Assembly: GCA_964535025.1 (NCBI GenBank)
Contig: CAZHRW010000169.1
Span: 1 to 61,073, forward strand
DNA: 61,073 nt
Source of the DNA: an uncultured Planctomycetales bacterium
Lineage (GTDB): Bacteria > Planctomycetota > Phycisphaerae > SM23-33 > FEN-1343
Direction: 5' to 3'
This document shows, piece after piece, positions 1-61,073 of the stretch. A model generated the notes under the pieces. The model saw only the letters and a list, made by a program, of their open reading frames with translations. It was not told the origin of the DNA and made no database searches. Each line of letters starts with the position of its first letter. Position 1 is the first letter of the stretch. Both the position numbers and the translations under genes were made by a program.

Positions 1-8
1 GTGTTCAC

Positions 9-81
9 TACCCCCAAGGGGACTCGAACCCCTGTCGCCAGGATGAGAACCTGGTATCCTAGGCCGCTAGACGATGGGGGC
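9..81 (-). tRNA. tRNA-Glu (anticodon CUC)
   Basis: Reverse complement reads GCCCCCAUCGUCUAGCGGCCUAGGAUACCAGGUUCUCAUCCUGGCGACAGGGGUUCGAGUCCCCUUGGGGGUA. It has a 7-bp acceptor stem, an anticodon stem CCAGG/CCUGG with loop UUCUCAU, and a T arm AGGGG-UUCGAGU-CCCCU. CCA is not encoded. Confidence 0.9.
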
Positions 82-104
82 GTCTGCTCCATTGTAGACG
101 GGGC

Positions 105-133
105 ATCTTAGCGATGCGGGCCGGGACCGTCAA
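105..133 (-). promoter_or_regulatory. candidate sigma70-type promoter for tRNA-Glu
   Basis: Minus strand reads TTGACG (133-128), 17 nt, TAAGAT (110-105), about 20 nt upstream of the mature tRNA 5' end. Confidence 0.35.
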
Positions 134-564
134 GGCCCGCGGCGAGAATTCGCCGCGACGACGTCGCCGCCCGGCCCCAGGCCAGGCACGGGCAAACCAA
201 CGGCGCCTCAAGAGGTTGCGGTCAAAAGTGTTGCATAACCGCCCCGCGTCCGCCGCCGCTCCCCGCGGCCACGGCGCTTCCGGCGGCCCATCGGCGCGGC
301 TTGCCCGAAAGCGGCGCGCGACCGCCCTGATCGGCAACCTGCCGCCCGGGCCGAATTCACAACTCTGCAAATTCCGAATAGGGACAGATCCGTAAAAGCG
401 GCAAGCTATCTCGGTATTGCAATGCCGAAATTGTAAGTCCTTGTCATTGCTCACATGGAGGACGGCATGCCGCCCCAAAAGACGGCATCCTTTTCGGCCG
501 TCCAATGAACATTCGCCCAAACCACTCCACCCGCTGCGCGTGCGGGCCGATCGGGAGAATGCCG

Positions 565-593
565 TTGCAAAGGCGTTCGGGGCCGACTAGAGT
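565..593 (+). promoter_or_regulatory. candidate promoter of hisD-hisC-hisB (would give a near-leaderless hisD)
   Basis: TTGCAA (565-570), 17 nt, TAGAGT (588-593). The hisD ATG is at 603. Confidence 0.3.
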
Positions 594-602
594 AACCCGC
601 TT

Positions 603-1931
603 ATGGCGATGAAGATCATCACGTGCGAAGGTCCCTGGCAAGAGGTCGCGGCCATCAACGAGCTGATGGGCCAGCTGCGCGCCGGCGGGCTGACGGCGTC
701 GGGCAGCGGGGGGCTGGATGTGCCGGGGATCGTGCGGGGGATCATCGCCGAGGTGGAAGCCGACCGCGAGCAGGCCGTCGCGAGGCTGACGCGTCGGATC
801 GACAAGGTCGACGTGCCCCCCGAGGCGGTGGCCGTGCCGGTCGAGCAGATCCGCGGGGCCCATGCGGAGGCGGATCAGGCCTTCCTCCAGTTGGCGCGGC
901 GGGTGATTGCGAACATTCGCGAGTACCAGGAGCACATCAAGGCCAGCGCCCCGGCCGAGCTGGTCCGCGGCGGGCGCCGGCTCGGGGTGCGGTACACCCC
1001 CGTCGATAGGGTCGGCCTGTACGTGCCGGGCGGCAAGGCGGCGTATCCGTCGAGCTTGCTGATGACGATCGTCCCCGCCCAGGTCGCCGGCGTGCGGGAG
1101 ATCGCCATCGCCACGCCGCCCACGGCCGGGGGCGTGAACCCGATGACACTCGCCCTCGCGCACGAGCTGGGTATCGAGCGGGTCTATCGCGTGGGCGGCG
1201 CCATCGCGATGGCGGCGTTGGCCCTGGGCACGGCACAGATCGCCCCGGTCGAGATGCTCGCCGGGCCGGGCAACGCGTTCGTCGCCGAGGCCAAGAAGCA
1301 ACTGTTCGGCCGCGTCGCGATCGACAGCCTGGCCGGACCCAGCGAGGTGCTCATCATCGCCGACGAGACGGCCACAGCGGCGCATCTCGCGGCGGACCTG
1401 CTGGCACAGGCGGAACACGACCCCGGCTCGGCCGTCCTGGTCACCCCGTCGAGTTCGCTGGCCGAGCAGGTCGCCGGGCAGGTGGAAGCGCAGGTGGTCG
1501 ACCTGGACCGAGCCGACGCACTCGGCAAGGCGATCGACCAGTACAGCGCGATCATCGTCGTCCCGTCGCTGGCAGCCGCCTGCGAGATCGCCAACGCCTT
1601 CGCCACCGAGCACCTGCAGATCATCACCGAAAACGATGACGACGTCCTGGGCAGGATCGACAACGCCGGGGCGATCTTCCTCGGCGACGCGACGCCGGTG
1701 CCGGTGGGCGATTACTACGCCGGGCCCAGCCACGTGCTGCCGACCGGCGGGACGGCGAGGTTCTTCAGCGCCTTGAGCGTCAACAGCTTCCTCAAGGCCA
1801 CCAGCCTCCTCCGCTACGACCGCGCCGCCCTGGCCGCCGACGCCGGGGACATCATCGACTTCGCCACGCGGGAGGGCCTGACGGCCCACGCGGCGGCCGT
1901 GCAACGGCGGCAGGAGGATCGAGGGCCGTGA
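603..1931 (+). CDS. hisD: histidinol dehydrogenase
   Basis: 442-aa ORF with YVPGGKAAYPSSLLM, AQAEHD and GDYYAGPSHVLPT motifs typical of HisD. Confidence 0.95.
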   Translation: MAMKIITCEGPWQEVAAINELMGQLRAGGLTASGSGGLDVPGIVRGIIAEVEADREQAVARLTRRIDKVDVPPEAVAVPVEQIRGAHAEADQAFLQLARRVIANIREYQEHIKASAPAELVRGGRRLGVRYTPVDRVGLYVPGGKAAYPSSLLMTIVPAQVAGVREIAIATPPTAGGVNPMTLALAHELGIERVYRVGGAIAMAALALGTAQIAPVEMLAGPGNAFVAEAKKQLFGRVAIDSLAGPSEVLIIADETATAAHLAADLLAQAEHDPGSAVLVTPSSSLAEQVAGQVEAQVVDLDRADALGKAIDQYSAIIVVPSLAAACEIANAFATEHLQIITENDDDVLGRIDNAGAIFLGDATPVPVGDYYAGPSHVLPTGGTARFFSALSVNSFLKATSLLRYDRAALAADAGDIIDFATREGLTAHAAAVQRRQEDRGP

Positions 1932-2974
1932 GCTTCTTCCTGGACCATATCGACGCGATGACCCCCTACGTCCCCGGCGCGCAGCCGGAGGCCGGCCGGA
2001 AGGTCGTCAAGCTCAACCAGAACGAAAACCCTTACCCCCCGTCGCCGCGGGCGCTGGCGGCGCTGGAGTCCTTCAACGGCGCGGCCTTGCGGCTGTACCC
2101 CGACCCGAGGGTGCCGGCCTTCACCGCCGTCGCCGCCGACGTGCTCGGCGTAACGCCCGAGCAGATCGTCGTCGGGGACGGCAGCGACGACCTGATCATC
2201 ATGCTCGTCCGCGCCGCCGTCGGGGCGGGCAGGGCCATCGCCTATCCCGAGCCGACGTTCCCGTACTACTTCACGCAGGCCCAGGTCCAGGGCGCGCCGG
2301 TCGCGGCCGTCCCGTGCGATGCGGACTTCGCCCTGCCGCTGGAAGCCCTGGCCGACGCGAACGCGGCGCTGACCTTCGTGGCCAGCCCCAACAGCCCCAC
2401 CGGCGCCGCCGCGACGACCGACCAGCTCGACTGGCTGGCCGGCAAGCTGTCGGGCATCCTGGCCGTGGACGAGGCCTATGCCGACTTCGCCGCCGAAAAC
2501 GCCCTGTCGCTGGTGGACAGGCGCGACAACGTCGTCGTCCTGCGGACGCTGTCGAAGGGCTACTCGCTGGCGGGCCTGCGGTTGGGGTTCGCGGTGGCCG
2601 GCCGGCGGATCGTCGAGGGGCTGTTGAAGACCAAGGCGATCTACAACGTCGGGGCCGTCCCCGCCGCCGTCGGGGCCGCGGCCCTGGCCGACCAGGACTA
2701 CCACGAGGTGTGCGTCGCGGCCATCATTGCCGAGCGAAAGCGCCTCGCGACGGCCCTGATCAAGCGAAAGTTCTTCGTCTACCCCAGCCACGGCAACTTC
2801 CTGCTGGCCACGGCCCCCGGCGGAAACGCGCGGGCGATGGTCGAGCGGCTCAAGGCCGACGGCATCCTGGTCCGATATTTCAACAGTCCGCTGTTGCAGG
2901 ACAAGTTACGAATCTCCATCGGCACCGCCGACGACACCGACGCCCTGCTGGCCGCCCTTGATGGCATGGCGTAG
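1928..2974 (+). CDS. hisC: histidinol-phosphate aminotransferase
   Basis: 348 aa with NENPYPPSP and the PLP-lysine context LRTLSKGYSLAGLRLGF. The GTG start overlaps the hisD stop (GTGA). Confidence 0.93.
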   Translation: MSFFLDHIDAMTPYVPGAQPEAGRKVVKLNQNENPYPPSPRALAALESFNGAALRLYPDPRVPAFTAVAADVLGVTPEQIVVGDGSDDLIIMLVRAAVGAGRAIAYPEPTFPYYFTQAQVQGAPVAAVPCDADFALPLEALADANAALTFVASPNSPTGAAATTDQLDWLAGKLSGILAVDEAYADFAAENALSLVDRRDNVVVLRTLSKGYSLAGLRLGFAVAGRRIVEGLLKTKAIYNVGAVPAAVGAAALADQDYHEVCVAAIIAERKRLATALIKRKFFVYPSHGNFLLATAPGGNARAMVERLKADGILVRYFNSPLLQDKLRISIGTADDTDALLAALDGMA

Positions 2975-2990
2975 ATCAGGAGGCTCCCGC

Positions 2991-3581
2991 ATGGCCCGCA
3001 CCGCCACCGTTCGACGCTCAACCGCCGAAACGCAGATCGACCTCAGTCTCAACCTCGACGGCCAAGGCACGCTGGACTGCGCGACGGGCGTGGGCTTCCT
3101 CGATCACATGCTCGCCCACCTGGCCAAACACAGCCTCACCGACATCACCCTGCGGGCGACCGGCGACCTGGAGGTCGACGACCACCACACCGTCGAGGAC
3201 GTCGCCATCTGCCTGGGCGAGGCCCTCAAGCAGGCGCTCGGCGACAAGGCCGGCATCCGCCGGTACGGCTCGGCGGTGGTGCCCATGGACGAGGCGCTCG
3301 CCGAGGTCGCCGTCGACCTGGGCGGACGCGCGAGTTTCGTCATGCACGCGTCGTTCAGCGCCGGCAAGATCGGCACATTCGACACGCAGTTGATCGACGA
3401 ATTCCTCCGCCGCCTGGCCACGGTCGCGGGGATGAACCTCCACGTCAACGTCCCCGACGGCGCTAACGACCACCACATCGCCGAGGCCATCTTCAAAGCC
3501 TTCGCCATGGCCCTCCGCGCCGCCAAGTCGATCGACCCGGAGCGGTCGGGTCAGGTGCCCTCGACGAAGGGGACGCTGTAG
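2991..3581 (+). CDS. hisB: imidazoleglycerol-phosphate dehydratase
   Basis: Motifs RTATVRRSTAETQIDLSLNLDG, DDHHTVEDVAI and HHIAEAIFKAF. I chose the ATG at 2991 because AGGAGG lies 7 nt upstream; the ORF opens at 2958. Confidence 0.92.
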   Translation: MARTATVRRSTAETQIDLSLNLDGQGTLDCATGVGFLDHMLAHLAKHSLTDITLRATGDLEVDDHHTVEDVAICLGEALKQALGDKAGIRRYGSAVVPMDEALAEVAVDLGGRASFVMHASFSAGKIGTFDTQLIDEFLRRLATVAGMNLHVNVPDGANDHHIAEAIFKAFAMALRAAKSIDPERSGQVPSTKGTL

Positions 3582-3582
3582 A

Positions 3583-3600
3583 AACGGCGAATATCCAATA
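3583..3600. repeat. left arm of an 18-bp perfect inverted repeat (AACGGCGAATATCCAATA)
   Basis: Exact reverse complement of 4027-4044. It starts 2 nt after the hisB stop codon. Confidence 0.9.
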
Positions 3601-3651
3601 GCCAGGTAACGGCGCCGGCGCACCCTGGGACGCTATGCCCCTATTGACCAT

Positions 3652-3918
3652 TCACTTCGACTTGTCTGTCCCCCGCCGGTAGGTCAGAAGCAGTCCGACC
3701 ATCACGGCGACGCAACCCCCCTTCCAGGCCAGCAGCCACCAGGGGTGCCACCAGGCGCCGGTGCGCATCTCGACGAAGTCGGTCAGGCCGAAGAGGATGA
3801 AGCTGACGGCGGCGAACAGTTTCATCCACCGTCGCGCGGGCCGAAACAGCGTCACTAGAAAGACCGCGCCGAGGGCGATCCAAAGCCAACCTTCGATGAG
3901 GTTTACAACCCGTTCCAC
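3652..3918 (-). CDS. small hydrophobic membrane protein (about 88 aa, three predicted TM helices), function unknown
   Basis: C-terminal part of ORF 3652..4248 reads [25 protein letters not shown]...[17 protein letters not shown]...[23 protein letters not shown]. An in-frame GTG lies at 3918. The longer ORF would overlap tgt and the repeat island. Confidence 0.45.
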
Positions 3919-4007
3919 GTCACGGTTATCGGCCAACCGCGGGGCACGCCGCCAAAGGATTACCTCCCAGGGTGCGTCAGCGGCCGTTCGCCGTTCACTT
4001 TGGGAAA

Positions 4008-4044
4008 TTGGATATTCCTTGTTGGATATTGGATATTCGCCGTT
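4008..4044. repeat. three tandem TTGGATATT units plus the right arm of the 18-bp inverted repeat (TATTGGATATTCGCCGTT)
   Basis: TTGGATATT at 4008-4016 and 4022-4030, and TGGATATT at 4030-4037. Positions 4027-4044 are the exact reverse complement of 3583-3600. This is an AT-rich island ending 22 nt before the tgt ATG. Confidence 0.9.
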
Positions 4045-4066
4045 CCCCTCCTGTATTCTGGGCCCC

Positions 4067-5185
4067 ATGTTCGACTTCGAAATCCTCGGCACGGACGCCG
4101 CGTCGGCGGCGAGGGTGGGGCGGTTCCATACGCCGCACGGCGTGGTGGACACGCCGGCGTTCATGCCGGTGGGGACGTGCGCGACGATCAAGGGTGTGAC
4201 GGCCGACCAGGTGGCGGCGACGGGGTCGCAGATGGTCCTGGCGAACACGTATCACCTGCTGGTCCGCCCCGGGCCGGAGGTGGTCGCGGCACTGGGGGGC
4301 TTGCACGCGATGATGGCGTGGGACGGGCCCATCCTCACCGACAGCGGGGGTTACCAGGTGTTCAGCCTGGCCGACCTGCGCGACATTACCGACGCGGGCG
4401 TCACCTTCCGCAGCCACATCGACGGCGGCCGCATCGAGCTGACGCCGGAGCGGGCGATCGAGGTCCAGGAAGCGCTCGGGGCCGACGTGATCATGCAGCT
4501 CGACGAGTGCCCCCCGCACGACGCCGACCGCGCGGTCGTGGCCGAGGCGGTCGCCCGCTCGGCCGCATGGGCCCGGCGGTGCCAGGCGGCGCGACAGCGC
4601 GACGACCAGGCCCTGTTCGCCATTCAACAGGGCGGCGTGGACGCCGCCCTCCGCGCCGAATCGGCCGCGCGGATTGTCGAGCTGGACCTGCCCGGCTACG
4701 CGATCGGCGGCCTGTCCGTGGGCGAAGGCCACGAGGCGATGATGGAGGTGCTCAGCGCCGCCGACGGTCAGTTCCCGCGCGACAAGCCGCGGTACCTGAT
4801 GGGCGTCGGCGAGCCCCGCGACCTGCTGGGGGCGATCGCACGGGGGGTCGACCTGTTCGATTGCGTCATGCCCACCCGCAACGGCCGCAACGCGATGGCC
4901 TACACCTGGACCGGTCCGCTGAAGCTGCGCAACGCCGTCCACACCCGCGACCGGCGCCCGCTGGACGAGGCCTGCCCGTGCCCGGCGTGCCGGCAGTACA
5001 GCCGCGGAACGATCCGCCACCTGTTCATGGCCCGGGAGATGCTGGGGCCGACGCTGTTGAGCATCCACAACCTCACGTTCTTCGCCCAGTTCACCGCCGC
5101 GATCCGCGCCGCGATCACCGCCGGAACCTTTGCCGACCAGGCACAGCGCTGGCTGGCGGCGCTGTACGGCCCACCGCGGGAGTAG
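4067..5185 (+). CDS. tgt: queuine tRNA-ribosyltransferase
   Basis: [42 protein letters not shown], and the zinc site CPCPAC...H. The start was taken at the internal ATG of ORF 3761..5185. Confidence 0.95.
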
Positions 5186-5191
5186 CCGACC

Positions 5192-5722
5192 ATGGCCCAG
5201 GCACACCCCCCCGCCCCGGTGAAGCTGATCGTCGGCCTGCTGGCCGGGCGGGAGACGTGGCTGGACGCCGGGCGGGCGGCACTCGTCGAGCGGTTCGGGC
5301 CGACCGACGTCGAAAGCGAGGTTATGGCGTTCGACTTCACCGACTACTACCGCAAGGCCATGGGCGGCGACCTCAAACGGCAGTTTGTGGCCTTCGAGCG
5401 CCTGATCGGCCCCGACGAGCTGGCGGCGATCAAGCTGGCGACCAACGCAATGGAGGCGGCATTGGCGGCGCGGCTTGGCGAAGTCCCACGGCCGGTGAAC
5501 CTCGACCCGGGCTACGTTACGCCGGCCAAGCTCGTCCTGGCCAGCGCCAAGGACTTCGCGCATCGGATCTACCTGACCGGCGGCATCTATGCGGAAGTGA
5601 CCCTCCGCGTCGTCCGCGGGCGGTGGGAAAGCGCGCCTTGGACCTTTCCCGATTACGCCGGCGGGCGTTATGATAGGTTTCTGACAATGGCGCGCGAGCG
5701 GCTCAAGGCACAACGCCGCTGA
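5192..5722 (+). CDS. DUF4416 family protein
   Basis: 176 aa. The NLDPGYVTPAKLVLASAKDFAHRIYL..GIYAEVTL pattern matches my recollection of DUF4416. It starts 7 nt after tgt. Confidence 0.7.
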   Translation: MAQAHPPAPVKLIVGLLAGRETWLDAGRAALVERFGPTDVESEVMAFDFTDYYRKAMGGDLKRQFVAFERLIGPDELAAIKLATNAMEAALAARLGEVPRPVNLDPGYVTPAKLVLASAKDFAHRIYLTGGIYAEVTLRVVRGRWESAPWTFPDYAGGRYDRFLTMARERLKAQRR

Positions 5723-5755
5723 ACGCAGCCGGATGCTCAACGGAAGGAAGCGCTT

Positions 5756-6850
5756 ATGCCTGCGTACCCGCTGATCGCCCTGGCGACGATCGTGGCCGCT
5801 GTGATCATCAGCGCCGGGGGCACCGTTCTCGTACGCCGTGCGGCCGTGGCGGCAAAGTTCGTTTCGAAGCCGGCCGACGACCGCTTCGCCACCCAGCCGG
5901 TCCCGCTCGGCGGGGGCGTGGCCATCCTCGGCGCGATCGCCCTGCCGACGATGCTGGCGGCCGCCCTGGCGCGGTACTGGGCGGCCACCGGCACGGCCCT
6001 GCCGCCCGAGCTGGGCCTCCACGTCGCCGGGGCCGCGTCCCGCGTCCCGATGGCCTTGATCATCCTCGGCGGGGCGGTGGTGCTGTGCCTGGTCGGTCTG
6101 ATCGACGACCGGTGGCACCTGGGGCCCTGGCTGAAGTTGACGGCCCAGGCGCTGGTGGCCGCCGCGGTCGTGTGGTTCGCCGAGGTCCGCGTCCTGACGG
6201 TCCTGGGCGAGCCGCTGAGCGTCGTCGTCAGCGTGCTGTGGATGCTGATCATCATCAACGCCATCAACTTCATGGACAACATGGACGGCCTGGCCGCCGG
6301 GGTGACGCTGGTGGTGGCGTGCGCGCTGCTGGCGGCCGCGGCGGAGTTGGGCCAGTTGTTCGTCTCGGCCTGGCTGTGCCTGCTGATCGGCGCGGTGCTC
6401 GGGTTCGCCCCGCATAACGCCCCGCCGGCGAAGGTTTACATGGGCGACGCCGGCAGCCTGGTGTTGGGGTTTTTCCTGGCCGTGCTGACGATGCTGACGA
6501 CCTACTACGACCCGACCGTCGTCGCCGGCCGGCCCGCCTACACGGTCCTGGCGCCGCTGATCGTCCTGGCGGTGCCGCTGTACGACTTCGTCTCGGTGGT
6601 GATCCTGCGGCTCCGCGCGCACGTGAGCCCCTTCAAGGGCGACACGCGGCACTTCTCGCACCGGCTGGTCCGCCGGGGCATGACGGTGCGGGCGGCGGTG
6701 CTGACGATCTGCCTGTGCACGGCGGTGACGGGCATCGCGGCGGTCCTGCTGCCGAGGGTGAGCGACTGGGCGGCGATCCTCCTGGCGGGCCAGACGCTGG
6801 GCGTGCTGTGCATCGTCGCCCTGCTGGAGTCGGCCGGCGAGACGCCATGA
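5756..6850 (+). CDS. glycosyltransferase family 4 polyprenyl-phosphate sugar-1-phosphate transferase (WecA/MraY-like)
   Basis: Polytopic membrane protein with NAINFMDNMDGLAAG and VYMGDAGSL motifs. GGAAGGAAG lies upstream of the ATG. Confidence 0.85.
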   Translation: MPAYPLIALATIVAAVIISAGGTVLVRRAAVAAKFVSKPADDRFATQPVPLGGGVAILGAIALPTMLAAALARYWAATGTALPPELGLHVAGAASRVPMALIILGGAVVLCLVGLIDDRWHLGPWLKLTAQALVAAAVVWFAEVRVLTVLGEPLSVVVSVLWMLIIINAINFMDNMDGLAAGVTLVVACALLAAAAELGQLFVSAWLCLLIGAVLGFAPHNAPPAKVYMGDAGSLVLGFFLAVLTMLTTYYDPTVVAGRPAYTVLAPLIVLAVPLYDFVSVVILRLRAHVSPFKGDTRHFSHRLVRRGMTVRAAVLTICLCTAVTGIAAVLLPRVSDWAAILLAGQTLGVLCIVALLESAGETP

Positions 6851-9465
6851 GCCGGCGCGGAACACCCCCCCGCCACGTCGTCCCCGACCGCCGCCGCGCG
6901 GACGGCCGCGGCGCCGACCGGCTCGCGACGGGGCTGCTGATCGCCCTGCTGGCCCTGGCGGCCGCCCGGACGATGCTCAATGAGCCGACCTTCCACCGCA
7001 GCGGCCTGCAGGCCGCCGGGGCGATGCCGGGCGCCGACGGCGCCGAGGCGATCATCACCCCCACCAAGGTCCTCCGCGCCGCCTCGGCGGTGATCATCTT
7101 CGCCCTGGCGGCCGCGTGGGCGGTCGGCGCGGCGATCCGCCCCGACCGCCACCGGCTCCGCGCGGGCCTGTTCGGCGCGGGACTGATCGCCCTGGCGGCG
7201 TGCCTGACGGCCTCGGCGCTGCTGGCATCCGATCGGCGCGAGGGGCTCCTGACCGCCGCCGAGCAGGTCTCGCTGCTGACGGCCGGGTGGATGACGATCC
7301 AGTGGGCCGCCGTGCGATGGCGGCAGCGGCTGGTGCTGGTGGTCCTGGTCGCCCTGGCGACGACGCTGGGAGCTAAGGGCGTTTTCCAGGTGGCGGTCGA
7401 GATCCCCGAACAGGTCGCGATGTTCGAAGCCGATCCGGCCGGGTCGCTCGGGCACCTGGCGCCCGACTCGCCCCAGGCCGCGATGGCCGAGATCCGCCTG
7501 CGGGAACCGACCGCCAAGGGATTCTGGTCGTTGGCGAATATCTACGGCTCGACGATGGTCCTGCTGATGCTGCCGGCGGCGGCGATGGCGTTCGACAAGT
7601 GGCGCAGGGCCCGCGACGACTGGGCGGCGCTGTTCAACCAGACCGGCCGCGGGATGCAGATGGAGATCCCCCTGCCTGTCGTGGCCGCGGCGGCGTCGAC
7701 GGCGGCGGCGATCCCGGCGGCGGTGGCCTGGTGGCTGACCGGCAGCATCGGGGCGATCGCCGCGGGGCTTGCCGCCGCCGTCGCGGCGGTCGTGCTCTAT
7801 CGATGGCGCCGCCCGGCGGCGGCGCACCGGCGGGGGCTGCTGGCGGCCGCGGCGGTTGCCTTCGGTGGCGCGACGGCCGCCGTGATCGCCGTCGGTCTTG
7901 CCCGCGACGGCCTGCCGATGCGAACGCTACAGGTCCGCTGGGAGTACTGGACCGGCTCGGTGGCGATGCTCGGCGAGCGGCCGCTGCTGGGCGTCGGGCC
8001 GGGCAATTTCCCCGACGCCTACCTCCCCCATCGCCCGTTCGGGGCCGAGGAGGCCGTGAAGAACCCCCACAACGTGATCGTTCACGCCCTGGCCGAGTAC
8101 GGCCTGCCGGGCGGGGGGCTGTACCTGGCGCTGCTGGCGTGGGCGCTGATCGCCCTGACCGGCCCGCGCCGCCGCGATGACGCCTGGCTGGCGCCGGGGC
8201 CGGGGCGGCGGCGATGGTGGGCGATGGTGGCCGCCGTCGGCGCGGGGGCGATGGCATGGCGTATCGGCGCCACGGCCTACCCCAACGCCCTCGTGCTGCT
8301 GGTCGACAACCTCCTGCCGGTGACGGCACTGGGGGCAGGCCTGCTCGCGGCGGCGGCGACGGGGCGGGGCGAGGACGGCGAGGGGTCGTTCGATCCGGTG
8401 CTGCCGATCGCCGCGGCGTGCGGCGTGGGCGGCTTCGCGCTGCACAACCTGACCGATTTCGCCCTGTTCAAGCCGGCGGCGGGCATGGTGTTCTGGATCG
8501 CCGCCGGCGCGGTCATCGCGGGAACCACCCGCAAGGCGCGCCGGCTACGCCGTCCGGCCGGCGCGGCGCTGGCGGCGGCGCTGGTCGCGGCGACGGTGGC
8601 GGCGGCCGCGGGCGTCCTGGCGCCCGTCTGGCGCGCCGAGCACCACGTCCTGGCGGCGGCGAGAACCTACACCGACAACGACATCCCCGGCGCGATCGAG
8701 GCCATGCAGCACGCCGCGGCCGCCGACCCGGCCGACCCCAACCCCCCCGCCGACCTGGTCAGGCTGTACCTGCTGAAGGCCCAGTACGACGCCGACCCGC
8801 GAGAGGCCATCGCGCGAGCGGCCGACGCCGCCGCCGACGCGGCCCGGCGCCATCCGGCATCGGTGACCATCGCCCGCCAAGGGCTCGAGGCGGCGGTCTA
8901 CCGCTACCGCCCGGACCTGCTGATCTTCGCCTGGGCCGACCCGCCGGCCGATCCGGCCGGGCAACTGGACGAGGCCCTCAAGAAGGACCGGGCAGGGCCC
9001 CGCTGGCTGAACACGTTGGCGCAACTGGCGTTCTACGCGGGGAAGTACGACCAGGCCGCACGCTGGATCACGGAGGCGATCGACCGGGCGGGCGAGGACA
9101 AACCCATCCTCCTGGACCACCTCGGCGACATCCGCGACGCGCAGGGCGCCGCAGCCGAGGCCGCCGACGCCTGGCGGCGCTACCGCCGGGCCGTCTCGGC
9201 CCGGCCGTCGGAGCACAAGCCGCCGGCCGAACGCCTGACGGTGTTGGCCCGCTGCAATCCCCAGGACCCCTACCTTCGCCTGCGCCTGGCGGAACTGGCC
9301 TGGCACCTCGGGTACGACGCCGTCGCCCGCCGAGAGCTTCAGGCCGCCGTGACCGTCCAGGACGCCCTGTGGCGCGGCAGCCCGCTTCGCTTCAATGAGC
9401 GACGGCGGCGGGAGGTGGAACGGATGGAGGCGAAGCTCGCCGTCACTGTTCGATCTTCGCCATGA
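6847..9465 (+). CDS. O-antigen ligase (Wzy_C) family membrane protein with a C-terminal TPR domain
   Basis: The ATG overlaps the upstream stop (ATGA). It has multiple TM helices, the PHNVIVHALAEYGLPGG motif of Wzy_C, and a helical TPR-like C-terminal region of about 300 aa. Confidence 0.75.
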   Translation: MSRRGTPPRHVVPDRRRADGRGADRLATGLLIALLALAAARTMLNEPTFHRSGLQAAGAMPGADGAEAIITPTKVLRAASAVIIFALAAAWAVGAAIRPDRHRLRAGLFGAGLIALAACLTASALLASDRREGLLTAAEQVSLLTAGWMTIQWAAVRWRQRLVLVVLVALATTLGAKGVFQVAVEIPEQVAMFEADPAGSLGHLAPDSPQAAMAEIRLREPTAKGFWSLANIYGSTMVLLMLPAAAMAFDKWRRARDDWAALFNQTGRGMQMEIPLPVVAAAASTAAAIPAAVAWWLTGSIGAIAAGLAAAVAAVVLYRWRRPAAAHRRGLLAAAAVAFGGATAAVIAVGLARDGLPMRTLQVRWEYWTGSVAMLGERPLLGVGPGNFPDAYLPHRPFGAEEAVKNPHNVIVHALAEYGLPGGGLYLALLAWALIALTGPRRRDDAWLAPGPGRRRWWAMVAAVGAGAMAWRIGATAYPNALVLLVDNLLPVTALGAGLLAAAATGRGEDGEGSFDPVLPIAAACGVGGFALHNLTDFALFKPAAGMVFWIAAGAVIAGTTRKARRLRRPAGAALAAALVAATVAAAAGVLAPVWRAEHHVLAAARTYTDNDIPGAIEAMQHAAAADPADPNPPADLVRLYLLKAQYDADPREAIARAADAAADAARRHPASVTIARQGLEAAVYRYRPDLLIFAWADPPADPAGQLDEALKKDRAGPRWLNTLAQLAFYAGKYDQAARWITEAIDRAGEDKPILLDHLGDIRDAQGAAAEAADAWRRYRRAVSARPSEHKPPAERLTVLARCNPQDPYLRLRLAELAWHLGYDAVARRELQAAVTVQDALWRGSPLRFNERRRREVERMEAKLAVTVRSSP

Positions 9466-10195
9466 CCTCGTCGGGGATGTCGAAGTTGGCGTAGACGTTC
9501 TGGACGTCGTCGTGCTCGTCGAGGTTCTCCATGAGGCGGAGGACCTTCTGGGCCTGGTCGGGGTTGTCGATCTGGATGGGGTTTTCGGCCAGTTGGCTGA
9601 CGGCGGCGGTCTCAACGGGGATGCCGGCGTCGGCGAGGGCCTCCTTGACGTCGCCGAAGACGGCCGGGTCGCAGGTGACCTCGTAGAGGCCGTCCTCGCT
9701 GAGAAGGTCCTCGGCGCCGGCGTCGAGCACGACGCTCATCAGCGTATCCTCGTCGGTCGCCCCGGCGTCGATGGTGAAAGTGCCCTTTTTCTTGAACATC
9801 CAGGCGACCGACCCGCTGGCACCCAACTGCCCGCCGGCCTGCTCGAAGATCTTCCGCATCTCCGGCGCGGTCCGGTTGCGGTTGTCGGTGAGACAGTCGA
9901 CCATCACCGCCACGCCGCCGGAGGCGAAGCCTTCGTAGACCATCTGTTCGTAGTTGACCGGCCCCAGCTCGCCGGTGCCCTTCTTGATGGCCTTGCTGAT
10001 GGTGTCGTTGGGCATGTTCGCCGCCTTGGCTTCGTCGACGGCGTAGCGGAGCGTGAGGTTATCCTCGGGGTTGCCCCCGCCGTCCTTGGCGGCCATGATG
10101 ATCCGCCGGGCGATCTTGCTCCACAACTGCCCGCGCTTGGCGTCGTTGGCGCCCTTCTTCCGCTTGATCTTAGACCATTTGCTGTGTCCGGACAT
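9443..10195 (-). CDS. yebC: YebC/PmpR family DNA-binding transcriptional regulator
   Basis: MSGHSKWSKIKRKKGANDAKRG N-terminus, 250 aa. Its 3' end overlaps the convergent Wzy_C gene by 23 nt. Confidence 0.93.
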   Translation of the reverse strand: MSGHSKWSKIKRKKGANDAKRGQLWSKIARRIIMAAKDGGGNPEDNLTLRYAVDEAKAANMPNDTISKAIKKGTGELGPVNYEQMVYEGFASGGVAVMVDCLTDNRNRTAPEMRKIFEQAGGQLGASGSVAWMFKKKGTFTIDAGATDEDTLMSVVLDAGAEDLLSEDGLYEVTCDPAVFGDVKEALADAGIPVETAAVSQLAENPIQIDNPDQAQKVLRLMENLDEHDDVQNVYANFDIPDEVMAKIEQ

Positions 10196-10311
10196 GGTAA
10201 CTGCTCCTGCACCTGTAAGTCGCGGCGGGTCGGCCCGCCGGACCGGATTGTCGCAAGCGGCGCCGCCGTCGGCGTGGGCAACCCGTGGCCCACCCTGGCG
10301 ACGAAGCCGGC

Positions 10312-13300
10312 CTACGGCCGGACGTCCACGCCCAGCGGCGCTACCTCCGGCCGCCGTCCTCGCCGGACGGCCTTGACCTTCGCCGACGCACGGTCGGCAA
10401 CGTCACTGTACATCTGTTGTTCGTTTTCCAGCGCCGCCCGTTCGGCCCTGGCGGCGGCCAAATCGAGCGCCTCGGTCCACATGGAGACCGCTTCGTCGTC
10501 CCGCTCCAGCCACCACAGCACGTCGCCGGTGTGGTCGTAGAGGGTCGGATCGTCCCCGTCGACGGTATCCAACGCCTCCAGCAGCATCACCAGGGCCGGG
10601 CGGAACTCGCCCTTCTTGTAACGGACCCAGGCCCAACTGTCCTGGATGTGCGGCCGGGGTGCCGCGGCCAATGCCTCCGAGAGCAACTGCTCGGCACGAT
10701 CGAGATGCTCCCCGCGATCGGCCCACAGGTAGCCCAGGTTGTTCTGGATCTCGGGATCGTCCGGCGACAGCGCCAGCGCCCGGCCCAGCAGGTCCGTGGC
10801 GGCGTGATAGTCCTCGTCCGTGGGCTGATTGTACACGCCCGAGGCCATCGCGAGCAACGCGGCATTGTCCCCGTCTTCAGCGACCAACGCCCGGTAAAGC
10901 GCCCGGGCCCGGTCGGTCCGGCGCGCCAGCATCAACTGGCGAACCCACTGGCGCCGCATCGACCCTGCCAGCTCGACGTCGGCGTCCCCGCCGGCGGCGG
11001 TCAGCCGGTCGATGCGGTCCCGCATCAAGGCCGCCGCGTCGTCGAGCCGCCCTGCGTGGGTCAGCCACCCGGCGGCGAGCTCGACGGGGTTGGTGGCCGT
11101 GACAACCGGGCCCCACGACTGCTGCTCGCCGGCGTCCAGCCCCACCAGGCGCAGCACGATGTACGGATCGGTGTAGCGACCCGGCGCATCGCCCCACGCG
11201 GAGGCCGTCCGGGCGTCGAACAGCTCGCCGGCCGTCTGTTCCAGTGCCTCGTGGCGCCCGGTCAGCGCCAGGAGGCTCAGACCCGCGGCTTCGCGGAGCG
11301 GGGCGGTGCGGGGGTCGCCGGCCTGCTCGGCCCAGCCGCGGACCTGTTCGATCGCCTCGTCGGCACGATCGGCGGCGAGCAGGGCGTGCACCCGCGCCAC
11401 CGCGGCGACGGGGTCGCCCTGCGGCCGGTCGGCCAGCCAGCGCACGGCGAGGTCGGCCTGGCCGGCGCGGATCAGCGAGTCGACAAAAAGCGCCTCGGTG
11501 GTCGCGGTCTCCGCGGCCGTGTCGGCCAGGGCCTCGGCCGCCTCGGCGAATCGCCCCGCCCGCCGCAGCACCTCGGCCAGCGAGCGACTATCGCCGTCCC
11601 CGCGCAGCTCCAGTGCCCGGCGATAGGCCTCCGCGGCTTGACCGGGATGGCCGGCCGCCGCCAGCAGTTGGCCGCGAACCGTCCAGACGTCCGGGGCTTC
11701 CGGGCTGCTCTGGGCCGCCACGTCCAGGTCGACGATCGCGCGGGCCAGCCGCCGCCGCCCGACGACCTCGGCGGGCAGGCGGGCCTCGACGCGCGCCTTG
11801 ATCACCCGCGCGGCGGTCCGGTTCGGCGCCAGCGACATGAGCCGTTCGACCGTCTCGCCCGCCAGCCGATAGCTGCCCTGCTCCACCTGGGCCATCGCCA
11901 GCAGCGTCCACATCCGCGGATTGGCCGGATCCTGCCGGATGGCGGCGGCAATGGCCCCGCCGACCTGGTCGGCCACGTCTCGCGCCTCGGCCCTCTGCCC
12001 CTGGCGCTCGGCCTGGCGGATTCTCATGCCGCCCAGGTGCAGCAGCAGTTCCAGCGCCTCGTCGTCCGGCTGCACCGCCAGCACCTCCTGGAGGTGCCGC
12101 TGGGCCTCGGCCGGCCGGTTGGCGGTCATCAGGGCCCGCGCCAGCCACAGCCGCGCGGGGATGTAGCCGGGCTCGACGTCGATCGCCGCGGTTAGCCGTC
12201 CCAGCCCATCGTCCCGCCGACCGGCCAACAGGGCCACGGCCCCCCGCAGGGCGTCGGCGGCGACCGGATCGCCCGCCAGGGCGGCCCGCTCGGCCAGGGC
12301 GTCGACGGCGTCGTAGTCCTTGCCGGCCAGCCAGCGGGCCGCCAGTGCTTCGTAGGCGGCCCGAAACGTCGGCGACGCCTCGATCGCCAGACGGTAGTGA
12401 ACCGTGGCCCGTCCCGTCCGGCCGCCGCGCTCGAGCATCAGCCCGGTCAGCAGCAGCCGCAGGTGGCGCGACGGGGAGGTATCGTCGATCGCCTCGTCGG
12501 CCAGCGCGCCGATCCGATCGGCATCGAGATACGTCGCGGGCGTTCGCTTCAGACGGCTGCGGACGCGGTGGCGGACCTGCGGATCGTGCACCAGCAGGCG
12601 CCCGAGGACCTCGATCGCCTCGCCGGGCCGTCCCTGTTCCAGCAGCCAGTCGGCCAGCGTCAGGGTCGGCGTGGCCCGGTCGGTGACCGTTTCGACACCA
12701 CCGGCGAGCATGGCGATCGCGCCGTCGGTGTCGCCCAGCGCCCGCGTCGCCCACGCCAGCAGCGCCAGCGTCGTCGCCGGCGGGGCGCCGTGGCGCGCCT
12801 GGTACTCCATCAGGAGACGCCGGGGGGCGTCCGGATCGGCCGGGTCGCCGTAGGCGGTCAGCATCGCGTTGAGCACGTGGTGGGGCTGCAGCGGCCCGGC
12901 GAGCATCTCCAGGCAGACCGTGTCGGCCCGGTCGCTCCTTCCGGCCCCGGCCAGCGCCGCGGCCAGGACCCCGCCGGCGGCCGCGTCCGTCTTATTGAGG
13001 CGCCAGGCGGCGTCGGCGGCGTCGGCGGCGTCGGCGTAGCGGTTCAACTCCAGCAGGATCCGCGCCCGCTGCAGGGCGAGCTTCTCGGGCTCCTGGGCCA
13101 GCGTCGACAGCGCGTGGCCCCCGGCCGGGACATCCCGCTCGTACAGATGCGCCTCGAGTTGGGCCAGCGCCTCCAGCGCCGCCGTCAGGTACCCCTGTTC
13201 GTAAAGCACCCGCGTCAGCAGCAGGCGCGCCTGATCGGCCGTCAGGGCGTCGGCATCGTCGTCGATCGTGCACGCCAGGGCCGTGCGATACCGCAGATTC

Positions 13301-13734
13301 GCCTCGTTGAGATGCCCGGACTGCTCGGCGATCCGCCCCAGGGCCATCTGGACGGCCGGGTCGTCGCCATCGACCGCCAGCAGGTGTGTCCGGGCCGCCG
13401 CCAGGTCGTCGGCGGCCAGGCAGGCTTTCCCCAGCTCCCGACGGACTGCGACACTGTCGCCGTGCCGTTCCAGCGCCTCGGTCAGCAGCGCAACGGCCTC
13501 CTCGGGCCGTCGGGCTGCCATCCGTTCTGCGGCCTGATCGAGCAGGCGGTCGAGGTCCGGATTGTCGGTCTGCCCCGCCGACAGCGCCGGCGGGCGGGTC
13601 GCCGCGGGCGTCATGGCGGCCAGCGGCAGGCGGGCGCGGGCGCGGAACGCCGCACGCTCGGACGACATGCCACACCCGGCCACCGTCACCACGATGGCGA
13701 GCAGCCACGCCGGCAGCGCCCTGGCGGTGGTCAT
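10312..13734 (-). CDS. large TPR-repeat lipoprotein
   Basis: 1140 aa. Lipobox LLAIVVTVAGCG, then repetitive A/L/R-rich TPR-like helices throughout. Confidence 0.8.
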   Translation of the reverse strand: MTTARALPAWLLAIVVTVAGCGMSSERAAFRARARLPLAAMTPAATRPPALSAGQTDNPDLDRLLDQAAERMAARRPEEAVALLTEALERHGDSVAVRRELGKACLAADDLAAARTHLLAVDGDDPAVQMALGRIAEQSGHLNEANLRYRTALACTIDDDADALTADQARLLLTRVLYEQGYLTAALEALAQLEAHLYERDVPAGGHALSTLAQEPEKLALQRARILLELNRYADAADAADAAWRLNKTDAAAGGVLAAALAGAGRSDRADTVCLEMLAGPLQPHHVLNAMLTAYGDPADPDAPRRLLMEYQARHGAPPATTLALLAWATRALGDTDGAIAMLAGGVETVTDRATPTLTLADWLLEQGRPGEAIEVLGRLLVHDPQVRHRVRSRLKRTPATYLDADRIGALADEAIDDTSPSRHLRLLLTGLMLERGGRTGRATVHYRLAIEASPTFRAAYEALAARWLAGKDYDAVDALAERAALAGDPVAADALRGAVALLAGRRDDGLGRLTAAIDVEPGYIPARLWLARALMTANRPAEAQRHLQEVLAVQPDDEALELLLHLGGMRIRQAERQGQRAEARDVADQVGGAIAAAIRQDPANPRMWTLLAMAQVEQGSYRLAGETVERLMSLAPNRTAARVIKARVEARLPAEVVGRRRLARAIVDLDVAAQSSPEAPDVWTVRGQLLAAAGHPGQAAEAYRRALELRGDGDSRSLAEVLRRAGRFAEAAEALADTAAETATTEALFVDSLIRAGQADLAVRWLADRPQGDPVAAVARVHALLAADRADEAIEQVRGWAEQAGDPRTAPLREAAGLSLLALTGRHEALEQTAGELFDARTASAWGDAPGRYTDPYIVLRLVGLDAGEQQSWGPVVTATNPVELAAGWLTHAGRLDDAAALMRDRIDRLTAAGGDADVELAGSMRRQWVRQLMLARRTDRARALYRALVAEDGDNAALLAMASGVYNQPTDEDYHAATDLLGRALALSPDDPEIQNNLGYLWADRGEHLDRAEQLLSEALAAAPRPHIQDSWAWVRYKKGEFRPALVMLLEALDTVDGDDPTLYDHTGDVLWWLERDDEAVSMWTEALDLAAARAERAALENEQQMYSDVADRASAKVKAVRRGRRPEVAPLGVDVRP

Positions 13735-13735
13735 C

Positions 13736-14623
13736 TTACGGGATCACCTTGTTGAGGGGATACGTGATAATGCCCGTGGCGCCCGCGGCTTTCAACTCGG
13801 GTACCAGGTCGCGCTCCACCCGCTCCTCGAGGATCACCTCGAGGGCCACCCACTGTTTGTCGGCCAGCGGCGAGATCGTCGGGCTGTGCTCGGCAGGCAA
13901 CTGTCGAAGGACCGCGTCGAGCTTGTCACCCGGGACGTTCATCTTCAACCCCACCTTTTCCCGCGCCGCGATGGCGCCGGTGAGCAGCAGGGCCATGTTC
14001 TCGATCTTCGTCCGCTTCCACGGGTTCGCCCAGGCGTCGGTGTTGGCAATGAAGCGGGTGGTGGAGGTCATGATGGTATCGAGCACGCGCAGCTTGTTGG
14101 CCCGCAGGGACGAGCCGGTCTCGGTGACATCGACGATCGCGTCGACCAGGCGGGCCTTCACCTCCGTGGCGCCCCAACTGAACTCCACCCGCACGTCCAC
14201 GCCGCGGTCGGCAAAGTAGCGCCGCGTGGTGTTGACCAGTTCGGTCGCGATGATCCCGCCGGCGAGGTCCTCGGGTGTCCGAGCGTCGGACTCCTCCGGC
14301 ACCGCCAACACCCAGCGGGCGGGCGCGAGGGACCGCTTGGAGTAGACCAGCTCGGCCACCTCGTGAACGTCCGAGTCGTTCTCGACGACCCAGTCGTGGC
14401 CGGTCAGGCCGCAGTCGATGACGCCATCAGCGACGTAGCGGCTCATTTCCTGGGCGCGGAACAACACCGCGGTGATGTCCTTGTCGTCGACGGTGGGGAA
14501 GTAGCTTCGCGACGAGACCGAGATGTCATACCCCGCCCGCGCGAACAGGTCCAGCGAGCTTTCCTGCAGCGAGCCGGCGGGAATGCCCAGGCGAAGTTTG
14601 TCGTCCGACAGGTTACCTACCAT
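13736..14623 (-). CDS. hisG: ATP phosphoribosyltransferase (long form with C-terminal regulatory domain)
   Basis: [32 protein letters not shown], and a 295-aa length. Its stop is 1 nt from the TPR gene start. Confidence 0.92.
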
Positions 14624-14662
14624 GCGATCCTCACAGCACCTCGCCCCGTCGGGGGGCGAAGG

Positions 14663-15454
14663 TCACTTGCGTTTGGTTTTGGTCGTCTTGCGGGCCGTCT
14701 TCTTGCGGCCGGCCGCCTTGGTGGCGGCGGTCTTGGTCTTCTTCTTGGCGGTCTTCTTACGGCGGGTCTTGGTCGTCTTCGAGGCCTTTTTCGTCTTGCG
14801 GGCCTTCTCCGTCTTCTTGGCCGCGGTCTTCCCGGCAGGGCGCGCGGCCGCCGGGTCGTGGGCCCAGGCGGCCAGGATGCCGGCGGTCTCGGCCTGCTGC
14901 TTGGCCGGCACGACGCGTTCCAGCAAGCCGCGAACGTCGTCGACGCCGGCGTCGGGGCCCGCGAGGTCCTCGTCCTTGAGGCGCTGCACAAGCGCGTCGT
15001 CGACGGGGATGGCCCGGTGGCCGAACAGGCGCACCAGCAGGAAGGCTTCGACGTAGGGGGAGAACCCCAGCGTCTCGCCGAGGTGCGTGCGGAGGTCGCG
15101 TTTGCCCATATCGGCGGCGTGACCGAAGTCGAGCCTGTTGTTCTGGTCGAAGATCCGGTTAAGCCCGTCGGTGATCCGCGCGGCCTTGGTCCGCAGGTCG
15201 GCCGGGTCGCCTTCGAGCAGTTCGACGATGTCCTTGAGGGGGGCGACGCGCAACTCGTTGAAGTCAACGAACTCCTCGCGGAGCACGTCGAGATTGCGGG
15301 CGGCCACATCGGCCGGCGCGTTTTCGCGCAGCACAGCCAGGACGAACAGACTCAGCGGATCGGCGGCGGCCGGCTCGCCGTCGGCGGCGTACCGCTTCTT
15401 CAGCGACGGGAGCATGCCCTTGACCTTCTTGCCGTACTCGGTGGCGTTTTTCAT
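14663..15454 (-). CDS. HhH-GPD (endonuclease III)-like domain protein with a lysine-rich histone H1-like C-terminal tail
   Basis: LFVLAVLRENAP...LGETLGFSPYVEAFLLVRLFGHRAIPVDDALVQRL aligns by eye with EndoIII LIAVLLSAQATD...LPGVGRKTANVVL..AFG.PTIAVDTHIFRV, but lacks the catalytic Lys and the Fe-S loop. The tail reads AAKKTEKARKTKKASKTTKTRRKKTAKKKTKTAATKAAGRKKTARKTTKTKRK. Start taken at MKNATEYG. Confidence 0.6.
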   Translation of the reverse strand: MKNATEYGKKVKGMLPSLKKRYAADGEPAAADPLSLFVLAVLRENAPADVAARNLDVLREEFVDFNELRVAPLKDIVELLEGDPADLRTKAARITDGLNRIFDQNNRLDFGHAADMGKRDLRTHLGETLGFSPYVEAFLLVRLFGHRAIPVDDALVQRLKDEDLAGPDAGVDDVRGLLERVVPAKQQAETAGILAAWAHDPAAARPAGKTAAKKTEKARKTKKASKTTKTRRKKTAKKKTKTAATKAAGRKKTARKTTKTKRK

Positions 15455-15480
15455 GACCGTTCTCTCACTTGCCTTGCCGC

Positions 15481-15900
15481 TCAGCCCGGCTCGCCGGTGT
15501 CGGTCCCATCGTCGCCGGCGTCCTCGCACCGGCGGGCTTCCTCGTCCTGGCGGATCTCCTCCATCGCGCTTTGGATAAGGGCCAGGGTGGTCAGCGTCTT
15601 CTTGAACCGCTCATCGGCGACGAAGTTCAGCACCGGGGTGTTTCGCAGCGAGATCTCCTGCATCATCATGGCCTGGATCCGCCCGGCGGCGTGCTGCAGC
15701 GCGCGGAGGGCGTTGCGTTGCTCGACCTCGGTGCCCATGGTCGAGCAGTACACCTTGGCGCGGGTCATGTCTTCGGTGACCTCAACGCGGGTGATCGACA
15801 CCCGCGCCGGATCGATCCGCGGGTCGCTGATCCGCCGCAGGACGATCTCGCCGACCGTCTGCTGGATCAATCGACCCACTCGTTCGGTTCTTCGGCTCAT
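15481..15900 (-). CDS. rbfA: ribosome-binding factor A
   Basis: MSRRTERVGRLIQQTVGEIVLRRISDPRI..VSITRVEVTEDMTRAKVY. Confidence 0.93.
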   Translation of the reverse strand: MSRRTERVGRLIQQTVGEIVLRRISDPRIDPARVSITRVEVTEDMTRAKVYCSTMGTEVEQRNALRALQHAAGRIQAMMMQEISLRNTPVLNFVADERFKKTLTTLALIQSAMEEIRQDEEARRCEDAGDDGTDTGEPG

Positions 15901-15936
15901 CGGCAGCGGCGCTCCCTCCCGCCCGTCGGCGGGCGG

Positions 15937-16254
15937 TCAAAGCAGTTCAATGTCACTGGCCACGACGACCATGCCCCGATGCTCCTCGGCGGCGTTGGCG
16001 ATTCTTTGCAGCCCGCCCTGGACGTACCCGAGATCCGAGCCGATCATCGCGATCGCCAGCGTCGCGCGGCGGATCGAATCGGCGCCCTCCACCTGGGCAA
16101 CCGAGACGTTGTGGCGCGCCCGCGTCCGATCGAGGAAGCTCTTGACGATCCGCCGCTTGTCCTTGAGGCTCCTCGCGTCGGAGACCACCACGTCCAGATG
16201 CAACACGCCCAGTGCAGCCGCCATGTCGTCGTCATCGTCCGTCGGATTTTGCAT
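15937..16254 (-). CDS. DUF503 (YlxP-like) protein
   Basis: LGVLHLDVVVSDARSLKDKRRIVKSFLDR..HNVSVAQV, in the classic position between infB and rbfA. The start is at ATG 16254 or 16224. Confidence 0.8.
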   Translation of the reverse strand: MQNPTDDDDDMAAALGVLHLDVVVSDARSLKDKRRIVKSFLDRTRARHNVSVAQVEGADSIRRATLAIAMIGSDLGYVQGGLQRIANAAEEHRGMVVVASDIELL

Positions 16255-16283
16255 TCCCGTCAACGGTTTTCGCTTTACCCGGC

Positions 16284-19073
16284 TTACAGCTGTCTTGCCA
16301 CTTCCACGGTCCGGTAGGCCTCCAAGAGGTCGCCGACCTTCACGTCGTCGTAGCCGGTGATCTTCATCCCGCACTCCATGCCGTTGCGCACCTCGCGGAC
16401 GTCGTCCTTGTGCCGCTTGAGCGACTCGAGCGTCCGCTCGTCCTCGATGACGATCCCGCCGCGGGTGACGCGGACCTTGGCGTTGCGGGGGATCGTCCCG
16501 TCGGTAACATAGCAACCGGCGACGGTGCCCACGCGAGAGACCTTGAACACGTCGCGGACCTCGGCGTGGCCGAGGACCTCCTCGGTGAACTCCGGGGCCA
16601 GCAGGCCCGTCATGGCCTGCGTGACCGCGTCGATCAGTTCGTAGATCACGCGGTACAGGCGGATCTCCACGCCCAGCCGCTCGGCCTCCTCCCGGGCCGT
16701 CGCGTCGGCGACGACGTGGAAGCCCAGGATGATCGCCCCGGACGCCTCGGCCAGCAGCACGTCGCTGCCGGAGATGCCGCCGACGGCGGCGTGAAGGATC
16801 TTCACCCGCACCTCGTCGGTCGACAGCTTGTTGAGGCTGTCGACAAGCACCTCGACCGAGCCCTGGACGTCGGCCTTGACGATCAGGGGCAGTTCGGTCA
16901 CCTCGCCGGCGGAGATCTGCTCGAAGAGGTTGTCCAGGGTAACCTGCTGCTTGGTGGCGAGCTTCTCCTCGCGCTGCTCCTGGCGGACCTGCTCGGCCAT
17001 TTCCTTGGCCCGCGAGAGGTCGTCGACGACGTAGACCTTGTCGCCGGCGACGGGCACGGCGTCGAGGCCGGCCACTTCGACCGGTGTGGCCGGGCCGGCC
17101 TGCTCGATCTCCTGCCCGCGATCGTTGAGGATCTGGCGGACCCGCCCGCTGCCCGGGCCGGCCAGCAGCACGTCACCGACGTGCAGCGTCCCGTCCTGCA
17201 CCAGCACCCGCGCCACGACGCCGCGACCGGGGTCCATCTCCGCTTCGATCACCGTGCCCCGCGCCGGGGCGGTCGGGTCGGCGGTCAGTTCGAGCAATTC
17301 GGCCTCCAGCGACAGCAGCTCGACGAGGTCCTCGACGCCCTCGCCGGTTTCGGCGCTGGTCTGGATGACCTCGGTCTGTCCGCCCCACTCGCGGGGCTGG
17401 AGGTCCCGCTCGGCCAACTGGCCCATCACGCGGTTGACGTTCGCGTTGGGCAGATCAATCTTGTTGAGCGCCACGACGATCGGCACGCCGGCGGCCTTGG
17501 CGTGGTTGATCGCCTCGACCGTCTGGGGCATGACCCCGTCGTCGGCGGCCACGACCAGCACCACCACGTCGGTCATGGTGGCCCCACGGGCGCGCATCTG
17601 GGTGAACGCCTCGTGGCCCGGGGTGTCCAGGAAGGTCACCGTCCGCTCGCCGTTGTCGTACCGGTACGATCCGATGTGCTGGGTGATCCCGCCGCTCTCG
17701 GTATCGACGACGGCGGCCTGCCGGATCCGGTCGAGCAAGCTGGTCTTGCCGTGATCGACGTGGCCGAGGAACGTCACCACCGGCGGCCGCGGCTCCACCT
17801 TGCCGCGCTCGCGCCGGCTGAGTTGCTCGTCGATCTCTTCCAAGTAGCTCTTCTTCCGCTTGACCGTCAGTTCGATGCCATATTCGGAGGCCAACAGTTC
17901 GGCGGCCTCCGAGGTGATCGTCTGGTTGACCGTCGCCAACTGGCCCTGGGCCATCATCTGCTTGATCAACTCGGCGCTCTTGATGCCCATGGCGGCCGAG
18001 AGGTCCTTGATGGTGATCGGCTCGTCGATCTCCACCGGTCCAGTACGGCGCGCCGTCGGCTCGCCGGCCCGTCGGGTGCTGGCGCGGTGGCGTCGCAGCC
18101 CGCCGCCGGCGGCGGCCGCAAGGCGTTCGCGGCGCTCGGTCAGGTCGCGATCGCGCCATTCCTGCAGACGCTCAGACGTCTCGACGGCCCCGCCCCGGCG
18201 GCGCGGACTGTTGCGCCGGCGCGGGCGATGGCCGCGCTCCTCCTCGGCGTGACGGCCTCGTCCGCCCCGCCGGCCGCCGGTCTCGACCGCGTCGGCCGGC
18301 TCGTCGCCGGCCACCTCCGCCGCCGGACGCGGGCGACGGCGCGGCGCCGGAACGTGGTCCGGCCGTTCCACGCGAACGACCTTGGGGCCCTGCAGTTGGG
18401 CCGGCTTGGGCACCACCTGCGGCCCGGCCGGTCCCACCGGCTCGGGCGGCTCGGGCTCGGGCGGAGCCTCCGGCTGGGGCACCTCGGCCGCCACCTCCTG
18501 CGGCGCTTCGGCCGCGGCGGGCGGCGCCTCGGGCGGCGCGGCGGGCGCGGGTGCCTCGGCCGGTTCGGCGGCCTCGACGGCCTGCTCGGCGGCCTCGCCG
18601 ACGACCGGCTCGGACGGTTCGGTGATCGGTTCGACGTGCTGGTCGGCGGCCGCTTCGGCCGCCACGACCTGCTCGGCCGTCGCGGCTTCTTCCGCTTCGG
18701 CCGCGGGCGCTTCGCCCGTCGCGACCGGCTCGGCCTCGCCAACCACCTCGGCTTCGGTCGGAGCTTGGGCTTCGGTCGCTACCTCGGCTTCCGCGGCTTC
18801 CGCGGCCTCCGCGGCCTCTTCCTGACGGCGACGACGGCGCTGCGCCGCCGCTTCCCGGTGGGCCTCTTCCAGGTCCACTGCCGCGGCGACCTCGACGGCC
18901 GAATGCAACCCGGCTTCGGTGTCGCTGAACCATTCACGAATCGTCGCTTCAAGGCCCGCCGAGAGAGCGGCCATGTGATTCTTGAGGTCCAGACCCTCGG
19001 CGCGGCACTTCTCCAGTACCTGTTTGCTGGTGACGTCAAGCTCTTTTGCGAGTTGAAAAACGCGCTTCGCCAA
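16284..19073 (-). CDS. infB: translation initiation factor IF-2
   Basis: 929 aa. N-terminal MAKRVFQLAKELDVTSKQVLEK, GTPase motifs GHVDHGKTSLLD / DTPGHEAF / NKID, and a long acidic/Pro-rich linker. Confidence 0.97.
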   Translation of the reverse strand: MAKRVFQLAKELDVTSKQVLEKCRAEGLDLKNHMAALSAGLEATIREWFSDTEAGLHSAVEVAAAVDLEEAHREAAAQRRRRRQEEAAEAAEAAEAEVATEAQAPTEAEVVGEAEPVATGEAPAAEAEEAATAEQVVAAEAAADQHVEPITEPSEPVVGEAAEQAVEAAEPAEAPAPAAPPEAPPAAAEAPQEVAAEVPQPEAPPEPEPPEPVGPAGPQVVPKPAQLQGPKVVRVERPDHVPAPRRRPRPAAEVAGDEPADAVETGGRRGGRGRHAEEERGHRPRRRNSPRRRGGAVETSERLQEWRDRDLTERRERLAAAAGGGLRRHRASTRRAGEPTARRTGPVEIDEPITIKDLSAAMGIKSAELIKQMMAQGQLATVNQTITSEAAELLASEYGIELTVKRKKSYLEEIDEQLSRRERGKVEPRPPVVTFLGHVDHGKTSLLDRIRQAAVVDTESGGITQHIGSYRYDNGERTVTFLDTPGHEAFTQMRARGATMTDVVVLVVAADDGVMPQTVEAINHAKAAGVPIVVALNKIDLPNANVNRVMGQLAERDLQPREWGGQTEVIQTSAETGEGVEDLVELLSLEAELLELTADPTAPARGTVIEAEMDPGRGVVARVLVQDGTLHVGDVLLAGPGSGRVRQILNDRGQEIEQAGPATPVEVAGLDAVPVAGDKVYVVDDLSRAKEMAEQVRQEQREEKLATKQQVTLDNLFEQISAGEVTELPLIVKADVQGSVEVLVDSLNKLSTDEVRVKILHAAVGGISGSDVLLAEASGAIILGFHVVADATAREEAERLGVEIRLYRVIYELIDAVTQAMTGLLAPEFTEEVLGHAEVRDVFKVSRVGTVAGCYVTDGTIPRNAKVRVTRGGIVIEDERTLESLKRHKDDVREVRNGMECGMKITGYDDVKVGDLLEAYRTVEVARQL

Positions 19074-19110
19074 GACCTTCTCCTGCTGATGTCCGCCTGT
19101 CCCAACCGGG

Positions 19111-20493
19111 TCAGGCCTGCGGCTCAGCCGACGAGGTCTCGCCGGCGTCGCCGGTTACATCCGTACGCTCTGCGTCCTGCTGTTCGCCCGTCGCGCCGTC
19201 GTCGCCGCCCAGGGTTTTCGTCGCGGCGTCTTCGCCGCCCACGGCCGCCGCGGCGGCGACGTCTTCCTCGCCCGTCGCCGCGGGCGCCGGCTCGCCCGGC
19301 GTCTCGTCGGCCTCGGCGGCGGTTTCCGCGGTGCTCTTCTTGGGCGCCTCGGCCGCCCGGCGGGCCTCTTCGCGGCAGTGCTCGACGACGGCTTCGGCCA
19401 CCGCCTCATCGATTTCGAGTTCCTCTACCAGCGATTCGGCGCCGACCTCGTCCACGTCGGCCACGGAAACCATCCCCATCGCGACGATCCGGTCCAGCAG
19501 CGTCGCGTCGGCGCCCTCGACGTCGCGGACGGCGCGCTCGAGGGCGTCCAGCCCCGCATTGAACTCCGCGGGGGTCAGGATGTCGATGTCCCACCCGGTC
19601 AGCCGCGCCGCCAGGCGGACGTTCTGGCCGCGCTTGCCGATCGCCAGGGAAAGCTGGTCCTCGTTGACCACCACGGTCGCCCGCCCCAACTCGAAGCACA
19701 GGGCGATGTCGGCCACCTCGGCCGGCTTGAGGGCGTAGCCGATGAGCACCTGGCTGGACTCGTGCCAGCGGACGATATCAATCTTCTCGCCGGCGACCTC
19801 ATCGACGATGTTCTTGATACGGCTGCCCCGTACGCCCACGCAGGCGCCGACGGGGTCGACCTTCGGGTCGAGGCTGTGGACCGCCACCTTCGTGCGGTAA
19901 CCCGCCTCGCGGGCCAGGGCCTTGATCTCGATGATCTTCTCGGCCACCTCGGGCACCTCCAGCTCGAACAGCCGCCGGATGAAGTCCGGGTGCGTCCGCG
20001 TCAGGATAATTCGTACCTGCGCGCCCTGCTCGCGAACATCCAGGACCATCGCCCGGATCCGCTCGTCGGGCAGGTGGGTCTCGCCGGGGATCTGCTCACT
20101 CTTGGGGATGATCGCCTCGGCCCGCCCGAGGTCGACGGTCATGCCCCCGCCTTCCCAGCGAATGGTACGCCCGGTGACGATCTGCCCGCGGCGCTCGAGA
20201 TACTCCTCCTGGATGCTGCCCCGCTCGGCCTCGCGGAACTTCTGAATCATCACCTGCTTGGCCGTCTGGGCCGCGATGCGGCTGAGCTGGCTCATGCTGA
20301 GGGCCTGGCCGGCCACGGTGGCGTGAATCTCGCCGCTGGTGCGGTCGATGGTCACGACCGCGTCCTCGTCCTGGCCGTACGCCTTGCGCACCGCCGAGAG
20401 CATCGCGGCTTCGAGGTCTTCCAACACCACCTCGCGATCGATATTGCGATCGCGGGCGATGCCGTCGATGATGCGAAGTAGATCTTGATTCAT
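19111..20493 (-). CDS. nusA: transcription termination/antitermination factor NusA (with an acidic C-terminal extension)
   Basis: MNQDLLRIIDGIARDRNIDREVV, plus S1 and KH regions (RVAVHSLDPKVDPVGACVGVRGSRIKNIV, GKRGQNVRLAARLTGWDIDI). Start taken at the internal ATG 20493. Confidence 0.95.
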   Translation of the reverse strand: MNQDLLRIIDGIARDRNIDREVVLEDLEAAMLSAVRKAYGQDEDAVVTIDRTSGEIHATVAGQALSMSQLSRIAAQTAKQVMIQKFREAERGSIQEEYLERRGQIVTGRTIRWEGGGMTVDLGRAEAIIPKSEQIPGETHLPDERIRAMVLDVREQGAQVRIILTRTHPDFIRRLFELEVPEVAEKIIEIKALAREAGYRTKVAVHSLDPKVDPVGACVGVRGSRIKNIVDEVAGEKIDIVRWHESSQVLIGYALKPAEVADIALCFELGRATVVVNEDQLSLAIGKRGQNVRLAARLTGWDIDILTPAEFNAGLDALERAVRDVEGADATLLDRIVAMGMVSVADVDEVGAESLVEELEIDEAVAEAVVEHCREEARRAAEAPKKSTAETAAEADETPGEPAPAATGEEDVAAAAAVGGEDAATKTLGGDDGATGEQQDAERTDVTGDAGETSSAEPQA

Positions 20494-20619
20494 GCTGCCA
20501 CCTGCATTCTCTGCGGCGCCACTCGACGGCCTGATCTCACCAGGAAACTGCCTCACCGCCAAGCCGTCCGCAGGCAACGCCTCGAGCCGCCGGCTGGTGA
20601 AGCACGCTCCTCGTTCAAA

Positions 20620-20652
20620 ACACAAAAAAAAGTGGGTCAGCGGCCCACTTTC
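20620..20652 (-). terminator. intrinsic terminator (short stem plus U8)
   Basis: Minus strand reads AAAGUGGG-CCGCUGA-CCCACUUU followed by UUUUUUUU (A-run 20624-20631 on the plus strand). Confidence 0.7.
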
Positions 20653-20938
20653 CAAACCAGGAACTCGAATTGGCTCACCTTTACGTCATAAGCGGTCGCC
20701 ACCGCCTCGGGGCCAACACGTCGGACCCGCCCGGCGCGCGATCTTCGCCGCCGTCGCGAGCCCCGGACCAGTCGAAATGGCATAGTGCCGTCGCACTGGT
20801 CTTACGCTCTGTCGAGATGGAGGTTCACTCCAGCTCTCCTGGTTCGAACAAGTGTCCATACAACAAGACCCGACCGCTCCACCCTCGTCGGGCGAACGCC
20901 GGCGAGCCTCACATCCACGCCCCCCGCAGGGGACCGAG
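20624..20938 (-). ncRNA. candidate structured non-coding RNA or long nusA leader (about 315 nt), family not recognised
   Basis: Bounded by a consensus promoter and the terminator. GC content drops locally. There is no SD-preceded ORF. Helices seen: GAGCUGGAG-UGAAC-CUCCAUCUC, GACCAGU..ACUGGUC, CCCC-UGC-GGGG, and long-range GAGCGGUCG/CGACCGCUU. Confidence 0.5.
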
Positions 20939-20944
20939 AAACTG

Positions 20945-20972
20945 ATTATAAGGACGCACCAGGCCGTGTCAA
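20945..20972 (-). promoter_or_regulatory. near-perfect sigma70 promoter (TTGACA, 16 nt, TATAAT)
   Basis: Minus strand has TTGACA at 20972-20967 and TATAAT at 20950-20945. An A/T-rich stretch (GATTTTGGT) lies just upstream. Confidence 0.7.
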
Positions 20973-21136
20973 ACCAAAATCCCGCCTGCCCCTGTCGAGA
21001 TTTCCAGTAAAATAATAACCGTAAGCTCCGCCACATCAAGGCGATACAAAAACGATCCCCGCGGGACCCTCGACAAACCCCCGCTGGGCCGTACCGTATC
21101 GGCGCCGATAAGAAAGCCGGAAGGCAAGCCGGACTC

Positions 21137-21152
21137 ATGGACAGGTATGGAC
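21137..21152 (+). repeat. ATGGAC direct repeat (ATGGACAGGTATGGAC)
   Basis: Same motif family as 28794-28808 and 33022-33036. It lies 64 nt upstream of a candidate -35 for the LysM lipoprotein gene. Confidence 0.6.
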
Positions 21153-21215
21153 ACGATGCACCGGCGGCGGCCCACCGGTCCACGCGGCCGTCGAGCCCAT
21201 TCCCGCGGCCGCCAC

Positions 21216-21244
21216 TTGAACCGGCCCCCAGCCGGCGGTATGGT
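21216..21244 (+). promoter_or_regulatory. candidate promoter of the LysM lipoprotein gene
   Basis: TTGAAC (21216-21221), 17 nt, TATGGT (21239-21244). Confidence 0.35.
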
Positions 21245-21288
21245 GGAGGCGCGAGAATCGTACCGCGGCCCCCTGTCAGGACAAACCG

Positions 21289-21708
21289 ATGAAACGCATG
21301 ACCCTTACGTCGCTGATGCTGCCGCTGGCCCTCGTCGTCGGCTGCGCCCAACCGGTCAACGAGACGCTCGAGTTGCCCGAGGAGCAGATGACCGCCGCCG
21401 AGACGACGACGGCCGACGACTCGCCGAGATTCACCTACGAGACAGCCGACGAGCTGCCGCCGCCGACGCTGCCGCCCGCCCCGAAGGCGCCCGCCCAGGC
21501 GGTGGCCCCCGCGGCGGCGCCGCCCCCGCCGTCGGAAACACCCGCGCAGCGCACCTACGTGGTGCAGGACGGCGACACGCTCTGGCAGATCTCCCGCCGG
21601 TACTACGGCCGCGCCAGCCACGAAAACGTCCGCCGAATCCTCCAGGCCAACCCGGAACTCGAACCGACGCGGATGCGGATCGGCCAGGAGATCGTCATCC
21701 CCGAGTGA
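21289..21708 (+). CDS. LysM peptidoglycan-binding lipoprotein
   Basis: Lipobox LALVVGCAQ, a Pro/Ala linker, and a C-terminal LysM (YVVQDGDTLWQISRRYYG...IGQEIVIP). Confidence 0.85.
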   Translation: MKRMTLTSLMLPLALVVGCAQPVNETLELPEEQMTAAETTTADDSPRFTYETADELPPPTLPPAPKAPAQAVAPAAAPPPPSETPAQRTYVVQDGDTLWQISRRYYGRASHENVRRILQANPELEPTRMRIGQEIVIPE

Positions 21709-21719
21709 CGATTGCCGCC

Positions 21720-23798
21720 ATGGCCCACGGACTGCAACTGGAGACGCCGGCGCAGTACGTCAAGGGCGTCGGGCCGGTGCGGGCCGAGCAGTTCGCCCGC
21801 CTGGGCGTGGCGACCGCGGAGGATCTCCTCCATTACTTCCCGCGGCGGTTCGACCTGCGCCGGCAGGTCCAACCGATCAACGCGCTGGCCGCCGACCAGA
21901 GCGTCGCGACGCTGGCCGGCGAGGTGATCGAAACCCAGTACGTCGGGCGGGGCAAGCGGCCCTACTTCGCCTGCTCGATCGACGACGGCACCGGCTGGGT
22001 GACGGTCAAGTGGTTCCACGGGGGTTACCTCCGCAAGCGGATCACGCGGGGCGTCACGCTGGTCGTCAGCGGGAAGGTCAGCGTCTATCGCGAGTGCTTT
22101 CAACTGATCAACCCTGCCGTCCAGATCCTCACCGACGTCGAGGGCGTCGACCTGAGCACCGACGAGTTGCTGCCGGTCTACCCCGCCGGCGGAGGGCTGC
22201 CCAGCGGGGTGATCGCCTCGGTCATCAAGCGGGCCCTGCCGGCATTGCTGCCGCTGGTGCGGGAGTGGTTCGACCGCGACCACCTCAGTCGGCGGGGCCT
22301 GATGGACCGCCGGACGGCCATCGCGGCGATGCACCGGCCCGACGACACCGAACACTGGGGCCAGGGCCGACGGCGGATGGCCTACGACGAGTGCATGCTC
22401 ATGCAGCTCGCCCTGGCCCTGGTGCGGATGCGCTCGGTCAGCCGTCCGGCCCACGAGATGCCCGTCAACGACGCGATCGACCGGCGGATCCGGGCGCGGT
22501 TTCCCTTCGCGCTGACCGACGCCCAGGACCGCGCCGTCGTCGAAATCGCCGCCGACCTGGCCCGCCCGCGGCCGATGAATCGCCTGCTGCAGGGCGACGT
22601 CGGCAGCGGCAAGACCGTCGTGGCCCTTTACGCGGCCCTGACGGCCATCGCCCACCGCAAGCAGGTGGCGCTGATGGCCCCCACCGAGATCCTCGCGGCC
22701 CAGCACCACCGCAAGATCGCCGCCTACCTCGCCGGCTCGCGGGTCCGCGTAGCCCTGCTGACCGGCCACCAGACACCCCGCAAACGCCGGATCCTCCTGG
22801 CCCAACTGGCCGCCGGCGAGATCGACCTGGTGGTCGGCACCCACGCCCTGCTCGGCGAGCAGGTGGCCTTCAAGCAGCTTGGCCTGGTCGTCGTCGACGA
22901 ACAGCACAAGTTCGGCGTCGACCAGCGCAGCGGCATTCGCGGCAAGGGGTTCGCGCCCCACTACCTCGTGATGACCGCCACGCCCATCCCCCGAACGCTG
23001 GCGATGACCGTCTACGGCGACCTGGACGTGTCGGTCATCGACGAAATGCCCCCCGGTCGGGGCAGGATCGAGACCCGCCTGGCACGTCCCGCCGACCGCA
23101 AGAAGGTGCTCACCTTCGTCCGCGAACGCCTCGCCACCGGCCAACAGGCCTACTTCATCTACCCGGTCGTCAACCCGTCGGCGACCAGCGAGCTGACCGC
23201 CGCCGTCCAGGCTCACCAGGACCTGCGGGAAGATGGGCTGAGCGGCTTCGAGGTCGAACTGATCCACGGGCAGATGCCCGCCGCCGACAAGCAGCACATC
23301 ATGGAGCGGTTCGCCGCCGGCGACATCCACGCCCTGGTCGCTTCCGTGGTCGTCGAGGTCGGCATCGACGTGGCCAACGCCAACGTCATGGTCGTCGAGC
23401 ACGCCGAGCGCTTCGGCCTGGCCCAACTGCACCAGCTCCGCGGCCGCATCGGCCGCGGCAGCGCCGACGCCCACTGCATCCTGATGGGCAATCCGCGAAA
23501 CCCGGTCGCCGAGCAGCGTCTAAAAGTCCTCTGCGAGACCACCGATGGCTTCCGGATCGCCGAGGAGGACCTCCGCCTGCGCGGGCCGGGCGAGCTGTTC
23601 GGCACCCGCCAGCACGGCCTGCCGGAGCTGAAAGTTGCCGACCTCATCGAAGATTTCGACCTCCTCCGCCTTGCTCGGCGCGACGCCTTCGCCATCATCG
23701 CCGAAGACCCCTCGCTCGCCGCCCCCCATCATCAGGCGCTGCGCGAGGCCGTCATCCGCAGCTACGGCGGGCGGTTGGGGTTGGCGTTCGGAGGCTGA
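21720..23798 (+). CDS. recG: ATP-dependent DNA helicase RecG
   Basis: Wedge-domain N-terminus (VKGVGPVRAEQFARLGV), helicase motifs GDVGSGKTVVA / DEQHKFGV / TATPIPRT, and the C-terminal TRG-like GPGELFGTRQHG. Start at the internal ATG 21720. Confidence 0.95.
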   Translation: MAHGLQLETPAQYVKGVGPVRAEQFARLGVATAEDLLHYFPRRFDLRRQVQPINALAADQSVATLAGEVIETQYVGRGKRPYFACSIDDGTGWVTVKWFHGGYLRKRITRGVTLVVSGKVSVYRECFQLINPAVQILTDVEGVDLSTDELLPVYPAGGGLPSGVIASVIKRALPALLPLVREWFDRDHLSRRGLMDRRTAIAAMHRPDDTEHWGQGRRRMAYDECMLMQLALALVRMRSVSRPAHEMPVNDAIDRRIRARFPFALTDAQDRAVVEIAADLARPRPMNRLLQGDVGSGKTVVALYAALTAIAHRKQVALMAPTEILAAQHHRKIAAYLAGSRVRVALLTGHQTPRKRRILLAQLAAGEIDLVVGTHALLGEQVAFKQLGLVVVDEQHKFGVDQRSGIRGKGFAPHYLVMTATPIPRTLAMTVYGDLDVSVIDEMPPGRGRIETRLARPADRKKVLTFVRERLATGQQAYFIYPVVNPSATSELTAAVQAHQDLREDGLSGFEVELIHGQMPAADKQHIMERFAAGDIHALVASVVVEVGIDVANANVMVVEHAERFGLAQLHQLRGRIGRGSADAHCILMGNPRNPVAEQRLKVLCETTDGFRIAEEDLRLRGPGELFGTRQHGLPELKVADLIEDFDLLRLARRDAFAIIAEDPSLAAPHHQALREAVIRSYGGRLGLAFGG

Positions 23799-23930
23799 AT
23801 CCGCGATTTGGCTGGCATCGGCGGCGGCGGTCCTGTAGCATACGCAGGTGGAATGCTCGGGCGCTAACCCTTATGCTTGCAATAGGTTGAGTGCAGGCAG
23901 CCGGAAGCGCCGCTCAGACCCCCCGACGCC

Positions 23931-25049
23931 ATGGAGACACGACGCTACAAGCTTACCGATCCGCAGGCGATCGTCCAGGCGGCCGCGGAGGGCGTTAAGG
24001 TGCTGCAGGCCGGAGGCTTGCTGGCCTTCCCCACCGAGACCGTCTACGGCGTGGGCGCCTGCGCGACCATCGGCGAGGCGATCGAACGTCTGCGGGCGCT
24101 GAAGGACCGACCCGAGCGGCCGTTCACGGTGCACATTGGACGGCTCGAGCAGGTCCGGGCCTTCGTAACTCAACCATCCGCCCAGGCCCAACGCGTGATG
24201 AGAAAGGCCTGGCCGGGCCCCCTGACGGTCGTGCTGCCTACCGGCGGGTCGCTGGCGACGGCGGCGTGGAACCCGTCACCGGCTGACCGACTCTGTTTCG
24301 ACGACACGATCGGCCTGCGCCTGCCGGATGACCCGGTGACGCGGCAGATCCTCGGCGGGATCGAGGCGCCGGTGGTCGCCGCGTCGGCGAACCTCGCCGG
24401 CGGCGAGCCGCCGACGACAGCCCGGGGGGTCCTCGAGGCCCTCGACGGCCGAATCGAGATGATCATCGACGCCGGCCCCTGCCCCGTCGGCCGTCCCAGC
24501 ACGATTGCCCGCTTCGACGCCGACGGGACCTTCGAGGTCCTCCGCGCCGGAGCGATCAGCACGCGAAAGCTGGAGCTGATGACTGAGCGGCAGATCCTGT
24601 TCGTCTGCACCGGCAACACCTGCCGGTCACCCATGGCCGAGGCCGTGACCAAGGCGATGCTGGCCGACCGGCTGGGCTACCCGATCGGCGAGCTGCCCGC
24701 GCGGGGCTGGCACGTCCTGTCGGTCGGCACCCTGGGGATGGTCGGTGCGCCGGCCACCGAGGGTGCGGTCGTCGCGGCCTGCGAGCGCGGCGCCGACCTG
24801 GCCGCCCACCGAAGCCGCCCGGCCACCGAAGAGGTGATCCGCGCCAGCGACCTGATATTGTGCATGACAGAAGCCCACCGACAGCAGATAATCCAGATCG
24901 CCCCGACGGCGGCCGATCGCGTCGAGCGGCTGGACCCCCAGCGAGACATCGCCGACCCCATCGGCGGGTCCGTCGCGGTCTACCGCCACACGATCGACCA
25001 GATCGCCCACGCCGTCGAGATGCGTCTGAACAGCTTTTGGGACCTGTAG
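23931..25049 (+). CDS. tsaC: fusion of L-threonylcarbamoyladenylate synthase (YrdC/TsaC domain) and a low-molecular-weight protein phosphatase
   Basis: N-terminal FPTETVYGVGA...LKDRPERPFTVHIG...ASANLAGGEPP (YrdC fold). C-terminal ILFVCTGNTCRSPMAEA P-loop (CX5R) with a downstream DP motif. Confidence 0.88.
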   Translation: METRRYKLTDPQAIVQAAAEGVKVLQAGGLLAFPTETVYGVGACATIGEAIERLRALKDRPERPFTVHIGRLEQVRAFVTQPSAQAQRVMRKAWPGPLTVVLPTGGSLATAAWNPSPADRLCFDDTIGLRLPDDPVTRQILGGIEAPVVAASANLAGGEPPTTARGVLEALDGRIEMIIDAGPCPVGRPSTIARFDADGTFEVLRAGAISTRKLELMTERQILFVCTGNTCRSPMAEAVTKAMLADRLGYPIGELPARGWHVLSVGTLGMVGAPATEGAVVAACERGADLAAHRSRPATEEVIRASDLILCMTEAHRQQIIQIAPTAADRVERLDPQRDIADPIGGSVAVYRHTIDQIAHAVEMRLNSFWDL

Positions 25050-25063
25050 CGAAAGACACGACC

Positions 25064-25540
25064 ATGAAGATCGCCATCGCCGCCGACCACCGCGGATACA
25101 CCGCCAAGGAAAAGATCTGCTTGCTGCTCAACGAGCAGGGCCACGAGGTGGTCGACATGGGCACCAACAGCGCCCGAAGCTGCGATTATCCCGACGTCGC
25201 CTACGTCGCCTCCCAGGCGGTCGCCGACGGCCGGGTCGCCACGGCGGTGCTGTTGTGCGGCAGTGGGATCGGGATGAGCATCTCGGCCAACAAGGTCCGC
25301 GGCGTCCGGGCGGCGCTGTGCAACGACGAGTTGAGCGCCCAGATGGCCCGCCGCCACAACGACGCCAACGTCCTGTGCCTCGCCGCCGACCTGCTCGGCG
25401 AGGAATTGATGCGCCGCATCATCGAGGTCTGGCTCGAAACCGACTTCGAGGCCGGACGCCACCTGCGACGCATCCACAAGATCGCCCTGATCGAACAGGG
25501 CACCGATCCGAGTACCTATACCGCCGAAGAACAGCAGTGA
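25064..25540 (+). CDS. rpiB: ribose-5-phosphate isomerase B
   Basis: MKIAIAADHRGY..., LLCGSGIGMSISANKVRGVRAA, HNDANVLCL. Confidence 0.93.
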   Translation: MKIAIAADHRGYTAKEKICLLLNEQGHEVVDMGTNSARSCDYPDVAYVASQAVADGRVATAVLLCGSGIGMSISANKVRGVRAALCNDELSAQMARRHNDANVLCLAADLLGEELMRRIIEVWLETDFEAGRHLRRIHKIALIEQGTDPSTYTAEEQQ

Positions 25541-25678
25541 CTGGCGAATATCGACTGTGGGAGCAAGCCTTGCGCCCGCCCGCGACGGCCTGAAAACGTT
25601 CATCGTGGGCCCATGAGCGCAAGGGCAACAGGTTGCTCCTGCAAATCCGTTATCCGCTGTCTCCACGGAGGATTGGAC

Positions 25679-27826
25679 ATGCCCCGACACACCCTCATTC
25701 TGCTCCTGTCCCTGCTGATCGCCGCCCCGGCTCTGGCGGATGTGAACGCCCCGATGGCGGCCGACTGGTCCGAGCGGATCCGCGGGGAGCATCCGCGGAT
25801 GTATTTCACGACCGAGACCTTCGAGCAGGTCAAAGCGTACGCCCTGGGGCCTGAACGGGACTATTACGACAAAATCCGCCGCACCGTGGCGGGCCTGCCG
25901 GCCGAGCCGAGCCGCGAGCACTGTGTGAGCCGCACCAACACGTTCTTCGGCCCCAACGCGGCGATGGCGGCGTTCGTGTGGCGGATGGAGGGCGACACCG
26001 ATGCCCGCGACAAGGCGATCCGCTACCTGCTGGCGGCGGTGGACTACTACAACGAGTGCAGTTCCAACCGCAAGGCCGTTAACTGGTACTCCGCCAGCCG
26101 CGTGCAGGCCCTGACGGCCTACGACTGGCTGTACGATCAGCTCACGCCCGCCCAGCGCCGTCGCGTGGGGGAGGGGTTCTTCCGCCACTACCGCGACTGC
26201 CTGGCCGGGCCGCCATTCGAGCGGCAGAACCGCTCGGGGATCACCACCGGCTTCTACGGGCCGACGAACATGGCCTGGTACCTCGGCTTGGCTTTCCACG
26301 GCGACGGAATCGACGACGTCCAGGCCGCCCGTCTGCTCAAGCAGGGCTATCAGCAGCACGTCGACCTGCTGACTTACCGCCGCAAGGCCAGCGGCGATGA
26401 TGGCGGCATGGGCTCGGTGGCGGCCGGATATGCCTTCGGGATGTACCCGTGGGCCGAGTTCAATTTCATGCACACCTACAACTCCGCCACCGGCCTGAAG
26501 TCGGAGGCCTCGTTCGACCACCTCTCCCTGCTGCCCAACTGGGTGATGTGGAACCGCCTGCCCGGCCACCAGCGGTTCGGCCTGGGCGACTCGTCACCGG
26601 CCGGAGGCTTCTCCGACGGTTTCCTCGAGATGCACATGCTCCAGGTGGCCCACTTCTACGCCGACCGTTACGGCCGCCGCGCCGCCCAGGCGCTGTGGGT
26701 CCGCGATCACCTGCTGGCCAACACCGATCACGACAACTACTGGTGGCCGCTGGCGCCGCTGCTGGTGCATCGCCGGACGGCCGTCGCCGAGGCGAAGGTC
26801 GACGCGAGCGTCGAGAATCTGCCGCGGGCGCGGAACTTCGAGGCGATGGGCGTGATCTTCATGCGCAGCGACCCCACCGACGACGCCACCTGCGCGCTAT
26901 TCGTCGCCGGCGGCGAGATCAACCAGCACCGCCACTACGACCAGGGCCACTTCGCGATCTATCGCCGCGGGGCCCATCTGACGGGCAACTCCGGCCACTA
27001 CGGCCCGCGAACGCGAAACACCCACCTGACCGAGTACTTTTACCGGTCCGTCGCCGCCAACTGCCTGCTGATCCACGCGCCCGCCGACGCCGACGAACCG
27101 GCGAAGGTCTGGGGCGGACCGGCCCGGACGCTCGACGGCGGCCAGTGCGCCTTCGACGGACGGCAGATCGCCTTCGAAACCCACGACGCCTACACCTATG
27201 CCGCGACCGACATAACCGGCTGCTACGCGTCGGCCAAGTGCCGCCAGGCGATCCGCCAGTTCGTTTTCGTGCATCCCGACACATTCGTCGTGTTCGACCG
27301 CGTGGTGGCGACGCAACCGGAGTATCGCAAGGCGTGGCTGCTGCACAGCATCGACGAGCCGACGCTCGACGGGCGGCGATTCCGCATCGAGGCCGGCTCC
27401 AGCGCGTTGGTCGGAACGGTCGTCTTCCCCGAACGGGCCGACCTGTCCCTTGTCGGCGGTGAAGGCCGGGAGTTCTGGTCGGCCGGCCGTAACTGGCCGC
27501 AGGAAGGCGAACCCCGCAAGGCTGCCGGGTCGTGGCGGATTGAAAGCTCGCCCGCCGAGCCGTCCGCCGCCGATGCGCTGCTGCACGTGCTCCGTGTCGG
27601 AGACCGCGACGGCGCGATCGAGTTGGACGTCGAACCGATCGATCTGCCCGGCCGTGCCGGCGTGCGTATCGCCCGCGGGGACGGCACGGACGTCAGTATT
27701 GTCTTCAACGCCCGCGGCCCCGTCGGCGGGCGCATCCTCATTGACGGCGACGAGCGGATCGCCCGCCCGCTGACCGTCAGCGTGCACCCGCAGGCAGGTT
27801 TGGCCGCGACCGAAGACGACGAATAG
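25679..27826 (+). CDS. secreted heparinase II/III-like (alginate-lyase-fold) protein
   Basis: Signal peptide MPRHTLILLLSLLIAAPALA after GGAGGA. INQHRHYDQGHFAIYRRG is the hallmark of the heparinase II/III C-terminal domain. Confidence 0.72.
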   Translation: MPRHTLILLLSLLIAAPALADVNAPMAADWSERIRGEHPRMYFTTETFEQVKAYALGPERDYYDKIRRTVAGLPAEPSREHCVSRTNTFFGPNAAMAAFVWRMEGDTDARDKAIRYLLAAVDYYNECSSNRKAVNWYSASRVQALTAYDWLYDQLTPAQRRRVGEGFFRHYRDCLAGPPFERQNRSGITTGFYGPTNMAWYLGLAFHGDGIDDVQAARLLKQGYQQHVDLLTYRRKASGDDGGMGSVAAGYAFGMYPWAEFNFMHTYNSATGLKSEASFDHLSLLPNWVMWNRLPGHQRFGLGDSSPAGGFSDGFLEMHMLQVAHFYADRYGRRAAQALWVRDHLLANTDHDNYWWPLAPLLVHRRTAVAEAKVDASVENLPRARNFEAMGVIFMRSDPTDDATCALFVAGGEINQHRHYDQGHFAIYRRGAHLTGNSGHYGPRTRNTHLTEYFYRSVAANCLLIHAPADADEPAKVWGGPARTLDGGQCAFDGRQIAFETHDAYTYAATDITGCYASAKCRQAIRQFVFVHPDTFVVFDRVVATQPEYRKAWLLHSIDEPTLDGRRFRIEAGSSALVGTVVFPERADLSLVGGEGREFWSAGRNWPQEGEPRKAAGSWRIESSPAEPSAADALLHVLRVGDRDGAIELDVEPIDLPGRAGVRIARGDGTDVSIVFNARGPVGGRILIDGDERIARPLTVSVHPQAGLAATEDDE

Positions 27827-27902
27827 AACGGCGGGCCCTTGCGTTCGTCCCCCCGTCCGGCCGATACTGACCACGGCCGCCCCGCCGACCGGGACGGCGT
27901 CA

Positions 27903-27987
27903 GGTAGGGTGGCAGAGTGGTCGATTGCGCCGGTTTTGAAAACCGGTGAACCGCAAGGTTCCGTGGGTTCGAATCCCACCCCTACCG
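27903..27987 (+). tRNA. tRNA-Ser (anticodon UGA)
   Basis: GGTAGGG acceptor pairs with CCCTACC. Anticodon stem CCGGT/ACCGG with loop TTTGAAA. It has a long variable arm (class II) and a T arm GTGGG-TTCGAAT-CCCAC. CCA is not encoded. Confidence 0.9.
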
Positions 27988-28040
27988 GTGCCGCAACGCG
28001 GCAGAACCCAACTTCCCGAAAGGCCTACGTGCAACGGCGG

Positions 28041-28715
28041 TCAGTTCCGCGGCGTCCCCCCGGAGCCGATCCGATGCTCCTCGCCCCGCAGGAGGCGGGC
28101 GATGTTGGTCCGGTGGCGATAGATGACCAGGGCGGCCATGACGGTCGCGAAAATCAGCAGCGGCAGAACCTCGCCGAGCGGGCGGTCGGCCCGCAGGCAG
28201 TCCAGGACGAACAGGACGGGAAACGACGCGGCGGCGACGATCGAGCCGAGCGAGACGTAACGCGACAGGCCCGTTACGACAATCCACACGGCGAAGGCCG
28301 CCAGGCCGGGCAGGGTAAAATAGGGCCAGACGCCAAGCAGCACGCCCAGCGAGGTCGCCACGCCCTTGCCGCCGCGGAAACGCAGGTAGAACGAAAACAC
28401 GTGGCCGGCGATCGCCCCGAAGGCCACGGCCAGCCACGCCAGTTGCTCACCCGTGGTCAGCCCGCCGCGCCGCAGCAGCCACCCGGCAGCCAGGACGGGC
28501 ACGAACCCCTTGGCCACATCGAGGGCGAAGCACAGCACGCCCCATCGCCGCCCCAGGACGCGGGCGACGTTGGTGGCCCCGACGTTCCCGCTGCCGCAGG
28601 CGCGGAGGTCTACGCCCCGGGCGCGGGCGAGGATCACGCCGAACGGCGTCGAGCCGATCACGTACGCGGCCAAGGCTCCGGCACCGTAGATGAGCCAGTG
28701 TTGGGCAATGATCAC
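28041..28715 (-). CDS. plsY: glycerol-3-phosphate acyltransferase PlsY
   Basis: GSGNVGATNV and FRGGKGVATSLG motifs in a multi-TM protein of 224 aa. GTG start. Confidence 0.93.
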   Translation of the reverse strand: MIIAQHWLIYGAGALAAYVIGSTPFGVILARARGVDLRACGSGNVGATNVARVLGRRWGVLCFALDVAKGFVPVLAAGWLLRRGGLTTGEQLAWLAVAFGAIAGHVFSFYLRFRGGKGVATSLGVLLGVWPYFTLPGLAAFAVWIVVTGLSRYVSLGSIVAAASFPVLFVLDCLRADRPLGEVLPLLIFATVMAALVIYRHRTNIARLLRGEEHRIGSGGTPRN

Positions 28716-28793
28716 CGCATGACCTCACGATCCGCCGCACTCGCGGCGTGACGAGCATACCGTATTGGCCGGGCGGGGGCCAGAGGGGACCGG

Positions 28794-28847
28794 ATGGACA
28801 GGATGGACGAGCGAGCGCCGGCCTTCCATCGGGTCCATCCTGTGTCC
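28794..28847. repeat. ATGGAC direct repeat (ATGGACAGGATGGAC) plus its inverted partner (GTCCATCCTGTGTCC)
   Basis: Positions 28794-28808 and 28834-28847. The pair ends 9 nt upstream of the candidate -35 at 28856. Confidence 0.65.
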
Positions 28848-28855
28848 AGCGACGG

Positions 28856-28885
28856 TTGCACGGTCCGCGTCGCGTCGCGTAGAAT
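28856..28885 (+). promoter_or_regulatory. candidate promoter of the LPS kinase-GT4-pyruvyl transferase operon
   Basis: TTGCAC (28856-28861), 18 nt, TAGAAT (28880-28885). This supports ATG 28953 as the start rather than 28794. Confidence 0.45.
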
Positions 28886-28952
28886 GCCCGCTTTGCCCGG
28901 ACTCGGCGCGACGGCGGCGACGAGAGGGCTTGCGTGCAGTGAGGACGTCCGG

Positions 28953-29792
28953 ATGCGAACCGTCGGTCAGTTCAGTGAGGCGCTGCTGGAGGCGATCCGG
29001 CGGGCGGGGCTCGACACCGTCGCCGGGGCGTTCGCCTACGACAGCGGCAGCGATATGACCGTGCCGTGGCTGGGCCACCGCGAGCGGCGGCGGGTGGCGC
29101 TGACCGACGCGGACGGGTGCAACCACGTATTGTTCATGAAGCGTTACGGCCGCGAGCCGCTGACGTGGCGGCTGCAGCGCTGGGCGACCTACGGCCGTTC
29201 GGGCTCCCCGGCGGAGGTCGAGCTGGCCAACATCCGGTCACTGCATGACGCGGGGATCGCCACCATCGCCCGCGCCGTCGGCGGGTCCGAACCCGGACGG
29301 CTGGGGCCGCGACGAAGCTACATCCTCATGGCCGCCGTACCCGGCGAAGCGCTCGAGCAGTCATTCGAGCCGTTCCTCGACACCCACGGGCTCGACAGCG
29401 AGCCGGTCCGCCGCCTGACCGGCGCCTTGGCCGACCTGGTCCGCCGGTTCCATCGCGCGGGGTTCGTCCACCGCGACCTGTACACGTCGCACCTCTACCT
29501 CGACGACGCGACGGACGAGCCGTCGCTGCATATGATTGATGTGGCGCGGGTATTCACGCCCCACCAGCGGCGGTTTCGCTGGCAGGTCAAGGATCTGGCC
29601 CAGTTGAAGTATTCCGCCCCGCGCGCATGGATCGATGCGTATTGGGATACCTTCATGACCGGCTACCTGGCCGGTCTCGATCGCCGTCGCGGTCGCTACG
29701 AGCGGGCGGTCGGCGTCAAGGCGGACCGGATCGCCCACCACGACAAACACCTGCGGCACCGGCGGGGCCTGGAGAGCATCGAATCATCATGA
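28953..29792 (+). CDS. lipopolysaccharide kinase (Kdo/WaaP/InaA) family protein
   Basis: FMKRYG (Lys), FHRAGFVHRDLYTSHLYL catalytic loop, IDVARV. The start is uncertain; the ORF opens at 28794. Confidence 0.75.
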   Translation: MRTVGQFSEALLEAIRRAGLDTVAGAFAYDSGSDMTVPWLGHRERRRVALTDADGCNHVLFMKRYGREPLTWRLQRWATYGRSGSPAEVELANIRSLHDAGIATIARAVGGSEPGRLGPRRSYILMAAVPGEALEQSFEPFLDTHGLDSEPVRRLTGALADLVRRFHRAGFVHRDLYTSHLYLDDATDEPSLHMIDVARVFTPHQRRFRWQVKDLAQLKYSAPRAWIDAYWDTFMTGYLAGLDRRRGRYERAVGVKADRIAHHDKHLRHRRGLESIESS

Positions 29793-30952
29793 ACGTCGCC
29801 CTGGTGGTCAAGCAGATGAACGTCCTGTGCGGCGGGCTGGAGATTTACACGGCCCGCCTGGCGACGTCGCTGGCCCAACGCGGCCATACGGTAACCATTC
29901 TCTGCCAGGCGGGCTCCTGGCAGCCGCCGTGCGACGGCATCACGCTGGAGCCGCTGGGGCGCGCCGGCGGCAGGGGCGGCCGACGGCTACGGACATTTGT
30001 CGCCGCTGTCGAACGGGCGGCGGCGAACGGGCGGTTCGACGTCGTCCACGCCATGCTGCCCGTGCCCGGCGCCGATCTGTACCACCCGCACGGCGGCACG
30101 GCCCCCGGCGCGACGGCCGGCTCCCTGCGACGTCGTCCGACCCTGCTGCGCCCTGTCGTTCGACTGGTCAACACCCTCAACACCGGCAGGCGGGCCGGTT
30201 ATCGACTGGAACGCCGAATTGTCACCGAGAACCGGACGCTGTGCCTGTGCGTCAGCGAGCGGGTCGCCGAGGAGTTCCGCCGCCACTATGACCACACCCG
30301 CACCCGGGTGGTCTTCAACAGCGTCCCGTCGCCCCCGCCGCACGAGGTGCGCCTCGCGTCGCGGCAACGGCTCCGCGGCGAACTGGGCATCGGGCCCGAG
30401 GCGCTGGTCCTGATCACAGCGGCCATGAATTTCGAGTTGAAGGGCGTTACCGAGGAAATCAAGGCGTTCGCCCGCTGGACCCGCAGTCGCGACGCCGTCG
30501 AGGCCCACCTGGTCCTGGTCGGACGCGAGCACGTGGACCGTTACCGCCGCCTGGCCCGCCGGCACGGCGTCGAGGCGGTGACGCACTTCATCGCTCCCAC
30601 GGAGGACATCTACGCCTGGTACGCCGCGGCCGACGCGGCGGTCCTGCTGACGTGGTATGACACCTGCGGAATGATGGTGCTGGAGGCCGCCCGGTTCGGC
30701 GTGCCGTCGCTGACCACGCGGTTCAGTGGCGCCGCCGGCATCTTCACCGACGGCGGCTGCCTGGTCGTCGACTCGCCCCGCCACACCGACCAGATCATCG
30801 ATGCCCTCAACACGCTGGCCGACCCCGACGAACGCCGCCGCCACGGGGAGGCCTGCCGTCGGCTGGATGCGTACCTGACCATGGACCGCCACGTCGAGGA
30901 ACTGATGAACATCTACTCGGTGGTTTCAAGACACCAAGGCAACTCAGATTGA
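29789..30952 (+). CDS. glycosyltransferase family 4 (GT-B, RfaG/WaaG-like)
   Basis: MNVALVVKQMNVLCGGLEIYTARLATSLAQRGHTV N-terminus, and the EX7E-type region CGMMVLEAARFGVPSLTT. ATGA overlap with the kinase gene. Confidence 0.85.
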   Translation: MNVALVVKQMNVLCGGLEIYTARLATSLAQRGHTVTILCQAGSWQPPCDGITLEPLGRAGGRGGRRLRTFVAAVERAAANGRFDVVHAMLPVPGADLYHPHGGTAPGATAGSLRRRPTLLRPVVRLVNTLNTGRRAGYRLERRIVTENRTLCLCVSERVAEEFRRHYDHTRTRVVFNSVPSPPPHEVRLASRQRLRGELGIGPEALVLITAAMNFELKGVTEEIKAFARWTRSRDAVEAHLVLVGREHVDRYRRLARRHGVEAVTHFIAPTEDIYAWYAAADAAVLLTWYDTCGMMVLEAARFGVPSLTTRFSGAAGIFTDGGCLVVDSPRHTDQIIDALNTLADPDERRRHGEACRRLDAYLTMDRHVEELMNIYSVVSRHQGNSD

Positions 30953-30998
30953 CGATGTGTCCCACGACTGGCCGACGGCCGATGGCGTCGAGCGAGCG

Positions 30999-31811
30999 AT
31001 GAAACCACTCAAATTGTATTGGTCACGATCGAAGCCAAACTTCGGCGACGCGATGTCGCCGATCCTCGTCGAACGCCTCGCCGGCCGTCCGGTCGTCTAC
31101 GCCGACCGGCGGCACTGCGACCTGGTCGCCATGGGGAGCCTGCTGGACCGGTTCCGCAGGCGCCTGTTCCCTCCGAACATCCACGTGTGGGGAACAGGCT
31201 TCATCGAGCCGACCCGTCGACGGCCAGGCGGGTTCCACTACCACCCCGTGCGCGGCCGCCACAGCGCCGCGCTGGTCACTTCGCCCGGGTTGGATGTCTA
31301 CGGCGATCCAGGCCTGCTGGCGGACCTGCTGTGGCCCAGGGCCGTCGCGACGGCCCCCTCGGCCGCCCTGGGAATCGTGCCGCACTACGAGGACCGGGCC
31401 GATCCGAAGGTCGCGATGATCGCCGACCGGTTCCGCCACGCCGTCATCATCGATGTGTTCGGCGCCGTCGAAGACGTCGTCCGCCGTATCGCCGGCTGCG
31501 ACTGCGTACTCTCCTCGAGCCTGCACGGCCTGGTCGTCGCCGACGCGTTCGGCGTGCCCAACGCCTGGCTCACGCTGTCCGACCGTATCCGCGGCAATGG
31601 CTTCAAGTTCCGTGACTATTACAGCATCTACGGCCTGGACGCCGACCTCTCGCCCCTCACCGCTGAGCAGATCGACCCGCAGGCCGTCCGGGAGATCATC
31701 GACCGCTACGACCGACCGGGGATCGGCGAGATCAAGCGCAGACTGATCGACGCGTTTCCCTTCCCGACGGGGCGAGAGACGGCACTTACCGGCGATCACC
31801 CGCGTGCGTAG
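30999..31811 (+). CDS. polysaccharide pyruvyl transferase family protein
   Basis: MKPLKLYWSRSKPNFGDAMSP and SSSLHGLVVADAFGVPNAWL motifs. The ORF opens with GTG at 30957. Confidence 0.72.
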   Translation: MKPLKLYWSRSKPNFGDAMSPILVERLAGRPVVYADRRHCDLVAMGSLLDRFRRRLFPPNIHVWGTGFIEPTRRRPGGFHYHPVRGRHSAALVTSPGLDVYGDPGLLADLLWPRAVATAPSAALGIVPHYEDRADPKVAMIADRFRHAVIIDVFGAVEDVVRRIAGCDCVLSSSLHGLVVADAFGVPNAWLTLSDRIRGNGFKFRDYYSIYGLDADLSPLTAEQIDPQAVREIIDRYDRPGIGEIKRRLIDAFPFPTGRETALTGDHPRA

Positions 31812-31901
31812 AGCCCCCCCTGCCGCCATTGCACAACGAGCGGACAGTTTCGCAGTGTTTCGGGGGGTTCGGGCGTTGGAATCGAATGGAGTGCTGTCGT
31901 G

Positions 31902-32972
31902 CTAGACCGCCGCTCGTTCCTCCAGCAGATCTTCGGCGGCGGCGAGGACCATCTCGGGGGTGATCTTCCGCATGCACAGGTGGTACGAGGGCCCCGGCGC
32001 CAGCGGGCAGGTCTTCTGCTGGCAGGGGCCGCAGGTGGTCTCGACGCGGACGATCCGCTCGCGGACGAAGGGGATCGCCGTCCAGAACGGATCGGTGGGG
32101 CCGAACAGCGTCACGACTGCGCAATCGAGCGCGGCGGCGATGTGGCGGGGGCCGGTGTCGCCGGTGATCATCAGCGATGCGCGGGCCGTGAGGGCCTTGA
32201 GCAGCCCCAGCGTGTTGTCCCGCTCGGCGAAGTTGATCGCCGGCCGATGGGCCATCGCGTCGGCGACCGCGGCGGCGATGGTCCGCTCGGACGGGCTGGC
32301 GTTGATGATGATCCGCGCGCCGCGGGTGTCGATCAGGGCGTCGGCGACGGCGGCGAAGCGGTCGGGCATCCACAGCTTGCTGGCGCCGAACGAGGCGCCG
32401 GGGTTGATGATGACGATCAGCTCGCCGTCGTGCACACCCGCCTCGCCGAGCAGGGCGTCGGCGGCGGCGCGGTCGCCGGGCTCGACGGCCAGTTCCATCG
32501 ACCGGTCGGACGTATCACCGCCGAGGTACTCGGCGAGGGCGAGGTAATACTCCAGGGCCGGCACGACGGCAAAGCGCCCCCGCTCATCCCGCGGGACGGT
32601 CAGGCGGTCGGTCAACAGCAGGCGACGGCCGTCGCGGTTGTAGCCCACCCGCCGCTTGACGCGGCCCAGACGGCACAGCAGGGCCGTGCGGAAGGCATTC
32701 GACAGCAGCACCGCCAGGTCGAACCGCCGCTGCCGCAGCAGCGCCGCCCCGCGCCGCAACCCCCCCAGGCCACCGCCCTTGGACGGGTCGGTCAGGTGCT
32801 CGTCGGCCCACGGCAGCCCCGCCAGCGTGCCCAGGGCCGCCGGGCCGCCCAGCCAGGCGATCTGAGCCGTCGGGAAGCGGGCGCGGATCGCCCGCAGCGT
32901 GGGCGTCGCCATCACCGCGTCCCCGACCCACGTGGGCAACACCACCACGACGCGCTGTGCGCTGTCGGTCAC
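31902..32972 (-). CDS. glycosyltransferase family 9 (ADP-heptose:LPS heptosyltransferase)
   Basis: VVVLPTWVGDAVMATPTLRAIR, INPGASFGASKLW, and MITGDTGPRHIAAAL motifs. Confidence 0.88.
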   Translation of the reverse strand: MTDSAQRVVVVLPTWVGDAVMATPTLRAIRARFPTAQIAWLGGPAALGTLAGLPWADEHLTDPSKGGGLGGLRRGAALLRQRRFDLAVLLSNAFRTALLCRLGRVKRRVGYNRDGRRLLLTDRLTVPRDERGRFAVVPALEYYLALAEYLGGDTSDRSMELAVEPGDRAAADALLGEAGVHDGELIVIINPGASFGASKLWMPDRFAAVADALIDTRGARIIINASPSERTIAAAVADAMAHRPAINFAERDNTLGLLKALTARASLMITGDTGPRHIAAALDCAVVTLFGPTDPFWTAIPFVRERIVRVETTCGPCQQKTCPLAPGPSYHLCMRKITPEMVLAAAEDLLEERAAV

Positions 32973-33021
32973 GTCTGGGATGGTACCGACACGGGACGGG
33001 CTTGGCTATCGTTTGGGCGGA

Positions 33022-33045
33022 ATGGACAGAATGGACCGGAATGAC
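33022..33045 (+). repeat. ATGGAC-type direct repeats (ATGGACAGAATGGACCGGAATGAC)
   Basis: Two full units and one degenerate unit at 9-10-nt spacing, 50 nt upstream of the heptosyltransferase start on the opposite strand. Confidence 0.6.
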
Positions 33046-33093
33046 GGCCCAGCCCCATCGGCCCCCGGCCTCTTCAGGAGGACGGATGAACCG

Positions 33094-33879
33094 CTACGGC
33101 TGCGCCAGGGCCGCCTCGATGTCGCGGAGGCTCAGCGCGTCGAAATCCGCCGTCCCCATCGCGGCGGCGGCGCGGCTGACGCGGGCGGCCAGGGCGATCC
33201 AGTCGGGCGAGGGGGCCGCGACGGCCATCTGCAGCGGCGCGGCCCAGGCCGCGAGGTCGGCGCGGTCGGTGGCGAGGATCACTAGGGAAGGCAAGGACTT
33301 GCGCGCCACAGGCAGGGCGCCGGTGATCTCGGAACGATCGGCGTCCCAACTGATCACCGGCCCATCGGGCAAGCCGCGCGCCTCGAGCGTGCGGCCGATG
33401 CGGTCGCTGTCGGCGCCGCCTTTGACAATGTAGACGAGCTGCACGCCCGCCTTCCCCAGCGCCCGCAGGGGCCCGGCGGCGGCGTCGGTGACGCAGCGCC
33501 AGTCGACAGCCACGGCGAGCCGTTGGGGATCGAGGACATAAAGATGACCGGTGGCCGTGAACTCGACGCCGCGGGGGTCCTGGTGGCGCAGCGTCAGCGT
33601 GTAGCGGCCAGCCTCGTCGGGCGCCGTCAGGTCGACGGCCGCGCAGCCGTCAGCGTCGGTAAACGCCGCCCGTCGCGGCCCGCCGGCGACCCGGACGGTC
33701 ACGGCGGCGTCCTCGACCGGCGGAGCGAAACGCCAGACCTCCTGGCGGCGGAACTGGGCCGCCACGCGGGCCGTGCCGCCCTCGGCCGCCACAACGTCCG
33801 GCAGCGACGCCAGATACGATCCGCCGCACCCGGCCAGCAGCGGCGTCACCAACGCCGCGAGCATAAGTCTTGCGATCAT
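33094..33879 (-). CDS. hypothetical lipoprotein
   Basis: GGAG RBS and lipobox LLAGCGG. I recognised no catalytic motif. An N-terminal Ig/carboxypeptidase-regulatory-like beta region is plausible. Confidence 0.6.
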   Translation of the reverse strand: MIARLMLAALVTPLLAGCGGSYLASLPDVVAAEGGTARVAAQFRRQEVWRFAPPVEDAAVTVRVAGGPRRAAFTDADGCAAVDLTAPDEAGRYTLTLRHQDPRGVEFTATGHLYVLDPQRLAVAVDWRCVTDAAAGPLRALGKAGVQLVYIVKGGADSDRIGRTLEARGLPDGPVISWDADRSEITGALPVARKSLPSLVILATDRADLAAWAAPLQMAVAAPSPDWIALAARVSRAAAAMGTADFDALSLRDIEAALAQP

Positions 33880-34058
33880 GCGTTACTCCGCGAGGAGGTC
33901 TGAGGATCGAACGGCGAACAGGTCCCAAATCCCAAATCCAAGCCCTAATCCATCGACTCTCGCCAGCCGTTCCGGTAGCATTAGTGTTTTCCGGCGTGCA
34001 AATGTCAACCGATTCGTTTCGGGCCGGCCGGCGGACCGGTCCGCAGGAGCGAGTGCCC

Positions 34059-34805
34059 ATGACCGATGCTTCATTCGTGCGGGAAGACCCCTGGCGGGTG
34101 TTCCGCATCATGGCGGAGTTCGTCGAGGGCTTCGAGGTCATGAGCGAGATCGGCCCGGCGGTGAGCATCTTCGGCTCGGCCCGGACGCCCAAGGGCGCGC
34201 CACTGTACAAGCGGGCCCGCCAACTGGCCCGCATGCTCGCGGCGGAGAACTTCGCCATCATCACCGGCGGCGGCCCGGGCATCATGGAGGCGGCCAACCG
34301 CGGCGCCGCCGATGCCGGCGGCCAGTCGGTGGGGCTGAACATCACCCTGCCGTTCGAGCAGGAGCCCAACCCCTACGCCAATATAGCGATCGATTTCCAT
34401 TACTTCTTCGCCCGCAAGGTGATGTTCCTCAAGTACGCCTGCGGGTTCGTCTGCTTCCCCGGCGGGTTCGGCACCATGGACGAGTTCTTCGAGTCGATGA
34501 CGCTCATCCAGACCGCCAAGGTCCAGCACTTTCCCGTCGTCCTGATCGGCACCGACTACTGGGGCGGCCTGCTGAAATGGATCCGCGGCATGATGCTCGA
34601 CAAGAACGCCTACATCAGCGACAACGACGCCGACCTCTGCACGCTCACCGACGACCTCGACGAAACCGTCGACATCCTCAAAGCCAGTTGGGCCCGCCAG
34701 CAACGCCAAACGGCCATGGGCGAAGTCATCGCCGGCCGTCCCCGCGCCGTCGACCGCACCCGCGCCGCGGGCCGCCACGCCGCCGAGGAAGACCCGGGCG
34801 GGTGA
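34059..34805 (+). CDS. LOG family (TIGR00730) nucleotide 5'-monophosphate nucleosidase
   Basis: GGGPGIMEAANRGA and PGGFGTMDEFFE motifs. AGGAG lies upstream of ATG 34059. Confidence 0.9.
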   Translation: MTDASFVREDPWRVFRIMAEFVEGFEVMSEIGPAVSIFGSARTPKGAPLYKRARQLARMLAAENFAIITGGGPGIMEAANRGAADAGGQSVGLNITLPFEQEPNPYANIAIDFHYFFARKVMFLKYACGFVCFPGGFGTMDEFFESMTLIQTAKVQHFPVVLIGTDYWGGLLKWIRGMMLDKNAYISDNDADLCTLTDDLDETVDILKASWARQQRQTAMGEVIAGRPRAVDRTRAAGRHAAEEDPGG

Positions 34806-34931
34806 AAGCGGCAGACTGAGCGACAACGACGGGGCGTATCGTCCGTTGATTCCCTGCCCCCGTGGGGCTACACTTCGAGTTTCCTGGCCGTGTGCGGACG
34901 AAGCGCGGCCGCAGCGAGACGGAGCATTGCC

Positions 34932-36302
34932 ATGGGTATGACCCTTACGGAAAAGATCCTCGCACGGCATGCCGGGCGCAAGCGCGTGGCGCCGGGGGAG
35001 AATGTCTGGGTGGACGTGGACGTCCTGATGACGCACGACGTGTGCGGACCGGGGACGATCGGCATCTTCGCCGAGCGGTTCGGCGCGGATGCGAAGGTGT
35101 TCGACCCGGAGAAGGTGGTGATCATCCCCGATCACTATATCTTCACCGCCGAGCCGAAGGCCCATCGCAACATCGAGATCCTGCGGGAGTTCGTGAAGGC
35201 CCAGGGCATCCGATCCTACTACGACCCCGACTTCGTCGCCGGGGAGGGGATGCCCGAGCCCTACGCCGACCCCAACAACACGCCCTACAAGGGCGTCTGC
35301 CACGTAGCGCTGCCGGAAGAGGGCCACGTCCGCCCCGGCGAGGTGCTGCTGGGGACCGACAGCCACACGTGCACGCACGGGGCGCTCGGGGCGTTCGCGA
35401 CGGGGATCGGCAATACCGACGCGGGGTTCGTGCTGGGCACCGGCAAGCTGTGGCTGAAGGTGCCGGCGACGATGCGGTTCGTCTTCGACGGCGAGCTGCC
35501 GCCCTACATCATGGGCAAGGACATGATCCTGCACGTCATCGGCGACATCTCGACCGCCGGGGCGACCTACCGGGCGATGGAGTTCGCCGGCGAAGCCGTC
35601 GGCGCGCTGAACATCGACGAGCGGATGACCCTCTGCAACATGGCGATCGAGGCCGGCGGCAAGAACGGGATCATCGCCCCCGACGCCAAGACGCTCGAAT
35701 TTGTCAAGCAGCGCACCGACAAGCCCTTCGAGCCGGTGGTCGGCGACAAGAACGCCACCTATCTCGAAACGCGCACCTACGATGCGAGCAAGCTGGAGCC
35801 CACCGTCGCCCAGCCCCATTCGCCGGACAAGCGGGCGCCGGCGCGGGAGCTGGCGGACGTGAAGCTCGACCGGTCGTACATCGGCTCGTGCACCGGCGGG
35901 AAGGTCACCGACTTCCTTGCCGCAGCGCATGTCCTTAAAGACAGGAAGGTTGCGATCGAAACGTTCATCGTGCCGGCCACGACGCAAGTCGACGCGGCGC
36001 TCGATACGCTGACGGTGGGCGGTCAGTCCCTGCGGTCGATCTTCGCCGCCGCCGGCTGCCGGATCGGCCCGGCGAGTTGTGCGGCGTGCCTGGGCGGGCC
36101 GGCGGACACGTTCGGGCGGGCGAATGCGGCGATCAAGGTGATCTCGACGACCAATCGTAACTTCCCCGGGCGGATGGGCTCGAAGGACGCCGCGATCTTC
36201 CTCGCCTCGCCGCTGACGGCCGCGGCCAGCGCCGTAGCCGGACACGTGGCCGACCCGCGAGACTACTTCGACCGTAAGACCCCCATTGGCACGGGCGATT
36301 GA
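34932..36302 (+). CDS. leuC: 3-isopropylmalate/homoaconitate dehydratase large subunit (aconitase family)
   Basis: MTLTEKILARHAG, DSHTCTHGALGAFATGIG, GSCTGG, and CAACLGG cluster ligands. No small-subunit gene lies adjacent. Confidence 0.85.
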   Translation: MGMTLTEKILARHAGRKRVAPGENVWVDVDVLMTHDVCGPGTIGIFAERFGADAKVFDPEKVVIIPDHYIFTAEPKAHRNIEILREFVKAQGIRSYYDPDFVAGEGMPEPYADPNNTPYKGVCHVALPEEGHVRPGEVLLGTDSHTCTHGALGAFATGIGNTDAGFVLGTGKLWLKVPATMRFVFDGELPPYIMGKDMILHVIGDISTAGATYRAMEFAGEAVGALNIDERMTLCNMAIEAGGKNGIIAPDAKTLEFVKQRTDKPFEPVVGDKNATYLETRTYDASKLEPTVAQPHSPDKRAPARELADVKLDRSYIGSCTGGKVTDFLAAAHVLKDRKVAIETFIVPATTQVDAALDTLTVGGQSLRSIFAAAGCRIGPASCAACLGGPADTFGRANAAIKVISTTNRNFPGRMGSKDAAIFLASPLTAAASAVAGHVADPRDYFDRKTPIGTGD

Positions 36303-38049
36303 GCAGACCAACGCCGCGACCTCCGACCTCGGTGCGACAGCGACCGCGACCGAGCCGTTGCCGCATGCGCAGCCGCTGAGTCGCCGGCGGGTGTGGTTGT
36401 TGTGCGCCGTCACGGCGGCGGGGTGGTCGGTCTGTTTCGCGCCCCTGGACGGGGCGGCTCTCGCCTACGTCATCCTCGCGCCCTGGGCGGTCGCCGTGGC
36501 CGCCGGGCGGGGCAGGACGGCCCTGTGGGCCGGATGGGCGACCGGGCTGGTCGCCGCGATGATCGGCCTGTACTGGCTGACGTGGGTGACCGTGATCGGG
36601 TATCTCGGCGTGGCGATCGTCGTCAGCGGCTTCTGGGCGGTCGGCGCGTGGGTCGTCCGTCGGGCGTGGGCGGCCAAGCTGCCGCTGTTTCTGGTGTTAC
36701 CGGTCGCCTGGGTCGCCCTGGAGTACGGCCGTGCGTGGTTGCTCAGCGGGTTCCCCTGGTTCTTCCTCGGCCACAGCCAGTACCGCTGGCTCGGCTTGAT
36801 CCAGGTGGCCGACGTGACCGGGGTGTACGGCGTGACGTTCATGGTGGCCCTGGTCAACGGCCTGGTCGCCGACGCGGCGCTGGCGGTGTACCGCCGGTCG
36901 GGCGCGCGGCGACGGCTGATCGCCGGGGCTGTCGCCGCGGTCGTGTTGATGGGCGGCCTGCTGGGCTACGGGACGTTTCGCCTGCGGCAGACGCCGCGGA
37001 CCACCACGGCCGGCCCGACCGTGGGCATCGTTCAAAGTGCCGTCCCAATCGACCTTTACACCCCGCGGTCCATCGACTTCGACGAACTGGTCGCCCTGAC
37101 CGCCACGCTGCCGCGGGGCCGGCTCGACCTGGTCGTCTGGCCCGAGACGGTTCTGCCGGCCTCCTTCGACCGCGAATGGAGCACCGGCAAGCGCTGGTCG
37201 GCGCTGGACCCCATGGCCTACGACGGTGAAGACCGCGCGACCATCCGGACGATGCAGGGAATGCATCGCCAGCTCGCCGGACTGCTCAACATGCTCGATG
37301 CCCCCCTGTTGGCCGGCGGCACCACGCTCCGGCGCGATGCAACCGCGGCCGGCGGACGACGGCTGTTCAACTCGGCGCTGCTGATGGCCCCTAACGACGA
37401 AACCCTCGACGTGGTCGGCACATACGACAAGATCCATTGCGTGCCGTTCAGCGAGTACGTGCCCTTCGAGCACGCCGCCCCCCGGCTGCACCGGGCGCTG
37501 CGATGGTTCGTCCCGGACGTCATGCACCAGTCGACGCCGGGCGAGCGGTACACGCGGTTTCACATCGGCACGGGTGAGCGGTCCTGGCCGATCGCCACGG
37601 CAATCTGCTACGAGGGCACCTTCGCCCGCGTCTGCCGTCGCCTGGCCCACGACCGGCGGGGCAAGCGAATCGACGTGCTGGTGAACATCTCCAACGATGG
37701 ATGGTTCATCTGGCCGTTCGGCCAGACCCGCTGGGCGAGCACGGAGCTGGACCAGCACCTGACGGCGTACGTCTTTCGGGCGATCGAGAATCGCGTCCCG
37801 GTCGTCCGTGCGGTCAACACGGGCATCAGCGGCTTCGTCGACTCGACCGGCCGGATCGACCCGGCAACGCTGCAGGGGAAAATGGCAACGGGGACAGCTG
37901 TTCAACAACTCCTTGTGGACAGCCGTCGCAGCCTGTACAGTGTGGTGGGTGATCTTGCCGCGCAGCTTTGCAGTATCGCGGCGGTGGGATTGGGGTCTGT
38001 TCTGTGGTGGCGCGGCCATCGCGCCAAGCGGATGAGGAAGACGACATGA
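36286..38049 (+). CDS. lnt: apolipoprotein N-acyltransferase
   Basis: N-terminal multi-TM region, then a nitrilase-type domain with WPE, YDKIHCVPFSEYVP and AICYEGTF (catalytic Cys). The start is uncertain and overlaps the leuC end. Confidence 0.85.
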   Translation: MARAIEQTNAATSDLGATATATEPLPHAQPLSRRRVWLLCAVTAAGWSVCFAPLDGAALAYVILAPWAVAVAAGRGRTALWAGWATGLVAAMIGLYWLTWVTVIGYLGVAIVVSGFWAVGAWVVRRAWAAKLPLFLVLPVAWVALEYGRAWLLSGFPWFFLGHSQYRWLGLIQVADVTGVYGVTFMVALVNGLVADAALAVYRRSGARRRLIAGAVAAVVLMGGLLGYGTFRLRQTPRTTTAGPTVGIVQSAVPIDLYTPRSIDFDELVALTATLPRGRLDLVVWPETVLPASFDREWSTGKRWSALDPMAYDGEDRATIRTMQGMHRQLAGLLNMLDAPLLAGGTTLRRDATAAGGRRLFNSALLMAPNDETLDVVGTYDKIHCVPFSEYVPFEHAAPRLHRALRWFVPDVMHQSTPGERYTRFHIGTGERSWPIATAICYEGTFARVCRRLAHDRRGKRIDVLVNISNDGWFIWPFGQTRWASTELDQHLTAYVFRAIENRVPVVRAVNTGISGFVDSTGRIDPATLQGKMATGTAVQQLLVDSRRSLYSVVGDLAAQLCSIAAVGLGSVLWWRGHRAKRMRKTT

Positions 38050-39230
38050 CAAGCAAACGAGGTGGGATCCTGGTGGCGGCTTTGGCTTTAGCCACCGTCG
38101 CCTTGGGCGGGTGCGGCCGGCTGGCGGGCGCGCCGGGCCGGATGCAGACCAGTGCGGCCAGCGCCCGCGCGCGGGCCGAGCGGGTCCTTTACAAGGCCGC
38201 GGCCTCGTCCGACGGCCAGTTGCGCGCCCGCGCGGTGGAGTCGCTGGCGATGACCGAAGCTCCCAACGCCGGGCGGATTCTGATGGCCGGTCTGAACGAC
38301 GGGGCCGTCGCGGTGCAGTTCGCCTCGGCGATGGGGATCGGCGACCTAGCCTACGCCCCGGCGATGGAGAAGCTCCAGGCAATGGCCGACGATCCCGACA
38401 CCGACAAGAACGTCCTGTGCGGGGTCATCTACGCTCTGCATCGGCTGGGCGACGACTCGCGGGCGCCGCTGCTGGGCCCGATGCTCTACGATGCCTCGGC
38501 GGAGGTGCGGGCCAACTCGGCCATGGCGATGGGCAAGTTCGGCTCCGACGCGGCGATCGGCCCGCTGAGCAGCCGCATGGACGTCGAACGTAACCGCGGC
38601 GTCCGCCTGCAGATCGCCGAGAGTCTCGCCAAGCTCGGTGACGAGCGCAGCTACGGGATCCTGATGAACTTCGCCCACATCGGCGAGCCCCACGAACGGA
38701 TGGCCGCCGTGGCCGCCCTCGGGCGGGCCGGGGGCCCGCGGGCCAAGCACGCGGTCCTCTGGGCGATCGACGAGACCCAGCCGCCGCTGTTGCGGCTGGT
38801 GGCTGGCGGCGCGCTGGGCCAGTTGGGCGACAGCCGGGCCTACTGGATGCTCCTCAGCGCGATCGAGGACCCCGAGGGCTTCTCGCAGCTCTCCTCGGAC
38901 AAGCCGGTATCGCTCTCGGTCGAGAACGTCCAGCAATTGCAGTCAGTTGCTTCACTTGCGCTGGGCCATGTGGGCGAGACGGCCGCGGTGGACGTCCTGA
39001 CCGACCTGCTGGACAGCCCCAATCCGACCGTGGCGGTTTCGGCGGCGCAGAGCATCCTGATGCTCCTGTCGCAGACGCCCCAGGCGACGGCGGCCGCGGC
39101 CCAGCCGCCGGCCGTGCACGTCCAGGCGGCGGACGATGCCGTCGCCGAGGCGCCGGCCGACGACGAGGCCGACGCGTCGCCGGCGACGCAGCCGGCGCCG
39201 GCCATGCGGACGGCCCCGATGCGGGACTGA
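38046..39230 (+). CDS. HEAT-repeat lipoprotein
   Basis: ATGA overlap with lnt. Lipobox LGGCG, then repeated ..VR.A.A.ALG..GD..A...L.. HEAT/PBS-lyase-like units. Confidence 0.75.
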   Translation: MTSKRGGILVAALALATVALGGCGRLAGAPGRMQTSAASARARAERVLYKAAASSDGQLRARAVESLAMTEAPNAGRILMAGLNDGAVAVQFASAMGIGDLAYAPAMEKLQAMADDPDTDKNVLCGVIYALHRLGDDSRAPLLGPMLYDASAEVRANSAMAMGKFGSDAAIGPLSSRMDVERNRGVRLQIAESLAKLGDERSYGILMNFAHIGEPHERMAAVAALGRAGGPRAKHAVLWAIDETQPPLLRLVAGGALGQLGDSRAYWMLLSAIEDPEGFSQLSSDKPVSLSVENVQQLQSVASLALGHVGETAAVDVLTDLLDSPNPTVAVSAAQSILMLLSQTPQATAAAAQPPAVHVQAADDAVAEAPADDEADASPATQPAPAMRTAPMRD

Positions 39231-39330
39231 GAACGACAGCAGGAGGCTACGGGCTGCAGGGCTCGGCGTGGCCCCCAAGGCCCAGCTTTCGGGCCTCCAT
39301 GCCCGGGCGGTTTTCGCCGGTCAAAAATGC

Positions 39331-39358
39331 TTGACTTGCGCATCGGCGATCCTACAAT
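39331..39358 (+). promoter_or_regulatory. candidate sigma70 promoter ahead of the coiled-coil/mre gene block
   Basis: TTGACT (39331-39336), 16 nt, TACAAT (39353-39358). Confidence 0.5.
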
Positions 39359-39481
39359 CGACAGAGCCGAACGCGGGTGCGGGTCGTCTGTTCGTTGTTC
39401 CCGCCTGGGTTGGACGTGCCCGCCACGGTAGGGTTGCTTGACGAACCGGCCTCGGCTGAGTGCCCCCAAAGGAGTAGGCTG

Positions 39482-40336
39482 TTGAATACCTTGACAAAAA
39501 TCCTCATCGTAGCCTTGTCCCTCCTGTGCATCATGGCATCGGTGCTGTTCATCCAGTACTCCGTGGGCCAGCCCAACTACAAGCAGGCCTTCGAGACCCA
39601 ACGGGAGCGGACGGCCGTCGCCGAAGCGAAGACCAGCGAGCAGATCCAGGTGGCCAACCAGGCCAAGCTGGACCGGGAGGAGGCGGTGGCCCAACTGAAC
39701 CAGAGCCAGCGGGACGCCTCCCGGCAGATCGCCGTGCTGAACGCCGAAAACGATCGGCTGGAGGCCGAGAACGAGCGGCTGGTCAGCCAGCACGAGACCC
39801 TCTCGGCCAACCTGGTCGGCCTGCGGGCGTCCGTCGACCAGCAGACGAAGATGAACACCCTGCTCACCCAGCAACTGGATGATCGCAACGAGACCGTCCA
39901 GGTCCTGACCGATCAGCATCGTCGCACCACGCTGCAGGCCCAGGAACTGGCCCGCGACCTGGAGACGGCCCGCCAGAATGTCGCCGTCAAGGCCGGGCTG
40001 CTGGCCCAGGCCGAGAGCAAGATCCTCGAACTGGAGCAGCGGCTCGCCCAGGCGGGCACCGGCCTGGCGCTGGACGAAGCGGCCCCGGTGCCGACGACCG
40101 CCATCAGCGGCCGCGTCACCGCCGTCGACGCCGCCCACCAGGTGGCCCAGTTGAACGTCGGGTCGGCCGACGGGGTGCAGGAAGGCATGCGGTTCATCCT
40201 CTATCGCGGGGACGATTTCATCGGCGAACTGGAAGTCGCCGAGGTGGAACCCAACAACTGCGCCGGCCTGCTCAGCAAGGTTCAGGTGCAGCCCCAGGCT
40301 CGCGACAGGGCCACCACGAACCTGGACGTGGACTAG
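39482..40336 (+). CDS. membrane-anchored coiled-coil protein, function unknown
   Basis: AAAGGAG RBS, then a TTG start. N-terminal TM (ILIVALSLLCIMASVLFI), about 190 aa of heptad-like Q/E/L/R-rich sequence, and a C-terminal beta-rich module (GRVTAVDAAHQVAQLNVGSADGVQEGMRFILYR). Confidence 0.6.
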   Translation: MNTLTKILIVALSLLCIMASVLFIQYSVGQPNYKQAFETQRERTAVAEAKTSEQIQVANQAKLDREEAVAQLNQSQRDASRQIAVLNAENDRLEAENERLVSQHETLSANLVGLRASVDQQTKMNTLLTQQLDDRNETVQVLTDQHRRTTLQAQELARDLETARQNVAVKAGLLAQAESKILELEQRLAQAGTGLALDEAAPVPTTAISGRVTAVDAAHQVAQLNVGSADGVQEGMRFILYRGDDFIGELEVAEVEPNNCAGLLSKVQVQPQARDRATTNLDVD

Positions 40337-40355
40337 AGCGGAAAGGAGTTCACCC

Positions 40356-40541
40356 ATGAGCAGAGTTCCCGGAACTCCTGGCGGCCCCGTGGTCAAGGCC
40401 GAGCCGGACGTGTACACTGTCTTGCTGATGGTCGCGGTGCTGTTCATGCTGACCGCGTGCATTACCGTGTTCGTGACCCTCACGAAGGACTACGGCTTCA
40501 CAGTCGGGCAGTTGTTCAAGAACCTGAACGTGCCGAGCTGA
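40356..40541 (+). CDS. small single-TM protein (61 aa)
   Basis: GAAAGGAG RBS 7 nt upstream of the ATG. Contains the hydrophobic helix VYTVLLMVAVLFMLTACITVFV. Confidence 0.55.
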   Translation: MSRVPGTPGGPVVKAEPDVYTVLLMVAVLFMLTACITVFVTLTKDYGFTVGQLFKNLNVPS

Positions 40542-40653
40542 ATCGCCACCCCACCGGCGCGGGCGGTCGGTCGCGCCCGTCGGGGGAGGCGCCCATCAAC
40601 AGGCCCGGCGGCGGGCCGCGTGGCTTCGCCCATTGCGCTGGAGACACAGGGTC

Positions 40654-41712
40654 GTGATTCTCAATTCCATTCTAGGGCTGTTCTCCGCCGACATGGGGAT
40701 CGACCTGGGCACGTGCAACACCCTGGTCTGTGTGCGCGGTCAGGGCATCATGCTCAATGAACCCAGCGTGGTGGCGGTGCGCCGGGGCACGAATGTGGTG
40801 CTCCAGAACGGCAACGCCGTCGGCCTCGTGGCCAAGGAGATGCTCGGTAAGACGCCCGGGTCGATCACGGCGATCCGGCCGCTGAAGGACGGGGTCATCG
40901 CCGATTTCGACATCACCGAGGCGATGCTCAACTACTTCATTCGCAAGGTGCATGGCGGCCGTCTGGCGAGCTTCCGGCGGCCGCGAGTGGTTATTTCCGT
41001 CCCGTCGGGCATCACGGCGGTGGAAAAGCGTGCGGTGCTCAACTCGGCCGAGCGGGCCGGGGCGCGGCGGGTGTACCTCGTCGACGAGCCCAAGGCCGCC
41101 GGCATCGGCGCCGGACTGCCGTTCGCCGAGCCGACCGCCAGCATGATCGTCGACGTCGGCGGCGGGACCACCGAGGTGGCCATCATGTCGCTGGCCGACA
41201 TCAGCGTCTGCGAATCGATCCGCGTCGCCGGCGACGACATGGACGAGGCGATCGCCAACCACCTCAAGCGCACCTACAATCTCATGGTCGGCGAGCAGAC
41301 CGCCGAGCGGATCAAGATCGAAATCGGCTCGGCCGCTCCGCTGGAGACCGAGCTGACCCTCGAGGTCCGCGGGCGGGACATGATCAGCGGCCTGCCCCGC
41401 AAGACGATGATCTCCTCCGAAGAGGTCCGCGAGGCGCTCAAGGAGCCCATCGGGGCGATCATCGACACCGTCACCCGCACGCTGGAGAAGGCCGAGCCCG
41501 AACTGGCAGCCGACCTGGTCGACAACGGCATCGTCCTGGCCGGCGGCGGCGCGCTGGTGCGGGGCATGAGCACCGTCCTGGGCAACGCCACCGGCCTGGA
41601 ATGCCGTCTCGCCGACGACCCGCTCACCTGCGTCGCCCGCGGCACCGCGATCTACCTGGAAAACCTGGAAACCTGGAAAGAGACCATGGAATCCGATCGC
41701 GACCAGTTCTGA
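40654..41712 (+). CDS. mreB: rod shape-determining protein MreB
   Basis: LGLFSADMGIDLGTCNTLV, an actin-fold phosphate motif, and DVGGGTTEVAI. I prefer the GTG at 40654 (GGAGA upstream); the ORF opens with TTG at 40633. Confidence 0.95.
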   Translation: MILNSILGLFSADMGIDLGTCNTLVCVRGQGIMLNEPSVVAVRRGTNVVLQNGNAVGLVAKEMLGKTPGSITAIRPLKDGVIADFDITEAMLNYFIRKVHGGRLASFRRPRVVISVPSGITAVEKRAVLNSAERAGARRVYLVDEPKAAGIGAGLPFAEPTASMIVDVGGGTTEVAIMSLADISVCESIRVAGDDMDEAIANHLKRTYNLMVGEQTAERIKIEIGSAAPLETELTLEVRGRDMISGLPRKTMISSEEVREALKEPIGAIIDTVTRTLEKAEPELAADLVDNGIVLAGGGALVRGMSTVLGNATGLECRLADDPLTCVARGTAIYLENLETWKETMESDRDQF

Positions 41713-41793
41713 CGGCAGAAACAACAGTCCCCTCGTCTCGTTTCCTTCGCTTCCCATCTGCAATCGCCACCGCTTATTCTGTATCATGCGGCT

Positions 41794-42804
41794 ATGCGGC
41801 GCAAGCGGTTGACAGATCATCATGTGCTCCAGGGGCTGCTGGCCCTGTCGGTCGTGTCGTGTTTCGCCCTGCCGCGGGGGCCGGACCGGCCGCGGGAGCT
41901 GCTGGCGCCGCTGCTGGCGCCGATCAGCCACAGCGGGCTCTATGTCTGCGACGCGATCGGCCGCAACATCGGCGATCTGCTCCACGACGACTGCGACACG
42001 CAGACCGTCCGGGAGATCCTTCGGGCCAACGGTCCCCTTCGCGATCACCTGCTGGCGGAGATGGACCGGTCGACGAGGCGCCGGCTGGCGGTCTGCGAAC
42101 AGATGATCGCCGACCAGCAGCAGCAGCTCAACGCGGTCCGCCGCACACGCGGGATGCTCGGCGAGACCTTCCCCTGCAAGCTCCTGCCCGCCACCGTCAT
42201 CGGCGAAGGCGCCACTGTCTGGGACGATGCGGCGCTGCTTCGCACGTCGTCGCGACCGACGCCCGGCGCGCCGGTCACCACGCGGGGGCTGCTGATCAAC
42301 CGCCCGACGGCGATCCCCGAGAACGTCGCGGCCCTGAGCGAATCGGCCCTTGTCGGGCGGATCGTCTCCAGCGGGGCGTGGACGGCCCACCTGCAGTTGA
42401 TCACCGACCCGGACTTCAGCGCCCGCGGGCTGGTCGTCCGCCTGTTCTACCCGGACCGCCAACGGCTGATCACCGTCGAACAGCCCGAGGGCGAGCGCAC
42501 GCTGATGGTCCGGCGGCCGCTGCAGCGGAGCGATGAGCCGATCCCGGTCAGTTTGTTCGGCCGCCGCCACGACCTGGTGACGGCGGCCGTCCCGGCCCGA
42601 CACGGCATCGAGCCGGGCGACTGGGTGATCACCAGCGGCCGCGACGGGTTCCTGCCCATGAACATTCGCATCGGCACGGTGCGCACCGTCGAGCCGGTGG
42701 CCGACAGCCCCAAGCACGTCCGGCTGCGAATCGACCCGGAGGCGGACCTCGAGGACCTGCGGCGGGTGACGATCGTCCAGCCGTTGGCCAGGGAGGGCCG
42801 GTAA
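41794..42804 (+). CDS. mreC: rod shape-determining protein MreC
   Basis: N-terminal TM, a coiled segment, and a beta domain with ALVGRIVSSGAWTAHLQLITDPDF. It sits between mreB and mreD. Confidence 0.85.
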   Translation: MRRKRLTDHHVLQGLLALSVVSCFALPRGPDRPRELLAPLLAPISHSGLYVCDAIGRNIGDLLHDDCDTQTVREILRANGPLRDHLLAEMDRSTRRRLAVCEQMIADQQQQLNAVRRTRGMLGETFPCKLLPATVIGEGATVWDDAALLRTSSRPTPGAPVTTRGLLINRPTAIPENVAALSESALVGRIVSSGAWTAHLQLITDPDFSARGLVVRLFYPDRQRLITVEQPEGERTLMVRRPLQRSDEPIPVSLFGRRHDLVTAAVPARHGIEPGDWVITSGRDGFLPMNIRIGTVRTVEPVADSPKHVRLRIDPEADLEDLRRVTIVQPLAREGR

Positions 42805-42806
42805 CG

Positions 42807-43337
42807 ATGCGGTGGCTGCCGTTCGGCATCCTGGTGGTGGTGGTTCTGGCGCTGCAGGTCTCGGTGGCGGCGGCGGTGCGGATTCCGGTCGGGCGCGGGG
42901 GGTTGGTGATCGGCGTCGACCTGCCGGCGATCCTGGCGGTGCTGGTCGCCCTGCGGACCCGCAACGCCACGGACGCCGCCCTGGCCGGGTGGGTTCTCGG
43001 GCTGTCGGTCGACCTGGCCGTCACCGGCGTGCCGCTCGGGCTGCACGCCGTGACGTTCGCGATGGCGGCCGGGCTGATCTGCCAGATCCGCCCGGCGGTG
43101 TTCACCGACAGCCTCCTCACCCAGGCGCTGCTGGTGGGCGGTTTCTGCCTGATCGCCCATGGGCCGGCACGGCTGTTCGTGAACCTCTACGTCCGCCCGG
43201 AGGCCGTCCACCTCGGGTCGGACCTGCTCCAGGTCTTGCTCGTCGCGACGGGCACGGGCGCCGTCGCCCCGGCCGTCCTGGCCGCCGGCAAGCGGACCGA
43301 CTGGCTGATCATGGACCAGCCGTCCTGGCGGCGATAG
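42807..43337 (+). CDS. mreD: rod shape-determining protein MreD
   Basis: 176-aa polytopic hydrophobic protein immediately after mreC. Confidence 0.72.
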   Translation: MRWLPFGILVVVVLALQVSVAAAVRIPVGRGGLVIGVDLPAILAVLVALRTRNATDAALAGWVLGLSVDLAVTGVPLGLHAVTFAMAAGLICQIRPAVFTDSLLTQALLVGGFCLIAHGPARLFVNLYVRPEAVHLGSDLLQVLLVATGTGAVAPAVLAAGKRTDWLIMDQPSWRR

Positions 43338-43376
43338 CCGACGCGAGGGAAACACGCTTTTGACAGACGGAGCGGC

Positions 43377-45320
43377 ATGTTCAAGCGGCGACTGATCGTG
43401 TTCCTGGCCCTGGTGGGGCTCGGCCTGGTGATCAACCTGGCGCGGCTGGCCCAGTTGCAGCTGGTCCGGGGTGCCGACTACGCGCGGCGGGTCGAGCAGC
43501 GGATGGTCCGCCGGCGGCTACTCCAGGCCCACCGCGGGGATATCGTCGACCGCCACGGGCGGATCCTCGCCACCGACCGGGCGTGCTTCGCCCTGCAGGT
43601 GGAGTACCGCGTGCTGCTGCTGGACCAGATCCGCCGCCGGTGTGCCGCGTTGATGCGCGACGGGCACGGCGAGGCGGCGGCAATGCGGCGGGTCGAGGCG
43701 GACCTGGCCCCCACCGGCGAGGCGAAGCTCCTGGCGCGCTGGATCCGCCGCTACGGGCGACGCCACGACCTGTCGCAGGCCGAGGCCCGAAGTCGGCTGA
43801 GCGAACAGGCCGCCCGGACCCTCGACCGCGCCGCCGAGTTGGCCGGACGGCCCCGCGCCGACATCGACCGCGCCGCCGACGCGATCATCGGCCGCACGCA
43901 GCGGATCCGCCTGGCCGTCGGCTCGCTGGTGGCCGAGCAGACCCAGTCGCACGTCGTACTCAACGGCCTCGACGAGCAGGCGGCGGTCACCGGCCGGGGC
44001 GAGCTGGCGGAGATGATCGGCGCGTCGGTCGTCGCGTCGACCCAGCGGTGGTACCCCTACGGGCCGATCGCCTGCCACGTGATCGGGCGTACGGGCCGGG
44101 TCGACGCCGAGACCCTGCGGACCGACCCCCACGCCGACGACCCGCTGCTGGGCTACCTGCCGGCCGAGACCGCCGGCGTGGCGGGGGTCGAGAAGCTCTG
44201 CGAGCCGGTCCTGCGGGGCGTTCGCGGCAGCCAGGCGGTGCGGCGCGGCGAGCAGCTCACGCGCACGCCCCCCACCGGCGGCCGGACGGTCCACCTGACG
44301 CTCGACATCGAGTTGCAGCAACGCCTCACCGACCTGCTGAGCGGCCAGCCTTACCACGGCGCCGCCGTCGTGCTCCACGTGCCGACCGGCGAGATCCTGG
44401 CGCTGGTCAGCACGCCGACGTACGATCTGAACCGCTACGAGCGGGACTTCCCGTCGCTGGTGGCCGACAAGGCCAATCTTCCGCTGCTCCACCGCGCCAT
44501 CGCCTGCAGCTATCCGCCCGGGTCGACGGTCAAGCCGCTGACGGCCCTGGCGGGCCTGTCCGAAGGGGTGATCTCCCCCTCGACGACCTTCCTGTGCCGG
44601 GGTCGGGCCGACCCGCGCCGTCCCCGGTGCTGGTCGTCGGTCGGCCACGGCTCGCTGGCGCTGTCGGAGGCGATCATGCACAGTTGCAACGCCTACTTCG
44701 CCCGCACCGCCGACAAGCTCGGCTACGAGCGGATTATCGCCTGGATGCGCCGCTTCGGCATCGGCGAACCGGCCGGCACGGGCCTGGCCGGCGAAGCCCC
44801 GGGCCTGGCGCCGGGGCCGGCGTGGGTGCGCGACCATTACGAGCGGCCGATCTACCCCGGCGACGCGCGGGCGACCGCCATCGGCCAGGGCTACCTGGAG
44901 GCCACGCCCCTCCAGGTCGCCAACGCCACCGCCACGATCGCCCGCAACGGGCTGTGGGTTTCGCCCCTGCTCGTGTTCGGCCGCGAAGACCGCCAAGTCC
45001 GCCGCCAACTGCCCGTCAAGGCCGAGCACGTCGCGGTGGTCCGCGAGGGGATGTGCCGCGTGATCAACGACCCGGCCAGCCAGACCGGCTACAGCCACGC
45101 CCGACGGCTCGGGGCGGTCATGTGCGGCAAGACGGGCACCGCCCAGACCGGACGGCCGGACCGGAACATGGCCTGGTTCACCGGGTTCGCCCCGCGGAGC
45201 GACCCGCGGATCGCCTTCGCGTTCGTGATGGAAAACACCCCCGAGGGCGGGGCCGACTACATCCCCCTGGCCGAGACGATGATCGACTGGTGCGAGGAGT
45301 TGGGCTACTTCGACGAGTGA
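43377..45320 (+). CDS. mrdA: penicillin-binding protein 2 (elongasome transpeptidase)
   Basis: N-terminal anchor, and the SxxK (GSTVKP), SxN (HSCN) and KTG (KTGTA) motifs. Confidence 0.93.
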   Translation: MFKRRLIVFLALVGLGLVINLARLAQLQLVRGADYARRVEQRMVRRRLLQAHRGDIVDRHGRILATDRACFALQVEYRVLLLDQIRRRCAALMRDGHGEAAAMRRVEADLAPTGEAKLLARWIRRYGRRHDLSQAEARSRLSEQAARTLDRAAELAGRPRADIDRAADAIIGRTQRIRLAVGSLVAEQTQSHVVLNGLDEQAAVTGRGELAEMIGASVVASTQRWYPYGPIACHVIGRTGRVDAETLRTDPHADDPLLGYLPAETAGVAGVEKLCEPVLRGVRGSQAVRRGEQLTRTPPTGGRTVHLTLDIELQQRLTDLLSGQPYHGAAVVLHVPTGEILALVSTPTYDLNRYERDFPSLVADKANLPLLHRAIACSYPPGSTVKPLTALAGLSEGVISPSTTFLCRGRADPRRPRCWSSVGHGSLALSEAIMHSCNAYFARTADKLGYERIIAWMRRFGIGEPAGTGLAGEAPGLAPGPAWVRDHYERPIYPGDARATAIGQGYLEATPLQVANATATIARNGLWVSPLLVFGREDRQVRRQLPVKAEHVAVVREGMCRVINDPASQTGYSHARRLGAVMCGKTGTAQTGRPDRNMAWFTGFAPRSDPRIAFAFVMENTPEGGADYIPLAETMIDWCEELGYFDE

Positions 45321-45322
45321 CC

Positions 45323-46663
45323 ATGCTGCCAGCGATGCGACATTACGCCCGAGGCGTCTGCTGGCCGATCCCGGCGGCAATGGCGGCGCTGATGACCATC
45401 AGCGTCCTGTCGGTCCACCTGGCCGAGCAGGTGGACGGCAGCCTGGCCGGGTTCGCCGTCAAGCAGGCGGTCTTCGCGTGCGTGGCGGCGGTGGGGTTCG
45501 TCGCGGCGTCGGCGGTGCACTACCAGCGGATCGGCCGTGCCGGCTACCTGCTGGCGGCCGTCACGCTGGGGCTGCTGGTCGCCGTCTTCGCCTTCCCGGC
45601 CGTCAACGGCAGCCACCGGTGGATCCCGGTGCCCGGCGTGGCGAAGTTCCAGCCGTCCGAGCTGGCCAAGCTGGTGACGATCATCACACTGGCGTGGTAC
45701 CTGCGGTACCGCAAGAACACCCGGCGGCTGGGGGGGCTGGTGGCGCCGTTTGTGATGACGCTGGTGCCGCTGGCGCTGATCCTCGCCGAGCCCGACCTGG
45801 GCACGGCGCTGCTGCTGCTGCCGACGCTGATGGCGATGCTGCTGCTGGCCGGGGCGCGGGTGCGGCACTTCCTGGTGATCGTCGGCCTCGGCGCGGGGGT
45901 GGTTCTCTGGCCGGTGCCCCGCGGCGTGGACGGCGAGTCGTTCGACCGGCAGCGCGACCGGTTCGTCGCGTCGCGCGTGGGGCCGGTCACCGTCTACGCC
46001 GTCGACGAGCGCCTGGGCTGGTGGGACCGGCCGGTGGTGCCGATCGCGTACTGTCGCGTGCGGATCGGCGACGGACGGCCTTACGACATTCAGCCGCTGT
46101 CGCTGTGGTTCATGGAGCGCCGCGGCCGCGGCAGCTACCAGGTCCAGCGGATCAGCGGATGGCTGCGGCAGGGCGACCCGCGGATCCGCGCCGGCACGGG
46201 CTACCAGCAGTACTGGTCGACGATGATCCTCGGCTCGGGTCAATGGGTCGGGCGGGGGACGTGGCGCTCGACGCACGCGTACTTCAGCATGCTGCCCGAC
46301 GACCACACCGACTTCATCTTCGCCGTCATCGGCGGGCAATGGGGGTTCGTCGGCTGCGCGACGGTGCTGGCGTTGTACGGGGTGATCTTCCTGTTCGGCG
46401 CCGATGTCGCCGCCTCCACGCGGGACCCCTTCGGCCGCCTGCTGGCGGCGGGGGTGCTGGCCCTGCTGGCGGCGCAGATCTTCATCAACATCGGCATGAC
46501 CACCGGGCTGATGCCCGTCACCGGCATGACCCTCCCGATGATCAGCTACGGCGGGTCCAGCCTGTTGGTCAACGGCGTGGCGCTGGGCCTGCTGGTCAAC
46601 GTCGGCCGTCACCGGCCCCGCTCGCTGGCGCCGATACCCTTTGAGTTCGATGACAAGGCGTGA
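45323..46663 (+). CDS. rodA: peptidoglycan glycosyltransferase RodA (SEDS family) with an enlarged periplasmic loop
   Basis: SELAKLV, DHTDFIFAVIGGQWGFVG, and TGMTLPMISYGGSSLL motifs. It is 446 aa against about 370 typical. Confidence 0.92.
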   Translation: MLPAMRHYARGVCWPIPAAMAALMTISVLSVHLAEQVDGSLAGFAVKQAVFACVAAVGFVAASAVHYQRIGRAGYLLAAVTLGLLVAVFAFPAVNGSHRWIPVPGVAKFQPSELAKLVTIITLAWYLRYRKNTRRLGGLVAPFVMTLVPLALILAEPDLGTALLLLPTLMAMLLLAGARVRHFLVIVGLGAGVVLWPVPRGVDGESFDRQRDRFVASRVGPVTVYAVDERLGWWDRPVVPIAYCRVRIGDGRPYDIQPLSLWFMERRGRGSYQVQRISGWLRQGDPRIRAGTGYQQYWSTMILGSGQWVGRGTWRSTHAYFSMLPDDHTDFIFAVIGGQWGFVGCATVLALYGVIFLFGADVAASTRDPFGRLLAAGVLALLAAQIFINIGMTTGLMPVTGMTLPMISYGGSSLLVNGVALGLLVNVGRHRPRSLAPIPFEFDDKA

Positions 46664-46697
46664 TAGGCTTGCCGGCCGGCTATAGGAGGACGCTGAG

Positions 46698-47090
46698 CTA
46701 GTGCAGTTGCTGGGCCCAGAGGAACGCCAGGACGACGTAGAGCGTGCACACGCACCAGCAGGCCAGCTCGACCACCCGGCGGGTGCGATAGGTGAAGAAG
46801 ATCGCCGCGGCGAACGACACGAGCGACACCTTGAACAGGACCATCAGGATCGGACGGTCCATCAGCGGCCGTGCGACGGGGTTGGCCTCCTCGAACAGGC
46901 CGTGATGGCGGACGGCGATCGTGCAGGTCAGGTCGAAGGCGTTGAGCATCGCCAGCAGGACCAGCAGGAGCATCACCCGCCGGGCGCGCAGGCGGCCGGG
47001 CTCGCCGGGCGCTCGGCGAAGCAGCGACTGGATGAGCGCCGGCAGGGCTGCCGGGCTGTCATCCGATCGGGCGCGGGCCGGGAATGCCAT
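46698..47090 (-). CDS. DUF5658-like small membrane protein
   Basis: LLAMLNAFDLTCTIAVRHHGLFEEANPVARPL.. pattern with three TM helices. Start taken at MAFPARA. Confidence 0.55.
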   Translation of the reverse strand: MAFPARARSDDSPAALPALIQSLLRRAPGEPGRLRARRVMLLLVLLAMLNAFDLTCTIAVRHHGLFEEANPVARPLMDRPILMVLFKVSLVSFAAAIFFTYRTRRVVELACWCVCTLYVVLAFLWAQQLH

Positions 47091-47142
47091 GGGAGACTTA
47101 TCGTCACACATCGGGCACCTGTTGACTAACAGCATTCTAGAC

Positions 47143-48030
47143 ATGAACTTTTCCCAACCCCACCCCGCCGCCGCCGCTTCATCGGTGGAGGTGCTGCCGT
47201 TGGCGCTGCGGGACGCCACGTCGCCGCTGGTGGTCTTCCGCCCCGGCGGCGACGCCCCGGCCCGGCCGCCGGTGGTCCTGCTGCACGGCATCGCCAGCCA
47301 CCCCGGGTGGTTCGAGACCGCCGCCCGGACGCTAGCCGCCGCCGGCCACACGGTTTACAGCGTTACCCGTCGCGGCAGCGGCGCCAACACCGACGACCGC
47401 GGGCATGCCCGGTCGGTCGGTGCGTTGCTCGACGACCTCGACCGGGCCGTCGCGGCCGCGCTCGCCGACAGCGGCCGCGAACGGATTCACCTGCTGGGCA
47501 TCAGTTGGGGCGGCAAGTATGCCCTCTGCTGGGCGCTCGATCCGGCCCGCCGGCGACGGCTGGAGACGATGGTGCTCGTCGCGCCGGGCCTGGCGCCGCG
47601 GGTGACACTGCCGCTGGAGCTCCGCCTGGCGGTCGCGGCCTGCGCGGTGGTGCGGCCCCGCCGGCGGTTTCCCATCCCCCTCAACGACCCGGCCCTGTTC
47701 ACCGACACGCCCGACCGGCGGCGGTTCATCGCCGACGACCCGCACCGGCTCACCCGCGCCACCGCGCGGTTCCTGGCCGTCAGTCACCTGATGGATCGGC
47801 GCCTGGCCGCCGCCGCGGACGGGACGATCAAGACGCCGACCACGCTGCTGCTGGCCGACCGCGACCGGATCATCGACAACCGCGCCACCGAAGCGATGCT
47901 CGAGCGCCTCACCGGCGGCCGCCTGACCACCCGCGTGCTGGCCGGGGCGCACACGCTGGAATTCGAACCCGATCCGACCGCCTACCTCGACGCCCTCCGA
48001 GCGGCCGTTGATCCGGACAACCCCGAGTGA
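47143..48030 (+). CDS. alpha/beta hydrolase (lysophospholipase/monoacylglycerol-lipase-like)
   Basis: VVLLHGIASHPGWF, nucleophile elbow GISWGG, and a C-terminal GAHTLEFE (His). Confidence 0.8.
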   Translation: MNFSQPHPAAAASSVEVLPLALRDATSPLVVFRPGGDAPARPPVVLLHGIASHPGWFETAARTLAAAGHTVYSVTRRGSGANTDDRGHARSVGALLDDLDRAVAAALADSGRERIHLLGISWGGKYALCWALDPARRRRLETMVLVAPGLAPRVTLPLELRLAVAACAVVRPRRRFPIPLNDPALFTDTPDRRRFIADDPHRLTRATARFLAVSHLMDRRLAAAADGTIKTPTTLLLADRDRIIDNRATEAMLERLTGGRLTTRVLAGAHTLEFEPDPTAYLDALRAAVDPDNPE

Positions 48031-48034
48031 CCCC

Positions 48035-49171
48035 ATGACGCCGCGCCAACGCCTTCAAACCGTCCTGGCCGGAGACCTCCCCGACTGCGTGCCCGCCTCG
48101 CCGGACACGTCGAACATGATCCCCTGCCGCCTGACGGGCAAGCCCTTCTGGGACCTGTACCTGTACAACGACCCGCCGCCGTGGGAGGCGTACATCGCCT
48201 GCGCGAAGCATTTCGACTTCGACGCCCTGATGGATGGGTACTTCCCGCTGCGGTTCGACGAGGACGTCCCCGCCGTCCGCCCCCCGGTCGAGCGGTTCAT
48301 TGTCGCGCGGACGCCCGAGCGGATCATCACGCAGGAGGCGTGGAGGGACGACGGCAGGCGCCGCTGGGCCGATACCGTCACTGTTTACTACGTCGGCGAC
48401 CCGCCGTCGCGGGGCGTGGCGCCGGCGAAGGTGGGCCTGCCGCCCGTGCCGCGGCGGTACGAGCCCGTCGAGGGCGTCAAGTGGGTGGATCTCGGCCCGG
48501 CGGGCCTGACGCGGGTCAAGCGGCTCATGGGCGACCAGGGCCTCGTGGGCGTCTCCGTCTGCAGCTCGCTGGCGTTCAGCGGCGAGGAGGGCATCTTCCG
48601 TTACTTCGACAACCCCGACAAGCACGACCGGTGGGCCGCCGAGCGGATCGAGGCCGCCGAGCGCCGCTTCGCGCGGATCATGGCCCTCGACGACAAGCCC
48701 GACTTCCTCTGCGTCGGCGCGTCGGGCACGCTGGTGTTCCAGACGGTCGACATGTTCCGCAAGGTGGCCTTCCCGGCCGTCAAGCGGATCATCGAGCTGG
48801 CCACCGCCGCCGGCATGCCCACCCACGTGCACTCGTGCGGCCCGGAGGCCGACCTGGTGAGGATCTTCGCCGAGGAGACTTCCCTGACCGTCATTGACCC
48901 GCTGGAAATCCCCCCCATGGGCGACTGCGACCTGGCCGACCTCAAGCGCCGCTACGGCGACAGCCTCGTCCTCAAGGGCAACCTGCACACCACCGACGTC
49001 ATGCTTCGCGGCAGCGTCGACGACGTCGTTGCCGCCAGCCGTCGGGCCATCGACGACACCGCGACCGGCGGGCGGTTCATCCTCTCCACCGGCGACCAGT
49101 GCGGCCGTGACACGCCCGACGCCAACCTGCGGGCGATGATCGAGACGGCCCGCACGTACGGGGCCTACTGA
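48035..49171 (+). CDS. uroporphyrinogen decarboxylase (URO-D) family protein
   Basis: MTPRQRLQTVLAGDLPDCVP start typical of URO-D/MtaA-like proteins, then HSCG, LKGNLHTTDVMLRGSVDDV and RFILSTGDQCGRDTPDANLRAMIE. Confidence 0.72.
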   Translation: MTPRQRLQTVLAGDLPDCVPASPDTSNMIPCRLTGKPFWDLYLYNDPPPWEAYIACAKHFDFDALMDGYFPLRFDEDVPAVRPPVERFIVARTPERIITQEAWRDDGRRRWADTVTVYYVGDPPSRGVAPAKVGLPPVPRRYEPVEGVKWVDLGPAGLTRVKRLMGDQGLVGVSVCSSLAFSGEEGIFRYFDNPDKHDRWAAERIEAAERRFARIMALDDKPDFLCVGASGTLVFQTVDMFRKVAFPAVKRIIELATAAGMPTHVHSCGPEADLVRIFAEETSLTVIDPLEIPPMGDCDLADLKRRYGDSLVLKGNLHTTDVMLRGSVDDVVAASRRAIDDTATGGRFILSTGDQCGRDTPDANLRAMIETARTYGAY

Positions 49172-49186
49172 GCCGGACCCGGGGCC

Positions 49187-50371
49187 CTAAGCCTCGCCGA
49201 CCACCTCGCTCACATCCGCCACGTACATCCGGCGGCGGCCTTCGTGCAGCGAATCGAAGCAGACCCGCGTGCCGGTGCGGTCCCAGCGGGGGTGGAGGTC
49301 GCAGCGGATCTCACCTTTCATCTCCGGCGGGGAGTAGTACCGACCGATGATGACCTTGGTATTGTCGGCCATGCGGTAGAGGATCAGCTCCCGCTGGTGC
49401 GTCTCGGCGCGGGGATAGCTGTCGGTGAGCATCCACCGGCGGTCGGGCGAGAACGAGCAGTGGCCGTCGCAGTCGAGTACGTCGGTGCCGAGCGGCTCGG
49501 CCGACCCGTCGCGGTCGTCCCAGGTGTAATAGTGCCGCTCGGGGCTGACGGCGCCGGCGATGCCCCAGCCGGTGATGTGGCGGGCATCCCGCCAGTCGAA
49601 GTGGCTCATGACCCCGTCGTCGACGATGATCCGCGCGTCGCTGCCGTCCGGTGCGGCGGTGAGCAGGCGGGTGAACCACGTGCGGTCCACGCCGGGGCGC
49701 TTCCAGCGGTGGAGGACCGCGAAGCGGGTATCGTCGGTGTTGAACTGCATGTGGTTGACCCAGTGGACCGCCCCGTCCATGGTGTCCCTGGGCTTCAGCG
49801 CGGCCAGGTCGGCCAGGGAAAGGATCAGCTCGTGCTCGCCGGTGGTCAGATCCATCCGCCACAGCCCGTCGTCGTCCGGGCAGAGCACCCCGGCGGTGGG
49901 GTTGGGGGCGGTGACGTAGCCGTACCCCGGGCGGGTGACGTGGACGCGGCCGAAGTTCAGGCTGATCGCCTGCATGCCGTCGCGACTGAGACAGTAGGTC
50001 CCCCGCGGCAGCGTGCGGGTGGCACCGTCGGCCACGTCCAGCAGGCGGGTGACGACGACGCCGTCCTCGAGATCGTTATAGACGATCCGGCGGTCATACG
50101 CCGGGGGAAGCCACTGGAGCATGCACGACTGCTGCCAGTTCCACGCCCGCGTCGTGCCCACCGTCCGCCAGGCGCAGCCGTCTGCGGTGTCGATTATCCC
50201 GATCCGCGCCACGTCGCCCGGCCGCTGCGGGCGGTCGAAGAACTCCGCCTCCAGCGCCAGCAGGTGCCGCCCCGATGCGTCCCACGGGCTGACGTTGTAG
50301 TATCCGAAATAATACTCCCCCGGCCCGCCCGTCACGGCCTCGGCGGGGACGGCATGGTCGATCGACGGCAT
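49187..50371 (-). CDS. hypothetical beta-propeller-like protein (TolB/oligogalacturonide-lyase-like repeats)
   Basis: Repeated beta-strand/Asp-Gly blades (SFSPDRRWML, CDLHPRWDRTGTRVCFDS). No signal peptide was seen. Confidence 0.5.
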   Translation of the reverse strand: MPSIDHAVPAEAVTGGPGEYYFGYYNVSPWDASGRHLLALEAEFFDRPQRPGDVARIGIIDTADGCAWRTVGTTRAWNWQQSCMLQWLPPAYDRRIVYNDLEDGVVVTRLLDVADGATRTLPRGTYCLSRDGMQAISLNFGRVHVTRPGYGYVTAPNPTAGVLCPDDDGLWRMDLTTGEHELILSLADLAALKPRDTMDGAVHWVNHMQFNTDDTRFAVLHRWKRPGVDRTWFTRLLTAAPDGSDARIIVDDGVMSHFDWRDARHITGWGIAGAVSPERHYYTWDDRDGSAEPLGTDVLDCDGHCSFSPDRRWMLTDSYPRAETHQRELILYRMADNTKVIIGRYYSPPEMKGEIRCDLHPRWDRTGTRVCFDSLHEGRRRMYVADVSEVVGEA

Positions 50372-50476
50372 GGGCGATCCTCTCGCAGGTGGATGACCTC
50401 GTCACCAGAGCGAGAGGATAACCCCCCCGCCAGCCGATATCCAACAAGGAATCCACCATCCAGGTCAACGGCGAAC

Positions 50477-50504
50477 GGCGCTGACGCATCGACGCGTCAG
50501 TGCC
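50477..50504 (-). terminator. possible hairpin terminator after the Hsp20 pair (no U-tract)
   Basis: GGCGCTGACGC-ATCGAC-GCGTCAGTGCC: a 7-bp perfect core plus 3 bp, 48 nt downstream of the second hsp20 stop. Confidence 0.25.
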
Positions 50505-50551
50505 GTTGCCGTTCACGTGGACAGTCGACATTCCTGTTCGATCGCCGCTGT

Positions 50552-50956
50552 CTACTTGACTTCGATCCGTTTGCGTCGCGGCTGCTTTCGCGGCAGCGTG
50601 AGGGTGAGGACACCGTTGTTCATCTTCGCCTCGATCCCGTCGTGGTCGATCGCGTCGGGAACCGAGAACACGCGATGGTAGTTGCCGACGTCGTACTCGG
50701 CGTAGGCGGCGCCTTCGCGACGATAGTCATCCCCGACGGTGCCGCGAACGGTCAGCACGCCGTTGTCGAGCGTTACCTCCACACCGTCGGGCTTCACGCC
50801 CGGCATGTCGGCGGTCAGGACGATCGCCTCGTCCGTCTCGCGGATATCCGTCGGGGGCACGAACACGCGGCCTTCGCGTGTCGGCTCCACACCCTGCTGC
50901 TGCAGCTCGGTATCGCTGTTCTTCTCGATGTTGTGTTCCATAGTCGCTTCAGCCAT
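50552..50956 (-). CDS. Hsp20/alpha-crystallin small heat-shock protein
   Basis: PPTDIRETDEAIVLTADMPGVKPDGVEVTLDNGVLTVRG ... IEAKMNNGVLTLTLPR. CAGGAGGTGC RBS. Confidence 0.92.
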   Translation of the reverse strand: MAEATMEHNIEKNSDTELQQQGVEPTREGRVFVPPTDIRETDEAIVLTADMPGVKPDGVEVTLDNGVLTVRGTVGDDYRREGAAYAEYDVGNYHRVFSVPDAIDHDGIEAKMNNGVLTLTLPRKQPRRKRIEVK

Positions 50957-51001
50957 GATTGCACCTCCTGGCGAGACTGGTTGCCTTGTGACTGTCCCCA
51001 T

Positions 51002-51433
51002 TCAAGCCTGCACCGTGATCCGTTTGGGCTGGGCGGCCTCGTGGCGGCGGACATGGATCTCCAGCACACCGTCGCGGCAGGTCGCCTCGACATGGTCCGG
51101 GTCGGGGTCGAAGGGCAGATCGATGCTGCGGGCGAAGCGGCCGAAGGCCCGCTCGCGGCGGTGCCATGTGTCGCCCTCGCCGCCCTGGTCGCCGACCCGC
51201 TCGCCGCGAACCGTCAGCGAACGGTGGCTCACGCTCACGTCCAGGTCCGCCGGGTCCACCCCGGGCAGCTCCATCGTGACCACGGCGCCGTCGGGCTCGT
51301 TGTACACGTTCACCGGCGGAAACGCCGCGGCCCGCCCGCCGCCGAACTGGCCCAGCAGACGGCTCATCTGTCGCTCCATGTCCTGGAGCACACGCCACGG
51401 ATTCCACAACCCTTGCCATCCGAAACCGTTCAT
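51002..51433 (-). CDS. Hsp20/alpha-crystallin small heat-shock protein
   Basis: PPVNVYNEPDGAVVTMELPGVDPADLDVSVSHRSLTVRGER ... VEATCRDGVLEIHV. CAGGAGGTGC RBS. Confidence 0.9.
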   Translation of the reverse strand: MNGFGWQGLWNPWRVLQDMERQMSRLLGQFGGGRAAAFPPVNVYNEPDGAVVTMELPGVDPADLDVSVSHRSLTVRGERVGDQGGEGDTWHRRERAFGRFARSIDLPFDPDPDHVEATCRDGVLEIHVRRHEAAQPKRITVQA

Positions 51434-51492
51434 CGCGCACCTCCTGTTGATCATTCCTGCATGCTCGTTCACACGACTCTCACCCATCACTA

Positions 51493-51508
51493 AGCAATCG
51501 CCGTGCCA
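51493..51508 (-). promoter_or_regulatory. sigma54 (-24/-12) promoter upstream of the hsp20 pair
   Basis: Minus strand reads TGGCACGGCGATTGCT, matching TGGCACG-N4-TTGCW exactly. It lies 60 nt upstream of ATG 51433. Confidence 0.6.
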
Positions 51509-51623
51509 CGACGCCACCCGGCAGGCGGGCAGCAGTGCGGGCCCTCTCTACGCCATTAACTTGCCTTGCGTTACGAGCGAAACGCCGCCGAGGTCCAGCT
51601 CCGCGGCCGCTCCCGCGCAACAC

Positions 51624-51637
51624 GGCACCAAGGTGCC
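51624..51637. promoter_or_regulatory. perfect 14-bp palindrome GGCACCAAGGTGCC (possible enhancer-binding-protein site)
   Basis: Lies about 115 nt upstream of the -24 element. Confidence 0.35.
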
Positions 51638-51801
51638 ATCCTGGCAGTGAGGGCCGGCCGAACGCGAACCGGGCGTGGCTCGTCCCCGTATAAGTCCCCG
51701 GACGACCGCCGCCGGGGGCGGCCTGGTCGTTGCCGTCATCGTGATTCGCTTGCTTTGCGGCGGAACCACCGCCGGTGCGTTGTCGAAGCGGAGGTAAGAC
51801 C

Positions 51802-52062
51802 ATGGGCAAGGTCACGAGCACGATCTACACCGCCATCTACCTCGTCGTGGGCGGCGCGATCCTGGCGATCGGGGCGCAGGTCGCGGCGGCGGCGTGGGCG
51901 CTGCTGGCCCTGGCGGCGGCGATGGCCACCCTGCTGGCGGCCGCCGGCGACCGCCTCGATGCCATGGCCGGCCAGCACTACGACGCCGGCGCCGCCGGCG
52001 GTCGGGCGAGTGGCATCCGGCGCCCGGACACAGACCGGCACTTCGGTCGCCCGGCGGCGTGA
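51802..52062 (+). CDS. small two-TM membrane protein (86 aa)
   Basis: GGAGG RBS 7 nt upstream of the ATG. Sequence MGKVTSTIYTAIYLVVGGAILAIGAQVAAAAWALLALAAAMATLLAAAG. Confidence 0.5.
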   Translation: MGKVTSTIYTAIYLVVGGAILAIGAQVAAAAWALLALAAAMATLLAAAGDRLDAMAGQHYDAGAAGGRASGIRRPDTDRHFGRPAA

Positions 52063-52189
52063 TCGGACGCGTTGTCGGGCTCTCACTTGCTTGATCGTCG
52101 GCGCCAAACCCCCACGCCGCTTCGGCGCTGCGCCCTTGCATCGCGGCGGCCGTCTGGGTATCCCTGGACGGTCCACGAAGGAGGTAGCG

Positions 52190-53278
52190 ATGGCTATCGG
52201 GTTTACCGCGGCGCGTTGGGAGACCATCCGACGGAATTACGGCGCCTGGTGGGACGGCACGCTGGACCGGCCGCTCATTCACGCGACGGTCGGCGGCCGC
52301 GACCCGGGCCGTCCGGAGCCGGACCTGCCGGCCCACGCGTTCGTGCCCTTCTACGATCCGTCCGTCCCGCCCGAGGCGATCGTCGACCGCTGGGACTACA
52401 ACCTGTCGACGGTGACGTACCTCGGCGATGCCTTCCCCTCGATCTGGCCGAACTACGGCGCCGGCGTCATCGCCGCGCTGCTGGGCTGCCGTCTCGACCC
52501 GCAGCTCGAGGGCAATACCGTCTGGTACCATCCGACCGAACAGCGCAAGGCGCCTGACCTGCACTTCCGTTACGACCCGGACACCCCCTGGCTCAAGCGG
52601 ATCAAGGCCGTGATGCAGGCGGCGATCGACCGCTGGCAGGGGGCGGTCCAGGTGGGCATGACCGACCTGGGCGGAAACCTCGACATCCTCTCCAGCTTTC
52701 GGCCGGGCGAGGCGCTGCTGCTGGACCTGTACGACTGCCCCGACGAGATCAAGCGCCTCACGTGGGAGGCCCACCAGCTGTGGCTGCGCTACTTCGCCGA
52801 GTTCGACGCCATCCTGCAGCCGACGAATCCCGGCTACACCGCCTGGACGCCGATCTTCTCCGAGCAGCCCTACTACATGCTCCAGTGCGACTTCTGCTAC
52901 ATGATCTCCCCGGCGATGTTCGACGAGTTCGTCAAGCCGGAGCTGGCGGCCACGTGCGCCAAGCTCGTCCACCCCTTCTACCACCTCGACGGTCCGGGCC
53001 AGTTGCCCCACCTCGATTCCCTGCTGGAGATCGAGGCCCTGTGCGGCGTCCAGTGGATCCCCGGCGCCGGCAGCCCGCCGATCAGCGAATGGCCCGAGGT
53101 CTTCCGCAAGATCCACGCCGCCGGCAAGCGGATCCAGATCTTCGGCACCCTCGACGACCTCGACATCATCGCCGACCAGCTCGGCACCGCCGAGGGGCTG
53201 ATCCTCATCACCGGCGGCCGCCGGCCCGATGACGAAGATCGCATTGCCGAAGGCCTGGAACGTTACGGGGCACTGTAA
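52190..53278 (+). CDS. URO-D-fold-like protein, distant paralogue of 48035..49171
   Basis: GAAGGAGG RBS. The C-terminal half (FYHLDGPGQ..LLEIEALCGVQWIPGAG..KRIQIFG) resembles the TIM-barrel end of URO-D/methyltransferase-like proteins. The assignment is weak. Confidence 0.5.
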   Translation: MAIGFTAARWETIRRNYGAWWDGTLDRPLIHATVGGRDPGRPEPDLPAHAFVPFYDPSVPPEAIVDRWDYNLSTVTYLGDAFPSIWPNYGAGVIAALLGCRLDPQLEGNTVWYHPTEQRKAPDLHFRYDPDTPWLKRIKAVMQAAIDRWQGAVQVGMTDLGGNLDILSSFRPGEALLLDLYDCPDEIKRLTWEAHQLWLRYFAEFDAILQPTNPGYTAWTPIFSEQPYYMLQCDFCYMISPAMFDEFVKPELAATCAKLVHPFYHLDGPGQLPHLDSLLEIEALCGVQWIPGAGSPPISEWPEVFRKIHAAGKRIQIFGTLDDLDIIADQLGTAEGLILITGGRRPDDEDRIAEGLERYGAL

Positions 53279-53306
53279 GCCGGCGGGCCGTCGCCGCGTG
53301 AGCGTC

Positions 53307-53972
53307 TTACGGGCTCATGTGGAGCCGGCGCCTGGCATCCTGGTAGTGCACGATGACCCCGTCGTTCAAGCCGGCCTTGAGCCAGTACCGCTCCGGCAGC
53401 GGCAGCCGCCCGGGGATATCGAAGCGGGGCGACTGCGGAACCGGCCCCATGCTCCAGACGGCGTACAGGACGGGGCTGGTCCGGGGGTCGCTGCAGTAGC
53501 GGCCCGTCTCGGCCTCGTCGTCGCCGAACCCGTCGGGGATCCACAGCGTGGCGGCGTTGGGCAGGATGGTCGACTCGTTCATGATCGCCGCCCCGACCGC
53601 CCGGTACCGGTAGGTCTGGTCCGGTACGAAGGGGTCGTACATCCGAACGACCTCGAGGTCGTTCTCGCGTCCGCTGGGCAGGAACGTGACCAACTCCACG
53701 GGCAGGTCGTAGGCCGTCCGGCTGCTGCAGGAAAACCGGGTGGGCGGCAGCTGATCGTCGTGGACCTGCCGGTACATCTCCACCGCCACCGTGATGCCGC
53801 GAAGCTCGGCGTGGGCCTTGGTGATCTTCGCCAACCGCCTCGCCCGAGCCACGGACGGCAGCAGGATGCCCGCCAGCAGCGCCATGATGGCGACCACGAT
53901 GAGCAGTTCAATCAACGTGAACCCCGTTCCGCGTGCAGCGCGTCGGCCGGTCATGGCGCCCTCGCTCGGCAT
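53307..53972 (-). CDS. prepilin-type N-terminal cleavage/methylation domain protein (type II pseudopilin, DUF1559-like)
   Basis: GFTLIELLIVVAIMALLAGILLPSVARAR. Confidence 0.85.
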   Translation of the reverse strand: MPSEGAMTGRRAARGTGFTLIELLIVVAIMALLAGILLPSVARARRLAKITKAHAELRGITVAVEMYRQVHDDQLPPTRFSCSSRTAYDLPVELVTFLPSGRENDLEVVRMYDPFVPDQTYRYRAVGAAIMNESTILPNAATLWIPDGFGDDEAETGRYCSDPRTSPVLYAVWSMGPVPQSPRFDIPGRLPLPERYWLKAGLNDGVIVHYQDARRRLHMSP

Positions 53973-53978
53973 CGCCCG

Positions 53979-55148
53979 CTACCGGCCTGCCTCTGCCGGG
54001 AGGCCGAAGTTCTGCTTGAGGATGGCGAAGTCGTCCAGGTCGACGTCGCCGTCCCCGTCGAAATCTCCCTCATCGACGGTCGCGTCGAGCCGCCCGAAGT
54101 TCCGCTTGAGAATAGCGAAGTCGTCCAGGCCGCCGTCTCCGTCGCCGTCGGCGTCGCCCGGGCAACGCGGGGAGGCGGGCGTAAAGGCCGCGGCGTTCAT
54201 GGCCAGCAGTTGATACCCGTCGGTGCTGAACACCCCGTCCGAGGCGGCCTGGTCCAGGATGCCCACCACGTTGAACGGCTCGCCCGGGGCGAACGGGGGC
54301 GTGCCGTCGAAACTGGGGTTGAGCCCCAGGTGCACGGTGAACGTCCGCGTCCCGTCGGTGACGGTGAGATCCGTATCGGCCGTCCAGGCGGCCGAATCGG
54401 TCACCCACACCCCCCGCAGTTGCACCCGCGTGGACTGGTAGCCTTCGCCCCCGGTCTGCCGTGTCGGATCGAAGATGAACGCATCGTCGGCGGTCTTCAG
54501 CGCCGCCAGCGTCAGCGGTGTCGGGTCGGGCAGGCCGAACCCGGCGGCGAGGCGCACGATCTCGAAATCGTTCGCCGGGTCGTTGGAGTGCATTTCATTG
54601 ACATTCATCTTGCCCTGGTAATGCAGGCCCCCGCGGGCGCGGATCTCGACCAGGTCGCCGGCGCGGATCGGATCGGCCACGCCGTCGCCGCCCAGCAGGT
54701 TCAGCCGTCCCAGTTCGGCCGTCCACTCGGCATCCGTGTAGTTGTACAGCGGGTCCTGGTGCATGATGTGGTTGCCGTAGTTCTGCCCCATCCAGCAGGC
54801 GGTCCCGCCGACGTCGTCCGGGTCGTAGTATTCGATGCCGACGGCATCCAGCGTCGAGGTCGTCAGCGCCTGGACGTAGAACTCGGCCTGCCCGCCCATG
54901 GCCCACAGGTGCACGCCCGGATCGTGGGCGGGCGTCGGGTCCAGCCAGTCCTCCGTGTTGTTGATCACCACGCCGACCAGGCGAATGGGGAACTGGCCGG
55001 AGTACGCGCTGGTGCCGTTGGCATTGACGGCCTGGTAGGCGGCATGCCGGACCAACGGCACCTCCGTCCAGTCCGGGCCCGCCGCCGGGGCAAGCGATGT
55101 CGCGACGAAGACAACAGCCACAACGAAAAGCGATCGATAGCCAGGCAT
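53979..55148 (-). CDS. secreted protein with a C-terminal double dockerin/EF-hand-like repeat
   Basis: Signal peptide MPGYRSLFVVAVVFVATSLAPAAG after GGGAGG. C-terminus reads DADGDGDGGLDDFAILKRNFG and DFDGDGDVDLDDFAILKQNFG. It ends 6 nt upstream of the pseudopilin gene. Confidence 0.7.
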   Translation of the reverse strand: MPGYRSLFVVAVVFVATSLAPAAGPDWTEVPLVRHAAYQAVNANGTSAYSGQFPIRLVGVVINNTEDWLDPTPAHDPGVHLWAMGGQAEFYVQALTTSTLDAVGIEYYDPDDVGGTACWMGQNYGNHIMHQDPLYNYTDAEWTAELGRLNLLGGDGVADPIRAGDLVEIRARGGLHYQGKMNVNEMHSNDPANDFEIVRLAAGFGLPDPTPLTLAALKTADDAFIFDPTRQTGGEGYQSTRVQLRGVWVTDSAAWTADTDLTVTDGTRTFTVHLGLNPSFDGTPPFAPGEPFNVVGILDQAASDGVFSTDGYQLLAMNAAAFTPASPRCPGDADGDGDGGLDDFAILKRNFGRLDATVDEGDFDGDGDVDLDDFAILKQNFGLPAEAGR

Positions 55149-55196
55149 GTCACATCCTCCCATAGAACGCCGGCCGCGGGCCGCCACGGGGCGGGC

Positions 55197-55225
55197 TTGA
55201 ATCTCCAGGCGATTAGTCTTACAAT
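55197..55225 (+). promoter_or_regulatory. sigma70-type promoter of the methyltransferase operon
   Basis: TTGAAT (55197-55202), 17 nt, TACAAT (55220-55225). A direct repeat GTATTAC-N6-GTATTAC (55237-55256) lies between the -10 and the RBS. Confidence 0.55.
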
Positions 55226-55272
55226 ATGAAAGGATAGTATTACTGGTTGGTATTACGCAAGAGGTATTTCGT

Positions 55273-55881
55273 ATGACTTTTGAGGATCCGCGGATCGGGT
55301 ACTTCGACTCGCTGGCCGCAGCGTGGGATGACCAGGAGCCGTCCGGCCGGACGATGATCGCACGGCTCAGCGAGCACGCCGACCTGCTGGCGCTGCGCGC
55401 CGGCCAGGCGGTGCTGGAGGTCGGGTGCGGGACGGGCAAGACGACCGCGTGGCTGGCCGAGCAGGTCGCGCCCGGGCGCGTCACGGCGATCGACTTCGCG
55501 CCGGAGATGATCGCCCGTGCCCGCGCCAAGGGCATCGCCGCCGACTTCGCCTGCGTCGACGTCTGCCGCGACGATCTCGGCAGCGCCCTTTACGACGTGA
55601 TCCTCTGCTTCCACAGTTTCCCGCATTTCCGCGACCAGCCCGCGGCGCTTCGCCGCTTCGCCGAAGCGCTGAAGGCCGACGGACGACTCATCGTGATGCA
55701 CCTGCACGGCAGCGCCCGCCTCAACGCCTTCCACGCCGGCCTGGACGGCCCGGTGAGCGTCGACCGCCTGCCCGTGGGCGACCAGTGGCGCCCGCTGCTG
55801 GCCGGGGCGGCTCTGGCACGGACGACACTCGTCGACCGCGACGAGCTGTTCTTCCTCGACGCCGTCCACGCCCGCCGGTAA
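55273..55881 (+). CDS. class I SAM-dependent methyltransferase
   Basis: VLEVGCGTGKTTAWLA motif I and a DVILCFHSFPHF post-II region. Confidence 0.85.
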   Translation: MTFEDPRIGYFDSLAAAWDDQEPSGRTMIARLSEHADLLALRAGQAVLEVGCGTGKTTAWLAEQVAPGRVTAIDFAPEMIARARAKGIAADFACVDVCRDDLGSALYDVILCFHSFPHFRDQPAALRRFAEALKADGRLIVMHLHGSARLNAFHAGLDGPVSVDRLPVGDQWRPLLAGAALARTTLVDRDELFFLDAVHARR

Positions 55882-55965
55882 CCGCCGGCGCCCCGACCCG
55901 CCCGCTTGTTCCGCGACGGGTTGGCGGCTATCCTGGCGGCGGGGCGGCAGAACGAGGAGCAGCCG

Positions 55966-57174
55966 ATGGGCATCAGTCTGGGATTGGTCGGGCTCGGGTC
56001 GTTCGGGTCGGCGTTCGCCGACCTGTTCAAGCGGCATCCGGCGGTCGACCGGGTGGCGCTGTGCGACCGCGAAGGCGAACGGATCCGCCGCTTCGCCGAG
56101 CGCGAGGACTGGGCCGACAAGTTCGACCCCCGCGACGCCTACGCCGACCTCGACGCGATCTGCCGCGCCGAGCTCGACGCGCTGGTGATCATCACGCAGC
56201 CCTGGCTGCACGCCCCGCAGTGCATCCAGGCGATGGAGGCCGGCAAGCACGTCTACAGCGCCGTGCCGGTGATCATGACCCCCGATGCCGACGAGATCCT
56301 CGACTGGTGCGACAAACTCGTCCGCACGGCCGAGCGGACGGGCCTGTCGTACATGCTCGGCGAAACCACCTACTACCGGCCGCAGACCATGTTCTGCCGG
56401 CGCAAGGCCGCCGAGGGGGCCTTCGGGGACTTCGTCTACGCCGAGGGCGAGTATTTCCACGACGTCGACACCCCCGGCTGCAGCCTCCGCGAGGTGCAGG
56501 CCCGCCGCGAAACCGGCGCCGCCGGCCGCGAGTGGGTCGACCGCAAGGCCGCCTACCGCCGCCGCGGCGTCCTCGACGGGCCCATGCACTACCCCACGCA
56601 CTCGACCAGCGGGCCCGTGGCCGTCATGAACGCCCACGCCGTCTCGGTGACCGCCCGCGGCTATCGCGATCGCACCGGGGACCCCTTCTTCGCCGACTCG
56701 GCCTTCAGCAACGAGACCGCCCTGTTCCGCATGAGCAACGGCGCCGTCGTGCGGATCTGCGAATTCCGCCAGTGCGCCGGCGCTTTCCACGACAGCGAAA
56801 CCTTCCGCATCATGGGCACCACCGGATCGTTCGCCGAGAATACCTGGACCTCGAACGGCCGGACGGCCCCCGGCGTCACCGCGCCCGCCGAGCCGCGACA
56901 GCTCACCGTCGAGGCGATGCGCGACCCGCTGCCCGACGACGTCGCCCGCGCCTGGCGCGACACCGCCACCGACGCGGTCGACTACGGCGGGCACGGCGGC
57001 TCGCACGCCTACCTCGTCCACGAGTTCGTCGACGCCGTCGCCGGCGATCGCCGCCCCGCCATCGACGTCTGGCAGGCGGTCCGCTACATGGCCATGGGGG
57101 CCGCGGCCCACCAGTCGGCCCTCCGCGACGGCCAGAGCGTCCCCGTGCCCGACTGGGGCGACGGACCGGGGTAG
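55966..57174 (+). CDS. Gfo/Idh/MocA family NAD(P)-dependent oxidoreductase
   Basis: GLVGLGSFGSAF Rossmann start and a C-terminal alpha/beta domain. GAGGAG RBS. Confidence 0.82.
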   Translation: MGISLGLVGLGSFGSAFADLFKRHPAVDRVALCDREGERIRRFAEREDWADKFDPRDAYADLDAICRAELDALVIITQPWLHAPQCIQAMEAGKHVYSAVPVIMTPDADEILDWCDKLVRTAERTGLSYMLGETTYYRPQTMFCRRKAAEGAFGDFVYAEGEYFHDVDTPGCSLREVQARRETGAAGREWVDRKAAYRRRGVLDGPMHYPTHSTSGPVAVMNAHAVSVTARGYRDRTGDPFFADSAFSNETALFRMSNGAVVRICEFRQCAGAFHDSETFRIMGTTGSFAENTWTSNGRTAPGVTAPAEPRQLTVEAMRDPLPDDVARAWRDTATDAVDYGGHGGSHAYLVHEFVDAVAGDRRPAIDVWQAVRYMAMGAAAHQSALRDGQSVPVPDWGDGPG

Positions 57175-57300
57175 ACGGCGGTGAAGAACGCGGCTGGGGG
57201 GCTGATCCGCACGCGTCGCGACGTTATAGTAGGCCCTGCGACCGTCGCATCATGCGTGGTGATGGGCCGGGTCGCGACGCGAAGTCAAGGAGAGGTGTGC

Positions 57301-58311
57301 ATGCTGACGGCAGCGGAGGTCAAGTCGTTCGCCCTGGCCCAGGGCGCGGACATGGTGGGCATCGCCAACATCGAGCGCTTCGAGGGCGCGCCGATCCAGA
57401 TGGACCCCCGGCAGATCATGCCCGAGGCCCGCAGCGTGATCGCCATGGCCTTCCGCGTCATGCGGGGCAGCCTGCGGGGCATCGAGGAGGGAACGTTCTT
57501 CTCCAACTACTCGGCCATGGGCTACGGGGGGCTGACCTACCTGTACATGCCCATGACCGTCATCAACATCGCCCGCTTCATCGAGGATCACGGCCTCGAG
57601 GCCATCCCGTACGGCCACCAGAGCGACTGGCGGTCCATCGACAACGCCGGGGCCCTCAAGCCCGACTTCTCCCGCCCCGTCGCCCCCGGCCGGGCCGCCC
57701 CCGACGTCATGGTCCACCTGCGGATCGCCGGCTTCCTCGCCGGGCTCGGCGAGATCGGCTACTCCAAGATGCTCCTGACCCCCAAATTCGGGCCGCGCAA
57801 CCGCATCGGCATCGTCATCACCGAGGCCGAGCTCGAACCCGACCCGCTCTACGACGGCCCCCCCCTGTGCAACCGCTGCATGGCCTGCGTCGACGCCTGC
57901 CCCGGCGGGGCCATCCCGCGCGACCGGACCGTCAAGGTCACCCTCGCCGGGCGCGAGGTGGAATGGGCCGACATCGACCTGGGCCAGTGCGACATCCATT
58001 TCCGCGGCGGCGTCCCCGCCGACACCGACGAGGAGGTCGCCGAGCCCTACATGGCCTCGCTGCACGGCCGCCCGGTCAAGCGGGGCGACCACACGCCGTT
58101 CTACACCAAGCCGCGGAACCTCTACAACGCCGGCCAGGCCGTCGGCGGCGCCCGGGGCTGCACGCGGGCGTGCATGATCTCCCTGGAATCCCGCGGGGTC
58201 CTGGAAAACAAATTCGCCCGGCCCTTCCGCCGCCGCAAGCCGTGGACCGTCGACTGGTCGCAAGGCGACCCCACGAACGCCGCGGGCGCCGCCGGCGAGC
58301 AGAGCGACTGA
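57301..58311 (+). CDS. QueG/reductive-dehalogenase-superfamily 4Fe-4S protein
   Basis: N-terminal KSFALAQGADMVGIANIERF, as in epoxyqueuosine reductase/RdhA-like proteins. CNRCMACVDACPGGAIP ferredoxin motif, with further Cys residues (CDIHF, GCTRAC). Confidence 0.65.
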   Translation: MLTAAEVKSFALAQGADMVGIANIERFEGAPIQMDPRQIMPEARSVIAMAFRVMRGSLRGIEEGTFFSNYSAMGYGGLTYLYMPMTVINIARFIEDHGLEAIPYGHQSDWRSIDNAGALKPDFSRPVAPGRAAPDVMVHLRIAGFLAGLGEIGYSKMLLTPKFGPRNRIGIVITEAELEPDPLYDGPPLCNRCMACVDACPGGAIPRDRTVKVTLAGREVEWADIDLGQCDIHFRGGVPADTDEEVAEPYMASLHGRPVKRGDHTPFYTKPRNLYNAGQAVGGARGCTRACMISLESRGVLENKFARPFRRRKPWTVDWSQGDPTNAAGAAGEQSD

Positions 58312-59348
58312 TGAAGTACGCCATCGGCTACCAGCTTCCCGAGCCCGGCGAGCCGCCCTTCGCCGAATGGGTCGAGCCGTACCGCCGGCACGTGGCGGAG
58401 GTCTATTTCCCCTGGGTCCACAGCCCCTCCGGGCGGGCCGACCTGACCCGCCGGCGCGGCTACGTCGACTGGGACGGCCAGGGGCGGCTGGAGGCCGACC
58501 TGCGGGCGATCAAGGCGATGGGCGTGGGGCTGGACCTGCTGCTGAACGCCAACTGCTACGGCGGCCGTGCGATCAGCGAACACCTGCGCCACGAGGTCGC
58601 CTCCATCCTCGACCACCTCGGCCAGGCCGTCGGCGGCGTCGACGCGGTGACGACGACCTCCCCGGCGATCGCCCACATCCTCAAGACGCACTGCCCCCAG
58701 GTCCACGTGCGGGCCTCGGTCAACATGCGGATCGGCACCGTCGCCGGCATGAGCCACCACGCCGACCTGTTCGACAGCTTCTACATCCAGCGCGACACCA
58801 ACCGCGACCTCGATCACGTCCGGCGGCTCAAACGCTGGGCCGATGCGCACGGCAAGGACCTGCTGATCCTCGCCAACAGCGGCTGTCTGGCCTTCTGCAG
58901 CGGCCAGACCTTCCACGACAACCTCGTCGCCCACGAGGCCGAGGTCGACGAGATGCGCAACATGACCGACTTCTCGCCGATGGTCTGCCGTCGCCTCCTG
59001 GCCGACCGGGCCAACTGGCCGCTCATCCTCCAGGCGACGTGGATCCGCCCCGAGGACGTGCACCACTACGACGGGCTCGTCGGCGTGATGAAGCTCGCCA
59101 CCCGGATGCACGCCGCGCCCCGCCTCGTCCTCGACGCCTACACCCGCGGCCGCTATCGGGGCAACCTGCTGGACCTCACCGAGCCGGGGTACGGCCCGCT
59201 GCTGGCGCCGTTCGTCATCGACAACGCCCGCCTGCCCGCCGACTGGTTCGACCGCACCAGCACGTGCGGCCGCCGCTGCGAGGACTGCGACTACTGCCGC
59301 ACCGTCCTCGACGCGGCCCTGGTCGAACTGCCCGCGGACCTGGGGTAG
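58311..59348 (+). CDS. peptidase U32-like family protein (UbiU/UbiV/TrhP/RlhA superfamily) with a C-terminal Cys cluster
   Basis: The pattern LDLLLNANC, GVDAVTTTSPAIAHILK, VHVRASVNMRI and LLILANSGCLAFCSGQ parallels the U32 barrel and its Cys signature. C-terminal CGRRCEDCDYC. The ATG overlaps the upstream stop (TGATG). Confidence 0.5.
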   Translation: MKYAIGYQLPEPGEPPFAEWVEPYRRHVAEVYFPWVHSPSGRADLTRRRGYVDWDGQGRLEADLRAIKAMGVGLDLLLNANCYGGRAISEHLRHEVASILDHLGQAVGGVDAVTTTSPAIAHILKTHCPQVHVRASVNMRIGTVAGMSHHADLFDSFYIQRDTNRDLDHVRRLKRWADAHGKDLLILANSGCLAFCSGQTFHDNLVAHEAEVDEMRNMTDFSPMVCRRLLADRANWPLILQATWIRPEDVHHYDGLVGVMKLATRMHAAPRLVLDAYTRGRYRGNLLDLTEPGYGPLLAPFVIDNARLPADWFDRTSTCGRRCEDCDYCRTVLDAALVELPADLG

Positions 59349-59357
59349 CCGCAACGG

Positions 59358-60617
59358 TCACGGGCGCCGGCGTCGGAGGATCGCCGCCCCACCCGCCGCC
59401 ATCAACGCCAGTGCCGCGGGCTCCGGGATGGACTGGCTGATGACGAAGGCCATCGAGGGCGTGCCCTTCTCGTTGACGAGCTTCATGCCGTCCAACAGGG
59501 AGAAGTCGACCTTGTCCGTGCCGCGCGTGTCGGTCTCGTCGATGCCCGGCGTGACGAGCGAGTCGGTGTCCAGGTCGGATTGGATGTGGTCGGACAGGTA
59601 CGTGATGTAAGGCACGCCGAGGATGTAGCCGGCGCCGGTGATCTCGACGAAGTGCCCGCCCCCGCCGGGATAGACGAACCCCATCTCGACGTCTTCGCCG
59701 TCTTCGAGTTCACTGATGATCCAATCGATGCTGATCGCGGCGCCCTGGCCGTGGGAGGTCACGCCGTGGGCGGTGACATTGCCGCCGCCGAGCATGCCCT
59801 GGTGCTTGGTGATCAGGTCGTCGGACAGGCCGTTGGCGGCCACGTATTCCAGTTTGCCCTCCAGGATCTCCTCGGCCCCGAGCGGCTGGCCGAGCTTGCG
59901 GGACGTGACGGTGCGGTCCATGGTGGTGTCGAGTTGGCCGACCAGCGTGGCGTCTCCCTTCAGGCCGATGCCGTGGTCGTGCGGGACGTCGATGCCCTTT
60001 TCATCTTCCAGCCACTGCAGGCTGTTGGCCACGGCCATGGGGGCGCACTGGTTGTGCGCCGCCTGGACGTTGCGGTGATGCTTCTGCGTCACGCCGGTCG
60101 TCGGGCCGGGGGGAAAGACGATGGCGTCCACGTCGACCGGCGGCAGGTAGCCGCCGACCGTGGCCTCGAAGCCGCCCACGGCATAGGCGACGCTGCCGAC
60201 GCCGAAGGCGCCGCTCGTCCCGCCGGTGAAGCGGGTGACCGGGTCGGGCGAGTAGTCCACGGTGCAGCTCACGCCCGTGACGTCCACGCCGTCGGCGCCG
60301 CCCAGATCGAGGTTCGTGGTGATCGACGGGTGGTCGTACGCCGCCGCGTCCCAGATCGGCAGGTTGCGGACGATCCAGTTCCCGGCGCCGTCGGCGACGT
60401 TGACGTAGCCGCTGCTCAATCCGGCGGCGGTGTTGGCCAGGTGGATATCCACGGTGATCTCCGCGGTGCGGCTGTCCGGGCCGTCGCGGAAGTCCACCTG
60501 GTTGATCGTCACGGCCCCGTCGGCCGGCAGCAGTTCGGCGGCGTCGGCGCCGCCGACCACGCCGTAGACGCAGACCGCGGCAACCCACAGGCACAACGCT
60601 CCTTCGATACGTGACAT
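59358..60617 (-). CDS. PEP-CTERM-anchored secreted protein with a papain/C39-like Cys-His peptidase domain
   Basis: Signal peptide. NVQAAHNQCAPMAVANSLQWL (Cys nucleophile context) and GGGGHFVEITG (His). C-terminus IPEPAALALMAAGGAAILRRRRP is a PEP-CTERM sorting signal. Confidence 0.7.
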   Translation of the reverse strand: MSRIEGALCLWVAAVCVYGVVGGADAAELLPADGAVTINQVDFRDGPDSRTAEITVDIHLANTAAGLSSGYVNVADGAGNWIVRNLPIWDAAAYDHPSITTNLDLGGADGVDVTGVSCTVDYSPDPVTRFTGGTSGAFGVGSVAYAVGGFEATVGGYLPPVDVDAIVFPPGPTTGVTQKHHRNVQAAHNQCAPMAVANSLQWLEDEKGIDVPHDHGIGLKGDATLVGQLDTTMDRTVTSRKLGQPLGAEEILEGKLEYVAANGLSDDLITKHQGMLGGGNVTAHGVTSHGQGAAISIDWIISELEDGEDVEMGFVYPGGGGHFVEITGAGYILGVPYITYLSDHIQSDLDTDSLVTPGIDETDTRGTDKVDFSLLDGMKLVNEKGTPSMAFVISQSIPEPAALALMAAGGAAILRRRRP

Positions 60618-60750
60618 GACCTTCTCCCTTTGCTGAGCATACAAACTGGTGTCCACCCGGCCGCCGGCCCGGCCGCCGGCGCACCCGCCGCCCCAACGCA
60701 GCGCCGAACGCCTTCCCCGGTCGCGGCTCGGACACCCGTTGTCGCCCCGT

Positions 60751-60779
60751 AGTTTACACCGTCCCTTGTTTGGCGCCAA
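60751..60779 (-). promoter_or_regulatory. candidate promoter of the PEP-CTERM gene
   Basis: Minus strand reads TTGGCG (60779-60774), 17 nt, TAAACT (60756-60751). GTCCTGTCC (60802-60794) lies 14 nt upstream of the -35. Confidence 0.35.
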
Positions 60780-61073
60780 GCGCAAAGCGGGAGGGACAGG
60801 ACAATATTTCACGCCGGCGGCCCTGCGAGAGCGGCATCGGCGGCCGGACCGCCCCCGTAGCTCCGCCGCCAGCCGGCGGTGCCTGAGGCCTTCCCCCCAA
60901 ACCGCTCCCCCGGGGGAGCTGGGGCCCGTAGGGCCCTGTGGGGGCGACCGTCCGGCCGCGCCGGACCGCCCGCACGGCCGCGCCTTGTCGGGGCTGTCAA
61001 CGGCCATCCGCTTCGCCCCGCAGGGGCGACCGGAGTTTTGCCGGGGGCGCCAGCCCCCGGAACCCGTGCCCTT

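Follow-up and report, generated by a model that had tools for sequence, protein, structure and literature searches.

Among the transcription attenuators known from bacteria, the rimP-leader is the most ubiquitous one (Naville & Gautheret 2010, Genome Biol 11:R97, PMC2965389). By its published description it is a terminator whose GGGc(...)gCCC stem is unusually conserved and is followed by a U-stretch. It precedes the first gene of the operon rimP-nusA-infB by 4-130 nt, shows no visible antiterminator, and has NusA as its likely effector (PMC2965389). The published list of rimP-leaders holds no planctomycete entry, though Rhodopirellula was among the genomes analysed (PMC2965389). In B. subtilis, the leader of ylxS(rimP)-nusA comprises ~180 nt (PMC2965389), and NusA-stimulated termination in this leader has been reported to autoregulate nusA (Mondal et al. 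2016, in the summary given by PMC12288461). The E. coli operon is arranged as metY-rimP-nusA-infB, with terminators after metY and with autoregulation by NusA (Plumbridge 1985 and Nakamura 1985, in the form in which PMC2965389 cites them).

The window analysed here, i.e., the whole stretch of 61,073 nucleotides, carries on its minus strand an arrangement that we read, with a probability of about 0.72, as a promoter and a 315-nt untranslated leader of nusA-infB, ending in a rimP-leader attenuator by which NusA would limit its own synthesis. The likeness to the rimP-leaders concerns the conserved stem (…AAGUGGGc…gCCCACUU), the U-tract, the site before a nusA-infB operon, and the lack of an evident classical antiterminator. 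The locus differs from them in that rimP is absent and the putative attenuator stands directly before nusA, in that the attenuator of many relatives follows a MalK-like gene, as part of its 3' UTR, and not a promoter, and in that the element of the window is not reported by cmscan with Rfam. With the ylxS(rimP)-nusA leader of B. subtilis it shares a comparable size, a weak intrinsic terminator that would set nusA transcription, and the lack of an antiterminator, whereas the upstream leader sequences are unrelated and the mechanism has been shown experimentally in B. subtilis only, being predicted from sequence here. The E. coli operon, as outlined in the citing work, resembles it in that a strongly transcribed structured RNA and terminators lie upstream, nusA-infB is reached by read-through, and NusA represses; the upstream RNA there is a functional tRNA gene, whereas nothing tRNA-like or otherwise known has been detected here. 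The features of the locus are collected in Table 1.

Table 1. Features upstream of nusA and the adjoining genes, listed in the direction of transcription (positions are those of the window).
Feature	Positions	Strand	Basis or remark
A/T-rich, UP-element-like stretch	21000..21018	-	Read off the sequence; function inferred only
Sigma-70-type promoter (predicted)	20945..20972	-	12/12 match; predicted start ~20938
5' leader part, lineage-specific, including CCCC-UGC-GGGG hairpin 20932-20922	20855..20938	-	nhmmer, folding
Relic of MalK/UgpC-like ATPase, last ~18-20 codons	20802..20854	-	Three-frame translation against intact C-termini of relatives
P1 5' strand, UUCGAACCAGGA	20837..20848	-	Pairs with 20662-20651 in MFE folds
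Hairpin H1, GAGCUGGAG-UGAAC-CUCCAUCUC	20814..20836	-	Folds at -8.5 kcal/mol
Alternative 5' partner, UAAGACC	20798..20804	-	6/7 pairs possible in window; alternative helix supported across relatives
Hairpin H2, GACCAGU...ACUGGUC	20766..20801	-	Folds at -17.6 kcal/mol, z -4.2
P1 3' strand, UCCUGGUUUGGA	20651..20662	-	Abuts attenuator and shares its A-run
Candidate rimP-leader-type attenuator, AAAGUGGG-CCGCUGA-CCCACUUU, U8 20631-20624	20621..20654	-	Terminator scan, covariance model
Spacer between attenuator and nusA	20494..20620	-	Promoter scan
nusA, 460 aa	19111..20493	-	ORF; Pfam NusA_N, S1, KH_5, KH_NusA_C
infB (IF2, 929 aa)	16284..19073	-	ORF; GTPase motif GHVDHGKT; named from sequence features alone

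The promoter scan of the minus strand has located a -35 element TTGACA at 20972-20967 and, after a spacer of 16 nt, a -10 element TATAAT at 20950-20945. In our own scan of both strands over 61 kb this 12/12 match to sigma-70 has been unique and the runner-up sites reached 10/12, in line with an earlier note on this DNA, made from the letters alone, that had called it the best sigma70 match of the window. The A/T-rich stretch which that note placed upstream of the -35 element is present at ~21018-21000. From the predicted start at ~20938 to the end of the U-tract the distance amounts to 315 nt, and the GC content, suspected earlier to drop between promoter and terminator, indeed lies at 0.50-0.64 over 20600-21050 vs ~0.65-0.75 in the flanking genes. 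Between promoter and terminator just two ORFs have been found, a 48-codon ATG ORF and a 311-codon ORF that is a GC artefact, neither with a match in Pfam; the 57-codon ATG frame mentioned before sits inside this 311-codon artefact, and the statement that the region holds no credible ORF stands.

On the other side of the U-tract, the ATG of nusA at 20493 follows after 130 nt and infB, on the same strand, another 37 nt behind nusA. No promoter-like site has been detected by the promoter scan in the spacer 20494-20620, so that the distance and the missing promoter are both as the earlier note had them, and in relatives the gap between U-tract and nusA spans 25-157 nt with a median of ~57, values of 25-60 nt being common. 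As the spacer is without a promoter and the gap of the relatives is often too short for one, nusA-infB would be transcribed by read-through, which in turn argues for a leader with an attenuator and not for a free-standing sRNA gene. The absence of rimP, claimed before, is borne out in that the window offers no suitable ORF; tblastn with RimP of E. coli and B. subtilis gave no match in the window or in the 160 related loci described below, a search of limited sensitivity.

The terminator, which had been noticed earlier as a hairpin with U8 ~315 nt past the promoter and has been recovered with its U8 ending at 20624, can also be written as AAAGUGGG-loop-CCCACUUUUUUUU, i.e., a stem of 10 pairs with a 7-nt loop followed by U8. 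Read as AAAGUGGGC-CGCUGA-CCCACUUU, it has a 5' arm rich in G and a 3' arm rich in C, of the GGGc(...)gCCC type. The core of the hairpin has 5 bp and folds at -6.0 kcal/mol, the extended hairpin at -9.5 kcal/mol, and such a weak hairpin is what would be expected of a regulatory, factor-dependent terminator. Its exact pattern is found a single time in the window and in 0/100 shuffles. Near-identical rimP-leaders have been published from Anaeromyxobacter (CGAAAGTGGGCCGCGGTCGCCCACTTTTTC), Nostoc (GGAAGTGGGTTAATGCCCACTTTTTTT) and Syntrophomonas (ACAAAGTGGGTACCTGCCCACTTTTTC) (PMC2965389, supplementary list). A covariance model, R1, built from 34 published rimP-leader sequences, all of them non-planctomycete, has returned a single significant match on both strands of the 61-kb window, at 20654-20621 with 30.8 bits and an E-value of 6.8e-5, which is rough owing to a shortened calibration of the model. 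When applied to the related loci (160 loci, ~758 kb), R1 gave 67 matches (30 + 37) at E<=0.05, on the same rough scale; each of the 67 directly precedes nusA on the strand of this gene, and the remainder of the ~758 kb is free of matches. Likewise, the stem AAGUGGG...CCCACUUUUU is kept upstream of nusA throughout the related loci and has been found nowhere else in them. The hairpin of the window is U-tailed, has the GGGc(...)gCCC stem and lies 130 nt before the nusA ATG; it deviates from the published definition in that nusA is the first gene of the operon, the attenuator adjoining nusA directly because rimP is absent in the lineage. Judged by these sequence features, the terminator belongs to the rimP-leader attenuators as published.

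Searches with family models of known RNAs have not identified the element. Rfam gave no match at the gathering score for the window and nothing meaningful at E<=10, and with the 141-nt terminator region (E<=10) and with 20 relatives only tRNAs or chance matches were returned, and ARAGORN found no tmRNA or other tRNA-like gene. An identity with tmRNA, RNase P, SRP or 6S RNA, for which the earlier note had found no signature sequences, has therefore been rejected, as neither program gives a match to any of these. The 'rimP' leader family in Rfam reportedly goes back to the 2010 study by Naville and Gautheret. The cmscan proposed in the note as a check of novelty does give no family, but novelty fails nonetheless, the terminator being already in the literature; the test in Rfam is passed because the Rfam models miss this variant of the terminator. 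We take this miss as a limit of the seed of the Rfam model, and not as one that touches a motif feature by which the paper defines the class.

The relatives used here are 160 loci from NusA-based scans of species-representative genomes and metagenomes, nearly all labelled Phycisphaerae or Planctomycetota. A single-sequence nhmmer search with the intergenic region has matched none of them beyond the three closest relatives (L001, L081, L088). By an iterated nhmmer profile, the core of the window, 20854-20624, has been linked to the nusA-upstream region of 75/160 loci, with E-values that refer to a small database because the search was confined to nusA-upstream DNA. A domain of ~230 nt is thus conserved in front of the attenuator and is shared by relatives down to 56-80% NusA identity, whereas the 5' ~85 nt of the leader (20855-20938) have not been matched by nhmmer in any relative. 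The absence of conservation or covariation in relatives, named beforehand as a finding that would speak against the element, does not apply, as the core is present in these loci and its closing helices covary.

About 20 of the loci whose core can be aligned retain an intact gene of 390-430 codons, the end of which lies 190-350 nt ahead of nusA. It combines the Pfam domains ABC_tran, OB_MalK and TOBE_2, i.e., it encodes a MalK/UgpC-like ABC ATPase. Its intact C-termini read ...VHLFEPGETGVNVSL... and also ...MYIDMNRVHLFEPGETGVNVSL...SA*. In the window and the closest relatives the gene is missing and just its final codons are recognisable; the window has HLFEPGE (20854-20834), then a 1-nt deletion with frameshift, then GVNLHLDRA* (20831-20802), and no MalK-like gene has been found elsewhere in the window. 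Most core-sharing relatives no longer encode the ATPase, and two loci, L031 and L100, represent intermediate truncations. As judged from the relic and these C-termini, the first part of the ~230-nt domain descends from the 3' end of the MalK-like ATPase gene. Almost all loci without an intact ATPase gene have a promoter of 11-12/12, always with a 16-nt spacer and 103-230 nt upstream of the core, including the truncated L100 with 12/12, vs no site above 9/12 in loci that keep the gene intact. A near-consensus promoter and an intact ATPase gene upstream exclude each other.

Folding of the leader has produced a structure somewhat more stable than that of shuffled sequences (z -2.3). The local helices proposed in the earlier note, H1, H2 and CCCC-UGC-GGGG, the last at -7.2 kcal/mol, all fold as described. 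Relatives have a hairpin of other sequence at the position of H1 and GCCGG...CCGGC at that of H2, with the ATPase stop codon near the H2 tip. H1 and H2 have been seen in single-sequence folds and their register differs between sequences; no covariation is claimed for them because the hairpins are out of register. RNAalifold, applied to a 56-sequence alignment and its sub-blocks, has recovered the terminator alone and no other consensus helix. The long-range pair GAGCGGUCG/CGACCGCUU suggested before is complementary, but it is missing from the MFE fold and its 5' half falls into the non-conserved part of the leader, where comparative support is lacking, and it has been dropped.

A different long-range helix, P1, with 11 pairs in the window, appears in the MFE fold of the window and of many relatives. 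Counted on the 56-sequence alignment A2, 70% of its cells are paired vs 38-58% when the partner is slid, and 7/10 pairs have changes on both sides, with P1 unpaired in a sizeable minority of the sequences. Where the ATPase gene is present, the P1 5' strand falls within its last 20 codons and encodes FEPG, and the third base of the Glu codon changes in concert with the distal strand (GAG-C 7, GAA-U 6, GAG.U 3, mismatch 2). In a second arrangement, a local stem sequesters this first partner and a second partner just 5' of H2 (20804-20798) takes its place, with 72% of cells paired vs 23-45% slid; none of 500 shuffles, a test that ignores kinship, matched the observed cells paired, both-side changes and covariation score. 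The alternative arrangement is supported at least as well as P1. Promoter-bearing loci favour it (84% and 72% paired), whereas P1 prevails in the ATPase-bearing loci (77%) and in the window (9/10). From the counts for both pairings it follows that the strand adjacent to the attenuator has two mutually exclusive partners. Between terminator and a putative antiterminator, no overlap is evident beyond the A-run. Across the published rimP-leaders of other phyla, an attenuator-adjacent helix is not significant (mean z -0.4, p 0.07), and those that have one are mainly from Rhizobiales, Bradyrhizobium and Myxococcus.

Two rival readings have been weighed first. The first takes the element as a free-standing gene for a trans-acting sRNA with its own promoter and terminator, nusA being separately transcribed and the adjacency incidental or historical. 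It would account for a consensus promoter and a U8 terminator that bracket ~315 nt without credible ORF, for the stability of the fold (z -2.3) and for a core conserved in 75 loci, and, if transcription from the consensus promoter ends at the terminator, the resulting 315-nt RNA might also act in trans. The terminator class, however, is defined as the 5'-UTR attenuator of the nusA-infB operon itself, the element has never been found away from nusA, no promoter lies between the two and the gap shrinks to 25-31 nt in relatives, and in ~20 relatives that lack any promoter it coincides with the 3' end and 3' UTR of a protein gene. Of the features of an independent sRNA, own promoter and terminator are present, while a separate nusA promoter and conservation independent of the neighbour have not been found. 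We therefore judge this reading very unlikely. The orphan, novel sRNA offered as one option in the earlier note gives way with it, as the element is always nusA-linked, in part a MalK-like relic, and its terminator is known; the other option, a long leader with an attenuator of nusA-infB, has been strengthened by the rimP-leader class, the 67 related loci with the element before nusA, and a gap too short for a promoter. The second reading sees nothing but decay, i.e., the 3' end of the lost MalK-like gene with its 3' UTR and ordinary terminator, so that the promoter would read into nusA across junk that terminates poorly, without any regulation. Although the frameshifted C-terminal relic of the window, the intermediate truncations L031 and L100, and the unconserved 5' 85 nt of the leader are what decay would leave behind, the ~230-nt core has been kept at 56-80% NusA identity though most relatives lost the ATPase, compensatory changes occur in the helices, and the terminator stem is conserved in sequence across bacterial phyla, unlike ordinary terminators, so that we give this reading the least credit of all.

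Regulation could alternatively be exerted by translation, in that a short leader ORF (SD-like GGGAG, 7-11 nt, GUG/AUG, 8-14 codons) or, in relatives, the end of the MalK-like ORF is translated, and ribosomes sitting on the 5' partner strands would decide on the terminator-adjacent helix and couple nusA-infB transcription to translation capacity or IF2. The window has an SD-like AGGAG (20840-20836), 7 nt, a GUG at 20828 and an 8-codon frame to UAA at 20804-20802. Of the 36 loci that lack an intact ATPase gene, 26 keep the ancestral frame open for exactly 19 codons, to the ancestral stop, and ~30 have a GUG or AUG as codon 5 or 6, 8-11 nt past an invariant GGAG; the ATPase-bearing loci have the P1 5' strand inside the ORF. 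Synonymous changes are modestly enriched in the ancestral frame (0.39 vs 0.21 and 0.29), a weak signal. Yet the variability by codon position is flat (0.81/0.93/0.94), the peptides are poorly conserved and vary widely between loci, the frames of the window, L001 and L002 are different or shorter, 19 open GC-rich codons inherited from a gene are unsurprising, and the same nucleotides serve as helix strands, which together make a translation-sensing attenuator improbable, be it as a rival of the preferred reading or as an addition to it, to about the degree of the sRNA gene. With transcriptional riboswitches and leader-peptide attenuators in general, the locus shares a helix-closed domain by the terminator, exclusive pairings with comparative support, and a possible short ORF, whereas no Rfam aptamer class is matched and the mini-ORF has a weak coding signal. 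On the side of the riboswitches, the closing helices covary while the internal helices are out of register and no Rfam class matches; on the side of the leader peptides, most promoter-bearing relatives retain the frame together with the SD-like GGAG and a GUG/AUG, with the frame of the window shortened.

Under the preferred reading, the attenuated nusA-infB leader, the promoter at 20972-20945 would drive the nusA-infB operon and the next 315 nt would form its 5' leader, ending directly before nusA in a weak intrinsic terminator of the rimP-leader class. Transcripts would either stop at the U8, yielding a terminated leader RNA of ~315 nt, or read through into nusA-infB. By analogy to B. subtilis and E. 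coli, NusA would stimulate termination at the short hairpin and limit the synthesis of NusA and IF2, its role as effector being inferred here from the homology of the motif. The long-range helix would close the ~230-nt domain, and its two exclusive 5' partners probably tune the formation of the terminator hairpin, for instance via the availability of the A-run or via stacking on the short hairpin. In the lineage of the window, the MalK-like gene appears to have been lost, its 3' end to have been kept as RNA, and a consensus promoter to have taken over.

A more ambitious view, which we consider unlikely, if less so than the rivals above, is that the ~230-nt domain acts as a genuine sensor and gates the NusA attenuator, its terminator-adjacent strand switching partners on a signal. 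The signal might come from ribosomes on the preceding ORF or mini-ORF, from the binding of IF2 or NusA, or from a small ligand. If true, it would be the first conformational control in the rimP-leader class, which has been described as without antiterminator, and the sensor would be an RNA switch that arose from the 3' end of a protein-coding gene, with which it still overlaps.

For the attenuated leader as read here, the attenuator is already known and the long folded domain before the terminator is peculiar to the lineage. New are the absence of rimP, the MalK-derived part of the leader, the gain of a promoter after gene loss, and the conserved two-state helix. The finding extends the most widespread known attenuator to the Phycisphaerae, at a locus without rimP and in a form missed by the curated Rfam, and it places a large domain with two closing helices next to an attenuator that has been thought free of alternative structures. 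In many relatives, the choice of synonymous codons in the MalK-like gene covaries with a strand that lies 200 nt off in non-coding sequence. After the loss of the gene, its last ~60-100 nt would have survived as RNA and a near-consensus promoter appeared, which documents the passage of a 3' UTR element into a 5' leader. The system is suited for asking whether upstream RNA folding or translation modulates NusA-dependent termination.

Upstream of the core, the conserved ~230-nt domain 5' of the attenuator, a TTGACN-16-TATAAT promoter at 11-12/12 has been found in almost all related loci without an intact MalK-like gene (the ABC ATPase gene that precedes nusA in many Phycisphaerae), whereas none at this level has been found in loci that keep the gene intact, as seen on comparing L001-L012 and L081-L117 with L013-L056. 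Two loci look like intermediate states between the gene-bearing and the promoter-bearing ones: L031, which has retained a MalK-like relic of 72 codons and whose best promoter site scores 9/12, and L100, in which 139 open codons of the gene occur together with a 12/12 promoter.

Among the ATPase-bearing loci, including L013, L014, L023, L025, L027, L029, L051 and L113, an RNA helix has been observed to overlap the MalK-like coding sequence ~290-190 nt 5' of nusA. There, covariation links the third, synonymous bases of two codons in ...HLFEPGE..., those for Phe and Glu, to a non-coding strand that lies ~200 nt downstream and adjoins the attenuator.

No MalK-like ABC ATPase has been found in the window (1-61073; tblastn, E<=1e-3). 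Neither the window (E<=10) nor any of the 160 related loci (E<=1e-2) has yielded a RimP-like sequence in tblastn with E. coli and B. subtilis RimP queries, a search of limited sensitivity. Apart from two tRNA genes, no RNA gene has been detected in the window. Two further elements lie a short distance 5' of the main promoter: a second hairpin that looks like a terminator, GGTCCCGCGGGGATC with GTTTTTGT after it, and a weak site resembling a promoter. The minus strand upstream of both is without a gene.

Coordinates of features in the window
Feature	Position	Strand	Remark
tRNA-Glu(CUC)	9-81	-	
Attenuator	20621-20654	-	
Weak promoter-like site	21039-21012	-	9/12
Second terminator-like hairpin	21068-21054	-	
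LysM gene	start 21289	+	divergent
tRNA-Ser(UGA)	27903-27987	+	

The long-range helix P1, whose 3' strand abuts the attenuator, is resembled in miniature by the rimP-leaders of Rhizobiales, Bradyrhizobium and Myxococcus, in which GUGGG is directly preceded on its 5' side by a purine run able to pair with a close upstream strand (UUUUCGA...UCGAAAA in a Myxococcus example); over all 34 published sequences (Supp. data 1, PMC2965389), this signal is not significant. The window's attenuator, which is of the rimP-leader type, has not been reported by cmscan with Rfam release 15, even with the threshold at E<=10. It is detected (E ~7e-5), together with 67 homologues in relatives, by a small model derived from the rimP-leader sequences published in 2010. 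The curated Rfam family appears to be too narrow for the attenuators of this phylum.
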